Assembly: GCA_003971905.1 (NCBI GenBank)
Contig: RSEE01000005.1
Coordinates: 620,001-684,000, forward strand
Source: Moniliella sp. 'wahieum'
Lineage: Eukaryota
Length of the DNA stretch: 64,000 bases
Direction of reading: 5' to 3'
Shown: positions 1 through 64,000 of the stretch, one piece after another
Position numbering within the stretch: the stretch's first letter is position 1
Layout of the letters: the number at the start of each line of letters is the position of its first letter
Translations under genes and position numbers: made by a program
The notes under the pieces: generated by a model
Told to the model about the DNA's origin: nothing
The model's database searches: none
The model's input: only the letters and a program-made list of their open reading frames with translations

Positions 1-232
1 AAGCTTGAGGAGGGACTGAAGCTTGAAGAAGCATGGCCAAGCGCACGAGCCATCCTATCGTCATCATGCATCATGCGCGTGCGTCACGCGTCATGCATAT
101 CCATTTGCTTGTGCACGGTGCAATCTAGCTCCAAAATAGAACCCCGCGATTACATCATCGCTTAATTAGTCCCAACTCGCTCGCCTTCTTCGCCGTAAGC
201 AAGCAACGACACTGCTTCTTGTTGCCACCATC

Positions 233-990
233 ATGTTCTCTCGTTCTACCCTCGCTGCTATTCGCCCCTTGCTGCCTCCGCTGGAGTGTGTTGGGTACCT
301 CCGCCCTGCGTGCCTGCATCCCTGCAGCTCGCCCTGCCTTTTCGGCTTCCTTCCACGGTTCAGCCCAGGCCGGGCTGCAAAGCACGCGCAAGACTTGTGC
401 GGACGACGACGGACGAAACGGCTGCTACGCCTGAATCCCCTCCTCGCGTGGAGCCGAAGAACGTGCATGAGCACCCCCGATCTGGATTGAGATGTGAACT
501 ACGAGACGCTGGGCCAACTGTGTTGACCCCTGTTGAGGGCGGTGAGGGAGCCAAGTTGGAAACCAGCATCGCCCTCATCGACTTTTACGCCGACTGGTGC
601 GGGCCCTGCAAGGCGCTGTCGCCCTTGCTGGAGAAGCTTGCCAAGGAAGAGGGATTGGACACGACGTCATCTCGCTCGATGTGGACAAAAACCCAGAGAT
701 TGCCCAGGCTTTCCAAATTACGGCGCTGCCGACGGGTATGGCCTGTACCCAGAACAAGCCGGTGCGACGCTGTACGTGCCCTCCCGCCTACCACATCTCT
801 TCCAGGTTTGAATCGGACTTGCTAACCTGTTGGATCTCGCATTCGTCCAAGGCCTCTGCCCGAAGAAGCTTTGCGCCAATTTGTTCAGGACCTTCCTACT
901 CTAGCTGCTGAGGACGCTAAGGCGGAAGAGGCCCTGACCGCTGCTGAGGCCGACGAAGCTGCCTCCGAGTCCGGGCCGACAAAGCAGTAA
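233..990 (+). CDS. Thioredoxin, probably mitochondrial (frameshifted in assembly)
   Basis: LIDFYADWCGPCK active site at ~574-612, then DVISLDVDKNPEIAQAFQITALPT in the next frame. N-terminus MFSRSTLAAIRPLL resembles a presequence. Intron GTACGT..GCTAAC..AAG at ~772-851; stop TAA at 988-990. Confidence 0.85.
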
Positions 991-2646
991 TGTTTCCATC
1001 TCTCAGTGCACCAATTAATCTCCCTTTTTGATCCATGCATGTACAGTCTCTGAAAGTGGGCATATACGTAGCTCGGCATAACCCGATCCAAGTAGCCCTT
1101 CTCCCCAATTTTTGCGTCCCCCCCGTGCCTCAGCCGGATGTTCATCCTGCTGGCAATCTGTCTCTGGGGGTCATATTATGCTTCTGAGTTGTGGCCCCAC
1201 AAGAGGCAGGGAAAGGTATGTGAACTATTCCACTCCATTGCATAATCAACGTTCAACGCAGTCAACAAAGCCAGGGCTGGGCTCAGTCAAACCTTGTTGC
1301 CGAAGCACACTGAATGGCGATGAAGCCGAAGCTTGCTCTGTGGGGCTACCTCAAATTTGTTGGTGCCTCATCGCCAAACCCATTGTGCGCGTTGCAATGT
1401 CTAAGATAGAGCTGAAAGAGAAGCACAACGATTCCACTGATGTGACGCCACACTGGAGTAGTGTCACCGGCAGCTCCAGTCCGGTCGACCTCTGGCGGTG
1501 CATTCCTTTCGGGAAGAGTATTCCTTACTGGAGGCCACAGGAATACTCTATGGCCTGTGTAATATACAATAGCTCATGTACAATAGACACCAACTACCAT
1601 ATCTGTCAGTCTGATTCTCGAGTTCCTAACAAAATTGAGAAGGTCTAGGTGTGGAGCTACAGACTGTTCTGAAGTTCATCCACAGCGTGTGGCGTATCTG
1701 AGGAGATAATAGGCATTTAACGATGTCCAACATCCTGCTTTATTCCCCTGACCTTCTATATATACTTTCCTATATATACTTTTCCTTGTCGACGCTTGCG
1801 CGTGTGGACCATAGGTCAAACTAATTGGCCTCGACTTTGCATCACCTAATACGGGGGCGGTCTGTGGATTGCCCAGCTCTGTGTGGGCCAACAGATGCAA
1901 AAAGAGGATCGACCTAGTATCGCTCTCTATTACGAGGAGGGGAAAAATGGTCGTACATGTGCTGGCTGTGGCTGCTGCGTTGCTGATGTTCCTGTCGATC
2001 ATGGTTGAGATCCTGGGCCATATATATACTCCACCGTGTGGCGCGGGTGGCTGTGCTGCGGTCGCAGCAAGTGTCCCATAGGGTAGTGTAGTGAGGAGTG
2101 TATGGAGAATGTCGATGATGGTTGCTGCTAGGCTATTCTGCAAGGGCGTCCGCCATCAGCCATCAGCGCCATCAGCACCGCCAGCGCCCCAGGCCGAGGG
2201 CCGACGGCAGTTCCCAGGGGCTGCGTCGCTAAAGACAGCGGAGAGTGCACGCGATGCTCTTTAAGGCTTACGCCTCGGATATGACTGCTGCGCTTGGCGG
2301 CGGGCGGCATCCCCCCCTCACAGGCCCCCACTGGCCCCACTGGCCCTGTGCCTGCGCTTGCTGGTCGCCTGCCTACAACTCGAAGCCAGGAGCAGGGCCA
2401 TGCCCCCGTGCCCCCGTGTTATATATAACACAACCCCGCCGGCTGCGGCGCCGCAAGCGCATGCAGCGGTGTTTTGGGTGCGCTGCTACAGCCTTGCCTA
2501 GCCTTGCCCTCCACCTGGGTCTTCTCTTCCTCTTACTCTGTCGCCATCGCCACCGCCACTGCCACCGCCACCACACCTACCACCCCCTCCTTGGCCCCGT
2601 GTGCCATAGCACAACGCCTCCCCCATTTACCTATTACCGTATTAAT

Positions 2647-5600
2647 ATGGACGGCGCCACCCCTGCGCCCGTACCATCCGCCACGTCCTCCAAGCCGCTC
2701 AAAAACCCATGCTCTCCATACCAATCCAGTCATACCCTTCCTCCAACAAGCCGGCAGACTCTACCGGGACTACCTGCACCTTGGCTCAATTCTCCGCCCA
2801 TGCAGCCCTTTCTTCCAGCTCCATTTCCCGCTCCAGCAGCAGCTCAAGCTCCACTTCGTTTGATACCTGCCAAGGGGATAGTCATAATCGGGATCCCGAC
2901 AAAACCGACACAAGTTGTGAAGCGAATCCTTCACCTCCCTCCCAAGAACCTTGTTGTAGAGACACTTTCAGGTTCAGTACAAGAGCAACAGACTACCCGG
3001 GATGTATACCCCCCATTGAAGTTCCGCTTGCAGGCTCAGCGTTGGCTGTTCTTCCTACCTCGCCTATCATTGCTGACGGTCTCACATTGAACGGGCCTTC
3101 AATGGTCTCAGAGGAACCGGCCGCCGACTTTCCCACATGCTCCTCTCATCACACATCTACCATCCGCGCCCGAAGATCATCAGGTACCACTAAGGACTCC
3201 ATCTATCCACCATCAGTACTCCCCCTCCGGCGCGTTTCCACTCCCACTGCACCACCCAAACCTTCTCAAACTCTGGATAAGAATCCATCACCTTCACTGC
3301 CGAAAACAACTGATTTCCATCAGCTCCATTTTCTGGGCAAGACCTACCACAAAGAGCGGACCCTCTTTGTTTTCTGCCGAAGCGGACTCACTCAGTTCGA
3401 AACAGTGCCATCCCTTGGACCTTAACGACACTCTAAACGACCCAGTAGTGATCCCCCTATCGATGACCGTTCGCGGGTGACGGCACAACGCTTATGGTAT
3501 CAGATCCGTGAATTAGTCGACACCGAGCACACTTATGTGAGGGACCTTATGGCTTTGGGTTATATCTACCTTCCGCGTCTAGCGCATCAGCCTTATTTAC
3601 CGCCGGTTCCAATAATTCTTCAGCATTAGGGCAAAGCAGCTCCACCTCCTCTCCCAGTCTCAGCCAAGGGTATTTTCCTTCACCTTCACCGTTACGGTCT
3701 GGACTCTCTGTGCTGACCTGTCCGTCAAAATGGAACGATTGGGGCCCTCCGGTTCAAGCAAGCGAGGAGGACGTATGCAAATACCATCGCCATCACAAGG
3801 TGAGGTAGTAGGACCGGTTGGAAGCCGCATCTCTAAATTAATGTCCCCCATCTCCCCTTCCAGCAGTAAGGCCCGTATGGAGGGGCGCAACAGTCGCTGC
3901 GACTTTGATGATAATGGTCCTGGAAGTCTTGTGGCGACATGCTCCATTCTGAACGATGAGAAACATTCTCTCCTGGCTACAGTTCAAGGGGCTTTGGAAG
4001 AACTTCTCATTACCACAAGATGGCGGCAAACTGTTTACAGGAATTGTGGAACATCCATGGGCTGGATAATGTGCTTCAGCTGCTGGACTCAAGACCGTCC
4101 GCCACTACTCTCTCCTCATTCATCCCCCAATGGCGTACAGCCTTCTGCGTTTGGGGTGAAAAAAGACGAAGAACATGGTGCGGTTCAACCTCAATCGTCC
4201 ACCTTGCCCTCTGTTCCTCTCTCATCGTCCACGGCACTCGCAGGATTTCGAGAACGACGGAAGACATTGCCGGCACCGCCTACGGTGCGTGCAGCATGCA
4301 ATTGGAAGCTGCTGCCGTTGATATAGCGTCTTTTTTGCCGATCAGTTGGTATGTATCTCTATTTTTCCCCTTCGGTTCCACCTCCCGACGACAACACCGC
4401 GTACACCCTTCACAGATAAAAAAACTGACATCTTTTCCTTACACACTCTCTCTCTCTCAACAACACACTTTATAACTCAACTGACATTTACGCCCTTCTC
4501 AGTACCCTCACTTTGCAGTGTACCAGGCATTTTGCAGCATAAACCGAGACTTGTTACCATTATCAACGCCTCTAAAGAGACCGACACCCGAACTCGTGGT
4601 TGGTGTATGAGCAACAGTGCACTCGAGCATTGATTGCTTCGTCAACGCTAACACTTACATGTACTGCTCCAGGTATGGAAGAGGATCCAGATGAAACCGT
4701 CGGTATGCCGGGAAGCGATAGCTGGAGCCGCAGTGGGTCCAAGCGCCGAAAAGTATGTTGTTTTGGCTGCGACCTAAGCCACCTTCTACTGTGACGGAGG
4801 AGGGCTGTTCAGGTGATGCTACTACCAACTCAACAGCCCCTTCGACTCCAAGTGATCATAGCCCCATTTCTGTCCCGTCCGACATTCCCAACTCTACACA
4901 CTCTGGTCAAAAACCTGCGAGCCCTCACCGCTCCCACTTCCTTCGCTTGTCGCGATCCAAAAAGGGCGGCAGTCATCCCACAAGGCACGCTTCTCGATCA
5001 AAAAGTGTGAGGGATATGCAACGAGCAAGGAAAAAGGAAGTACCTCCCCCAATTCCTTCGTCCGTGTCCTTTTCCACGCCGCGCGGGAAGATGCTCTCTC
5101 CTCCCCCCACTCCTTCGAACGCCGAAAAACAGTCCCTTCCTGTCCTCTCTCACCCCCACCATCACCCTCGGAAACGGCACAGATGGAAAACATGATGGCG
5201 TTGGGGCGTCGCAAAAAGTTACGGTTGGACGATTACTTGGCTCGGCCGCATCAGCGTGTGGGGCAGTACTCGCTGATGCTGGCCAACATGGTCGAGCGTG
5301 CGCATGGGGCCAACCTGCCCCGTGGAACGTATGCTGGTAGCGTACTGTTGCAGGCCAGACTCGTCACTGATGCGGCTGCCACCGAGGCCAACAGACATTC
5401 AGGCCCTGTTGCATTATCCCCTCGTGCAACCGACTCTTCCCCCCTGGGCAGCAAGAAACATTCATTTTCTTCTCTGGTAGCGTCCCCGATCACTAACAAC
5501 TTGGTGCCGTCCCTTCCGGCCAAGGCAGCGGTACCTTCTGAGACAGCTTCTCTCCCCCTCAATGGCCTCACTCGCGTCCCGACCACATCTACTACTATCA

Positions 5601-6886
5601 GTACCGCCCCAGCTTCACCCAGGACTTATACAACCCCTACCACAAAGGAAACTACGTCTGCACTTGTTTCTGATATTCCTGAACTCTCTTCTCCCCCAGA
5701 GGGAATCAAAAAGGATGCCACATTGGCACCCCGCTCACCAACTGAGCCTCACGGTCCGATCTTGGCCACCAACAAGGAGGCAAAAGCACCATCAATCACA
5801 TGCTTTCATCCTTTAAGCGCAGCGAACCGGGAGACCAGCCAGATGGTACCTCCTATCCCCGTCCCGGCTTCCACAAGTACCAGTATGAAGCCGAAGGCAC
5901 AACCGAAACAGCCTTCTACCAGCCTTGTTGGATTGGGTGCCCTGCCGTCCGCCCTCTTCGATCGCCTCGTCGAGGCAAGCTTCTCCTGATCCCTATACCT
6001 CTTCAGACCATCCGTACCGGCCGTACCGACGGGACGGTGGCAGAAGTAACCCAGACGAAAGAAACAATTCTCCCCGCAAACGGACCAAAAGAGCGATGCG
6101 GCAACTCTGCCTGTCACTGCAGCGCATGTGCTCCAGCATGCCTCATCCCCAACTCGCTTGTCACACCGCAGACCGAGGGATGGGATGATTGGTCCCGACA
6201 GTGTGCTGGAACCGTTGGATGCGTGCGAAGAAGCGGCGTTTGCACCCATGGTCCACCTTCCGTCACCATGGCTTCTTGTTCCGGACCGCCTGTCATACAC
6301 GCCCCCAATTGGCCCCGGGGAAAGAAGAGGATCCGGCAGAAAGCGAGTGGCGAGCAGGGTAGCCACCTCACGCGATGAAAAGGCACCACAGACTGCACAC
6401 CACGGGTCTCTTGGTTCGGCTTTAGGTTCAGAAGGACCAACTAAAAAAGCGCCTCAAGGCGCGTCAGCATCATTTTCTAGCCTCATCCCGCCACCCCCGG
6501 ACGCCCTCCTTGCTTTGCCTGCTGACATCCCGGCGCAGACCCCACACCAACGCAAGCGGTCCCGCACTTTGAATTGGGGCCCTGGGTTCACGGGAATGGT
6601 TGCACCCTCGTCTCCTGCTCGATCCCTTAACGCGCTGGCACCGAAAAGAGAGATCGCATCAGTCATTGGTTTAGAACGGTCCGATGAACTATATCCCTCC
6701 TTCACATCTCCCAACTCCCCTTTGCTTGCCTTTGACCGCGGCCAACCACATATTCACTTCTTCCTCCTGCCGTGCGTATTCTTTTGTTGTTTTGGGTCTC
6801 TTGTACCGGACCTACACCTTATAACCCTTCTTGTTGCTTCTCGGCTTTTATCCCCCCTCCCCCGTTCGCATTCTCTTTGCCTTTAA
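2647..6886 (+). CDS. Dbl-homology (RhoGEF) domain protein with long Ser/Pro-rich regions; ends approximate
   Basis: Manual translation at ~3486-3580 gives QRLWYQIRELVDTEHTYVRDLMALGYIYLPRL (DH CR1). FAVYQAFCS at ~4512. KKLRLDDYLARPHQRVGQYSLML at ~5213-5282 (DH CR3). Intron GTATGT..CTGAC..CAG at ~4349-4502. Confidence 0.7.
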
Positions 6887-7699
6887 ACAATGTTACGTTC
6901 ACTGTGCATCAATCTAGTGACGTCCGTCGCCCCCCCCCCGCAACGACAAACGATACGAACGTACAGGGGTGTGCGCTGTTTGTGTGTGTATATATCAAAA
7001 AGTGCATATTAGCCTGGTACGACAGATGAATCGGATGTGGTTTTGGAGATCCGCGTATCTACTACGACTGACGGTGGTGTGGCGGTGTCCGCGGAGGAAC
7101 AGAGAAGCATTGCTATGTCCAGACTAGACAACTAGTCTACATTCAGATCTACATTTCTCTGGGTTGCCACGGATGTATCCGACCCATCTGGGACGGACTG
7201 TTTGACAAAACGTGACAAGTCTGTGACCCCCAATGACTCTAGTGACTGCTGGCCTTCCCTGGGCGTGCCCTCTCCTACCACCACGAAAAACACCCCTCTT
7301 ACATCATGTTCCCCGCTTTCTCTACTGTAGTGTTTGGCTGTTGTGACTGAAGAATGACGGATCGGACTACGCCCCTGGACAAGCCAGAGCCAAAGCCCGG
7401 GCCAGATCCGGACCGGGGTTCCAGTTACAAAACGATAGAAGGGTGGATGGATAAATGCGAGGAGTACAGGAACGCACCCTTACTTCCAATAAAACCAAAG
7501 GAGCCCAGAACCAGAGTCCATTCTCAGGGCAGGTAAGAATGCAGATATGACAACAGAGGTGTGTCCGTCGCCGCGAGCTAGGGACATCTATCAACGTGGG
7601 ATACACTTCGGAACAGGTCGGAACGAGGGGGCGGCACGACGGCGGATGGGAGAGGAACGCGGGAGGGAGGGAGACGACGACGGGGGCCAAGGTACTGTT

Positions 7700-9373
7700 C
7701 AAGAGGCGATTTCCATTACGCTTGTACGCCCCCGGTCGGTTTGGCTTTGGGTTGGGAACGAGTGGTGCGACCCGGCGTTTGAACAGCTTGCTCAGCCCCG
7801 AGGGGAAGGGGAAGAGAGGGGGGGGGTGGCCGCAGCTGGTGGGGGCTCTTGTCCTTGTTCTTGTTCTTGCTCTTGTTCTTGCTCTTGCTCTTGCTCTTCC
7901 TCTCAGTGGGGGTGGGGGGCGAGCTGGCCAGACCTCGTGGCGCAGGCGCGGTGGGGCTTGCGAGCGGGTAGCTGAGGCAGCAGGGCGGGATAAACTGGGA
8001 CAAGGGGGGTGCGAAGGCGGAAGTGGGTGGTGCGGTGCCCATGGCAACCGACAAGGGAGAGAGGGCAAGGGAGTTGGGTGGTTGAAGTTGGGTGGGAGGG
8101 TTGGAAGAGCTACTGGGCGAGGAGGTGGGTGGAACAAGGACGCTAGCAAGCGCAGGCACTGCCAACCCTTCCTTTCCGTCCTTACAGGGCACTGCCAGGG
8201 GGGGACGGAGAGCTCAGTGTGAGGGGTTGCTTCTCCCCCGCCCATGCCGAGAGAGCCACGGGAGGTATTGGACAGGCCTTGGGAGACGGCTTGCGATGGC
8301 GCCTGCGATGATACGGACGATTGATGCGACGTTGAATGCGCAAGGACGCGGGTGACACTGCGAGGGCCACGGAAGGGGACGAAGGTGGCTTGGACGGTGT
8401 CGGCGACGGAAGCGGCGATGGCTCGTCCTGTTTTCGCCGCAGACCAAAGACCCCACGACGCGCCGCCGGCCCGAGGTGGCGACAGAAGTGGTGGAGCGAT
8501 TGGCGAGCCGGTTGGACCACGACCCGCTCCACCGAAGGTGACGACGCTGTAGCGACCTGGACAGCGTATCGGGCAAGTTGGCCTGGCTGGCCGAGGGGGT
8601 GCCGGCACGGGAGGCAGCACGGGACCCAGCGTGGGAGGGGAGCGGATTGGCTAAACGGAGTGGACCAGGCGGACTTTTGGGAGGAACCGCCACCGCCGCT
8701 TCTTGGACGGGGTCATGAAGCGGCATGCTCATCACTGCTCGCCGAATCTGGTGCACATCAGCCGAGTGACGCGCCTCGCTCGGACGAAGTGGGGAGGACT
8801 GACCATGTGGCTCGCACGTTCCTTACCCTTACCCTTGCCCTTGCCATTGTCCTGTGGCTCGTTCTCCTACCACGGGAGGCTAAACTCGAGGCTAACGGGG
8901 AGCCGGGGTCGAGGGGCAAGCGCCGGCCCAGGGAGGGATAGGGGCCACGCTGACGGGCACCACATCGGGGCCCATCCAGTACCCCGCGCGGGCGGGAGAG
9001 GAGCGGGTGGTGCGCGGGAGAGAAGAGCGGGTGCGGAAGGAGAGGGCGTCCAAGCTGCGTGTTTCGGGCGAAAGAGTAGGGCGGGCAAAGCAGCGTGGGG
9101 CGAGGCAGAGGTGCTGGCGCGGGGGGATCGGGAGCGGAGGTGGGTGTAGGCGGCGTTCTCGGCGGCGAGTTCGCAGGCGAGCTGGTCGATCTGGCGCGTG
9201 TCATTGTATCGGCGGCGGCGGGGGGTGGTTGGTACTGGTGGGGGCAGCGGGCCGGGGAGGGGGAGGCAGGTCGTCGAGGGGCGAAGGGGCGGGGGGGGGC
9301 ATGCTGGCGTGCAGCGTGGGGAGCAGGTACGACGCGTGCGGGCCGGGGCGGGTGGGAGGCGCTGGGAGCCATG
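7700..9373 (-). CDS. Hypothetical Pro/Ser/Arg-rich protein (frameshifted; boundaries uncertain)
   Basis: Chain of overlapping minus-strand ORFs starting MAPSASHPP after a C-rich leader, with one globular-looking stretch (RRYNDTRQIDQLACELAAENAAYTHL). No family recognised. Confidence 0.3.
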
Positions 9374-10271
9374 GGCGGAGGAGGGGGCAGCGAAGGGGGT
9401 CTGCTGGAAGTGGAGGTGATCTGTGCGATGTTTCTGTTGCTGCCCTGCGTCCTGGGTCTGATTAATGAGCGCTTGGGTGCGCCGCCACAGCCCGCGTGAA
9501 GCTGCACTGGGAGCGTGAAGCTTGAAGCCTGGGCCGCAGTGCAGGGATCGGCGGATCGGCGCTGTGCGCACGCGTGCGCAGCGGGCCTGCATCATCGATC
9601 TGCATCACCCGTCGCGCATCGCCATGGAGCCGCAGCACTGGGCCCGTGCTGTGCCGCAGCTGAAACGGGCCGTGCCCGCTTGGCGCCACTGTGGGTGCGG
9701 AGGCTGTCCCCCATGCGCCCGTCTGCGTCTGGTGCGGCTCCGCGGGGCGGGCACAGCGCCTGTGCTGGACGGCGGATGGGGCCGGCGGGGGCCGGATGCA
9801 GCCGCAGATTAAGCGCTTAAGCGCTTAAAGCTTAAGCACTGGAGATCGGAGATTGGGCGCAGACAGACGCAGAGCCACAGCGCTGCCATCGGCCCATCTC
9901 CTCTGCACAGGCCAGCCGACTGGCTCGCACCCTTGCGCAGCCCCAGCATTGGACGGATGCCACCCCACCTCCATCTTGCGCGGGAAAGATATGATACGCC
10001 TGCGGATGTGGGACAACCAACGTCCTGCGCTCTTCGTTCGACCGCAATGCCTGTCATCCTAACATCTCCACGCTGCAACAGGAAAAACAGTGCTAAAAGA
10101 TCTGTTCCAACCATACGCAAGGGAAAACGTTGAATCCATTTACAGTTGTTGTGGGCAGAGAGGGCCATCGCGATTGCCAATCAGACCCAAACACATCTTG
10201 CTGGCTAGCAGCAACAGAGAGAGCAAGAGCGGGGTGCTAAGAACCAATCAGTTAGGCTTGTTGCAGCAACT

Positions 10272-13200
10272 CTACCTCCTTGCTCGTCCAGGGGTAGTGC
10301 GCTTGGGGATCGAGCCGGCCCAGGGCAAGCGGCTAGAGCCACGGAGCTGCTCGTCGATCGCTTGCGCGCACGCCCGGCCTTCGTGGATGGCCCACACCAC
10401 CAACGACTGGCCCCGACGAGCGTCGCCGCACGCCCAGACGCTCGGCACCGAGGTGCGGAATGGACTGGCACCCTTCGAGTCGGCAGCCAAAATGTTCGAG
10501 CGGGCATCCTGCTTGAGCGCCAACGACTTGATTGCCTCATTCTCCGGACCCAAGAAGCGAGCGCCAGCAGACACAAGTCACACGGCCACCGCTTCTCTGT
10601 GCCGGGCACCTTGTTCATCTGCCACTTGCCGCTCGCGTCCTTCTCCCAGGCAACCTCAACCGTGTGGACAGCGACCAGGTTGTTCTCCGCGTCCTTCTCA
10701 AACTTGGTCGTCGAGATTTGGTAGTGGCGCGGGTCTTGACCATAGTGGTCCGTCACCTCAGTGTGGCCATAGTCGGTGCGGAAGATGCGAGGCCACTGGG
10801 GCCAAGGGTTGTCGCGCGCGCGCGACGCTGGCGGCTGGGGCAGCAATTCAAAGTTCACCGACGGCCGCGCGGCGGACGGAAGTACCAATGCAGTCATTGC
10901 CCGTGTCGCCACCACCAATGACAATCACATTCTTCCCCTTGGCATTGTAGAAGTTGCCGTCCTGCAGCCCCGAATCCAACAGCGACTTGGTGTTGGCACC
11001 CAAAAAGTCCATCGCGAACAGCACCCCGTTCGCATCGCGGCCATCCACCCGCAAGTCACGCGGCCAGGTGGCGCCCGTGGCAAAGACCAGTGGTCAAACT
11101 GCTCAGCGAGCTCCGCCGCATCCACGTCGCGTCCCACCTCGACGCCACACTGGATATCCACACCTTCGGCTTGGAGCAGCTCGGCACGACGCATGACCAC
11201 TTCCTTGTCCAGCTTCATGTTGGGAATGCCATACATGGCGAGACCAAACGGACGGTCGGCGCGTTCAAAGACAGTGACCGAGTGACCCGCCTTGTTGAGT
11301 TGATCGGCACATGCCATCCCAGCCGGACCGGAACCGACAATGGCCACCGTTTGCCCGTCCGGTGCGTCGGCGGCTGCGGCTTGACCAGGCCCAGTTCAAA
11401 CGCCTTGTCAATGATCGCTCGCTCCACCGTCTTGATGCCTACGGGCGATTATGATGCCCAACACGCAAGCGCCTTCGCACGGGGCAGGGCACACCCGGCC
11501 GTAAACTCGGGGAAGTTGTTGGTGGACATTAGCTTCCAGTACGCTCTTCCCAGCGACCGTTGAACACCAAGTCGTTCCACTTGGGGATCACATTGCTGAT
11601 CGGGCAGCCCGTGTCAGATTGGCAGAAGGGCACACCGCAGTCCATGCAACGCGCCGTTTGCACCTTCAGCTCGGCATCGGTCAGGCGTTGGACAACTCCT
11701 TAAAGTCCTTGGCGCGCACGTTGGGTTGACGGTACTTCTCCGCGCGACGACGGTACTTTTTGAACCCACGAAGCTTGTCCAACTTGGCTAGCGCCGTCTT
11801 GGCCCTCTCGGCATCCAGCAATGCATCTTCAATGTCCACTTCGGCCGGCTCGGCCTTGGCGGCGGCCGCCTTCTCTTGCTCCTGCTGTTCTTCCTCCAAC
11901 AGGCTGACTTGAGAGCTGTGCCGCGACAGGGTACCCAGCAAGTCGACGTGGCTCGAGCGTTTCTTCTCGGCCGCAGCCTTGGCCGCCTCCTCCTCCAACA
12001 CACGCTTGTAGTCGTATGGCATGACCCGCACAAAGCGCGGCAAAAGATGATGGAAGTCGCGGATCACATGCTCGGCCACCGTCGAGCCCGTGTAGTGGCG
12101 GTGGTTCTCAATCAGGTTGCGCAGCTCGGCAATCTCGTGAGGGTCCTTGACCGGGCCCAGCTCAACCATCTCGGTGTTGCACCGCGAGTAGAAGTCGCGG
12201 TTCATGTCCAGCACATATGCAATGCCGCCACTCATTCCGGCCGCAAAGTTGCGCCCAGTGCTGCCCAGCACGACGACGCGACCACCCGTCATGTACTCGC
12301 ACCCGTGGTCCCCGACTCCTTCCACCACCGCATGCGCCCCTGAGTTGCGCACCGCAAAGCGCTCGGCGGCAATCCCACGGAAGTAGGCATTTCCGGTCGT
12401 TGCTCCATACAAGCACGTGTTGCCGATCAGAATGTTCTCCTCTGCCTTGAACGCCGAGTTCTTGGGAGGGTAAATGATCAGGCGGCCGCCCGACATGCCC
12501 TTGCCCACATAGTCGTTCGCATCGCCCTCCAGCTCGAGCGTGATGCCCGGCGCCAAGAACGCACCGCACGACTGACCCGCCGATCCCTTAGCATTGATGT
12601 GGATCGTGTCCCGCGCCAAGCCCTCCTCGCCATACAGCTTGGAGACACGGTAGGACAACGTGGCCCCCAGTGCCCGGTCGGTATTGACCACCTCGCAATC
12701 CACTTGGACCGGCAAGCCCTCCATCAACGCCGGCTCAGCTTCTGAGATGAACTTGTTGTCCATCCGTACGTACAGGCGGTGGTCCTGCTGACGCACCTTG
12801 TACGTCGCCGCACCCGGACGCAGCTCATGCGCCGGCTTAAGGATCGCGCTCAGGTCCAGCTTGGAGGCCTTGACGTTGCGGCCCGTGTAGTCAGTCTTGA
12901 GCAGATCCGACCGACCCACCATCTCATTGATCGTCCGCAGCCCCAGCTTGGCCATGATCCCCCGCAGCTCCTCGGCCAGGTAGTAGAAAAAGTTGATCAC
13001 ATGCTCCGGCTGGCCAGCAAACTTTTCACGCAAGTCGGGGTCTTGGGTCGCAATGCCCACTGGGCACGTGTTGAGGTGGCAGTTGTGGGCCACCACGCCA
13101 TCGGCCAGCTGGAAGTGACCGCCCGACACTTCCACACCACGGTATTCCCGCTCGCCGGCCAACTTGGCCAACGCAAACGGCGCCACCTCCAGCTCCGTCG

Positions 13201-16200
13201 CCGAGGCGGGCATCCGCTTCCGCTCATACAGCAAGTAAGGTTGGATCTGCACCAAGCCCGCGCCGCTGAGCGTCACCACCGAAGCACCCTGCTCCGTAGC
13301 CACGCCACTGGTAAAGATACCCAGCTCTTGCGCCAGCAAAGCCACATCCTCCACCAGACCCGCATGGCCTTCGGCAGTCTGGGCAAAGACGTACTGTCCA
13401 CTGGACGGAGGAAGGATCCATCCGTGTCGAGCAGACCGGCCAAGATGGCGCGCTTGGCCTCGGCCGAAGGGAAGGCGTGCAGAGGGATGCGGCGCTCCTT
13501 CTTGCCAAGCAGACCCAGTTCCGCCAGCTTGGCCTCCAACGGGTTCCACCCATCGGCAACGACAGTGTGCTTAAACATGTCGGCACGAGCAAATGTGGTG
13601 GAGCCGACGAGGTCACCAACAGCGGTCACCTTACGGCTGACCACGGTGAGCTCCGCTGCACCCTCAGGACGCGTCGCGTTCAGCTGCTCCACGTACTTGT
13701 ACAGCCACACGAGCATTTCGGCATCTGATGCAGCCAGCGTAGCACGGTGCGCATCGCCATCGCCCAGCCAAGCGCCCACAAAGTACGCCTCGTCTTGCGC
13801 CGCCCGCGCTTGCGCCTGCGCGACTGGGCGGAAGAGGCGGAGCTTGTCGTGCGAGTGGCCAATCAGGTCTTCCGCCGTCACCTCGAACCGGTCACCGTCC
13901 AAGACGAGGCTTGGCTCCACAAGGCCGTGGTGCTCCGACAGGAGCAAGCTGTTCACCAGCTGCGCCTGCTCCTCGGACGCCAGCGAGAGCGAGACCTTGT
14001 GCAGACCACCACAAGTACACTCGCTTGCCTCTTGGATCTTTTCCTTGAGGAGAGCAAGGCGGCCTTGCAGCTGGGCCCCGACGCGGATAAAGGGCTGCTC
14101 GGCCGGCGCGGGCGTTGCAGACGCCTTCGACTCTTCGGCCAACACCAGGGCATCGACGGGGCCCAGGGCTACTGTGTCGGCGGCAGGCTCAAGGGCAGGG
14201 GTGCCAGGGGCGGTCGAGGAAGACGCATCGGAACCTTGGTCGCTCTCAAGCTCGGGCATGGTCGTGCCCAGGTCAAAGTGAACGTGGGACAGTGGACGTG
14301 CGGTGGATGCAACTGCTCGGGTCAAACGGCGAGGCGCCAGTTGCATGGGCACGGTGCCGGTGCCCGCTGAGCAAGTCCTTGGTGATCATCTCCGAGCTAA
14401 GCACAGCCGTCAGGTCAGCATACCGTCTCAAATGGGGAAATGACAACCAACGTACCCAATCTTGTCGTCCATATCGTCTTCGCGGTCCAAGTCTTGGACG
14501 TCGCCCAGCGATACTAGGTCGTGCATCATGCACGACGCCGCGTGCTCCGCCGCCTGGTCCAGCTTCTTGTCCGACACACAGCGCGTGTAAAACTCGACCG
14601 TCTTGTTCTCCACCATCGGCTCCACACCCACAGCAGCCAAAGAGAGAATGTGGTCGGGCGTGCACTCAAAGTGCTTCTCTGCACCGTCAATGGTGTAGCT
14701 CACCTGGTACATCGTTCCCGTTTCCACGTCGCCCACCGACATGACCAGGACGGGGTTGTTGCTGTCGTCCAGCAGAGCATCACCCAGGGCAATGTCGCCA
14801 ATGCGCTTCGTCGCACCACCAACGGTGCGCACCAGCGTATCGACACCCAAGCACTTGCGCATCATGATGCACCCCATAGCAATCAGAGGAGTGGTGGCAA
14901 ACCCATACTCTTCGGCACCCAGCAGCGTAGCAATGGCCAAGTCGCGACCGGTACGCAACTGACCGTCAGTCTGCACTGTTACACGGCCACGCAGGTCGTT
15001 CAACACCAGCGTCTGGTGCGTCTCGGCCAGACCCAACTCCCAGGGCAGACCGGCGTACTTGATGCCAGTCCAGCGCGACGCACCTGTACCACCGTCGTGA
15101 CCCGAGACCAGCACATGGTCCGCCTTGGCCTTGGCCACACCCGCTGCCACAATCCCCACACCCACTTCGGATACAAGCTTGACGCTCACCCGTGCGCGCG
15201 GGTTGGCACACTTGAGGTCGTAGATGAGCTGCTTCAAGTCCTCAATCGAGTAAATGTCGTGATGGGGAGGAGGGGAAATAAGACCGACGCCGGCAGTCGA
15301 GTGACGCGTACGCGCAATCGACGGCGACACCTTGTGGCCCGGCAGCTCTCCACCCTCACCCGGCTTGGCACCCTGCGCCATCTTGATCTGCAGCTCGTCA
15401 CTGTCGGCAAGGTAGTTGGACGTGACGCCAAATCGGCCGGATGCAACCTGCTTGATCTTGGACCGCAGCGAGTCGCCATTGGGGAGCGGGATGGAGCGTT
15501 CGGCATCCTCACCACCCTCACCCGTGTTGGATTTGCCGCCGAGACGGTTCATGGCAATGGCCAAGGCCGAGTGAGCTTCCATCGAGATGGAGCCGTACGA
15601 CATGGCACCAGTGCAGAACCGCTGCACAATCTCCGTCCAGGGCTCGACTTGGTCCACCGGGATGGCACGCACCTTGCTCAAGTCAAAGTCGAGCAAACCA
15701 CGAAGAGTGGTGGCCTTGATGGATTGAGTGGCCTGCTTGCTGTACTGGTCCCAGGCAAACTGGTTCTTTTCCCGCGCCGCATCTTGCAAGTTGGCAATGG
15801 AAACGGGGTCATTCACGTGCGCTTCACCGCCATCGCGCCAGTGGTACTCGCCACTCTCGGCCATTACAGGGGGCAGCACCGTGTCCTGCGAGGGCCAGCC
15901 GCGGTTGTGGAACTCAAACGCGTCCATGGCCATCAGTTCAAACGTGATCCCTTGATACGGCTCGCCGTGCCGGCAAAGCAACGATCAATCACCGAATTGT
16001 CCACACCGAGTGCTTCGAAAATCTGCGCACCCTTGTACGATGCCAGCGTCGAGATGCCCATCTTGGACATCACCTTCAGAATCCCGCCATCGACACCGTG
16101 CAGCCAATTGTCAACCGCCGTTTCGAGCGTAATGTCCTCCTTGATCAAGCCTTCGCGGTGGACCTTGGCCATCACCTCAATCGCAAGCCAAGGGCAGATG

Positions 16201-18542
16201 GCGTCGGCGCCATAGCCAGTCAGAGCGCAGAAGTGGTGCACCTCCCGTGCCTCAGAAGTCTCAATCATCAGGGCCACCTTGGTACGCGCCTTGTTGCGGA
16301 TCAGGTGGTGATGCACTCCCCGATGGCCACGAGCGAGCTGAGGGCAACCCGCTCTGCGCTGACCGCACGGTCCGACAAAACCACAATGGGTGTAGCCCTC
16401 GGAGATGGCAGCGCTGGCTTCGGCACAGATGCGGTCAATCGTCCGTTCGTACCCAGTAATGCCATCGGCCTTGGGGAAGGTAATGTCAATCACCTTGGTC
16501 TTCCAGTCCTCGACAGCTCGTGGATGCGCTTGATCGCGTTCATTTGCTCAATCTTCAGCATAGGCGAGGGAAGCAAGAGGCGGTGAGCCTGCTTCGGGTT
16601 CATCTCCAGCAAGTTGCCCTCTGGGCCGACATACGTCTCCAGCGACATGACCACCGACTCACGAATCGGGTCAATCGGAGGGTTGGTCACCTGCGCAAAC
16701 AGTTGGCGGAAGTACTCATACACCTGCCGCGGAGCATCAGCAATGCACGCCAACGGTGCGTCGTTGCCCATCGAGCCAAGGGCTTCCTTGCCAGACGCGC
16801 CCATGGGCAGCATAAGCAAACTGATCTGCTCATTGGTGTAGCCAGCCGCCTTGATGCGCGGATCGGTGCTGAGGGTCGTCGCGTCGAGCTCGGGGGCGAT
16901 TGGAGCATTGGCACGGGTACGGCTGCAAATGTCGGGCAAGTGCAGCAGCTGCGCTTCGAGCCACGCGGCAAAATCGGCCGACTGCGCCGTGGTCATCTTC
17001 AGCTCCTTGTCATCGACCAGCCGGCCCTCCTTGGTGTCCACCAACAGCATCCGCCCCGGCTGCAACCGGCCCTTGGCCAGCACCGTCGCCGGATCAATGT
17101 GGATCGTGCCCACCTCGGACGCGCAAATCATAATGTCATCGTCGGTGATCACGTACCGGCACGGCCGCAAACCGTTGCGGTCCAAGTTGGCGCCACAGAA
17201 GCGGCCATCCGAGAAGGCAAACAAAGCAGGTCCATCCCAAGGTTCGGTCATGCAGGCCGCCCAGCGGTAAAACGCAACCTTCTCCGGCTCCATCTGGTCC
17301 TGCTTGCCTTGCCATGCTTCGGGAATGAGCAGCATGATGGCTTGCGGCAGCGTCAACACGCCATTGACCACCAACAGTTCCAGCACATTGTCAAATCCGG
17401 CCGAGTCCGATCCTCCCGCTCAATGATCGGGTAGAGGCGGTCGAGGTCGGTGCCAAACACTTCGGAGCGAAGCATGCCTTCACGTGCACGCATCCAGTTT
17501 TTGTTGCCGCGGATCGTGTTGATTTCACCTGGTGGCAAAGCGTCAGTACAGCAGAACATGCCATGGAGTGCAAGAGGGGAGGTGCGTACCATTGTGGGCT
17601 GCCCATCGCATTGGTTGGGCACGGTCCCAAGAGGGGAAGTGTTGGTCGAGAAACGCGAGTGCACCAACGCAAAATGCGACTCGTAACGGGCATTGAGTAG
17701 GTCATAGTAGTAATCGTACACCTGCCGGGGCGCGAGCTGGCCCTTATAGACAATGTTGCTCGGAGAGAGAGAGCAGATGTAGAACCAGTTGGCCAGCCCA
17801 ATCTTGTGCGTGGCCGACTTGCGCAGCACATACAGTTGGCGATTGAAGTTCTTTTCATCAAACGCAGCCTCAGTTTGTGCTGGCGCCGAACCAGGACCAT
17901 AGTGCTCCTTGGCCACAACGAAGGGCTGGAGGGTCTTGGGTTCCTTGCTGAGGGCCGCTGGGCCAAGGATGGAGTTGTCGACACTGACATTGCGCCAGCA
18001 CAAGACACGCAGCCCTACCGAGTCGGCGACCGACTCAAAGATCTTTGGTGGTCCGCGCGCAGTCGGTCGTCCTTGGGAGTAAAGAAGACGTTGCCCACCG
18101 CGTACTGGCCCTCGGGGGAAGCGTGATGCGAAAGTCCATCTCGAGCTCGCGCGGGGAAGAACGAGTCGGGGATGCCGGTCATGCAGCCAGCGCCGTCACC
18201 ATCGCGCGCGTCGGCGCCTGTGGCACCGCGATGGGTCATGTTGCAGAGAACAAACTTGGCATCCGACACAATCTTGTGGCTCGGCTTGCCCTTGATGTGG
18301 CAAATGAAACCCACACCGCAGCTGTCCTTCTCGTTTTCGGGATCGTACAGGCCCTGGGCAGCCGGGAGCGAATCGCCGCCGTAGGACGCGTGCGAGCGGA
18401 TGACATTGTGGAAGCCATTGTCGTCCAGGTTGGCCGAGGTGGTCACCTCGGCGTGGTCGCCCCGCGGAGGAGCGACGAGGGGGTCGTTCAGGTCGGGCTG
18501 TTGGGGCTGCACGGGCAGGGCGTCGACGCGGACGGCGACCAT
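10272..18542 (-). CDS. GLT1: NADH-dependent glutamate synthase (fused alpha/beta), intein-containing
   Basis: EKDSCGVGF (Ntn Cys), [78 protein letters not shown]-domain [13 protein letters not shown], beta-subunit [21 protein letters not shown] and [14 protein letters not shown]. Intron 17529-17589 splits AHNG/EIN. 3' end approximate. Confidence 0.97.
13082..14853 (-). mobile_element. Intein with LAGLIDADG homing endonuclease inserted in GLT1
   Basis: Removing it restores the conserved [16 protein letters not shown]. Block A CLGVDTLV, block [12 protein letters not shown] (TxxH), block [11 protein letters not shown] (13756-13785), block [11 protein letters not shown] (13417-13446), block [15 protein letters not shown], blocks [23 protein letters not shown] followed by Cys+1. 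Confidence 0.95.
14397..14455 (-). other. Spliceosomal intron inside the intein coding sequence
   Basis: Donor GG|GTACGT, branch GCTGAC/CCTGAC, acceptor TTAG; 59 nt. Unspliced read-through meets in-frame TGA stops. Confidence 0.8.
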
Positions 18543-20219
18543 GGTAACTCGCGGGCGGCGGCGGGGGTGGCGGGGCGGGACAGAAGGAGGGCGGTGGGGG
18601 GGGGGGGAGGGGGTGGAGGACGAAAGGAGGAGCAATCCAGCGGCTGGACGCAACGCAGCGGTGGTTACGCCGCTACTCTTTATACGACGGAGAGAAAACT
18701 CGCATTCCAGCCACGGCAGTCTCCGTGCAACGCCATTATTAATGGGGCAGCACTGCGCCAGTTTCCTGTGTGGGCCGGAGCTGCATCCGCAGGCTCCCGC
18801 ACGGCGCGGCACAGTGGGCGCTTGGCCCCCCGGACAGGGCGGTGCACGGCGCCAGTGTGTGATGCAGCCGGTGCATGGCGCCAGTGTGTGACGCAGCCAG
18901 TGCCCGCCGCCCAGAGAGCCTGCACGGCGGCAGCCCCGCCCCGCCCCGCCCGCAGGCAGCCAGCGTCGCCTGTGTGCGTCGTCGGTGCCCACCCATCCGC
19001 ACCGCTCGAATCTCAACCGGCGGTTGCGTCGCCCTGTGTGGACGCCCATACCCACCCCGTCTTTCCAGGCGCTAGCCTCACCGGCACCCGACCCCTTCCC
19101 CCTCACGGGCCCACACACTCGCCACAGGTGCGGTGATCCAGCGAGTGGGGGTGAAAAGACATCGCTTCCAGCCGCCCATGCTTCCGGCTGGCGACCATAA
19201 TGAGTTTGGTTGTGGGCACTTTTACTCCTGAGAAGATGGTAGAGCCAAAGGGGGGGGGGCTCCCCTGGCCGTGTGTATTGCGTCGCACTGGCATAGCCTC
19301 GAGCTCTCGAGCGTTTTGGAGCTGTGACGCCTGGCGTGTGGATGGAGCATGCTGTAGTGCCAATCTCCTGTGTCCTTGCACAGACTGGTTGGACAAAGTC
19401 CCGACGGCTACTGCGTCTCCGTCTTTACGTACACACCCACCAATGCGGGGCAGAGCAGCATGGTGCACCGGTGCACCCCTCTCAGATGTCCACGAGTCGC
19501 AGCCTGTCGCAGCCGTCGTTACTGTCCCCGGCGCAACACAAGCCTCATTGCCCTCCTTAATCATCCGCCGGACCCGGGAAAATACATCTCCGCTGGCCTG
19601 AATCTAAAAGGACTGCCCCCCCAAGGCCCAAGGCTAGGGCGCTAAGGCCAAATTACGCCCTATTAATGGCTATCCCTTCCAATAGTACTCGCACTCTAGG
19701 AAGCCTATCTAGTCCGAGTCATAACCCCAAGGGCCTCACGGGCTCGTTTTTACTATGGAGCTGAGGCTGAGAGAGGTGACCGGTGAGATCACCTCTCTGA
19801 GAGCCCCGCTCACGGACTTTGTCCTATCCAACCCTACGGGGCTGTTGCAGGTTGTTGTTGTCCACACTATAGTCCGCTTCACCAGGCGACGGACTGGTTG
19901 ATGCGCCAGGACGAGAACTGCCTGGCCCGGGCCGCACCATAGTTCCGGACGGTCACCGGCTGTTGCGGAACTAGCCCGAAATCCGTGCCTGTCCGTACCC
20001 CGGTACCGGTGGCCACCAGCGCCACAACTTGTGCGCTTTCTGGACCGGGATCTATCGATCTATCTACTGCCGGGATGTTGAAAACCACACAAAGAGTGCA
20101 TTCGGGCCCTCCCCCACTCCAGGTGAGGTGGGGCGAGAAAAAACTGGCCAAAAACGAGTATTTGGGACCCGGTAACCGGGAACCACCGGGACCAGCTCTT
20201 GGTTCTGGCGTGTCACAAA

Positions 20220-21607
20220 TTACACCTGCCGGTGGATCATGCTCTCCCGACCAGGCCCAACGCCAATGTACTCAATTGGCACTCCGAGGAACTTCTCGCA
20301 GAACTCAATGTACTTCTTGCAGTTGACGGGCAATTGGTCGTACTCGGTGATCTTCGAGATGTCCGTCTTCCAGCCGGGCAGGGTCTCGTACTTGACCTCA
20401 ACCTGAGCCAGCAACTCCAAGTCGGGAAGGGAAGCCAGTTCGACGCCATCGTGGTAGTAGGCCACGCCCACATTGAGCTCCTCCAGGGCGTCGAGAACGT
20501 CGAGCTTGGTGAGGTTGAGGCTGTCGTACCCATTGATCATGTGCGAGTACTTCATCACCACCAAGTCCAGCCAGCCGCACCGGCGACGACGGCCGGTCGT
20601 CACACCCCATTCCGCACCCACCTCTTGCAAGTGGACACCAGTCTCATTGAGCTGCTCGGTAGGGAAGGGGCCTGCGCCGACACGGGTGGTGTACGCCTTC
20701 ATCACACCAATCGTCTTGCCCACCAGTTTGGGGGGATGCCAAGGCCAGTGCACACCCCGCCAATAGCCGTCGAGGACGAGGTGACGTACGGGTAGGTACC
20801 ATAGTCAATGTCAAGCATCAACGCATTGGCGCCCTCGACGAGCACACGGCGGTTCTGTGCCAACGCGGTGTGTGGATAAAGGTGACACCATCGACAACAA
20901 AGGGGCGCAGACGCTCGGCAAACGCACGGTACCGGGCAATCTCACCCTCCGTGTCGTACTCAAAGTGACCATAGCGCTTAAACCGGCCTTCAACCAGGTT
21001 ACGGAACTTGGTCGCAAACAAGTCTTGGTCATACAGGTGGTGCACACGGAGGCCCGAGCGCGAAGCCTTGGAACCGTACGCTGGCCCAATACCCTTCTTG
21101 GTGGTGCCGATGCTGCTGCCACCCAGCTCGACTTCCTTCAAGCCATCGACAACCTGGTGAAAGTCAAACACCAGGTGCGCACGGTCCGACACAAACAGCC
21201 GGCCACTCACGTCGAGACCCTTCTTCTCCAGCGTGTCGAGCTCAGCAAAAAACGAGGGCACATGCACCACCACCCCAGACCCGATAAACCGGCACAGCGC
21301 GGGTTGACCAGGCCCGAGGGCAGCAGGTGGAAATCAAACTTGGTCTTGACCTTGTCGGGACCCACGTGGGCCACAATGGTATGGCCAGCGTTGTTGCCGC
21401 CAGCGCAGCGAGCGCACACGTCCATGGCACCAGCAAGGATGTCACAGAGCTTGCCTGCAGAGCAAGGAAGGAGTCAGGAGAGGGCGAGGGAGGCGGGGGA
21501 GGAAGAGGGGAGGGACTGACCTTTGCCTCGTCGCCCCATTGGGCCGAGGACAACGCTGGCGCGGCCCTCCTGGGCGCCGGAGGCGGCGGTGGCCGGGGAT
21601 GGGACAT
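20220..21607 (-). CDS. ADE12: Adenylosuccinate synthetase
   Basis: [81 protein letters not shown]. Intron 21455-21520. Confidence 0.97.
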
Positions 21608-22287
21608 CCACAGGGGCTGGGCAGGGCTCCAGCAAAGGGCAAGTGCGGTTGACCACGAAGGTAGCCAGAAAACCAAGCAGAAGGCCGGGGGCGGCCGCTC
21701 CTTTATTGGCCCAGCCGCGCGTGTCTTCCCTTTCTTGGGCTGCGCAGGAGCAGCAGCCGCCGCGCCCGAGGACCGCTGAGCGCCGACGGACCGGTGACGC
21801 GTGGCAGGTGGCAGCGGCGGGTCCGGGACACTGGCGCGGTGCGGGTGCGGACTTATTTGGCTGGGTGCATTTGGCCTCGGCAACGGCAGGCAACGCCGGG
21901 CAACCGCCGGCGCAGCGCCAGCCCGCTGGCTGCAGCGCCATGCGTGTGCCCAATCGATGCCGATGCTCGATGCGTGGCCCATCCCGCCATTCCACCCCTC
22001 GCGGCCGCTTGGGAATTGCACGTGGGCCGAGCGGAATGGCAGCACCCACACCTCGGAATTTGACATCCCACAAGCGGCCCCAACCCCCAACCCACACCTT
22101 TCCTGCTCCACGGCCCGTGGGTGGCCCACCCAGGTTTACATGCTACACCTCCAGTCCCCCATGGTCGGTCTCCCTTCCGTCGCGTCCACCGGCTGGCCAC
22201 CTGCATGACCCATCTCGGCTCACCCGCACACACACATCCATACCCACCATAGCCACCCGTGCATTGCAATCGATCCCTTCCCTGACC

Positions 22288-22963
22288 TTATGCGGTCCAC
22301 GCGCGTGCAATCGTCTCGGTTAGACCAATGTCGTTGGTGTTGAGCTCTGGGAGGCGCAATGCGGTCAGTCGCAGCCCACCAGGACCAAGACGGGAACCAC
22401 GTACCATACAGGCCATACAGCGCCGCTGCCGAGGTGGCGCGCCAGGTCCAGGACAAAACGCCGCCAGTTTGGGCGTCTTGCGCTTGGGGAAGTAGTCGAA
22501 CAGCACTTGGCTCACACCATAGTGCGCGTGAATGACAAGCGCGAGCGACAGCGCGCCATCCAGCGCGCCCGACGCACCGTGCTTGACTGTCGACGCCGTG
22601 ATGAGCGGGACCAAGGAAACGGCGACCACCCGCTCAAACGTCCACTCGTACGAGCCGTGCGCCGCGTTCGAAGGCGGGTACTCGGTCGGCTCGTTCACCG
22701 TCCCCTTAATGTAGGACGCGTGCGGGACTTGGGACGCCTGCACTTGGCGGTACGCCGCTACGGGTAGGACACGCCCAGCCATGCCAACGGTCAGTACACG
22801 GCACGAATCGCACATACGGCCCAGCCCGCGTTCAGCACCACGGGGCGAGGGGACAAGACGCACACGTAGCAAACGAGCGGGACGACCCGCCGGCCAGCAA
22901 GCGCAGGTGAGGCTGGGTGGCAAGCGAGGCCAAGCGGAGAGGAGCGTTGCCGTTGGCGAGCAT
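22288..22963 (-). CDS. SDH4: Succinate dehydrogenase cytochrome b small subunit (CybS)
   Basis: IKGTVNEPTEYPPSNAAHGSYEWTFERVVAVSLVPL, HAHYG..FDY, NTNDIGLTETIARAW; Arg/Leu-rich mitochondrial presequence; short introns. Confidence 0.9.
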
Positions 22964-24072
22964 GGTGCACAGGCCCAAGTGGAAGGTGGTCGACCGTCTA
23001 CGACGACCACGCCTGGTCCAGCGCCGACGCAGCGGCAAATCGCAAGCGGACCAGGCGGGCCCGAGGCGCCCCACTGTGGCAGGAATTAATAATCGGACAC
23101 TGCTCTCGAGCCGAGGCCACCCGCTGGCCCCATTCCCGCCTCGGCCGCCCTGGCCTCCTGCCCGACGCAGGTCGGCGCAAACGCACGGGCCGAACCAGCC
23201 GAGCCTGACCCGCTGGATTGTGCTAACGCCAACGGCGTTTCCGACGATTACGTGATCACTGTCTGCCCACCAGGGTTGCTAAAAGTTTCAGGCCGATGCA
23301 GCCAGTGCCTCAGGCGCTGAAGAAAGCACCGCACCCCAGGAGCTTGGGCCGCTCAACCTAAAGTTTGACGTTACCGACTAGCATCCCAATGGAGTACCAC
23401 CACACGCACGGCGATCTTCCCATCGTTGGGGCTTGGAGCCTGAAGTTTGACTGGTCGCTTGAAAGGGGGAGTCCGGCGACGTTCCAGTGTGCGAGGGGCA
23501 CAAGATCCATACGACCTGCCTAACCTATAAATACCACGGGAACAACACGTCGTACCGAGCAGCTCCGCATGTGCCAAAAAGGACGCGGTTACTACTACAA
23601 CACGCCACCCAGGTGTCCATACCAACTGTCAACTGTCATGTCAGTGTTCAACATGAGAAATCGTACGCACGCGCGGCCGGGCGCCTTCCGCGGGCCAATA
23701 GAGAACTCAGGTACTGCTCAGACGGAGAGGGAAAAGAAGAGAACGTATAGACAATTGCAGTCAACTACAAGAACAGCGGCAACGGTAGCTACTTGGCAGA
23801 CCAAACAGGCTCCACACCACCAATGCAGCACAGCCAGGCAAAACAAATAGAGAGGGGAGGGGGAACGAAAAGGTATCGAAGTCGGGGTCATCAAGGAGAG
23901 GAAGGGGAGCTGCCCATGCGGCTCATTGGTATCACAAGTGAGCCCTACCAGGGCACAGGGTCTGAAGCAGTCCGGGGAACAAGGGGGAGAGAAGGGAGCA
24001 GGAAGACAAGGGTCGAAAGGGAGAAATGAATGAAATGAAATGAAATGAAATGAGCGAGAGCGAGATCCGGTG

Positions 24073-27000
24073 TCAAAGAAGATACCCAGAAGGTACGACG
24101 CCCGTCTGGCCAGCATTGTTTTGGGCCAACCACCAGTCAGGGTCGCTGGATTGCAGGACGCGAACCTCTTGACCAGCAACTAATGGCAGCTCGGCCGGAC
24201 TCGACGCCGCATAGTCGTACCGGGCATGTGCCACAAACTCTTCGTCTTCTCTGGTCCCCGCGGCATCCTGCAAGGCAGACTGGATGCTGGGCCCCGTGTC
24301 CGATTCGGCGTCCGACTCGTCCAACGGGAAGCGAGCTCCAAAGGAGCCAAAGCCGGGACCGACTCGAGGCGCAGAACTGTCGGTAGAGTAGACAGGTCCA
24401 CTGCTGTACTCGCCCGACGCATTGTGGCCGGACTCGCCCGTGTCGCGTGGCCGTGGCTCGTCGCCACTCGTCGTGCCCGTCGTGGTGGAATCGCGCCCGG
24501 CGGGCTGGAGCAAGGTGCGGACGCCCACGGGCGCAAGGGGCGCGGCCCCACTGTCGGTAGAAACCAAGTACCCCGTCTCTCCACTTGTCGACGTTTGGTG
24601 GCCGGGTTCGCGACGGCCAACGAGGGGGACAGAACCGCGGGTGGCATACCCCGAGGTCGAGTAGCGGCCTGGGTCCATCGACGCAGATGCAGACCCACTC
24701 CCCCGCCCAGTTCCCGAGTTGGACGTTTCCACCCCTGTGCCTGTCCCGGTGCCCGTCCCGGTAGCATAGCCCGAGCTGGTATTGTATCCCGACCCGTACC
24801 CAGTCTCGGTGCCGTCAGAAATGTGTCCGCCCTGGACGGCAAAGCTTTGACGCCAGGGTCGGCGGCGGACGACTCGGAACTTCGATAGCCGTGGGTGGGG
24901 TGGTCTGGGTCGTCTGCAACGATCCGGATCGGCAGAGCGCCCACGATGCTCTGCTGGGAGTGAGAGCTGTCTTGGTGAGCCGAGTGGTTACTGACGTCAT
25001 GCTCCGGTCCCAACAGCGATGCCGCCGATGCTTGGGCCGAATGGGAATGCGAGCCGGACTGATCCTCGGGGGTCGATCCCGACGTGTTGGGTGGGTCATA
25101 CACCTCGGGCATCCCGTGCCAGCTCTTGATGTGTGCGCCCTTAGCCCCAAGCACGGTCTCAGCCTCGTTCTTCTCGTACCCGCTGTGTACGGGCGCCGCG
25201 CCAATAAAAAGACTTGCTCATCGGCCGCTGGCTGAAGAGCCGTCGGTCGTCGTGCAGGGTCGGATTGCGACGAGCGACGACTAGGAAGCAAACGCGCTGA
25301 AATGCCCGACCTCGTTGACGAAGGGGTCACATTCCGAGGTGATCGACGAGACAGCATCCGAGCCGGCCAGCCGGGTAAGCGCCAGAACTCGCTCAGTAGC
25401 TGCTTCAAGCGTGTTGAGCAGCGCATTTGCGTCCGACTTGGGGACATTGGGAGGAGTTTGCCTCCGCGCCGCACGGTTGGCTGCCGAGTTGCCAATGACG
25501 GCGAATGGACTGGGTTCATTGGCCAACCGACGACGGAGAATGAGCGCCAAGAGAAGAGCAAGAATGATGAGGATCAAGACGATGCCAAGACCAATAAAGA
25601 TGCTGATGCAAATCACGATGCCAACAGACAAATGGTGGGCATTGGCAAAGCGCAACGCATGGGTAGCACCATACGCCAATGCCCGCAGGCCCGCATTGTC
25701 CGTGGATCCAGCAGCAGCGACCGTCTTGAGCCAGGGTGTCCATCCGTTGGCGCCGTCATAAACAAAGCGCCTAGTAACCCGTAGGCTGCCGTTTGTAGCG
25801 AACCGCTGACGAGCAACACACGGTCCCGCTCCAGCGCCCCGTTCATCCCATTCCGGCTTTTGGATAGAGGCAGCACAGTGAGTTGAGAAATGCGGGTACC
25901 ACCCACCAGCTGTGCGCTTTGGTTGCCTGCGCCTCCATCCAAGAGAGAGAAGCCCGTGCCAGTCCAGATTGCCAAGTACGGGTTCTCACTCGAACCAGGA
26001 GCAGAGTCGTTGAACCTGAGCTGGCGTCGCCGGCAACCAAGATACGGGATGGACTGTAGTCGTCCACAGCCAGAGCGGCAGCAGGCCAGGAGCTTGGTTG
26101 GCACTTGATCCGATCGAGCCGTAGGCTGTCCAAGAAGAGTTACCAAAATGCCAACCTGCCAGAGCGGCATGGACCCCTCCGACTTCGAGCGAACCAGCGA
26201 CAACCAGAGTATTGGCCTTGTTCTACAAGGGAGATGGAGAAGAAGTAGTTAGTCGACATGTGCTTGGGGCAATAGAAACAACACGTACCTCAGAAAAGCC
26301 CACATCCGTCACATTGCCCGTCAGACCCGGCGCTTGGGACCAGCGGTGTTGGTTGGTATCCAAAAGACAGATCCCATTGCATGGCAGACTCCCAGCGGTA
26401 TCAAACTGTCCAGCAACGACGAGGGTGGTAGTGCTTGGACGAAGCACCACACGACGCACCACCACTTCCATTTCACTGGCAGTCAAGGGAGCAATGTTGG
26501 TCTCCCATGAGTTGGAGGAAAGGTTGTACATGTTGATCCCGCCCTCATACCCAACGTAGACCGAGTCATTGACGACCCTGAGAGAGTGGACCGTGCCCAG
26601 CGTACCCGAGGGGAAAGGGGCAACGCCCACCAACGTCCCGCTTCGGACATCTCCTTCCCCATCCGAATCGGACCCTGAACCAGAGGATGAGGAAGAGCCA
26701 CCGTCCGAACTGGACATGGGATACTTTGCCAAATTAGTAGCGTTGCCCGAAGCAAACTGGCCACCGATGAGCATCCAATCGCCGTGAGGGCCCTTCCAAA
26801 AGGCGGCGGTATGCATGTCGCTTGTAGGCACCAAAGGTGTCATATTTGTCGGGGAGGCACGAGGTGCTAATTCGGACCCAGATGCGTCTGTCACGCCGCT
26901 GCCTGCCAAATGAGACCGTCGATCTGAACCCTTGAGAGAGGCAGTCCAGCGAGCGAGAATGGTGGCATAGTCGGATTTGGGAGGTCGGGTCTCTTTCTTG

Positions 27001-29528
27001 GCATCCCCTGACGGAGACGGGGGGATAGCATCGAGAGTGTAGTTAAGCGAGCGAAGGGCAGGGAAAACTTGGTTCGAAGGTACGGACCCCAGCGATACGG
27101 CACCAGGCGCTGCCTGAGAAGCAAGGGCGGTGATATAGCCGGCAAGATAGGTCGCGTTGGGCAACCCTTGTGGCGTAGCGGACTTCGCGGACAGAGCAGC
27201 TTGAAGAGATCCAGCGACCAGCGCGTGTTCGTCCACCCATGCATTGGTCGTCAGGTTCCAGATTGCGTAGCTGCCCGTAGTTTGTCCAAAGGCACCGCCA
27301 GTGGAGGTCAAGGGGAAGCTACCCAAAAACAATATGCAGTCGGAACCAAGGTTTTGAATCGCAGACACAGGTCCAGGAAGCCCACCAGCAAGCGTGTCCC
27401 ACGTTGCGTTATCAACGTCAAAACGAGCAGCATGCAGAAGTTGCGTCTTGCCATCGGCGGTGGCACTGAAGTTCCCGCCAACGAAGACCCCCGAGGAAGT
27501 GGTCAGCAAGGCTGATACAGCCCCGTCCATCCCTCCACCCGGCAACACCATGGCCTCATACCGCGACGTGACGGCAGATTCCGTTGCATTAACAGGGGGC
27601 ACCATGACGATCAAGTTAGAAAAGGGAGTGCTGGTCGAGGTGGCGTTGGAAGTGGTGGTTCCATTGAACGATCCCCCGACCAAGACTTGATTGCCGGCAA
27701 TCGCGTACGCCGCTACATAGGATGGAGTCGTCAGCGCCAACGCCCCCATCCCAGCGGAAGCAGCGTCAAGGACTCCCGTTGTGACGTTGGTCACAATGGT
27801 AGTGTTGGGAAGAGGGGCATAGATGTCCGCCTCGAGCAGACCAAACCCACGCACGCTGGCAGGAGGCAAAGCAGAACTGTTGCGCAACACCGCATCCACC
27901 CGATTGACTGCGGCGGTCACCTGGCTTCCCTGCGCCGGAGCATCAACGGTGAGTGTCACGCTCGGTTTCCAGCTCTGGGTTCCCGCCGCAACAGGGCCAT
28001 CATACAACTGAACCGTCTCCACTTCTGATCCGGGTGCAGGAATGGCAGCCGTCCCAGCGGGGAGAGAAGAATTGAACTCAATGCTGGCCGACATGGAGCC
28101 CGCCGCGCCACAGGTTCCGGTATCGTTGCATCCGGGGATCGTAGCATACAGGGTATAGTTGCCTTCAACCTGGACGTCGAGATGGAAAGTAAGGGAACCC
28201 TGAGACGCGGCGGAGCGCGCGAGACTCAAAGCCCTCGGACGTATTGGCTCCGTTGGAGTAGGCACGATGGCTCCAACCACCGGTAGCGGATACGAAAGCC
28301 GTGAAGGACTCGGCTCCAGTCTGGTTGGACCGGCATTGGGCTCGGTTGAAACCTCGGTTGGCGTGAGCTGATGCGCCTGGACCCAGAAGTTGAACCAGGT
28401 GCAGGCCGGGCCCAGCGCCGATCCAGGAATCGACGCTGATGGTAAAGGAGGAGATGTCGACTGTGCCTGTAGGCGACAACTCGGCGTCGGCCAGAATAAA
28501 GTCCTGGTAGGGAATGGACGGAATCTGGGATATGGGGCAGGTGGTGGTACAAGTCGCATTCAACCCGGTTGAAGTGTCAGCGTAGATCAAGGTGACGGGA
28601 TTGTCGGACAAGGAGGTGGTCAGAGAAAAGTTGCCGGACCCACGGCCATTGGCAAACGTGTTGCCCAAGCGAAGGGCACGCGCAGGTGCGGTACGCAGCA
28701 AGTCCACAGTCAGGGACCCGGCGGTGCCATCGGGCCAAAGGAATGTCCCACCGCTGGCGCCATCGTTGGCTTGGGGACAGAGCAAATCAGAAGGGTCGCC
28801 GCTGCCCACTGCGCTGGCCTGAATGCTGGCACCGGCGAGGGAGACGGGACGCAGGGCCGAAGTGAGGGGACTGGCACTGCGATTGCCTCCGGCTCCAGGG
28901 AAGAGAGCTGGATGCTGAAGCCGCCAGCGAGTTGGGTTGTATCAGGAGATTGACCAGGGCCCAATGCGAAGACGGGGCCATCCAAGGCGGGGTACGGTTG
29001 GGGCCCCCAGGTAAAAGAGGTGGTATTCCAAATGGAAACGGAGCCACCAAAATCACCGGCGGCGACTATAGTCTGGTGAGTAGTGTCGCAGTGGATGGCA
29101 TGAACCGGCCCCGACAGGCCCTGGCCAAGGGGGTACCATGTGCCATTATTGCCATCAAGCGGCTGCCAACGGGCAACGTTCAGCGGGGACCCCCGCCAGG
29201 GAGGAGAAATTACCGGCGCGTAGAGTGCTGCGGGCTGCTGGGGCTGTTGGGGCATTTCGCAAAGCGCGTTGATGGAACCACCAGGGTCGGTAGCGGCCAA
29301 GGGGAAGACGGTGCCATTGGGGGCGCGCGCCAGAAGGGAGGCGGATGTGCTGGCTTGAGACTGGGAATTAGGCGTCCATAGCTCCAACCCAGCAAAGGCA
29401 CCCACCAGAGCGGCGCTGCCGAGCTGGTCAAAGTCGAGGGAAGGGAGCGCGCTGGAGGCGGCGAGGGCGGCGGCAGGTGCAGGTAGCGCGGCGAGGGCGA
29501 GAAGGACCGACGCGGCCACAGCAGCCAT
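24073..29528 (-). CDS. RAX2: Rax2-like cortical polarity marker: signal peptide, large ectodomain, one TM helix, C-terminal SH3
   Basis: Signal peptide then LPSLDFDQLGSAALVGAFAGL. LVVAGQFDTAGSLPCNGIC motif. TM VGIVICISIFIGLGIVLILIILALLLAL at ~25545-25625. SH3 HARYDY..ELPL..DWW..GVVPSGY at the C-terminus. Confidence 0.8.
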
Positions 29529-30670
29529 GGCCGCGGGGGACGTGGGTAGCGAAAGAAAGGGGGCTGAGAGGCGGGCTCGTCGGCTGGAGCGCGCGGGGAG
29601 GGCGGTGGGGGAGGAAGGAGGAGCGGGTGGGAGAAGAGCAGCAGCAGGGGTGGAGCGCGGCGGACTCATTCAGACATGCTGCCGGACGGCCGGCAGAAGA
29701 GGCAAAGGAAGGTGAGGTGGTGGTGGAGGCGGGCGGGGATGGGATGGGATGGGGATGGGATGGGGATGAGATGGGGATGGGGATGGGGTGGATGGGATGG
29801 CCGGTGGGCGGAAGGGGCGGAGGCAGGTGATGGCGAAGGTGATGGCGATGGCCGAGAGCGAGCTGGGCGCCAGCAGGCAAAGATGGGTAGGCACTAGGCC
29901 CTGGACCGAGGACGCTGGGCCCTGGGCAGCAGAGGCAGCGCAGTGCCTGGGGCGTGCAGGCTACGGAGTACTCCTGCGGCCAATCGCCGCTGAAAACACT
30001 CGAAGGCTGGGCAGGAGCTGGGCAGGCCAGAGGCGTTTCTGCAGCTCTGCCAGCCGCCGCTGGCTGCCACTGCGCCACGGCACCACCCGTGCGCTAGCTG
30101 GGCCCCCGCTCGCTGCGGCACACTGGCCTCACGCCTCCCCTGGCCCTCACGCATGGATCCGCTCTCAGCCGCTCGGCGGCTGTCAAGACGTCAATCGCTG
30201 CCAGGTGGCGCCCACCCACCCTCCCAGGCGCTGACAGGCACAGGGGCACTCCCTGGACAGCTGGCCGCCGCGCCGATCCTCACCCAGGCTGCATCGGTGT
30301 CGAGCTCTGTTGTGTTTGCTGGGCACGCCCACGGGGGCACTCCTGCCGCGCCTGGCCCCACCCTGGCCCTTGCACCCATTCTAGCTGATGCATGCATGAT
30401 GCATGAGGCAGGTCGGGGATGTCCCATGTCACGTGCCGCATGCCACATGCCACATACCCCAGGCGGCCGATGATGTCATCGACTGTCCGCATGCCAGGAT
30501 GAAATCCGCCATCATGCATCCAGCACCATGCATGACGCATGCAGGCCATGTCAAATTTCAAATGTCACTAGTCACTAGTCGCTGGCACGCGTCACGCGTC
30601 AGCGTGACAAGCACAGGCGCGGGCCGAAATGTCAACATTGTCAACCTCAAATAAGCGCAGCCCTGGCCTG

Positions 30671-30750
30671 AACGTTCAACGTTCAATGTTCAATGTTCAA
30701 TGTGCAATGTGCAATGTTCAATGTTCAATGTTCAATGTTCAATGTTCAAC
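30671..30750. repeat. Heptamer array (TCAACGT/TCAATGT)n in the RAX2-UBR1 divergent promoter
   Basis: About 11 units directly visible. Confidence 0.9.
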
Positions 30751-31182
30751 CATCCAAACGTTCCTCAAATTCGTCGCAGCCGCCAAAGAACGGCTTACGG
30801 CAGGGCACGTGATGTGGCCCAAACGCACACGCCATCCCCAGGCCGGCCTGCGCTGGCTGGTGGCGGCGGGGTGGGGAGAGGCGGAGAGGAGGCCTCAAGG
30901 GCAGCGTCGTGGGCGGTGGCCGTGGCGGTGGCGCGGCAGAGGGTGGCCGAGGCAGGCCAGGGCGCCATGCGCCAGCGCACCGAGGGCAGCCACGCTCCAC
31001 GACAGCCCAGGACGGCCATCGCCCATCCCAGCTCCGACGGCGGCGCATTCAGTGGGACGCAGCTTGAACGTTCAAGCCCAACGTTCAGTTCAGCTCAACG
31101 CAACGCCCCATCGCGTCATCCATCCCCCACACCCACCACCACCTCCGCCGCCGCCCCTTCCATGCCCTTCCCCCCGGCCAGT

Positions 31183-34100
31183 ATGGCGTCGGGGGCCCCC
31201 AGGCACGCCGCCCGCTGCCCATGCACCCCGTGGCCAACCAGCGGCCGGGCGCCATCCCAAACGGCCACGCCCGCCCCCCAAGCGTCCCCGCCTTCGTTCG
31301 CCGCTTCCTCCCCACCCATCCGCTCGCCTGGCCGCCCTTGCCTACTGGCCGCTCCCCCAGCGACTTCGCGCTTCCCTCCGACCTCAAGCAGGCGCTCTGG
31401 CGCGACCTTCTTACCCAAATAACCCACGTCCTCCCCGATGCTTACGCCATCCGCCTCCTCCTCCCGCCGCCCACCGAAGCCGCGGCGGACGACAATGTCA
31501 CCTCCGTCGACCAGCTACTCCGCCTGCTTCACCAATCCTCCTACTCGCTTCACGACACCCAGCGTGCATATTTTTCCCGCCACGGCATCAACCCCGCCCA
31601 GGCCCAGGCCCGCCACAAGGGCAAGACGCGCGCCGCCCCCGCCTCCACTGCTTCCAGCGCTTCCGCCCCTACCCTGGATCCCAGCTCTGAAGTCCTGCCA
31701 GGCCCCATACCTTCGCTGTGTGGCCGTATCATCCGCAAGGGTGAAGCCTTTTACCGTTGTCGGTACGTGCACATTCTGCCTCTCATTAACCCCCCCCCCC
31801 CCCTGTCAATTTAGCCTCTCTGCTAACGTGGCATTCTTCATCAGGGACTGCGCCCATGACGAAACATGTGTTCAATGCCCACCCTGCTTTGATGCATCCC
31901 ATCATAAGGGTCACGATGTAATTTTTACGATCGCGGCCGACAGTGGTGCTTGCTGTGACTGTGGAGACCACGAGGCATGGAACCGAACGTTAGGATGCCC
32001 GAGGCACGATCCCTCTCCAGGTACCTGTGCTTCCGGCAACTCTTCTGTGCGGGACGATGTAATGGAGGCCGAGGACAGTGGCTCAGTTTCTTCCGATGCC
32101 GACCTGTCTGACGTGCTGAACGGCATCCACCCTGGCGTGCTTGATGCCTTGCAGGAGCACATCCGCCTTTGCCTCGACATGATCCTCGACACACTTGAGC
32201 ATGCTCCAGACCGGGTTGGCATTCCGGTCTCTTCCGATGCGCCTAGTTTGATCGAACGTTCTCCCAGTGTGGATCCCTACGACCCTGTGCTCTGCTGTCT
32301 TTCACTGCGTCTCCCCCCAACCGGCTTGCTGGCCGGAGCATACTGACTCCTGACCGACCCTCCGACTCGGCTTTTCCGACCATGAGCAATGGGTTGGACT
32401 ATTACGATGCCCCCGAGGACCCCCTTGCCTCTCGCCTGGCGACACTGCAACCGAGGACGACCCAATGGACGAAAGCGAGGATGGCGCCGCTGCCCCTTCC
32501 TCTTCGGATCACAGCCCGCCCTCGCAACAAGTTGATGTTAGTGGGCTCTTTGGTCCGTCCCGTTGGAGCCGGTCATCGACCATGGACGATGTACAGTATG
32601 CACCAGACGCTACCCCCTCCAGGTCCGGGGATGGAGGACTCTTTGCCCTCGTGGGATCCACGTGGCCTCGCGCGTGTTCGCACTCTCCGCCGCGCCAAAG
32701 CCGCCTTTGGTGCAGAGGAAGAGTCCCGAGATCACTTCGAACAACGCCATTACACTCTTCTAGTCTGGAATGACGAGTTTCATGACTACCCTGCCGTCAT
32801 GAGCATCCTGTCTGACGTGACGGGAATGAGCACTGCTAAGGCCAAGGACGCCGTCGACGAGATGGATCAACTGGGCCGGGTCATACTCTCCATCTCGACG
32901 GATGTACGAGACATGCTCATGGCAGCTCTGCAGATCTCTGCGGTAAACCTGGCCGTTTCCATTCGCCCTGCCTACGACGTTTTTGCGGAGGATGTGGCCG
33001 CTCAGCTGTGGTCCCATTTGATCGACCTGGCCTCGTCGTTCTTGTTTTTGACAGAAGGAGACCCGTCTTTTGCTTCGGCCAACGCATTGCGGATCATTTT
33101 AACCGACCAACTCGTTCAGCCGTGGGAACATATGTATCCCATTACGCACGATCGCATGTCGACTCAATTTTTTGACTCAAGCGACTTGCGCAAACTTGAT
33201 GGCCTCCTGATCCTCGAATCCAAGCTACCCAAGAAGCCCGGATGGACTTCAAGTCACTTTTACTTGTTTGTCTCCGGACACGAAAGACACGAAAGGAACT
33301 CGGTATGTCACCCTCCCCGGAGTTGCAGTTAGCATGTGGTACTAATCTCGTATGTGGACAGCACTTCGTTTCTCGGCCATGTACGCCAGCATGGTTGAAA
33401 CGTTTATACTTCGTGAACGCGAGGAGGACCATTCGATCACCTCTTTGGCCGTCCAATTTTTCCCCATCCCATCCATTGCTACGATGCTCGTCCAGTCCCA
33501 TGGATTTCTGGAACGCGTGTTGGACATTTTAAGAGCGCTGACCACCAGCAGAGCCAGAATGCATGGTCTGGGTCTCTATCTGCCTCCCCCTCTTTCAGAC
33601 GAGGCTGACCCAAGAAACCCCTTGTTCCGGGAACAACGGTGCTACTCGCTCTACTATGTTCTGCGCAACCTCCTCGCTGCCCCGGGCGTCCAAGAGCTGC
33701 TGGTCACCAATCCAGTCCATCTCGATTCCCTCTTGAGGTTCTTCGCCCTCTTCACGGGCATCTCTCCGGACGTGCGTAGAACCGGGGAGCACTTGGAGTT
33801 CGAGTCGGAACTGTGGGTGCCGGTGTTCCACGTGAGCTCTCACTTGGGTAGAACGGCCAAGCTAATTGGCGAAGCGTTTGGCCGTGCGACCTCGTCGCAG
33901 CTCCTTGAGGCGGTCATGTCGGTTCTGGACGCTATTGCTGAAGATTGGGACGCCATTCCGAGAAGAACCAAGCCGTCCTACCCCCCTCTTGCCTGGCACA
34001 TTGTCGACTGGGCGGGTCAGAGTTCCAGGTTGTCCAGTATGATGTGGCGAGCCAACCGGTTTCATTCCACCACCCCATGCACTGGATCCTGGCCGAGCTG

Positions 34101-37100
34101 TTGCATCATGACCGGCTTTTGTCTTATGACGCCCTGCAACCGCTTGTCTCGGACGAAACGCGCGCCGCGCTCTTCATGGCAGATCAGGAGAACGATCGCG
34201 GCTCTTGTCCGTCCTCCTTACCCAGGACACCTCACAACCGTTCGGACGGCTTGGCTTGGATTGCGGCTGGCAAGTCGTCTTTGACCTACCGCTTCGCGTG
34301 ATTGTCAAGGTAGCCCAAGAGCACGTGGGAATGTGGGTGCGCAACGGGTTTGCACTGCGGTCCCAAGCTACGCATTACCGTGGAAGCCAGATGCGGAGTC
34401 ATGTACAACCAAGACCTGTATCTGCTGCAGTGCGGGTTCCTTCTTCTCGACCAACGCTGGCTCGTCACCATTCTGGACCGATTTGGAATTTTGGATTTTG
34501 TGAAAACGTTCCCGGTCCCTCCGAGTCCGACGGCGCAAGGTATTTCGGAGGAGCACAAGTTGGGATTGCTGGATGAGTGTCTGCTCTTACTTGTCCATCT
34601 TTTGACCGAGGCGAGCATCTGTGGTGGCTGGACCGTGCCGAGCAGATCCGGCATGAGATTGTCCACTTCCTCGCGTTTGGCCCGAGTACGTTTAGTGACA
34701 TTGCCCAAGGCATCTCAACCCGCAGTGCCGACAATCCGTCCTTCAACACGTCCTGATGGATGTGGCAAACTACCTTCCGCCCACGGGGGTCGCCAGCCAA
34801 GGAATGTTTGAACTCAAGCCAGAATGCTTCAAGGAAGTACGCCCTTACTTTGTTCACTACTCCCGCAATCAGCGTGAGAAAGCAGAGGAACTGTTGATGG
34901 AGAGATACAAGAAGAAACATACCAGCTCCAACGGCCAGCTCGCCCCGGGATCCAACCCAGTTGAGGTCTGGGCTGCCCGCCGGCCCCGGATTGAGGCTGG
35001 CACCCTCTTTTCCGATCCCTACTTTCTCTCCGTCATGCTCATCCCAGTTCCTCGCCTTGTTGGCCGGTAGCATCCATGTTGTGCGCGCCATCCTGGAACG
35101 CGAAGCACAGGAAGTCAAGGTGCCCGATACGCTCCTCGACTCACTCCTCCAATTGTGCTCGGCAGGACTGGCCTGCCACGGTATGCATTCGTTGAGCAGC
35201 TACTCCTCCCGCTTTCGCCCCATCTCCAGCCGCAGTACCGGGACAGGGCTCCGCCCCTCTGCTCCTCCTTCTCTGTTGGCTCGAAAGTGACGATAAATTC
35301 AAGCAGCACCGCTCCAAAATCTCTTGGTTGCTGGAGCAAGCCGCTCAGCTGGCCCAATCGGCCCAAGGTGAGCGGGGTTGGAGCGTGTCACGGCTCTCTT
35401 CCGCTCGGCGGGCAAGACGGTCGCTGCGGCGGAGAAGGACGCGTCCGAGCGGAAGCGGCTTGAGGAGCGGCGTGCCGCTGCCCGCGCCCGCCAGTCGGCC
35501 ATCATGAAAAAGTTCACCCAACAGCAGCAAAACTTGCTCAAATCGTTTGACGACGATGACGACGACGACGGCGACGACGGTGACAATGCCACAGGTTCGC
35601 ACGATGGCATGGACACCTCCATTACCGACAACCCGGCCAAGGGCGAAGGGAAGGCTGAGGGTCACGAGCGGTCTCGTGCCTCGCATTTAACGGACGAGGA
35701 GGTCTCGCTCAAGTATGGCAGTTGCATCTTGTGTCAGGATGGGCTCAAACCGAGTACGCCCTTTGGCATGTTGGTCCACATCCAGCAGGGTCGCACCATG
35801 CGTATTCTTCCCTGTGCCGATCTGGAAGCACTGGGACAAAGCGTGGACACGCCTCTGACCCTGGACCGGGGCAACATGGCGGCCAAAGCGCACGAGGAGC
35901 ATGTGGCAAGCGGGGGCACTGCGCCTGCCCGATCCAAGGATGTGCCTCGCTTGCGGGGTACCCCGGCCAACTACACTAGCTGGCCCACAGAGGATCCTAG
36001 ACGTCCTGCCGGATCCTTTCCTCCCGCTTTCAACCGACCGGGGCTGTACACCACCACCTGCGGCCACATGATGCACAGCTCGTGCTTCGACACGTACTGT
36101 CAAACTGTCGATGCGAGACACCAGCAGCAAATCTCGCGCCAAGCCCCTGAGAACTTGGCCAGATTGGAAGTGGTCTGTCCGCTGTGCAAAGCCTTGGGCA
36201 ACGCGCTTCTGCCCCTCCCCGACGCGCACAAGTGAGGCACTAACCGATCAAGTCGACTACCAGCCGGACACACGCACATTGCCCGACTGGATCAGAAAGG
36301 TCAACATTGACATTCTCAAGTGGAACAAACCCATCGACTTGCAAGAGTCCCACACGGGCTCAGGCACCTTCAAGCCGTGGTATGCCGACGAGCCGACGGG
36401 CGCGCTTCCGAAAAGCCAGCAAACCAACCAGTTGCTCTGGGAACCGGCGACAGAGGCCATGCTTTTGCGTCTGCTCAGCGTCACCCGGCTCCAAGCCAGC
36501 GACATGAAGGGGCTGATGACCAAGATGCAACAGCGCACCATTTTGGCCCTGCCAAGTCGGAGAATGTACATGCCACAAGACTTGTTGGGCTACACATTGT
36601 CGATGATCGAAGTGGCCCAACGTGGCCGCGCGGCCCAAAACTCAGTGGTGGACAGTATGAAGGAATCGACAATGTACTTGTTGCGAGGAATGCTCCATTC
36701 GCTCCGGTTGAGGGCGATGCTGACCCCACAGGGGGAGAATGCGCAAGAGATGATCCGGCAAGGCTTGCTCAAACGGCTCCTGCCCCATTGGTTGACGGAC
36801 GAATCGGTCGGTCGCCTCTCATCTTGCGCGATCCCATTAGCATCCTGGTTGAGGCGGCGGTCATCATGCCGGAAGAACTGGACCACATCATCACTCTCAT
36901 GTACTACGTCAACCTGGTTCAACTTGTCTTTGGTCTGGCCCAACCATGCATGTGGCCCCCGGGTACAAAGGGCTATCACAAGTACCGCAGTCTTTTTGCT
37001 CGCAGATCGGCCGCGGCGACGCCAATCATGCCCTCCCAGCCGCAATCTGCGCCCGACGCGTCTCCTACCGGTATGAACCCAGTTGACGTGGCTGCCGCCC

Positions 37101-38078
37101 GAGAGATTTTCCCCGACGTACGCTGGATGGTGGCCAACATCATTGGCCTCGTCGGCTACGCCAGAGGCAACATCTCCCTTGGTGTCGACCACTTGGAGGA
37201 CGACACGTTGTCCAAACTGCTCTGCACTCACACGCTTCCTTTCTTGCGCCGGGCTGCCATCCTGCGTGCTGCCGTGTTTGGCTCGAATGCGCCTGCGGCG
37301 ACGCGCGTCCAGACAGAGGCCGCCGCTCCCGAGGCCAGGGCCGGAGCGGGAGAATGTCAGAGTACATGCGTCTAATGCGGAGTTTGGCCATCCCCTTGCC
37401 CAGCACAGCGCTGCCGGCACGAAACGAGCGACAAACGTCGTTGGTGGGCATCATTGACAGCTGGATCAAGCAGGCTTACGTCCCTCTTGTCACGCTGTTC
37501 CAGCCCTTACCGATCCAGTATTCGTTGACCACGCCAGCCAGTGGCGCTGGCGCCGGTGGACCCCACCACCTTCCTGGCGCACCGACGCATCCGATCCTGT
37601 TGCTGGAGCATGCCGGGCTGTACGAGCTGATTGACTTACCCGACGACCTGGCCACGCTCGTACAGCAGACCAACCAGCGAAAGTGCAAGCGCGTGGTAAG
37701 CCCCCGGCCGATCCGGCGTTGTGTCTGCTGTGTGGGGAGGTGGTGTGCTACCAATCCTTCTGCTGTCAATCCGAGGACGGCAAGAGCGGGGAATGCAACC
37801 AGCACTGCGACGAATGTGGGGGCGATGTGGGCCTGTTCTTTAAGATCAAGACGAACGTCATCCTCGCCCTCTGCAAGGGCAATGGTACGTTTATCTTTAG
37901 TCCCTACCTCGATGTCCATGGCGAAGTGGACATTGGCCTGCGCAAGGGCCGGGTCCAGCGCTTGCACCGCCAACGCTACGACGACCTGCGCAAGCAGTGG
38001 CTCACCCATGACATCCCCAACACTGTCGCGCGCAAAATCGAAGCGACGCACGACTCGGGCGGCTGGAGCACCTTCTAA
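31183..38078 (+). CDS. UBR1: N-end-rule E3 ubiquitin ligase
   Basis: UBR box [36 protein letters not shown], ClpS-like LVWNDEFHD, GMWVRNG, RING-H2 CILCQ..TCGHMMH..CPLCKALGN, C-terminal PYLDVHGEVD. Introns 31763-31844 and ~33303-33361. Confidence 0.95.
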
Positions 38079-38776
38079 GCCCTTGCTTCTAAGTCCTTCC
38101 TTTCAAGCACTTCCTTCTAAGCCCTCCCTTTAAGCCTTCCCTCTTTTCCCCTTCCCCCGCCGCCGCTTCCCTTCGGTGCATCCTCCCCTCCGGACCTTGA
38201 ACCCACCCCCCACACTTGTTTCTTTGCTTCGTCCCCGTTCGCCTCATTCGTATCATTGATCCCACCCCCTGCTCTAGAGGTACCCAATGCTATGATAGTC
38301 CCTCTTTTTCCTAATGATGGTTTGCTATCACGGGGCTGGGACAAGCCGCATGACGGGATGATGGTTCGTCCTCATCATGTGTGCGTCGGCGGCGTCGATA
38401 GTGTGCAGTTGCGCCGCTGTCACCATGTCCCCATGGAGGCCAGGAGCGTGCGATGGAAGCTCCATGAGCAGTCGGTGTAACCTAGATGTGTTTGTATGAC
38501 TGAACGTGTACTCATATGAAGATGAAAATATGGAGACCCGAAATGGAGATGGGCAAACCAGGCTGTTAAGAATCACTATTATTCGGCTCATGCTATGCTG
38601 CTCCGGTTGCTGGGGAACGGGAGCGGCATGATGCGACGAGGACAGGTCACAACACCTACGACATAACTGGCGGCAAACGTCAAAATGGACTGTAGAGGAC
38701 GGTTGGGGATATACACGGAACATGGGCATTCATGTTTAAAATAGTCGAGGCACAACTAAGCCGGGAAAAGACAAGT

Positions 38777-39431
38777 TTAGTGCTTCGAGAAGTAGGCCGA
38801 CGCGTTCTTGGTGTCAATCGTGTCGGCGCCCTTCTGCCAGCCAGCCGGGCAGACCTCACCGTGCTCGGCAGTGAACTGGAAGGCCTCGAGGAGACGGAGA
38901 GTCTCCTGCACGTTGCGGCCAACGGGGGCGTTGTTGATGGTGGCGTGCTGGATGATACCCTGGGGGTCAATGATGAAGGTACCACGGAGGGCAATGCCCT
39001 GGTCGGGAAGCAGCACGTCGTAGTCGCGCGACAGGCTGTGGTTCGTGTCCGCCACGAGCGCCACGTTCTTCGACGCACCGCCCAGACCACCGTCCGAGGT
39101 CTTAGCCTGGTCCAGGCGAGCTGGGTGAACTCCGAGTCGGTCGAGGCGTAGAGGAGCTCAGCGTTGAGGTCCTTGAACGCCTTGCCCTCTGCACCAAAGC
39201 TCACAATCTCAGTGGGGCACACAAAGGTGTAGGCCATGGGGTAGAACTGCGCGCGCATAGGCAGGGTTAGCAATCAGCGTCGGGGACTCAGATAAGGGCA
39301 GAGCGCAAACATACCGAGAGCACGGTCCACTTGCCGGCCTTGAGGTTCTTCTCGAGGGAAACCTCCGAGAGCTGGCCATCGATGACGGCAGCCTTGGTGA
39401 AGAGGGGGGCCTTGGATCCGACGAGAGGCAT
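38777..39431 (-). CDS. Typical 2-Cys peroxiredoxin (Tsa1/AhpC family)
   Basis: FYPMAYTFVCPTEI (peroxidatic Cys), GGLG, ALRGTFIIDP, VGRNVQE, HGEVCPAGW (resolving Cys), terminal YF. Intron 39247-39314. Confidence 0.95.
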
Positions 39432-42400
39432 GGTAACGCAGGAGAGACAGACGGGAGAAAGGGTGGGGGGAAGGCAAGCAGGCGAGGAATGCAGGACGGT
39501 GGTTTTATAGCTGGCGCGCCGAAGGCTTTCGAAGAACGCAGCCACGGCAGGGCGCTTGTGCTGCACTGCTGAAGGTGGGCCTCACGCTTCAGCCAGGCAG
39601 GCCGGTGGGTGATCTGAGACGGAAGAGCAGCACGCGTCGGGCCAGGCGGCCCACACGGGCGCCGTGCCGGATGCGGGCCCGGCGGGGGCTGTCTGCGTCT
39701 GCGGTCGGCCATCGGCGCCATGTCAGCTGTCTGGCCCGCTGACGTGGCCTGCGTCGAGCGCAAGCATAGGCACAGCGCCAAAGGCTCACGCGCCCCCGCG
39801 CCCCGCGCTAGGGTTGGGCCAGCAGGGCGTTGCCGAACGTTTCTCGAGTGTCGCCGCAACCGGCAACCCATGTTCGGTGCGTGACGCGTGACGCATGATA
39901 CGTGACGCGTCGACGGCCTTCGATAGGCACGGGAAGCGGCCAGGTGGGCTCGGTTCAACTATCACAATTCACATGCACAACTCCAAAGCGCCAGGCGGCA
40001 AAACAGAGCAGTCTCCCGGGGTGGTCCGTGCATCAGCCATGCTCATCCATTCGCGTCCCGCCGCCTGTGCCAAATCCCGCCGGAGGGTGCGATGCGCCAG
40101 CAGGCGCCCCAGCCGCTGCACCAGCGGCCTACCCAGGCGCTCCTTCTGTAGCCTACCTCGCCCGGCGTTTGGTTTCGGGCTTCCAGCTTCAACTCAACAC
40201 GAGCGTTTTCCAGCCGCTCCAACGTCCAACTTGCGGTTCAAGCTGTACGTTCAAGACGTTCAAGCTACCCTAACCCTACCGCCCACCGCTTCAAGCTGAA
40301 AGCTTCAAGCTTCAAGGCTTGCGCTGTGAAACGATCCTGAAATAGGCATGTCAGCGGAGCCTCAGCTCAGCGCACGCCGCAGGAATCTCTCTATCTCGCA
40401 AGGCACGCTTCTGCCGAGCACAAGAGCCCGACACGCCGATTTATCACGCGTTGCCATGGAGGGCCCCCCGATCAGATAGGCATCCCGATCGCATCTATAT
40501 TTGCACCAACTCGATCCAACCTCTAAGCCCTCGACGTCCGCAACGGCCTCAACCATGATGCATGACTCAACAGAAGGAAGGCTTCGCCCCGGTTCAATTC
40601 CGACGACCTCCTCGCCCCACACTCTCGTACGCGGAGAGCTTTTCTCAGCCCTTATCGATTATCGATTTTCAGGGTCATTTAATCCACAACAAAGAACTGA
40701 ACACCGGCCGAACCCAAACCGGTGCACATTTATATACTCCAGTGTGTGTTGGTGAACGTCGGGCTATATCGCCAGTACGCATTATACCAGTCGTTGTGGG
40801 GGAAAGCCAAACAGCGTCTGATGCTGAGGCGGCTCGACCTTATAGTGGCCAGATTGAGATTGAAGGCGGGATGGCCTGATGGACAATGAGCGCAAACAAG
40901 CTGATCGAAGGCGTCTTCTTCTAGTAGAGAGTGCATGGAGGGAACAGAGAAAGAAACTATGCGGTACGGCTTACTGGTCATCCATGAGTGCTCCAACCGA
41001 AACATCCGCAAGGTGGGGGTTGAGCACATGAAGAATACACGCGGACGGGAAGAAAGGCAAGGATATGAATAGGCTACCGAGAGATAGCCTATATAATCTG
41101 GAGGATCAGGTATGGAGAGAGGCGGACCGCACCTACAGAGACTCGATCGGATATGACGAGAGAGGCCCAAGTTTTTGCGTACCAGAAAGAGGTGGTGCAC
41201 CACAAGCGACCACAACGCGCATGTGAAACGCCGGGAGGAGAGCCGCGACGACTGTTGGAGCAGGGGCACACTCAAGACACGTTCTTCTCTCTCTGACCAT
41301 GTGACGATAAACAAGGGTACTATGCCACCATATCAAACGAAAGTCAACAAGATATTCGAGCACTGTTGGAGGAACTTACCTGTATGCCTACCATACTCGT
41401 TCGTAGTCACTGACGCTACATCCGGTTTGGGGGTGAATATAGCTGAGAAGAAAGCCACAGTGAGTTCTGACCTGCTGGTCACACCAGTGGTCTCCTGATT
41501 GTGGGATGGCCCGAGAGCGATAGCAACACGCGCGCCGGATGAGCGGGCCTTGTAGGCGCAACGGTTCTTTGTCCCTACACTGTCTCAAGAGTTTGTACAA
41601 ATGCTATTAGTATAACTAGAACAGAGGTGGTAAAGTGGGCATAAAAGGGGGATATATATTGACCCAGAGGGACAGAAAAACGGGATGGGAGGTTCACAGA
41701 GGAGCGATAGGATGAGGATTAGGGGTCGCATTAATGAGCGAAGCAAATCAGCGCAAGAGGGAAGAGAAAGAGATGACACGCAGAGGCTCTGTGCGGGAAC
41801 GGTCTTCCTATCTTTATCAACGGTTGTCTACACTACAACGAATTCATTTTCATTCTCCAACGACTGCATCCATTGTTTCCCCTTTAGTCTCTGTCCGTGT
41901 CAAAAGATCATGGTTTTCCCCTATACCATAGTAAGCGGCTCCGCCTCCTTCTACAATTGATCAATCCATCAGGCCCATCAGGTGGCTTATTCCTCTTCTA
42001 CTCTGTGGCAGAGGGTAGTGTGCCGTTGCCTCTTTCCCAAAAACCCCAAGTCCAGAAATGGCTTCATACATGACCGTACTCCCCATGTTGTGGTGCATAC
42101 GCAACCGTAATAGTAGCTACCGCCGCCTTTCTGCAGAAGTCTCATCTTTTGACCCTAGCGCTCCTCGGATCTACCGCCACAGGCCCACGAAACGGAATGA
42201 CCATCTCGCCTGAGTCAACCCTTCTGAAATCCAAGGGATTGTATCCTTTATCAGCCCCGCGTTGGCCCCGAGATTGGGATCTGCCCATGACATGCAGAAG
42301 TGGGGCAAAAAAAGATCGATAAAAGCATTTTTGGCAGAAACACGCTACTACGTGTGCATGGGGAAATTGGTACACACAGGTACAAGAACATCAGGAGTCA

Positions 42401-45400
42401 ATTTCTTGGTGATGACTATACTACCGACTGTGTACATATACTTTTGACTGTACACCCACAGGCACCTGCCTCTTGCGATTTTCATATACGGTGGACGGAA
42501 TTCCCACAATGCAGAATGTATTGTACCATGTAACTAACTGTCCGCAATGACTGAAATAGCCTCGACGGATTGAATGAGCAAGGGATATTATCGATGAACG
42601 CGACAAAGAAGTACTAATGTGTGGTTTAATGCATGTTGAAGACTTTTTGACGGATCAGTCCTCAGGAATGACGGTGTGGGCCTATTAACCACAATGTGTA
42701 TTATTGGACAATCAGCGAATGACGAGAGCAACTGAAGGCTCAGGCTGCTGTATGTGACTGTATTGCAAAAAGGATTACACGAATGCGTGTGGTTATAGAG
42801 TGGCTCGCCACGGAAGAAACACAAGTATCAAAGGAAAAGCATGTATATAATACTCGTGTCCTTCAATTGACAAAGAGATGAAGCTGAAGCGATGAACCCG
42901 TTGACATGCTAAATCAGTCAGCAACGATCAAGTTCGAACATCAAAAGTATTCTACACATCCGATTCTCGGTTCTCCCGGTCCGTCCGGTGTATGTTGTTG
43001 CGAAAGTCAACACGGTGTTTTACTGCCTCTTCCATCACAACCCCTGTTCGCCCTACTCCGCTCCTCATTTTCCCCATATAGCGGATCATGCCCACAGCCC
43101 GCAACCTTTTCTTTCTTCTCTTGTTCCTCATGTATTTTTTCTTTTATTCGACATCCTCTCTTTCGACTATTCCTCTTTTTCCTCCTGATGCACAACCTAT
43201 ATACTTACTTTTATATGATCGACCTACTAATCCGAACAGAATCCTCGGTCTCTCACTCCTATACATCAAGTCTCAGTCTTTTGAATGTATCCTATTCGCG
43301 ATCCGTGTTGGGGAGGTGTGGATGCGCTCACACTGAGGGGACTGCATGGCTAAAAAGATGTATTGCCGCGCGAACACTGGCTTTTGTTGTGTGGAGTGTA
43401 TGATCTTTTTCCGTACAAACGCATTCCCCACACATCCAACGGAAAACCGGTGTGAGTTCGGTATATACTTCTCCGCAAGTCTCCAATCACCCCTCATCAG
43501 AGAGGTGGTGACGCCATTCGAACTACATTATGAGCGTGTGGGGAAGGGGAACGCTCGAAATGAAATGCAACAGAGGACGGCGAGAACCCGGAAACGACTG
43601 TAAGCATGTGTTTCATCATTGTCTTCTATATTCGAAGTTAAACAAGAGACAAGTGGCATCCCCACAACAAAAGCTGTGTATTGATTTACAGAAAGCGGAT
43701 GATAAAATGAGAAGATCGTGCACGTATATGCTAAGCTGTATAGCCGGATGAGGAGTCGGTTTAGGTGCAACGTTCAACTCTTTGTCCCAGCCTTAAGCCT
43801 ACAATATGGGTCCCTGGGGGTGATCTATAATGAGCGGGACGCAACGCAGTCTATCATCATGGTACCGCAAGCTCACCGGCCTGAAACGCATAATATTAGG
43901 AACGGGGGGGAAGCAGCAAGGGAAACCGAGGACTGTATCACACAACCACTACAGTGTCTGTAAATTGCTCAGTACGCAGTTGGCTACAGTTCGCACATTC
44001 ACGGAGTGGGTAAACGCATAGTCAATACTGACGAGACCGGCGTTAAACGTTAAGATATATCTGTACTACAGCTTATTTAGGATTGCGCACCAAGTGTCTA
44101 ACCTTTTAGCTCAGTCCTTCCTGACTACATAGTCGTGTTTGTTGCCTCCCTGTGGCAGTGAATATAGTGGCATGGTATTTTGCGTGAGTTTGTTACAAAC
44201 GGGGCGGGAAATACGTATACACCTTCATTAACGTTTAACCTCAGGCTTCAGGGCTGAAGCTGAAGCCTCACTACTGGAGTATAGTTGTAGTCATCTAAGA
44301 GTAAATCGGTTTCCTGTAAGATCTAAGACCCCAGTGAGATCTAATACATCATTAAGTGTTCACATGTGTGGGTTGCTGCGCTTGCCGACACGTGTGTCTG
44401 CCACGCACGGCCCCATATGCATTCTGAGTATGTTGGACGTTGGCGTAGAACGTTGAGCGAGGCGAACTCTCACATATAACTCTGCAGGTGAGGGGCGTAG
44501 CTTCAATAAGTATATGGCACCCAATGCTGTTGCAATACGCGGTTGTGGCTCTTCTATACGTTGGGGGCTGCGGTCATGAATCCGGATACAGACGATCCCT
44601 CAGCTAATCTCGTAAGCAAGAGGGGAAATGAACTCTCCAAACCGCGGCTTCTATACTCTCTTTCAAGTATATCACCGAAAGGTATACGCCGATTCCAATA
44701 AGATATCCCACTCAGTAGTCTATATTTGCATGTTTTGGAGAGAGTGAGATCAAAGAGGGATAAAAACATGACTCTCTGGAAGTTGCCTGGGGTTGGTAAG
44801 GTGGAGCGAACACCCCGCCCCTGTCATCGCACATATCTTTTCGTTGAGTGAGAGTATATACGTTACTGTGCTGCATATGCGGTTCTTCACGATGAACAGT
44901 AGGGCCTCTCGTAACATGCACTAGTCCCCCGTCTGGCACGAGTTTTTCCGAGCCATGATCATGTTACAGGTTAACAACCACAATCATCTTAATGGCAATG
45001 CCACTCTCGTTGGTTTTGGTGCGGGTCCCCTGTTTGCGCGGACTCCCTGGCGTCAGAGAAATTCGAATGTTTTGGAGTCTCTGTTCTTGCTACCATTGGC
45101 TCTATCAGCTTGTATTAAAGAACGGTTGTACACGTTATCATAGCAGAGGGACAGTCGGGCTTCAAGCTTCACTTAGGAGGACGGTGGACACCGTGTATAA
45201 TAACTCACAGGAGTCTCTCTCCGTGATCGCGCTCTGCACACTTCTCTGAAACCGAGGACTATACTGGAAAAGTAGTCATTGGGAGATGTGATGCCCGACG
45301 AATTTCGTCCTAGCTGGCGGGCGGGCGATAGACGGCGAACCAGACTGGCTGACTGGCTGGCCGCCAGTAGAGCCCGAGCCAGCGCCTGTTGCGGCAACTT

Positions 45401-46132
45401 GGGGAGGATGATCGATTGAGGCCGAGGTGGGAGAAACCCCCCAAGCATCATGACATCATCATCCATCTGTGATCACCCTCTGGCCATGTGCCCCGCTTCA
45501 CGCTTCAAGCGTCATCCTTCAAGTCTATCCGTCACGCGTCATATTCACACATCATCCATTGCGTACGCAGTATCATCGATCCATCATCGATCACTCCTTC
45601 TCTCCTCACATACTGGAGGGAAGCCGCTCTTCGCAGCTCCAGCTCTTCCAATACCGAATACTGACTAGGGGGCTTCGGCCCTCCTCCTGACTAGTGGATA
45701 CGCTGAATTGCGACATGTAGCGGCTGGGTGGGGGGCGCGTCGCTTTGCCTACCATCATCATCAGTGCCACCGCCGGACGCAAGCACGCGTGTAGCAACGG
45801 AAGCGAGCACAACAGCAGGCCACGAAAGAGTTTCTCCCATTTGGTGTGCCGTGTTGCCCTCTCTCCGCAGGCGACCTATCACCACGAGACCCTTGGTTTA
45901 GGCCGGCTGGCCCATTCTCGCAGCTTCACTTCGTGTGTGGGAAGCTAACACGCCATCTCGTTAAGCTGCCACTGCCACATCCCGCACCGCTTCTTAGCCT
46001 CGCTCTCCTTGGCTCTCGCCTAACCGCCCTTCCGTCCCTCTTCCTCTTTCTCAGCCCGCCTCGTTTGGGAACCTCACCACTGTGCGCAGTGGATTCCATC
46101 GACCCGATTCCATCGCAATCCTCACTGCATGC

Positions 46133-47563
46133 AGTACGGCAACGAATCCACTCCTCATCATCTGGTCACTACCGCTATTGGGCCCAACGTTACATCTTCC
46201 GGGAACGCCATGACCGACGACCCTCGCCGGTTTGAATATCCTAGCGTGGCACGCCCGCAGCCTCTACAGCAGTCCCAGTTATCCGCCCCCAACTCCTCGG
46301 TGCCCTATGGTGTTACCCACTACGCTTCTTCGTCTAGCAGACCAGGTTACTTTGACTCCAACGGCGTCCACTACTCGGCCAGCCAACAGGTCCCAGTTGG
46401 CCCCGATGGCCGCTTGTTACTTCAGTCCCAAATTTCTCCCATTACCCAGACTGGCCAAGCAAGCGGACTTACAATGACTGCGCCATCCCCAGCAGCAAAC
46501 ATATCAACAGCAACACAAGCCCAAGGGTCATCTTGGGGCTCTATGACCATGGGTCCAACAGGTACCGGTACGTTTTTCCTCCTCCTCTCTTGTCTACCTT
46601 TCGTTCTTTTCTTTTGCTCCTGCAGCACAGAAGCTGATTTGTTCCCTGTACCCAGTGACCGGGCTGATTCCTTCCCAAACCAATGCGCCTCCGCTGGTGG
46701 GCGACTCAGGAACAGTGTACCCTCGCCCCCCCTTGGAGGGGATGGTAGGTCACCGCTCCTCTCATTCCACCTTGGGTGAGCGCCCGTATTCCTCGGAAGA
46801 CAGTCTGGCCCCAGCATCGGGGCTAAGAGGAAGCATCGGGGCGGCAAGTGGGTCGGCTCGCCGGTCCAACGATACGTTGGGTGCCTCGTCCTTGGCCACA
46901 GATGCCCACCGTGCAAGGTCCTGCGGAACCAGCGCAGTCCACCAGTCTCAATCAGACTCTCTGTCCCGGAGTGACAGTGATCCGAGCTCACAAAAAGCCG
47001 GCAATGCATCTGTCGCTTTGGGCGTGCCCATCTTTGTTGGCGACATTGTCACCCGCACAATCCGCGGGCGACGCAAGCGCCCGATTCCCCAAGACCCCAG
47101 CAAGCTGACTCAGATCGATGCCCCCATCCCAGCGCGGCGCAAGATGTTCAAAGTGCCGTCCAACCAGGAAAGAGCGAACGAAGAGGGCGGCAATTCAGAC
47201 GCTGAGAAGGGGGGAATGCAGCTCCAACGCGGGTCGAAGCGCAAGTACAAATCGACCGAGACCGTCGACGCGTTGGAAGCCCAACGGATCCGGAATACCT
47301 TGGCCGCACGGCGCCATCGCCTCCACAAGGCCCAACAATGGCGGGAGATGCAAGTCCAGCTGGACACTCTTCGAGCTCGGAACCAGGAGCTGGAAGGATC
47401 GTACGCTGGACTCGACAAGCAGCGCTTGCGGGACGAGAATGCGAGCTTGCGCCAAAAAGGCGTGGCGCTCGAGTATGAGTTGCATATGCTCAGACTTAGA
47501 AACCAAAGCCTTCAAGGCGAGCTCAGCCGTTCTTCTGAAGCTCGGCGGAACATGCCATACTAG
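46133..47563 (+). CDS. bZIP transcription factor (Gcn4/ATF-like basic region); start approximate
   Basis: QRIRNTLAARRHRLHK followed by long Leu heptads; probable intron at ~46569-46655. Confidence 0.75.
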
Positions 47564-48891
47564 AACGAACACCTTTCTTCTTCCGGGAATCACCTATCCA
47601 AACGAGATGAGTGGGTAGGTGGCTCGTATATTTACACTCGCCGCGTGTGCACCCTCCCCCCCTCGCCCTCTCTCCTCCCAAAGTTGTTGATCCAAAAGGC
47701 AAGACAAAAGTTTCAACTACACGTGGAGCTAGCCTTTCTCTTGACCCCTCCTCACCCCCCTCTCTCCACCTCCTCTCCGCGTTCTTCAACCGACGATTAA
47801 GCGTACGTGAACTTCCCACCCTGCATGATGAAGTGTTGCCTGAGTTGACATATATTGACTCTACTGTGTTCGGATTGGACCAGAGCCATCCTCGCTTCTG
47901 CTTCTCTCCTCCTTCGACCTATACATGTAAAATAAACTATTTCCGGGATTCGTTTTCCCGACGGTTCTGTTCCCACTTTTTTTTTACAATTATCACCCCC
48001 CCCCCGCCGTTTCTCCCTTCCCCCTCTGTCGCGCGTGGCTAATACCTCGCGCAACCCTTGTGGGTTTGAGCTTGAAACCGCCGGTATCGTCGGACTCGCC
48101 CCGGACTCCGTTCAGCCCAAACCCTCCCACTGTATCGTCTCGTATCCTATTCTGTTTAGTATCTTTCGCATCAGAGAAGGCTCACTGTGGAACGTGTGGT
48201 GATCGACGCGGCGCATTTATACACTGTGTAGTCAAGAGCGCGGGACCCGGGTCGTCTCCTTTTTGTTTGTGTACTTTGATCTGTTTCGTGTGCTTCCTCT
48301 TTTCCGGGCGGGCCTTTAGGATCTTCGACCTTTCTTCTTATTCATGAGTCACTCTGCGAGTCTGAGATGGGTCCTCCACACTTATTTTTTGGTCGGCCGC
48401 TGGATAGTGTATCTGTGGTCTCTCCGTCACTTTGATCTGTTTTTCTTCTGAATACCAGTAGTAGTAGTGGGGAGGAATCAGCATAGGTGTGTCCACAATA
48501 GGGAAAACATACGGTAATGTTGCAGTGACTTGGGAGTGTGCCACTCTCCAGGTGAATCCAGCTATGGTATAGAGTACTGACATGATGCATGATAGAGGAT
48601 ATCTGGTCTGAGAGAGAAGGATGAGGCCACTTTGTCCTGCCAAAACACTATTGGAAGAAAGGGTGCGCTTGTGAACCTCTCAGAGCGGATTGAGTCACCC
48701 GGCGTGCATCTAGAAGTATCGACTAGCCGCTTTTCGTTTCGGTGGCGGTGTTGGTGAACGAAAGACACTTCCAAAAGCTACACGAACATTTCAATGGGCT
48801 TACGGCCCGGTCAGCGCTGGGGCACCGTCGCCACCGTAGCCACACCGTTCCACCGTTCCACCGGTCCACGCTGGAACCAGTCCACGCTGGA

Positions 48892-49767
48892 TGTCACGGG
48901 CGGGCGCCGCCAGGGGCCCGCCCTGGGGTTTTTGGGGTACAATCCCTTAGGCGACGGTAGGTCGACTCACGGTAGTTTCGGGCTTAGGCTGGTTGGTGTG
49001 TCCGAGCGGAGCTAGGGACGAGGAGAGGCCTTTGGTGGGGCGGCTGCACGTGTGGCAAGGCTGCGTCTGCACCGGCTTGGGCCGTAGTAACGTGTCTGAA
49101 GCCTCCGGGACTTAGGGACGGGGAGGAGCGGCGGACAAACACTGCCTTAACTGAGACTGGGAATCGCCGCGACCGAAGGAGGGCTCGCGCGATTGGACTG
49201 ACGAAGGGCTGGAGGACGAGGTCGGAGGAGAAGTCGGACGCTAACAAGAAGAGCTGCCTGTACTGGATCAATTGGCTGGAAACGGGCAGGAGTCGGACAG
49301 GATGGGCGGGAAAGGGACGAAGGTGGAGACGAGAGATGACGAGAGGATGACGAGAGGATGACGAGAGGATGACGAGAATGGAAGGTGGGGGAAAAGATCC
49401 CCATCAACCAGGGGTACAGGCAGGATCAAAAGGGAAACGGATACAAGAGGGGGTGTAGAAAGGAAGACATGTCAAAAGCGGGGTTGGTCGCCGCAGGCGC
49501 GACCGAGAAAGGAAACGGAAACGGGGACGGGACGGCAGATGCCGCCACGGCACTGGAAGCTCGGTGGCCTTATTTAGGCCGGCCGACTTGGACTTGGGCG
49601 GGGGGCGACTATTGTCGCGCGGAGCATGGCCCTTCGGCCACGATACTTGATTTAGCCAACCATCATCACACTTGGTTGGCCTGCGGAGCACGCTCTACTG
49701 GGCATGTGCGGAGCAGGCGGGCCTTAGCTTGGGTCGGACCATCTCGTGTCCGCCGCAGCCCGTGACA
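48892..49767 (-). repeat. 3' LTR (876 bp)
   Basis: TG...CA ends with a 10-bp terminal inverted repeat; nearly identical to 51389-52265; contains ~4 copies of 11-bp GAGAGGATGAC. Confidence 0.92.
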
Positions 49768-50007
49768 TTACGCTCCTCTTCACAAGGCGTGTCCGCACGC
49801 CTTCCATGGATGGGCTTCCCTCTCTCCCAACAACGGGGGAGGGGGTGAAGGAGTGTACGCTTACCCGTGCGCACATCTCTCCTTTCCACGGTAAAGCAAT
49901 CGCGAGGTATGCCCTTTTCTCCTTCGGTCTTGGGGCATACGATCGGCGTCAAGCTCCTTCCTGCGCGCGAGCAAACTTTGAACGGGGACTGGGTACTTGG
50001 ATACTTG

Positions 50008-50265
50008 GCACGCCCCTCCTTCCTTCGAGCGTCGGGGGTGCGAGTCAAACTCTTCTCATTCGCACGCCCCTCCTTCCTTCGGGCGTCGGGGGCGCGAGTC
50101 AAACTCTTCTCATTCGCACGCCCCTCCTTCCTTCGAGCGTCGGGGGCGCGAGTCAAACTCTTCTCATTCGCACGCCCCTCCTTCCTTCGAGCGTCGGGGG
50201 CGCGAGTCAAACTCTTCTCATTCGCACGCCCCTCCTTCCTTCGGGCGTCGGGGGTGCGAGTCAAA
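50008..50265. repeat. 54-bp tandem repeat, ~4.8 copies
   Basis: Unit GCACGCCCCTCCTTCCTTCG(A/G)GCGTCGGGGG(T/C)GCGAGTCAAACTCTTCTCATTC, visible as 18-aa repeats in the ORF track. Confidence 0.95.
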
Positions 50266-51388
50266 GCCATCTTGAGAGCAGAGAAACCAAGGGGTAGAGG
50301 CGCTGTTGGCCCGCCGGCTAATGCTCGCCTCCTTTGAGACTTGGGGGAGAGTACAAGCTCCGCTGGCCCGCCTGCCAACGTTCGCTCGCACGAATACCAG
50401 GGCTTGATGTGGACTAGAAGGGGATCGGCGCGCTCCGCTGGCCTGCCTGCCAGCGTTCGTCCGTCGCATCACGCTCCCCTTCACAAGGCATGCCCACATG
50501 CCTACTTGGTAGGATAAACACGGTAATTGGGCTTGCAGCCGTCGCCTCGCCTTATGGCGACCGGCGCTCCCACGCCCCATCCTCCTTATGCGCGTCCGCG
50601 CGCATCTCCTGGGCCTCCTCCCTCTCCGAGGGGGGGGGACAGGAGTTAACCATCGAGAAAGAAGGAATAGAGCAACCGAAATTGACGTCGCGGACGAAGA
50701 TCCTGAAAAAAAAATTCGCCTTGAGCTGTTGAAAACCGTCGCGAGCGTCCGAGGGTCTTGAGTGTTCGAGGGTTGGACCTCACTTGGAGACGATGAGCTG
50801 GGGTCGAAACCGGTTGGCCATCAGGCCAGGCTCGAGTCGTCTATCGGGAAGGGAATGAAAATCACCTCGCGCGGGGACTTGGAGGGTAGAGCAGCCGGGT
50901 GAACGCGAGCGTCTTGAATCGTACGCCGACTGGTACTGCTTGATGCGCGAGTGGTGGTGATGGAAAGCAACCAATCCGGGCGCGCTATTGGACGCGACCC
51001 AGAAACAGAAACAAACGAACCGAGGATAAAGTTTCAAGGCCGTTCGAATTTGAAGCGGCAACGAGGGCAAGAAGCTGGCCAAGCATCAGAGCCATCGGGA
51101 GCCGGGGAAACCATCGGGGGTGCAACGATTGGGGAGGGCCATCCAGGGCCTCGTCGCAACGGAGGGAAAAAGCGGGAAAAGGGAAGAGCGCCTTGACATC
51201 GGGGACGACGAACGGGGGATGCGCTCAAGGACTGAGGGTGAAAAACGGGGAGGGGCATGTCTGCCCAACGGGAGGGGGAAACGGGAATGGGGAAACGGGC
51301 CGACGACTTGCGCAGGCTTGAAAAGGGACCAGCCCAAAATAACGACGAACCTTGGGGACCTGCCTTGGGAACCCCGGACCTTCCATTA

Positions 51389-52265
51389 TGTCACGGGCGG
51401 GCGCCGCCAGGGGCCCGCCCTGGGGTTTTTGGGGTACAATCCCTTAGGCGACGGTAGGTCGACTCACGGTAGTTTCGGGCTTAGGCTGGTTTGTGTCCGA
51501 GCGGAGCTAGGGACGAGGAGAGGCCTTTGGTGGGGCGGCTGCACGTGTGGCAAGGCTGCGTCTGCACCGGCTTGGGCCGTAGTAACGTGTCTGAAGCCTC
51601 CGGGACTTAGGGACGGGAGGAGGCAGCGGCGGACAAACACTGCCTTAACTGAGACTGGGAATCGCCGCGACCGAAGGAGGGCTCGCGCGATTGGACTGAC
51701 GAAGGGCTGGAGGACGAGGTCGGAGGAGAAGTCGGACGCTAACAAGAAGAGCTGCCTGTACTGGATCAATTGGCTGGAAACGGGCAGGAGTCGGACAGGA
51801 TGGGCGGGAAAGGGACGAAGGTGGAGACGAGAGATGACGAGAGGATGACGAGAGGATGACGAGAGGATGACGAGAATGGAAGGTGGGGGAAAAGATCCCC
51901 ATCAACCAGGGGTACAGGCAGGATCAAAAGGGAAACGGATACAAGAGGGGGTGTAGAAAGGAAGACATGTCAAAAGCGGGGTTGGTCGCCGCAGGCGCGA
52001 CCGAGAAAGGAAACGGAAACGGGGACGGGACGGCAGATGCCGCCACGGCACTGGAAGCTCGGTGGCCTTATTTAGGCCGGCCGACTTGGACTTGGGCGGG
52101 GGGCGACTATTGTCGCGCGGAGCATGGCCCTTCGGCCACGATACTTGATTTAGCCAACCATCATCACACTTGGTTGGCCTGCGGAGCACGCTCTACTGGG
52201 CATGTGCGGAGCAGGCGGGCCTTAGCTTGGGTCGGACCATCTCGTGTCCGCCGCAGCCCGTGACA
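51389..52265 (-). repeat. 5' LTR (877 bp)
   Basis: Partner of 48892-49767; only two small indel differences seen by eye. Confidence 0.92.
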
Positions 52266-53703
52266 CTGGAGCTGAAATCATAGGAACCAATGTGCGGTGG
52301 GGATCAGGAATGGAGGTGGACCACACGTTGCGCAACACGGGCGCGCAGGAGGGGCAGAGCGCGCACTGGAAGGTACATGAGAGCACTGCGACACCTTTGC
52401 GACGCCGGGAGAAGAGCTGCTTCGGCTGCTGGAACAAGCAGAATGCAACAAAAAGAACAGCAAGTACCAGGCACGCACCGAAGAACCGTTTTTCCCCATG
52501 GTGTTGACGCCGCGAGGATACTATGCCAACAGACAGCGGGCAATATGCTTGGGAACTGGAAGGATGTGACTACTGCCTCTCAATGAAGATGGTTCACCGC
52601 TCGTGTCTTCCACGTTCATCCGTTTCCACACGCGCTTTTTCCGCGGGGGTATGGGAACGGATGGCGGGCACCCGAGGGTCCTGATCCCCTGGCGATCCCC
52701 CTGGGTCCTTAAGCGGGGTTGGCGCTATCAAGCAGCACGCGCAGGATAAACGGGTCGGTTTAGACACAGCGTTTCTTTGTCCAGTCTTAAGCTCTGTCAA
52801 TGTTACACCCTCCGCGACCAGATCGATATATAGGAGTTACATACTATACATCCCGGCGCCCTCTGCCTACGATTTGGGACAACCATCCTATATATAGCCA
52901 GTACTGTCTTTTGCGCCTATGATGTTTTGCCGCCACCACGCACGAAGAACTTAATTTCCGTTGCCGAGGCTCTAGGTACTTCGAACCCAACAGCAGCGAG
53001 AAATCGATTGGAAAGAGAAAGCGGGGAACGAGGTGGTAGTTGGGAGAAAGAGATCAGAGTGCCACGAACATGCGTGAGAGAAACTGTGGGGTCTGTGGGG
53101 TCTGCAGTGCACATCGCAGCCTAGAGTGGCTTAGCCCTTGACCCATAGCGATCGTAATGATCGAGTAGCATCGACATGGGCCCGCATTATCATAGGTCTT
53201 AAGTGTCGGCGACACTGGCATCCGATTGGGTTGCTCGTGCCTGGCTTGAGCGAAAGAACCAAAGCCACAGGCAGCGAGGTGTGCTACGGGGAAGGAAGAG
53301 GGAAGCTGGCAAATGTATTAGATCGTGCCATCACGAAGGGGCCCGGGGCAGGGCAGTTTACTCGGCCTGGGAGGAGAGATATCCAACAGGGGGGGTGAGG
53401 AGGCAAGTGAGTGCGATCAACGTTCAACTTCAACATGGAGGCAGAAAGTGCATGCAAATAAGGGGGGGGAGTAAGACTACTTCGGAGGAGGAGGACAGAG
53501 AGAGAGTGTGTGTGTGTGTCGGGGGGGGGGGGGGGTAAACGCCCGCTTCTGGTTCGGTGCGGGAAAATGGGCGAGGAGGGCAAAGGAGTGCGCCGCGCGG
53601 GGAATGAGAAATGAGATCGGAGAGCCGCCTGCACCGGTCTGGTGCCAACACCTTGCAATGGGCGTCCCGCACGAGCAAGAGCAAGAGCAGAAGGGGGCAG
53701 CGA

Positions 53704-55461
53704 CTAGGTTGGACGAGGTGGCAAAGGGGGTAACTCGGGCGGCTTGGGTGCTTGGGGCGAAACACTTTCGTCCCCCTCGGTTCGTTCTGCCACCTCGTCC
53801 TCTTCAATCAACTCTTCCAGGAAGATGCGCATCGGCTGGCCTTCCTCCACCTCGTCCACCACGATCCCATTCTCGATTCTCGGGCGTCGGTTGGCCGAGG
53901 GCGGCGCGGCTGGCTTGGCTGGTTCGGCTCGAGGCTTCCATGTCCTTGACCACCAGCCCGGCCCGGACCCGGACCCCCGCCGCGTCGCCGTTTGTACTCG
54001 GTTCGCCCGGCTTGGGCGAGACAGGCTCGGCGACAGCCGCGGACCCAGCCAGAGCTGTCGTCACATTCTCAGCGTCCCCGCCAGCGGGGGCAAACATCAT
54101 GCCAAAGATCGAGGAGCGTTTGGCGTGGCGCGGAGTGGGAGCGGCGGCTGGGGCGGCATCTTGCACCCCAGTGTCGGAATTTGTCGCCGGTTCGGTATCG
54201 GGGGCCGAGGCGGTGGCGTGCGACGAGGCGTCGCCAGCCATCAACAACGTGCCCAATTTGCCACCCCACCCACGGAGGGTGTCCGCGGCAGGACGAGCGG
54301 TCTCGTGGGCGGGCTTGGAAGGACTGCTAGACAAGGTAGCATGCGAGGAGGGTGCCGTCGAACTCGTAGGTGCATTGTGGGCCAAGGTGGAGGTGACCGA
54401 TTGCTGCCATCGCTGGCGCAAGAGGTCCAACTCGGCCTCTTGCTTCTTCACTTCCTCTTTCAAGTCCAACAGCGTGCGTTCCCGCGCCGCAATCTCGCTC
54501 AACAAATCGTGGCTGCGAGAAACGAGCGTATCCCCCTCGGACGTGGCTTGGCGCACGGGTTGAGGAGCGAATCGGGGTTGGGCTGCGCCGGCGCAGGAGG
54601 CAAGAGGCTCCGCCGCGCGGTCATTGAGCTGGAGCGAGAAGGCGTGGGACTGGGCAGGTCGTTGGCGCCCGGCGCGAGGCCAAACGTGCCATTTGCGCCG
54701 GTACCGGCACCGGAACGGGTATAACGGAGCGAGGAAGCGCGTCCGCCTAACCGGCCCGAAGCGCTCGCGGTGGATGAGGTGGACGGTGTCCGTGTCAGTC
54801 CGGTCCGGACGCGGGACCAGCCGGGTCCGTCGGCAAGGCCCGCAGGATCTGTGCGGACGAGTTGCCCGTCAGAAGTGACATGTACCGAGGAGGAGCGCGA
54901 CAGCGGCGGTGCGCCCGACACGTAGTTCAGGCTGCTGCGGTGCGAGGCAGAGCGCGCACTTCGTTGCGACGGTTTCGCCCCATTGCCGAGCGCTGGGACA
55001 GGGTCCGTTGCACCACCCGCTCCTCGGGGCCGGGTGCCTTGGGAGGGGAAGGAACAGAGGGAAGCACCGCAGGTTCGGGGGGGCAGGCGCAGGTGAGGGG
55101 CTGGCACTGAGGCTGGCGCTCAGACTGGGCTGGGGCTGGGGCTGCGGCTGAGACTAGGACTGCGGCTGCGGCTGCGGCTGCGGTTGGACGACGCCCAGGG
55201 CCAGATGGAAAGGCAGAGAGGGGGTATCCTTTTCCCTGGAGCGCTGTGGGGGTGTAGGAGGAGGAGCGGGGGGGGCAGTCGGGGTCGGGGTCGGGGTCGG
55301 GGTCGAGCGCGAGGCTGGTGGCAGAGCTGGCGGCGGCGGACACCTGGTCGCTGGGGTGTCGGAGGAGCTGTCCTTGGAGCGCTGGTGGCTGCGTGTGTGG
55401 GCCGCAGGGGTGGTGGCGGTGGGGGGCGGGATGCGGTCGGGCGGGCGGCGGCGGGCGGCAT
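53704..55461 (-). CDS. Fungal coiled-coil protein, possibly DUF4048-like; ends approximate
   Basis: Coiled coil HDLLSEIAARERTLLDLKEEVKKQEAELDLLRQRWQ within Ser/Pro-rich ORFs joined by frameshifts. Confidence 0.5.
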
Positions 55462-56111
55462 GGGGAGAGTGGTGGTGGGGGGAGCACGAAGGCGGATGGA
55501 GGCGTGGGGTGCGGGAGCGTGCGCGATGGATGGATGAGCTGCTGCTGCTGCGCTGCCGCAGAGCCAGCGTGTTCCACACGCCACACGTCACGCGTCACGT
55601 GTCACCGCCTCACCACGCCACTGCTGCTCCTGCCCGCTCCAGCGCGGCAGGGGGCAGTGGGCGGCGCCGCGCCATGCTGTGGTCCGCGCAGGCTTTGAAA
55701 TTGCAGCGGCTGCCGTGCGACTGGTGCCATGCACGGTCCATGCCCTTCGGCATGAATATTGAATGCGCTGCTGCTGCCCGCGTGCCGCCGCCGCAGCCCC
55801 GCCGCAGCCGCGCGTTTGGCAAGCGACGACGCTCCACCGGCTGTCCCCGTCTGCAGCCCAGCCGCTCGGCAGCAGCCAACGTGCCTGCCACCCACGTGCG
55901 CCGCCTTCCCCTTGCACGCGGCATGTCCTCCGCCCCTCTGTCCCCCTGCCGGATACGAGCACGCAGCAATGCATCGAGCTACAATGATTAATGATGTTGA
56001 TGTGTGGGCGAGAAGAAACATAAACAAGCGTGTGGGACAAGGAGCGCAGGGCAAGAAGGGAGGGAGGAAAGACAATTCAGCTTGCTAGTCCAGCAAACAA
56101 GCAAGCAAGCA

Positions 56112-57980
56112 TCACATGGTCCAAACATAGGACGACAGGCCGGGCTCGAAGCGGAGGTCGGCTGTGCGTTGGTTCAGCGCGACGGTCATGGTCGTCTGGT
56201 TGTTGCACGAGTTTTCGACCACCAGGCCGTAGCGGGTTGCGGTCCGGTTCCATGGCGCGGAGAACGCAAGGGCCTCGCCACAGGACTGGCCCTTGGCCAT
56301 CGTCGCGTTCATCGACGTGGCCGGCCCGCCGCCAAAGCGGGTGAGGTCGGACGAGGCAACGGCCATGTGCTGCATCATGATGCTCTGCAGGCTCGGCTGG
56401 ACCGACGTGGGGTCAATTTCGATTGTGCCCTTGCAATTTTGGCACACGGTCGAGCCCAAGTGCGGGCCATAGTTGCTGTTGAGCGCCAGGTTCCAGACCA
56501 GGATCGAACTAAAGTTGTGCGAAAGCATAGGGAAAAAGATATTCTGCGACCACCAACGGAAGTTGTCGACATTGGTCGACGTCGTGGCCTGCCCCGAGCA
56601 TTCGTCATGGCCATGCGCAAGTTGGCAGCTTGGTTCCCAAGCGCATTCCGCAACGTTTGGGCACCCTCCCAGCTTCCATTGTAGCAGTGCCACGAGATGC
56701 CATCGACGCTGGACGCGTTCTGCTTGACGATAGTCTCGGCCGCATCAGAGTGCACAAAGTCGTCCTCCAGCCCCCAGAGGAGCGTGTCACCGTACCCCAG
56801 CTCGCCCAGCCGGCCCCGCTGTTGAGCAGCTGGATTTGCAGGCCCGTTGCCATCACCATCGAAGGGTACGGCATCGAGTTAAATGGTTCGTTTTGCACCG
56901 CCAACGCCCACGGTTTAACCCCGACCGCCGTGTGGAACGCTTGGACGGAGCGGGCCAAGTACTCGGCCAAGAGCGAGGTCATCCCATTGCTGAGCGAACC
57001 GCCATTGACATTATCGTTGCTCTTCATCCAGGCCGGCGGCGACCAGGGCAGGATGCTGATTTTGATCGTCGGGTTGACCGCCAAAATGTCGCGCAGGACG
57101 GGGAAATGTAAGTGTTGGCGCCCTTGGTGGTGAACTTGGACAGCAGATCGGACGAGGTGCCTTGGTGATCGGCAAAGGTATAGGTCTGGTCGGGCAAGCT
57201 GTAATCCGATGCGCCAATCGGGACGCGGATGATGTTGAGTCCCGAACGACGATTGAAGAGCGAGTGGAGCGTGCTGTTGTACACACTCGTATTGCTCGTC
57301 TTGATCTGCATCAAGAGCGACGCACTGGCGTCAGTCAGCGACGCGCCAAAGCCATCAATCGGCGTATTGGCGCAGTGTGGATCACAATGTCGGCCGCACT
57401 GGTGTTGGTTCCGTTCCAGTGGAGCGTAAGTGGTGTCCATTCGAATGGGTTGGTCAGGGCGTCGTACGGAGACTGTCCACCCGCACAAAAAAATGATCAG
57501 TTTTCCCCATTGGGTCTGGCGAGCAGAAGGGGGATCCAGGTCGGTACGTACGGTGTAATAGCCACTCTCCAGCATCCCAGCCTGCGAATCGTCCTGGCCG
57601 GGCGGAACGGCAACTTGGTTGCCGCCGGGAAGTCCGAAGGCATAGGAGACTTGCTTGTTTTTGTGTGCTTCTTCAGTCCGGCACCGAGACCTGCACCAAG
57701 CTGGAGACGGCAAAAAGATCAATGTTAGAGCTAGAAAAGAGGTGGGGGGGGGGGGGTGATCGGTCCGATCCATCACATAGATGGTCGGTACCAATGCTTA
57801 CTGCAACGGCCAAAACAACAACGACAGCGACGAGGGTGACAAGTGGCCAGAAGAAGCGGGAGCGGCGGCGGGCTGGGGCTTAGACTCGGGCACCTCGGCG
57901 GGGGCGTAGAGGGGCGTGGTAGTGACCTTGCTCTCGAAGGGCGTGCCGGTAGAGTATGCGAGTGTCGACGCGGAAGCCAT
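56112..57980 (-). CDS. GH30 glycoside hydrolase (beta-1,6-glucanase/glucosylceramidase-like) with N-terminal membrane anchor
   Basis: GFGASLTDASA, IIRVPIGASDYS, PWSPPAWMK, LAVQNEP (acid/base Glu), GISWHCY, LVWNLALN. Hydrophobic VTLVAVVVVLAVA before intron 57701-57801. Confidence 0.88.
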
Positions 57981-58241
57981 GGCCAGGATCAGAAGGGTTA
58001 CTCAGACGGGCAAGGTGGGCTGGGCAAAAGGCTAAGGACGCAGCGCTGAGATGCGCCGGGGCGGACGGTGTACAGTCGCAGGGAAGGCGCGCGTGGGTCT
58101 AGAAGGCGGCGGCAGGCGGGACGAGGCGGGATGAAGCAAAGGAGAAAAAAAGTGGGGGTGGGTGGGTGGGTGGGAGAGATGGCGTAGGCGAGTCCGAGTA
58201 CCGCTCGAGAATAAGCGTACTCAGACTGATACTGACTAGCT

Positions 58242-58283
58242 ACTGACTAGTGACTAGTGACTAGTGACTAGTGACTAGTGACT
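58242..58283. repeat. Heptamer array (TGACTAG)n
   Basis: About 5-6 units upstream of the GH30 gene. Confidence 0.9.
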
Positions 58284-61200
58284 GGCACTGAGGGCTGTAC
58301 TGAGGGCTGTACTGAGTGCTGTACTGATGTGCAGGTGGTGGGTCGGACATACTGACACTGTGCAGCCGAGGCAAGAGGGGGCAGGTGGGTGGCGCGGCGG
58401 CAGCCCAGCAGAAACCGAGAGCGGGAGCCACGATGCATGAGCCATGTGCTGAGGCGCTGAGGAACTGCGCTGGCGCTCATGCACTCATGCACTCATGCAC
58501 TCATGCTTCAAGTGAAGCTTCAAGCGGGCCGCTGCGACGGGGGGCGGCGCAGTGCCTGGGTGTGGCTGGTGAGCCGCAGCGTGCATGCGATCTGAGAGTT
58601 TGCGGCTGCGGTGTGCGGCAGCAGACTGGTGCGCTGCCTCCCGGCTGCTCGCTCGTGGATCGCCCCTACCGACTACAGCAGCCCCTGCAGAGCGCCAGCT
58701 GACAAAATAACCGTCCGGGGGGCTGCTGGTGCTGCACAAGCCCCATGACCCCATGCGCTGCACAGGATGGTGCCCGCGACGCCACACATATCGGCAAGGC
58801 CAAGGGCGCCACGCCAGTGCGGTGCGCTTGTCTCCGGTACTTGGCATAGATTGCCCCCCTTTTGCGCCGCGCTTACCTGTACATCATGCATCACAGCACC
58901 ATGTCACGCCCACGCCCCATTGCGTCCCATTTCCATCACAGTGGGAATGGGACAGGCGCTTGCTGATCGTGCGCGTGATCGATGATCGACGATGGCCGAT
59001 GGTCGATGCTCGGGCCCTTGCAGCCCTTGCTGCAACGGGGCAGTCTTGGGCAGTCTCTCACCGGCATCACACGGTCTGTTGCACCTCGCATCTCACATGT
59101 CACATCACATTCACATACATCACATCCTCACGTCGGAAGTGGCCGGTGCGAGTGCCTGATAGGCGGTTGCGATCGGGGAGATCTGAGATCTCTTGGAGCA
59201 CCTAGCCCGAACGCTGGGTTGCAGTCCCAGAGCACTGGCAACCGGTAACCGGTAACGCGCAAGGCCTAACGAGACTACCTCCACTGGTCACCTTGTCACA
59301 TGTAGACCTGCATCTGCTGTGACATAATTGTGATCCATCATCTCAGATCTCATCCGACTCTCGTTTTTTGTGTCTCCGTCGTGGACAGACTCGATCCTCT
59401 GTTGGAATATACATCACCAACATCTCTCTTTCTTGTCGCCGTCAAGTATGCCACCGGCACACTTTCGGTTGCAACACCTGTCTGGTCGCGTCCGCGTCCG
59501 CGTCATTGCCCTTCAAAACAGATACAACCCGCTCGACGCGATGGTCGCATTGTTGTGTTATACACTGCACCACATGCGGCAATGGAGGCCAGAGGCCCAG
59601 AGATGGAGGTGCTGGCGGCACGGGGAATGCAGTCTGGTTACCTGTTACCTGGGGCTCTCTCCACCCCGCATGGAAAACGCATTTCGTCTCAATCAATCCC
59701 TTGCTTTTGTTGCTCCTGTCTTCATTGCGTCGGAGGCTCTCTATAGACAACACTGGGACCACACCTCTGCAACGACGCCGGGGGGCAGCAACCGGAGAAT
59801 GCGGGGAACTTCCCTTGGGCCTCGCCCTGCCCGACTGGCTTCGCGTTGCTAGTCAATGGATGAAGGATGGCGAAACGCACAGGATTATTCCCTCTCTCTC
59901 ATCATTGTTCCTCCGGAGCTCTGTGGAAGATGCACAGAATACGTTTGGTACACGTATAATTTTGCAAAGAGGGTAGCTGAACCCCCCCCCCCCCCGTTTC
60001 ACTTTTGATGCTAATGATTCTATTCCCCTTTTCGCTTGTGCGCATATAGCCCCACCGGGAGGTATTTTACACGTTGGTGAGCTCCGCTACGTTGACCACC
60101 AGTGGTCAAGAGCCCATCTACCTTCAGTGACACGCGTGGCCCGTGGTCCGATACGCAGTGCATCGGGGCAGTGCGTCCCGGACCCTCCACGAGCTTCTAC
60201 TGACCTCTGAGCCAGGTGCCCATCACGGCCCATATAGGCCAAGCTCTCCTTCGCTCTGGAATACCACCTCCATTCCCCATCGCCAGCATCGCTAGTAGCT
60301 AAGCCCATGACGTGCTGTGTGACTGAGCTGTCGATGGGCCCATCTTTCGATACGTGCGGGGCCCGGTACACAACGGAGTATCCCGCGTTAAACGAGGGTT
60401 AACCGGTATATATGCAATGTGTTTCTATTCGACTGCACGTGCCAGCCAAGAGAATCATTGATGGATGGGCAGGGTGTGTGTATACCGCCAAATGACTGGT
60501 TGTTGCTAGAGTGCGACTTGGGAGCACTCGCGATCCTACGGATCAGCTGCAAAGCAGCCTTTAGACAAGGAGTGAAGGCAAAGTGGTGAGCCACACCAGT
60601 CTTCAAGCAACGTCTGAAGGGAAGGATAAAGGAGAGAGAGATGGGAGATGGAGCGAGCAGGGCGTGCGCGGCCTGCGAGCGGAACTCTTCCGCCCGGCTA
60701 AGCGAGCGTCATCGATCCATTGAGGGCCGTGCAGGGGAACCCTAGTACTACCCTCTAAGATCTAACAGTCGTGTTGTTCTATGCCCTTTGCACTTTGCCA
60801 TTCCTACACACCTCTTCGCCCTCCATGACGTATGCGCATAAAACGGTGAACGTTACTGTCACAGTCGGGGCTGAGGGAGGGAGACCGGAGTCGAGACTAG
60901 GCAAAGGGTGTTCCCATCGTTCATGGGGAAGAAGTAAGAGCAGAGGACCTGGTGCGACGCGGAACAACAGCGAAGGAGCGAGACGCTCGGGACGAAGAGA
61001 CTTGGAAATGGGAGCGAGGTCAGACAAACTATTATGACAGTTACCTTTTGGACGTTGAACGCGGCAGTAGTGCATAATTTTGTAACGCACAAGGCATACC
61101 GTGTAACATGTATGTCCTAACGCGTAATGCACAAAACACCTGAAACACTCCTGCCGAGAGTCGCCACTCTTTCCTGGGACGTTTGCCCAGAGCTGTGGTA

Positions 61201-62099
61201 GCTGCTGTGGTATTTTACAGACTGCAGCAGTCTGAAGGCGGCTTCAAGCTTCAAGCTTCATGCGTCCGCGTCACGCGTCAGGCTCAGGCTGAGGTGACGC
61301 TGTGGGCCGCTGATGCACTGATGGCGCTGATGCACTGATGTACTGATGGGAGATGGGCACTGTAATGCATGTAATGAGTCCATGGCTCGCTCAGCTGCAT
61401 GTGATAGCGGTTCCAGGGATATAACTCGGGATAGGTGTCCCAGTACGTTTTGCTCTTGAGGTTCTCCACCCCCAAAATAATCCGGTTTTCTCTCTCTCTT
61501 CCGGTCTTAGTAACACTTTTGCTGTCAGCTTGAGCGTCAATACTGAAGTTGAATGTTGAGCCATTGAACCGATGAACCTAACGTTGTCAGCATCTGAGTA
61601 CTCAGCCGCGGAGGTGAGCTGCTAGTGACACCCACCGATACCCACCGATACCTATTATCGAGAGCGGAAACATGGATCGGGCGTTGCTGCATTCTTTGCA
61701 GCTGTTGTTCCAGAGACGAACGCGCCATCAGCAAGTCGCAAAGTGGCGACGAGCTGGAATCCGCCGGAATCCGCTGCAATCTGATACAGGTCTCAGTCCT
61801 TGTTCCAGGATCCTACTAGCTACTCCCCTCCCATCCAGCACGAAACCTGGCGGCCAACGTGGACCGCGGATTTGGCGGATCATCGATCATTAATCATCTC
61901 GATCCATGAATATTGAATGAGGCCAATGGGAACACATGTGGGATGGTACGGACTACCACTGGCTCCGGCTTAGGGCAAGGATCTGATTGCGAGAGCCGAG
62001 CAGCGCTCGCACGTGGGCCGCCCAAAAGCGCCCAGCGCTGCTCTCCGCTCCGCAATAAGGTACTAGTTGCTGTAATAGGCCCTAGGCAAGATGATAAAT

Positions 62100-62142
62100 T
62101 GCATGATGCATGATGCATGATGCATGATGCATGATGCATGAT
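62100..62142. repeat. Heptamer array (TGCATGA)n
   Basis: Six perfect units. Confidence 0.9.
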
Positions 62143-63383
62143 AGGCTCCCTCTGCCCGAACCCGGAGCATGTGACTGGCCGGATGCCGGTGCCAGCGACC
62201 AGGGTCTTCCGCCCGGCATCTGGCTCGGCAAGGGGTCCACACCGCACACCGAAGCCCTGCCGAAACTTGCCGATGCGGGCTACCACGGGCCACTGCACGG
62301 GGGGGCAGTCAGTGCGCTTGGCGCCAGGCTGCGCAGCAGCGCTGAGCGCACGCAGCTTGGCGTTCCATTATCGCCTGCTTTTCATGCTTGGGCCGAGGCC
62401 GAGCGCTGAGCAGGGGGCTCTCTTGCGAACAGCCCATGCGGCTGCGCAAGGCTGTGCGCACCGAGGGCCACAGCGCGAGGCAGGCGCAGAGGTCCACCGT
62501 CGATCCTGTCATGGTCTTTCTCCTACAGCAGGTGGCTTCTGCCCAACAGGGGCACCTGCCAGACGCAGATAGCATGGGCAAGAGCATGGGGAGCGAAGTG
62601 GCAAGGAAGGGAAGGGAGGAGAGAAGCGCGAGCGGCGCGACAGGGAAGCAGCAAGCAATTTCCGCGGGGGAAGAGGGTGCGCGGGTGTGCGTGCGGTTGG
62701 ACATGGGATGGGCCTGCGAGTGGCTGCTGGTTGTGACGTGACGTGTGACGCCCACGCATGAGTACCACGGATAGAGTACCTGAATGGGGTGAGCGTGAGC
62801 ACGGGCGCTGGGCACTGCGGCGCGGAGGCAGACGAGGGCAGGCACGCAGGAGCAGGATGCCGAGGCAGGCTGCTGGCATCCCAGACAAGGGGAGCTGCGA
62901 GCGCCTGGTATGTGGGGGCGGAGCGCAGACGCTGCTAGGGACGGGGGCCGGCGAAGGCTTGGCGTGGCGCCGAACAGGTGGTGGCATGCGGGAGCTCGGC
63001 AGCGCCTGTGTTGCTCTGGTGGGTGCTAGTAGCATGCCGCCGCAGCCGTCCGAGCCCACGGGCACTGCGGCACCAGCCCACACTCGGCCACTGGCGCCCG
63101 CTCGCTTGCTCGACGCTCGAGCGCACGCTGCGGCACTGCGCAGCTGGCCTCGGCGCCCAGCCGGCAGGGCTGCTACTCGGCAGTACACTGTACAGCAAGC
63201 ACGCCAACCCAGCCCGCGGCTTCGGACGAGCGCTGCCGTCTCTGTCGTGTGCCTGGCCACAGGGCTGGGGTAGCAGGAATGGCCTCCCATGCCACTACCC
63301 TCTCCCGCTCCCTCCCCCTCCACCCCCCAGCACCACCAGCACCACCACCACCCGCCCGTCTTCTCTCCCTCTCCTTCCCTCGC

Positions 63384-64000
63384 ATGTCAGTCACCCGGGC
63401 ACAATGGACCAGCCAATTAGACCAGGCCCTGGTCGAGGCCTTTGCACAAAACACCCCTCTGTCCCAGTCGGTCCTCCTCGGGCCGCAACAGCTTTTGGCC
63501 CGCCGTGGCCCGGGCCATGCCACTGCCCATCCCCGCCAACCACGAGGACGAGCGGGAGCTGTGCGATTCGCTCCGGCATCGACTCAAGCGTCTGCGTCAA
63601 TACGCCGCTCAAATCCATCGTCTCCTCACTCACCCAGCCCAGCTCTTTGTCTGGGACCCCGTCTCCTTCAAGGTTCTCCCTTCCCCCAGCACCCCCACTG
63701 GGCCATCGGATGACACAGCCTGGGCCTGCATCGGCAATGCGACACTGCGCCATCGTCTGCGCCATTCCACCTTCCCCTGGTACCCACGCCTGGTGTTACT
63801 GCTGGATGACGAGGATCGTCGCACAGCACCCTCGCTTTGTCTCTCTCTTCCTTCCTCCGTATCCACCGAGGTAGGGAGCGAGCCATCGGCTCCCAGCTCG
63901 CTGGCTGCCGTTATTGCCTCGCCTGAAGCTTCGAGCTCAGCGCAGAGGGGGCGTAAACGCCGTGCCACCACCGCCTCCTCCTCCGCCTCCTTGTCCTCGA
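63384..64000 (+). CDS. 5' part of an unidentified gene running off the window
   Basis: ATG after a CT-rich leader, MSVTRAQWTSQLDQALVEAFAQN, continuing in a shifted frame to the window edge. Confidence 0.35.

Follow-up and report, generated by a model that had tools for sequence, protein, structure and literature searches.

Inteins in the nuclear glutamate synthase gene GLT1 are the closest described relatives of the element analysed here. At the insertion site known as GLTi-a, available sections of the literature record carriers in Debaryomyces hansenii, Pichia (Meyerozyma) guilliermondii, Podospora anserina, Phaeosphaeria nodorum and Fusarium fujikuroi (PMC5784728, PMC5056185, PMC1635734). 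Basidiomycete inteins are described, in the accessible portions of two sources, from Prp8 and RNA polymerase of Cryptococcus, Tilletia and Salmacisia; these are known also from smut-related fungi, like the host of the present GLT1 intein (PMC5784728; bioRxiv 10.1101/2023.05.24.542141). The same portions do not name GLT1 as a basidiomycete intein host, and no report of a GLT1 intein from basidiomycetes was found in the literature searched. Conditional protein splicing has been described for other inteins. In the accessible part of PMC10663303, the MoaA intein of Pyrococcus abyssi forms a redox trap, and the Prp8 intein of Cryptococcus is inhibited by Zn and Cu.

The window is a stretch of 64,000 nucleotides from Moniliella sp. 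'wahieum' (contig RSEE01000005.1, positions 620,001 to 684,000). Its GLT1 gene carries an insert of 1772 nt (14853..13082, minus strand) between GCIMMRK and CHLNTCPVG, and the flanks of the insert match positions 2-317 and 319-368 of the Glu_synthase profile PF01645 (table 1). A sequence-only reading of the window had recognized a full-length LAGLIDADG intein splitting GLT1, and the splice residues agree with it: Cys1, block B CTPDH, a VAHN terminus ending in His-Asn and Cys+1 are all present. CTPDH also occurs in 15/15 ascomycete GLT1 inteins. The two motifs GAWLGDG (13776-13756) and AGLLDTDG (13440-13417) keep both Asp residues in all four copies of the gene and in a relative, P0001; the C27 copy has a gap in the terminal Asn codon. 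Size and borders of the insertion were also correctly given, but it is not a single frame: 1772 nt is not divisible by 3, and the insert comprises 571 codons and a putative 59-nt intron. Once the intron is removed and the frame breaks are taken as errors, the insert is in frame and its excision restores the host sequence, as is characteristic of a class 1 intein. Pfam scores for Hint and LAGLIDADG_3 lie at or below the cut-offs. In genome scans, PF14528 matched the C18 copy only, and PF05203 gave zero matches, missing this intein itself, so that it is uninformative on other inteins. A model of the C18 intein (pLDDT 80.6; 42 when predicted without an alignment) has PI-SceI as its top Foldseek match (E 1e-11), with I-DmoI at 6e-7, which suggests a two-domain LAGLIDADG fold.

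Table 1. Features of the GLT1 locus, numbered from the first base of the window.
Feature	Position	Strand	Evidence or remark
GLT1, NADH-dependent glutamate synthase	10252..18542	(-)	2729 codons with intein, two introns removed, assembly gaps as X
N-extein spliceosomal intron, 61 nt	17529..17589	(-)	internal control for the intein's intron
First Cys of C-x5-C-x4-C, N-extein position -6	14869..14871	(-)	sequence; [3Fe-4S] cluster ligand
Intein coding sequence at GLTi-a (571 codons and the intron)	13082..14853	(-)	sequence, alignment
Intein exon 1, N-terminal Hint part (Cys1 14853; block B CTPDH 14664-14650)	14456..14853	(-)	PF05203 E=0.0013, below curated cut-off
Spliceosomal-type intron in intein, 59 nt, phase 2	14397..14455	(-)	sequence signals, copy comparison
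Intein variable insert region, shorter than in ascomycete alleles	14023..14396	(-)	alignment; dN/dS 0.17
One extra base, this copy only	14290 (approximate)	(-)	probable assembly error; P0001 reads through
LAGLIDADG homing endonuclease domain	13229..13794	(-)	block C 13776-13756, block E 13440-13417; dN/dS 0.10
One base missing, common to C27; not in C9, C18 or P0001	13405	(-)	probable systematic assembly error
C-terminal Hint part, terminal His-Asn 13087-13082	13082..13228	(-)	sequence, alignment, profile
C-extein start: Cys+1 (13081-13079) and Cys+6 (13066-13064), motif Cys 2 and 3	13064..13081	(-)	sequence

The 59-nt intron is omitted from the intein finding of the sequence-only reading and is the more unusual feature. 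Without its removal, the intein reading frame meets a stop soon after 14456. Its GTACGT donor, CTGAC branch and TTAG acceptor are kept in 4/4 copies, where its length is 58-60 nt and its retention would place a stop ahead of the endonuclease every time. Identity between subgenomes is 59-61% within it and 80-86% in the intein exons; the corresponding values for the gene's other intron are 53% and 87-89%. Homology to P0001 begins exactly at the acceptor. The GT donor, branch site, YAG acceptor, frame break on retention and fast-diverging interior are those expected of a spliceosomal (U2) intron. An alternative intron at 14423-14313 was rejected: an in-frame stop precedes it, and its removal would delete sequence conserved in P0001. 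RNA splicing, followed by protein splicing, seems to be needed to make the enzyme.

Could these interruptions instead be damage? The variation in copy length would suit a damaged coding stretch of 59 nt in place of an intron. This is extremely improbable, however, given that the splicing signals are kept, the interior diverges as in intron 1, the 60-nt copy contains an in-frame stop and removal of the 59 nt yields the spacing of ascomycete alleles. The frame breaks require separate treatment. A frameshift near 13405 had been noticed before and exists, as a -1 break; it is not alone, a +1 break near 14290 having been overlooked. Every one of the four assembled GLT1 copies has at least one break. 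With gaps read as N, all four have 2729 codons and no stop, and frame-breaking gaps are equally dense in exteins (75 in 25.9 kb) and intein (20 in 6.9 kb). The breaks near 14290 and 13405 are thus read as probable assembly or sequencing errors. If the window copy, or the subgenome pair C5/C27, were a real pseudogene with a genuine break at 13405, the gap there and five 1-nt extein gaps common to C5 and C27 would be accounted for, and homeolog loss is possible in polyploids. Two extein gaps are nevertheless also common to C9 and C18, so both pairs have shared gaps. Three copies, moreover, share a gap at 14539 that, if real, would end the reading frame, extein dN/dS for C5/C27 is 0.04-0.08 and the neighbouring adenylosuccinate synthetase gene is likewise split across frames. 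A pseudogene is accordingly very unlikely.

The GLT1 tree bears out the earlier description of the host gene as basidiomycete-like and narrows it: the gene belongs to Ustilaginomycotina, grouping with Tilletiaria anomala (Exobasidiomycetes). Identity to Tilletia indica GLT1 is 75-76%, and the two branch apart. Four syntenic copies form two pairs (C5, C27; C9, C18), each copy beside an adenylosuccinate synthetase gene. Intein and intron occur in 4/4 copies; a third related lineage, P0001, has the intein and, by inference, the intron. No empty allele was found among the four copies recovered by protein search of the genome, counts that are lower bounds. Between subgenomes, dS is 0.77 for the intein and 0.70 and 0.56 for the exteins, and GC3 is 0.75-0.77 in the intein and 0.74-0.79 in the host. 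Intein dN/dS is 0.13 (0.09-0.18). The endonuclease value of 0.10 (0.06-0.15) has an interval overlapping that of the variable insert, 0.17 (0.09-0.27), and its conservation may reflect selection for folding as well as for cutting. An unchanged run of 11 codons at the intein junction is within chance. These comparisons indicate that the intein is an old, vertically inherited and conserved allele in this lineage.

Recent acquisition, the strong form of the possibly horizontally acquired and still mobile allele of the sequence-only reading, is not borne out: the allele is present in both subgenomes and the third lineage, its dS is extein-like, its GC3 host-like, and an intron has been gained inside it. 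The intein may still be mobile, given its conserved endonuclease, although all four copies recovered are occupied. A recently acquired, currently spreading allele would fit the empty site in 111/119 listed GLT1 matches of intein-free length, nearly all basidiomycete, a count biased by a search that left out proteins >2438 aa. It would also fit the empty site of the sister taxon Tilletiaria and an endonuclease that retains its catalytic Asp and a low dN/dS. Three gene models (P0041, P0117 and P0118) have gaps at this site. Such an allele is nonetheless unlikely, as identity to the best outside intein is only about 34%, the copies share the intron and all four are occupied. A low dS (0.35) immediately before the insertion site on the upstream side, where co-conversion might show, is within chance (19/206 windows lower). 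Another reading makes the intein a domesticated regulatory element, in which assembly of the [3Fe-4S] enzyme would be gated both by retention of the intron and by protein splicing that responds to redox state or metals. Two motif Cys at or just past the splice junction are compatible with this, as are seven intein Cys in 4/4 copies, including a CxC common to ascomycete alleles, the stop that a retained intron brings ahead of the endonuclease, and the conditional splicing of MoaA and Prp8 inteins (accessible part of PMC10663303). Against it, the location of inteins at conserved sites is explained by persistence (PMC5784728, in its available sections), 111 of the 119 listed relatives make the enzyme without an intein, and the intein's intron resembles the gene's other, ordinary one. 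By analogy, regulation of this kind may exist but is improbable. Its fullest version likewise has little probability: a GLT1 intein that is a relic, or at least very old, and survives in one smut-related clade would have gained its intron and turned into a two-step switch. A retained intron would halt translation before the endonuclease and the C-extein are reached, and protein splicing responsive to metals or thiol redox would decide whether the ligand loop is rejoined. Nitrogen assimilation and homing would then both be governed at the level of RNA splicing.

It is likely that the locus carries a class 1, endonuclease-bearing intein of the GLTi/CHSi family at GLTi-a, which has been passed on vertically within one exobasidiomycete lineage for a long time, and that the intein functions as follows. 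(i) The pre-mRNA would lose two small introns, one within the intein. (ii) The precursor of ~2730 aa would splice by the Cys1/Cys+1/Asn route, as the conserved residues suggest. (iii) Protein splicing would rejoin C-x5-C-x4-C, allowing the [3Fe-4S] cluster to form; the motif, as the sequence-only reading had argued, would be rebuilt only after intein removal. (iv) The freed PI-SceI-like endonuclease would cut empty GLT1 alleles. The intein would persist for two reasons: nothing short of exact excision is tolerated at this site, and homing has recurred at a frequency sufficient to conserve the endonuclease.

The insertion lies directly before CHLNTC, and the C-extein begins as it does after the GLT intein of Fusarium fujikuroi; the site is thus not new but the GLTi-a site of ascomycetes. 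An unfiltered search with the intein gave GLT1-type inteins as best matches. Separately, 15/23 long matches were GLT1 proteins with an intein at GLTi-a, aligning end to end. Identity to ascomycete GLT1 inteins over all blocks is 30-34%. The allele had been called possibly undescribed: this stands for a basidiomycete GLT1 intein, within the literature searched, but site and intein family are known. In a tree with distant outgroups (3 fragments left out) it is sister to the whole family, on a long branch that warns of long-branch attraction. Without outgroups, and with 20 rows left out (long branches, fragments and near-duplicates), it falls inside the family. Its attachment is spread over many nodes. 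In our judgement, ultimate origin by old transfer is somewhat favoured, the donor being unsampled and probably an ascomycete; retention from the Dikarya ancestor is less probable, though a serious candidate, and non-allelic entry from another host gene is doubtful.

The range of a rare nuclear GLT1 intein is thereby extended from Ascomycota to Basidiomycota, with the Moniliella allele the most divergent within the set examined. That the intein acquired an intron, and that three lineages have retained it, points to long residence; an endonuclease still conserved after such residence bears on how fixed homing endonucleases escape decay. Intein surveys of predicted proteins can overlook intron-split inteins. 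The four homeologous copies, two ages among them, form convenient material for testing splicing and homing. The GLT1 intein mechanism itself is not new. The dependence of the cluster on splicing holds equally for known GLTi-a alleles; the site being already known, the argument from a cluster at the junction is not special to Moniliella, and cluster gating is equally testable on known yeast alleles.

The ascomycete GLTi-a inteins share with this one the host gene, site, blocks, CTPDH, CxC region and two acidic LAGLIDADG motifs, and its 571 aa compare with 515-665 aa in 15 database alleles. It differs in its basidiomycete host, a partly deleted insert region and the spliceosomal-type intron within; identity to ascomycete alleles is about 34%, versus 44-57% between ascomycete subphyla. 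Among solved structures, PI-SceI, the Saccharomyces cerevisiae VMA1 intein, comes nearest both in profile comparison (E about 1e-19) and in fold. Both combine Hint with a two-motif LAGLIDADG endonuclease, but PI-SceI occupies another host gene and site at 17-23% identity, and its splicing and homing are experimentally shown, whereas those of the GLT1 intein are predicted. Conditional splicing, too, is experimentally shown for the MoaA and Prp8 inteins (PMC10663303, accessible part), which would serve as models for the redox or metal control raised in the sequence-only reading. Homing endonuclease genes of myxomycete nuclear group I introns are also interrupted by small spliceosomal introns, which the available sections of PMC9548176 describe as compatible with an active endonuclease. 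That case differs in that the enzymes are of the His-Cys type and reside in rDNA group I introns, with no protein splicing (PMC9548176, same sections).

The insert in the minus-strand GLT1 gene is a genuine intein, as the sequence-only reading had claimed. Its flanks are the two parts of the Pfam Glu_synthase domain (profile match), and inspection of the sequence finds Cys1, CTPDH, GAWLGDG, AGLLDTDG, His-Asn and Cys+1 all present. Comparison of insertion sites bears this out: in the accessible part of PMC5784728, the C-extein of the F. fujikuroi GLT intein starts with CHLNTCPVG, as here, which is the known site GLTi-a. The insert is not one open frame. Its claimed length and -1 break hold, but a single frame broken only there does not, as a probable 59-nt intron and a second break are also present. 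With the intron taken out, 1713 nt (571 codons) are left.

Features of the GLT1 gene in the window
Feature	Position	Strand	Remarks
Intein insert	14853-13082	minus	1772 nt; GCIMMRK on one side, CHLNTCPVG on the other
Intron candidate	17589-17529	minus	in N-extein; donor-branch-acceptor scan
Intron candidate	14455-14397	minus	within intein; 59 nt; donor-branch-acceptor scan
+1 break in intein	near 14290	minus	
-1 break in intein	near 13405	minus	

The assembly (69.5 Mb, 223 contigs) holds GLT1 on at least four contigs, C5 (the window), C9, C18 and C27. All four copies contain the intein, and each is adjoined by the adenylosuccinate synthetase gene. Extein identity is 98-99% inside the pairs C5/C27 and C9/C18 and 87-90% across them, as would be expected of a hybrid or polyploid. 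No empty GLT1 allele was found in the assembly, for which copy counts are lower bounds. The GLT1-ADE12 region is syntenic on all four contigs and falls into the same pairs, with about 99% identity inside a pair and about 88% across pairs, which suggests that the assembly is of an allopolyploid smut-related fungus or contains multiple haplotypes.

When GLT1 was scanned for donor-branch-acceptor patterns, four intron candidates emerged, two of them of ordinary short length. For the one inside the intein, donor, branch and acceptor are conserved in all four copies. Its interior is 59-61% identical across pairs, compared with 80-86% for intein exons and 51-53% for the N-extein intron, and its retention produces a stop in every copy, the 60-nt one included. 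In P0001, a related GLT1 from an independent assembly called on unspliced DNA, similarity to the window protein begins exactly at the acceptor position, so the intron is probably shared by a third lineage.

The two frame breaks are most readily explained as sequencing errors. Once both introns are taken out, extra bases seen in a single copy omitted and gaps treated as N, each of the four copies reads as 2729 codons with no stop; five other column choices leave 29-81 stops per copy. Frame-breaking gaps, summed across copies after single-copy insertions were dropped, have the same density in the exteins (75 in 25.9 kb) and in the intein (20 in 6.9 kb), 2.9 per kb each. The gap at 13405 is common to C5 and C27, as are five extein gaps; two are common to C9 and C18, and one at 14539 to three copies. 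C18 reads through 13405, and P0001 through both window breaks. The adenylosuccinate synthetase gene (20220-21600, minus strand) is likewise split among several frames, which fits an assembly rich in errors. Elsewhere in the window, 11-nt arrays of identical unit (49328-49377 and 51826-51875, about 2.5 kb apart) flank a 54-nt tandem repeat (50008-50265; 4.8 copies, 97%); together these could be a mobile element.

A structure model of the C18 copy is confident and matches PI-SceI and I-DmoI best. The following pathway is proposed. (i) The 59 nt would be removed by RNA splicing. (ii) The precursor would undergo class 1 protein splicing. (iii) The released endonuclease would be aimed at the empty site. 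The intein splits C-x5-C-x4-C between C(-6) and C(+1), C(+6) following; we take these three cysteines to be the [3Fe-4S] cluster ligands, and their spacing is the same in the 1EA0 sequence. Unspliced GLT1 precursor is therefore very likely inactive, a dependence that applies to every GLTi-a allele. The accessible text of PMC8097209 and PMC5775586 places the native cluster in the electron chain of glutamate synthase. A regulatory role of GLT1 inteins is already proposed for Candida (PMC5056185), and other inteins show conditional splicing (PMC10663303), on the parts available. Mobility and conditional control of the present allele, as suggested in the sequence-only reading, are hypothetical.

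Among the best 120 of 7985 matches, the named GLT1 proteins most similar to the window's belong to Ustilaginomycotina. Tilletiaria anomala is nearest (81% identity) and is sister to the four copies and P0001 with support 100 (FastTree, 46 exteins); its site is empty. The 119 other proteins comprise 111 with an empty motif, five non-spanning fragments and three with gene-model gaps at the site. That search excluded proteins above 2438 aa, so carriers could not appear in it. A search of longer proteins gave 23 matches, 15 with an intein at GLTi-a; five of these are named ascomycetes, and all 15 form one clade apart from basidiomycetes (FastTree extein tree). An unfiltered search added six GLT-type intein fragments, some of which could be basidiomycete. 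The gene models of P0117 (Rhodotorula pacifica), P0041 (Phlebia brevispora) and P0118 lack residues exactly around GLTi-a; mis-called introns may explain this, or an intein could lie hidden there.

The intein is old and conserved. Across pairs its dS is 0.77, against 0.70 and 0.56 for the exteins; dN/dS is 0.13 (endonuclease 0.10, N-terminal Hint part 0.09, variable insert 0.17), with 0.03 for the exteins, and GC3 is host-like. The allele thus predates the divergence of the subgenomes and has stayed conserved. It shares 32-37% identity with ascomycete alleles over 465 columns; at a similar extein distance, inteins from different ascomycete subphyla are 44-57% identical. These figures do not support recent horizontal acquisition, the strong form of the earlier suggestion, and exclude any sampled lineage as a recent donor.

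In the intein trees the branch leading to the allele is long (1.7 to 3.1). With distant outgroups the allele is sister to the whole family, a placement that carries a long-branch warning; without them it attaches deep in the tree, at a position that varies among 1000 bootstraps, 548 of which choose the commonest node and 10 group it with Saccharomycotina. Retention from the Dikarya ancestor fits this branch length: the intein evolves 4-5 times faster than the extein among close relatives, and scaling the summed extein distance back to the Dikarya node (about 0.59) by this factor predicts 2.4-3.0, a rough figure since models differ. Such retention nevertheless requires about seven losses among the taxa sampled, and one old transfer needs fewer events; either may account for the allele.

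Related inteins occur elsewhere. P0137 (Diversispora epigaea GLT1) has one at residues about 1033-1470 (PF05203, E=4e-22; THN end before Thr); this second insertion site in GLT1 lies about 150 residues before GLTi-a, and the intein is absent from the GLT inteins listed in the available part of PMC5784728. In P0151, P0159 and P0152, the same family sits in other fungal-type hosts (a Sel1-repeat protein, a kinesin motor domain). P0149 (Lipomyces tetrasporus), nested among GLT1 inteins in the intein tree, P0153, P0155, P0156 and P0163 are free-standing GLT1-type inteins without exteins, several without Cys1; they are possibly HO-like domestications or gene-calling fragments.

The present variant appears to be new: it bears an intron, is strongly diverged and brings a known intein type to a new phylum. 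In the portions available, PMC5784728 lists 15 inteins from basidiomycetes and five GLT inteins, the latter all from Pezizomycotina or Saccharomycotina; PMC1635734 and PMC1508164 name GLT1 inteins from ascomycetes only and mention introns beside inteins rather than within them; PMC10710043 describes introns at empty intein insertion sites; and Salmacisia has Prp8 and RPB2 inteins (bioRxiv 10.1101/2023.05.24.542141). Searches of mainly open-access literature turned up neither a reported GLT1 intein in a basidiomycete nor a reported intein that contains a spliceosomal intron. The nearest precedent for such nesting, from the accessible part of PMC9548176, is provided by spliceosomal introns within group I intron endonuclease genes.

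What the first reader, a model, noticed from the sequence alone, without database searches (positions are those of the whole stretch)
14378..14455. Spliceosomal intron nested inside the intein: RNA splicing required before protein splicing
Seen: after ...DDMDDKIG the sequence reads GTACGT...TATGCTGACCTGAC...CTTAG, matching the donor, branch and size of other introns here (e.g. 17529-17589). Unspliced read-through meets three TGA codons between 14430 and 14386. The TAG acceptor (14397, 59 nt) gives [10 protein letters not shown] and needs a downstream indel correction. An AAG acceptor (14378, 78 nt) rejoins the endonuclease frame directly. Inference: an intron was gained within a mobile intein, would travel with it during DNA-level homing, and could regulate both GLT1 and endonuclease output through retention or acceptor choice. 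Introns within inteins are rare, and I know of none described for GLT1.
Basis: partly seen in the sequence, partly recalled or inferred. Interest (0 to 1): 0.85.

Follow-up and report, generated by a model that had tools for sequence, protein, structure and literature searches.

The report
Small intron inside a GLT1 intein
A fungal glutamate synthase gene carries a self-splicing protein insert (intein) whose own coding sequence is very probably interrupted by an ordinary 59-base intron, so RNA splicing must come before protein splicing; this rests on sequence comparison in an error-ridden assembly, without transcript data.

Summary
GLT1 lies on the minus strand with a LAGLIDADG intein (14853..13082) at the known GLT-a site. 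After ...DDMDDKIG come GTACGT, two CTGAC branch motifs and a TAG. Read-through meets three TGA codons.

Three results select the 59-nt intron (14455..14397, TAG acceptor).
- Third-position GC is 0.78 before the donor, at most 0.53 in any frame inside, and 0.81 in the TAG frame after it.
- A 76%-identical intein in a relative's unbroken 1393-residue ORF matches the window from the first full exon codon, in that frame.
- The family's H-[Y/F]-H motif aligns only with the TAG reading.

The 78-nt AAG reading is rejected. The downstream indel correction is in fact two one-base errors (14287 and 13404). GLT1 has many more of these in conserved extein sequence, so they are assembly noise.

No RNA data were available. 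Regulation by retention or acceptor choice has no support. I found no paper describing an intron inside an intein. The closest analogue is small spliceosomal introns in homing-endonuclease genes of nuclear group I introns.

Three earlier notes of this scan report the same nesting on other pieces of this genome.

The parts
10275..18410 (-). GLT1 (NADH glutamate synthase) coding region as far as homology was traced. It is broken by many one-base frame errors.
   Evidence: tblastn of P0016, P0011 and P0003 against the window. Pfam Glu_synthase on the C-extein start.
13082..14853 (-). Intein at the GLT-a site, GCIMMRK|C ... [14 protein letters not shown]. About 571 codons plus the 59-nt intron.
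   Evidence: Translations. Same insertion site in the 8 intein-bearing proteins among 9 GLT1 proteins inspected. Alignment with 14 ascomycete GLT inteins and one CHS intein. Hits at E 1.5e-76 to 2.3e-62 with the relative's intein as query.
14456..14853 (-). Intein exon 1: N-terminal splicing lobe, with Cys1 at 14853-14851 and block B TPDH at 14661-14650. It ends ...DDMDDKI + GG.
   Evidence: GC3 0.78 in this frame. Weak Pfam Hom_end_hint match, E 0.0013, below the cut-off.
14397..14455 (-). Proposed spliceosomal intron, 59 nt, phase 2 (inside a Gly codon, GG|C).
14450..14455 (-). 5' splice site GTACGT.
   Evidence: The same hexamer starts the two other strict-pattern matches at 22404 and 26288.
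14409..14418 (-). Two adjacent branch-site motifs, CTGAC CTGAC. The branch A lies 18 or 13 nt before the 3' end of the intron.
   Evidence: The GLT1 intron at 17589..17529 has TACTGAC followed by 13 nt that end in CAG.
14397..14399 (-). 3' splice site TAG, the acceptor supported here.
   Evidence: The frame after it has GC3 0.81. Identity with P0003 starts here.
14428..14430 (-). First in-frame TGA met if the intron is retained, 8 codons after the donor. Further TGAs at 14412-14410 and 14388-14386.
14378..14380 (-). AAG proposed as an alternative acceptor (78-nt intron). Rejected as the productive site.
14288..14396 (-). Start of intein exon 2 in the TAG frame: [29 protein letters not shown]...
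   Evidence: GC3 0.81 in this frame against 0.54 in the upstream frame. 24 of 36 residues identical to P0003. H-R-H-R aligns with the family's H-Y-H-R.
14286..14288 (-). CCC run holding one extra base (14287). This is the first frame error after the intron.
   Evidence: P0003 runs through without a break, while the window changes frame between 14288 and 14286.
13403..13404 (-). One base missing, the second frame error. It cancels the first, so the 59-nt intron puts the N- and C-exteins in one frame.
   Evidence: P0003 reads DTDGSYLRSSGQYVF. The window reads DTDGSFLR, then a break, then SGQYVF.
13753..13785 (-). First LAGLIDADG motif ([11 protein letters not shown]).
13411..13449 (-). Second LAGLIDADG motif ([13 protein letters not shown]).
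   Evidence: The endonuclease part matches PI-SceI residues 209-327 at E 0.004.
17529..17589 (-). Reference intron of the same gene, 61 nt, GTACGC..TACTGAC..CAG.

Best explanation
A 59-nt spliceosomal intron (14455..14397, minus strand; GTACGT donor, CTGAC branch, TAG acceptor; phase 2) interrupts the coding sequence of a LAGLIDADG-type intein. The intein sits at the known GLT-a site of the glutamate synthase gene GLT1.

Proposed order of events:
1. The spliceosome removes the 59 nt. This moves the reading frame by one register, so that the N-extein, both intein exons and the C-extein form one ORF.
2. The precursor is translated.
3. The intein excises itself. It has Cys1, TPDH, a terminal His-Asn and a Cys+1. 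This yields mature GLT1 and a free endonuclease-type protein.

Without RNA splicing, translation stops 8 codons after the donor, so RNA splicing is obligatory.

Shown by sequence: the signals, the frame change, the loss of coding signature inside the 59 nt, the conservation that starts at the acceptor, and intact splicing and LAGLIDADG motifs.

Inferred: actual splicing of the RNA, protein splicing and endonuclease activity.

The two frame breaks further down (14287 and 13404) are one-base assembly errors, not biology.
For: (1) Signals. The donor, branch and acceptor match the strict pattern. There are 3 matches in the window against 0.31 expected. Size and layout resemble the verified GLT1 intron at 17589..17529.

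(2) Frame-specific GC3. It is 0.78 over 132 codons in the upstream frame before the donor. It is 0.47-0.53 in all three frames inside the 59 nt. It is 0.81 over 36 codons in the TAG frame for 14396..14288, against 0.54 for the upstream frame. Getting 9 or fewer GC-ending codons of 19 at p = 0.78 has probability 0.003.

(3) The relative P0003. Its intein is 76% identical, in an unbroken ORF of 1393 residues that runs to the end of GLT1. After the acceptor, 24 of 36 residues match the window. In the 6 aligned residues before it, 2 match. The 9 residues before the acceptor position (MLPLAFFYS) back-translate to a pyrimidine tract ending YAG, and the ORF starts there. This fits the same interruption in an assembly without frame errors.

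(4) The family motif. H-[Y/F/R]-H-[R/Q/M/K] lies at intein position 135-153 in 15 of the 17 GLT inteins, and in P0147 and P0148. Only the 59-nt reading places HRHR there.

(5) Frame arithmetic. A 59-nt intron brings the N-extein frame into the C-extein frame.

(6) Error rate. GLT1 changes frame with no room for an intron at about 18070, 17655, 17440, 16515, 16385, 16319, 15950 and 10557. At least three garbled stretches lie in the C-extein. That is roughly one error per 500 nt, so two errors in a 1.7-kb intein are expected.
Against: - There are no transcript data. No RNA run was listed, so splicing is not shown.
- The assembly is so error-prone that a one-base error between 14456 and 14431 could also move the frame by the needed register. 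The stated length of 59 could be off by one.
- The relative's DNA and its upstream ORF could not be obtained. The shared intron in the relative is therefore inferred from a protein start, not seen.
- Pfam does not reach its cut-offs on the intein parts.
- The intronic GC3 sample is small (19 codons).
Confidence: 0.8

Rival explanations
1. There is no intron. The 59 nt are coding, an extra roughly 20 residues in a variable linker, and the frame change is another one-base assembly error just after ...DDKIG.
For: The TAG frame is open all the way from 14665 to 14273. One-base errors occur about once per 500 nt in this gene. The region is a variable linker in the family alignment.
Against: No frame has coding-like GC3 inside the 59 nt (0.47-0.53 against 0.75-0.81 in the flanks; binomial 0.003). 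Identity with the relative drops from 24 of 36 to 2 of 6 exactly at the TAG. The relative's error-free ORF begins there instead of continuing upstream. The full set of intron signals lies exactly at the frame change, where about 0.004 strict matches would be expected in 1.8 kb of one strand (scaled). At the observed error rate, an error in those particular 26 nt has a chance of about 5%.
Confidence: 0.08
2. The productive intron is the 78-nt one ending at AAG 14378. The class-0 frame then continues directly into the endonuclease domain, and only one downstream error is needed.
For: It needs one correction instead of two, and it keeps the upstream frame.
Against: 14396..14288 codes in the other frame (GC3 0.81 against 0.54). 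That frame is conserved with P0003 and carries the family H-x-H motif. The TAG is the first AG after the branch site. With AAG, the C-extein frame would still need a further shift.
Confidence: 0.03
3. The frame breaks at 14287 and 13404 are real, so this GLT1 copy is a decaying pseudogene. In that case it does not matter whether the intron is spliced.
For: The breaks are in the sequence as given. No independent reads were available to check them.
Against: Similar breaks lie in the most conserved extein motifs, for example PIIE/GGSDSA at about 17440. Apart from these, no substitutional decay is seen: the in-frame extein blocks closely match P0003, and the intein motifs are intact. Both breaks sit in short C or T runs. 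Other notes on this genome also report abundant one-base errors.
Confidence: 0.06

Closest known systems
Fungal GLT1 (GLT-a) inteins of ascomycetes. Goodwin et al. [quoted passage not shown] Green et al. 2018, PMC5784728, table passage read: 5 GLT inteins, in Pezizomycotina and Saccharomycotina.
   Same: Same host gene and same insertion site (GCIMMRK|C ... [10 protein letters not shown]). Same full-length architecture with two LAGLIDADG motifs. The related CHS intein appears as next of kin.
   Different: Only 35-41% identical to those inteins. The coding sequence is interrupted by a spliceosomal intron, whereas two relatives (P0147, P0148) are single uninterrupted ORFs. The host is said by earlier notes of this scan to be a smut-related basidiomycete (not tested here). 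That lineage is outside the range in Green et al.'s table.
Small spliceosomal introns inside homing-endonuclease genes of mobile nuclear group I introns in myxomycetes (Lian et al. 2022, PMC9548176, abstract read: a 47-nt intron, I-47, removed in vivo from the Didymium squamulosum HEG).
   Same: A very small spliceosomal intron is nested in the ORF of a homing-type selfish element. That element is itself removed from its host gene's product by self-splicing. The endonuclease can be made only after spliceosomal splicing.
   Different: In those cases the outer element is an RNA (a group I ribozyme in rDNA) and the endonuclease is of the His-Cys type. The host rRNA does not depend on the small intron. 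Here the outer element is a protein intein, the endonuclease is of the LAGLIDADG type, and the host enzyme itself depends on removal of the intron.
Introns next to intein insertion sites. PRP8 C-terminal intron: Butler et al. 2006, PMC1508164, passages read. Bathycoccus PRP8 intein/intron exclusivity: Monier et al. 2013, PMC3749507, passages read. Anaeramoeba: PMC10710043, passages read.
   Same: Inteins and spliceosomal introns occur together in one nuclear gene.
   Different: Those introns lie in the extein, or replace the intein at its site. None of the passages I read places an intron inside the intein ORF.
PI-SceI (VMA1 intein of Saccharomyces cerevisiae; PDB 1dfa, 1vde, 1lws).
   Same: Hint-type splicing domain with a nested two-motif LAGLIDADG endonuclease. 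Residues 167-290 of the window's endonuclease part match PI-SceI residues 209-327 at E 0.004.
   Different: Different host gene, no intron, and only weak sequence similarity.

Membership tests
Intein (Hint-domain protein-splicing element), GLT-a allele | In-frame insertion at the same conserved site of GLT1 as known GLT inteins. | tested here: met
   GCIMMRK|C...[11 protein letters not shown]. Of 9 GLT1 proteins inspected, the 8 that carry an intein have it at this site, and P0026 has none. Exteins are continuous with GLT1 homologues.
Intein (Hint-domain protein-splicing element), GLT-a allele | Splicing residues: N-terminal Cys/Ser, block B TxxH, C-terminal His-Asn, and Cys/Ser/Thr at +1. | tested here: met
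   Cys1, TPDH, VVAHN and Cys+1 are all present.
Intein (Hint-domain protein-splicing element), GLT-a allele | Significant sequence similarity to known GLT inteins. | tested here: met
   E 1.5e-76 to 2.3e-62 against 17 GLT1 proteins carrying inteins, with the relative's intein as query. The Pfam Hint model is only sub-threshold.
Intein (Hint-domain protein-splicing element), GLT-a allele | Protein splicing actually occurs. | not testable with these tools
   Needs expression, or mass spectrometry of the ligated exteins.
LAGLIDADG homing endonuclease domain | Two LAGLIDADG motifs with acidic catalytic residues. | tested here: met
   [11 protein letters not shown] and [13 protein letters not shown]. 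PI-SceI match at E 0.004. Pfam Hom_end and LAGLIDADG_3 are sub-threshold on P0003.
LAGLIDADG homing endonuclease domain | Cleavage of the intein-less allele (homing). | not testable with these tools
   Needs an enzyme assay or crosses.
Spliceosomal (U2-type GT-AG) intron | GT donor, branch-site consensus and YAG acceptor at fungal spacing and size. | tested here: met
   GTACGT, CTGAC (twice) and TAG, 59 nt. Comparable to the intron at 17589..17529.
Spliceosomal (U2-type GT-AG) intron | Removal restores one reading frame. The interior is non-coding. | tested here: met
   Frame arithmetic. GC3. Stops on read-through. Conservation starts at the acceptor. This holds once two one-base assembly errors downstream are allowed for.
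Spliceosomal (U2-type GT-AG) intron | Spliced junction seen in RNA. | not testable with these tools
   No RNA run was listed, so read laying was not usable.
Spliceosomal (U2-type GT-AG) intron | Presence at the same position in a related species. | tested here: inconclusive
   P0003's ORF starts 9 codons before the acceptor position with a pyrimidine-rich translation. Its DNA and upstream ORF were not retrievable.

The most novel reading that the evidence does not exclude
This is a genuine spliceosomal intron nested inside an intein ORF, an arrangement I found in no paper. It is shared by at least two species whose inteins have diverged to 76% identity. It would then mark a GLT1 intein that has been resident long enough in a basidiomycete lineage, outside the reported ascomycete range, to gain an intron. 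It would make one enzyme depend on two successive and mechanistically unrelated splicing events. The intron would ride along in any DNA-level homing. Retention of the intron would shut off both GLT1 and the endonuclease at once.
Probability: 0.55. Interest if true: 0.6.

Novelty: new variant of a known kind. Interest (0 to 1): 0.5.

Why it matters
Inteins and spliceosomal introns are the two great classes of 'spliced-out' insertions. Cases where they meet in one gene have been discussed as mutually exclusive or as neighbours, not as nested.

A real intron inside an intein would do three things:
- It would show that a nuclear intein ORF behaves as ordinary coding DNA for intron gain.
- It would give a relative age marker for the intein's residence and for vertical against horizontal spread. 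A copy moved through DNA keeps the intron, and a copy moved through cDNA loses it.
- It would offer a simple natural system where the order RNA splicing, then translation, then protein splicing can be tested on one product.

It also extends GLT1 inteins beyond the ascomycetes, if the host lineage reported by earlier notes is right. The practical lesson is that gene callers and intein surveys based on ORFs or protein sets will miss or truncate such inteins.

Tried and rejected
- Whole genome: none is held for this window.
- RNA evidence: no RNA holder was listed for 11681-19400, so no reads could be laid.
- Metagenome contigs: 270 stretches matched a peptide pattern, but none encodes a relative.
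- Upstream ORF of the relative: not among the best 120 of 8000 GLT1 fragments of 284-907 residues. It is also not among 26 representatives found with the N-terminal intein part, where the best identity was 52%. In an error-free assembly that exon could exceed 907 residues, and would then lie outside the searched lengths.
- My own ORF-based intron scan listed 42 candidates in the window. It missed both GLT1 introns, because the frame errors shorten the flanking ORFs below my 50-codon filter. I did not use it as evidence.
- Introner or repeat origin: blastn-short of the intron with 7-nt flanks found no other copy in the window. The longest other match was 12 nt.
- RNA family in the intron, such as a snoRNA: no Rfam match at E up to 1 in 14250-14600.
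- Gene on the opposite strand: the plus-strand ORF 14094-14744 has no Pfam match at E up to 0.01.
- A second 'intron' at the 13404 break: a GTACGT lies nearby (13394 down), but the next CAG gives only 16 nt, and P0003 is colinear there.
- Literature: five searches for an intron inside an intein gave no such description. The subscription papers that first described GLT1 and CHS2 inteins and reviewed fungal nuclear inteins were not readable here, and supplements were not opened.
- Structure prediction, complex prediction and atlas look-ups were not run, because they would not bear on whether the RNA is spliced.
Full report
**What is at the site.** The gene is on the minus strand. Translation of 15984..13273 gives conserved glutamate synthase sequence up to ...[12 protein letters not shown]. 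It continues with [10 protein letters not shown].... The other frame, 13570..11681, ends the insert with ...[14 protein letters not shown] and resumes with [15 protein letters not shown].... This is the GLT-a insertion site. I inspected 9 GLT1 proteins. The 8 that carry an intein have it at this position, and the ninth (P0026) has none. The insert has Cys1, TPDH, His-Asn and Cys+1, plus two LAGLIDADG motifs, [11 protein letters not shown] and [13 protein letters not shown]. Its endonuclease part weakly matches PI-SceI residues 209-327 (E 0.004). Pfam stays below its cut-offs.

**The observation.** After ...DDMDDKI and GG the sequence reads GTACGT (14455-14450), then CTGAC twice (14418-14409), then TAG (14399-14397). 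An AAG lies at 14380-14378. Read-through in the upstream frame meets TGA at 14430, 14412 and 14388. It reads GTACGC..TACTGAC..CAG, is 61 nt long, and joins AAHNG to EINTIRGN. The strict pattern GTACGT N20-50 CTRAC N8-25 YAG has 3 matches in the window. Shuffles give 0.31 on average, and 1 of 100 shuffles reached 3.

**Which acceptor.** I call the frames by coordinate modulo 3. The N-extein and the first intein part are class 0. The C-extein is class 1. A 59-nt intron moves class 0 to class 1. A 78-nt intron keeps class 0. Four results select 59 nt.

- *GC3.* It is 0.78 in class 0 before the donor. It is 0.47-0.53 in every frame inside the 59 nt. It is 0.81 in class 1, against 0.54 in class 0, for 14396..14288. 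It is 0.75 in class 0 for 14286..13405.
- *The relative.* P0003 is a 1393-residue ORF from another assembly with a 76%-identical intein. It runs unbroken from just before the acceptor position to the end of GLT1. After the acceptor 24 of 36 residues match the window's class-1 reading. Of the 6 aligned residues before it, 2 match.
- *The family motif.* I aligned 14 of the 17 ascomycete GLT inteins with the CHS intein P0004. My pattern did not extract P0009, P0024 and P0025, so they were left out. The conserved D-x-H-Y-H-R-G block aligns with ...LLSGHRHR... of the 59-nt reading and with nothing in the 78-nt reading. A motif count finds H-[YFR]-H-[RQMK] at intein position 135-153 in 15 of the 17. 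In P0024 and P0025 the intein start was not located, so they were not examined. The motif is also present in P0147 and P0148. It is absent in P0151 and in the CHS intein.
- *Position of the AG.* TAG is the first AG after the branch motifs.

The AAG reading is rejected as the productive form.

**The downstream 'correction'.** With the TAG acceptor the window changes frame twice more. At 14287 there is an extra C in a CCC run (class 1 to 0). At 13404/13403 one base is missing (class 0 to 1). P0003 is colinear across both points, with ...ETIQVDFDLGT... and ...DTDGSYLRSSGQYVF.... The two shifts cancel each other.

They are not special to the intein. GLT1 also changes frame, with no room for an intron, at about 18070, 17655, 17440, 16515, 16385, 16319, 15950 and 10557. 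The break at 17440 falls inside the conserved PIIE/GGSDSA block. At least three garbled stretches of the C-extein each need two or more shifts. That is about one error per 500 nt. Earlier notes on this genome say the same. I therefore read both breaks as assembly errors. It follows that the intron length of 59 could itself be off by one.

**Intron or just another error?** The class-1 frame is open from 14665 to 14273. A one-base error between 14456 and 14431 could therefore mimic the frame change. Several results argue against this.

- No frame inside the 59 nt has coding-like GC3. Getting 9 or fewer of 19 at p = 0.78 has probability 0.003.
- The segment is among the 0.3% most T-rich 59-nt windows of the gene.
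- Conservation with the relative begins exactly at the acceptor.
- The relative's ORF, from an assembly with no frame error over 1393 codons, begins 9 codons before the acceptor position. Those residues, MLPLAFFYS, back-translate to a pyrimidine tract ending in YAG (inference).
- A full set of intron signals sits exactly where the frame changes.

I put the intron at 0.8 and this rival at 0.08.

**Is it in other inteins?** The closest representatives outside this lineage are only 43-52% identical in the N-terminal part. Two of them, P0147 and P0148, begin at MRKC and end a few residues after HNCHLNT. That looks like stop-to-stop ORFs on genomic DNA, so those inteins are uninterrupted. This is an inference. 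The intron therefore looks like a gain in the window's lineage, shared with the P0003 species. I could not see DNA for any relative.

**How it would work.** The spliceosome removes the 59 nt. The 2.7-thousand-residue precursor is translated. The intein excises itself, leaving active GLT1 and a LAGLIDADG protein. If the intron is retained, translation ends 8 codons after the donor. That would give the N-terminal half of GLT1 fused to a non-functional intein fragment, and probably an unstable mRNA. DNA-level homing by double-strand-break repair would copy the intron along with the intein. This follows from the established homing mechanism and is not shown here. Nothing supports regulated retention or alternative acceptor use.

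**Other checks.**
- No Rfam family in 14250-14600.
- No Pfam family on the opposite-strand ORF.
- No second copy of the intron in the window.
- No RNA run was listed.

**Literature.**
- Green et al. 2018 (PMC5784728, passages read) list 5 GLT inteins, in Pezizomycotina and Saccharomycotina only.
- Goodwin et al. 2006 (PMC1635734) and Butler et al. 2006 (PMC1508164), passages read, describe introns near intein sites but not inside inteins.
- The same holds for Monier et al. 2013 (PMC3749507) and the Anaeramoeba paper (PMC10710043), passages read.
- The Salmacisia genome paper (PMC10849329, passages read) reports Prp8 and RPB2 inteins in a Tilletiales smut, but no GLT1 intein.
- Five searches for an intron within an intein found nothing relevant. 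Subscription papers on fungal inteins were not readable.
- The nearest analogue is the small spliceosomal introns in homing-endonuclease genes of nuclear group I introns (Lian et al. 2022, PMC9548176, abstract read).

**Earlier notes of the scan.** Three notes (e1-7648744, e1-7642524, e1-7648746) report a 58- or 60-nt intron in a GLT1 intein on other pieces of this same genome, with the same caveats. A sequence look-up found no look-alike window, so I cannot say how those pieces relate to this one. The host being a smut-related basidiomycete comes from those notes. I did not test it.

**Verdict.** The finding is a real and probably functional intron nested in an intein, with the TAG acceptor. 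The frame problems are assembly noise. The regulatory reading is unsupported. It is a new variant of a known kind. Interest is moderate until RNA confirms the junction.

Noticed in passing
window 10275-18410 (minus strand): GLT1 changes reading frame at roughly 15 or more places with no room for introns, including inside highly conserved extein motifs. The assembly has about one single-base indel per 500 nt here.
   Followed up: partly
protein P0149, not in the window: A GLT1 fragment from another organism carries a related intein at a different site, after ...IPKWNELVFN in the C-terminal small-subunit-like domain. This is a possible second GLT1 insertion site, and it is not among the GLT sites named in the passages I read.
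   Followed up: no
proteins P0010-P0023, not in the window: Many ascomycete GLT inteins end in A-N, S-N, E-N, Q-N, R-N or Y-N instead of the usual His-Asn. The window's intein and its close relative keep H-N.
   Followed up: no
proteins P0147, P0148, not in the window: These intein ORFs start at MRKC and stop 5-8 residues after the intein. This suggests extein introns very close to both sides of the insertion site in those species.
   Followed up: no
window 22347-22404 (-) and 26223-26288 (-): These are the other two strict matches to the GTACGT..CTRAC..YAG pattern. They are likely introns of neighbouring genes. The second also joins long ORFs in my scan.
   Followed up: no
window 9000-9600 and 18300-19200: Stretches of 68-74% GC with strong GC skew (up to 0.52) flank the GLT1 region. 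Their nature was not examined.
   Followed up: no
window 14100-14260 (minus strand): The intein linker after the intron is a long low-complexity tract rich in Ser, Thr, Pro, Ala and Glu. It is poorly alignable across the family, so intein length varies from 515 to 665 residues among the 14 aligned GLT homologues.
   Followed up: no
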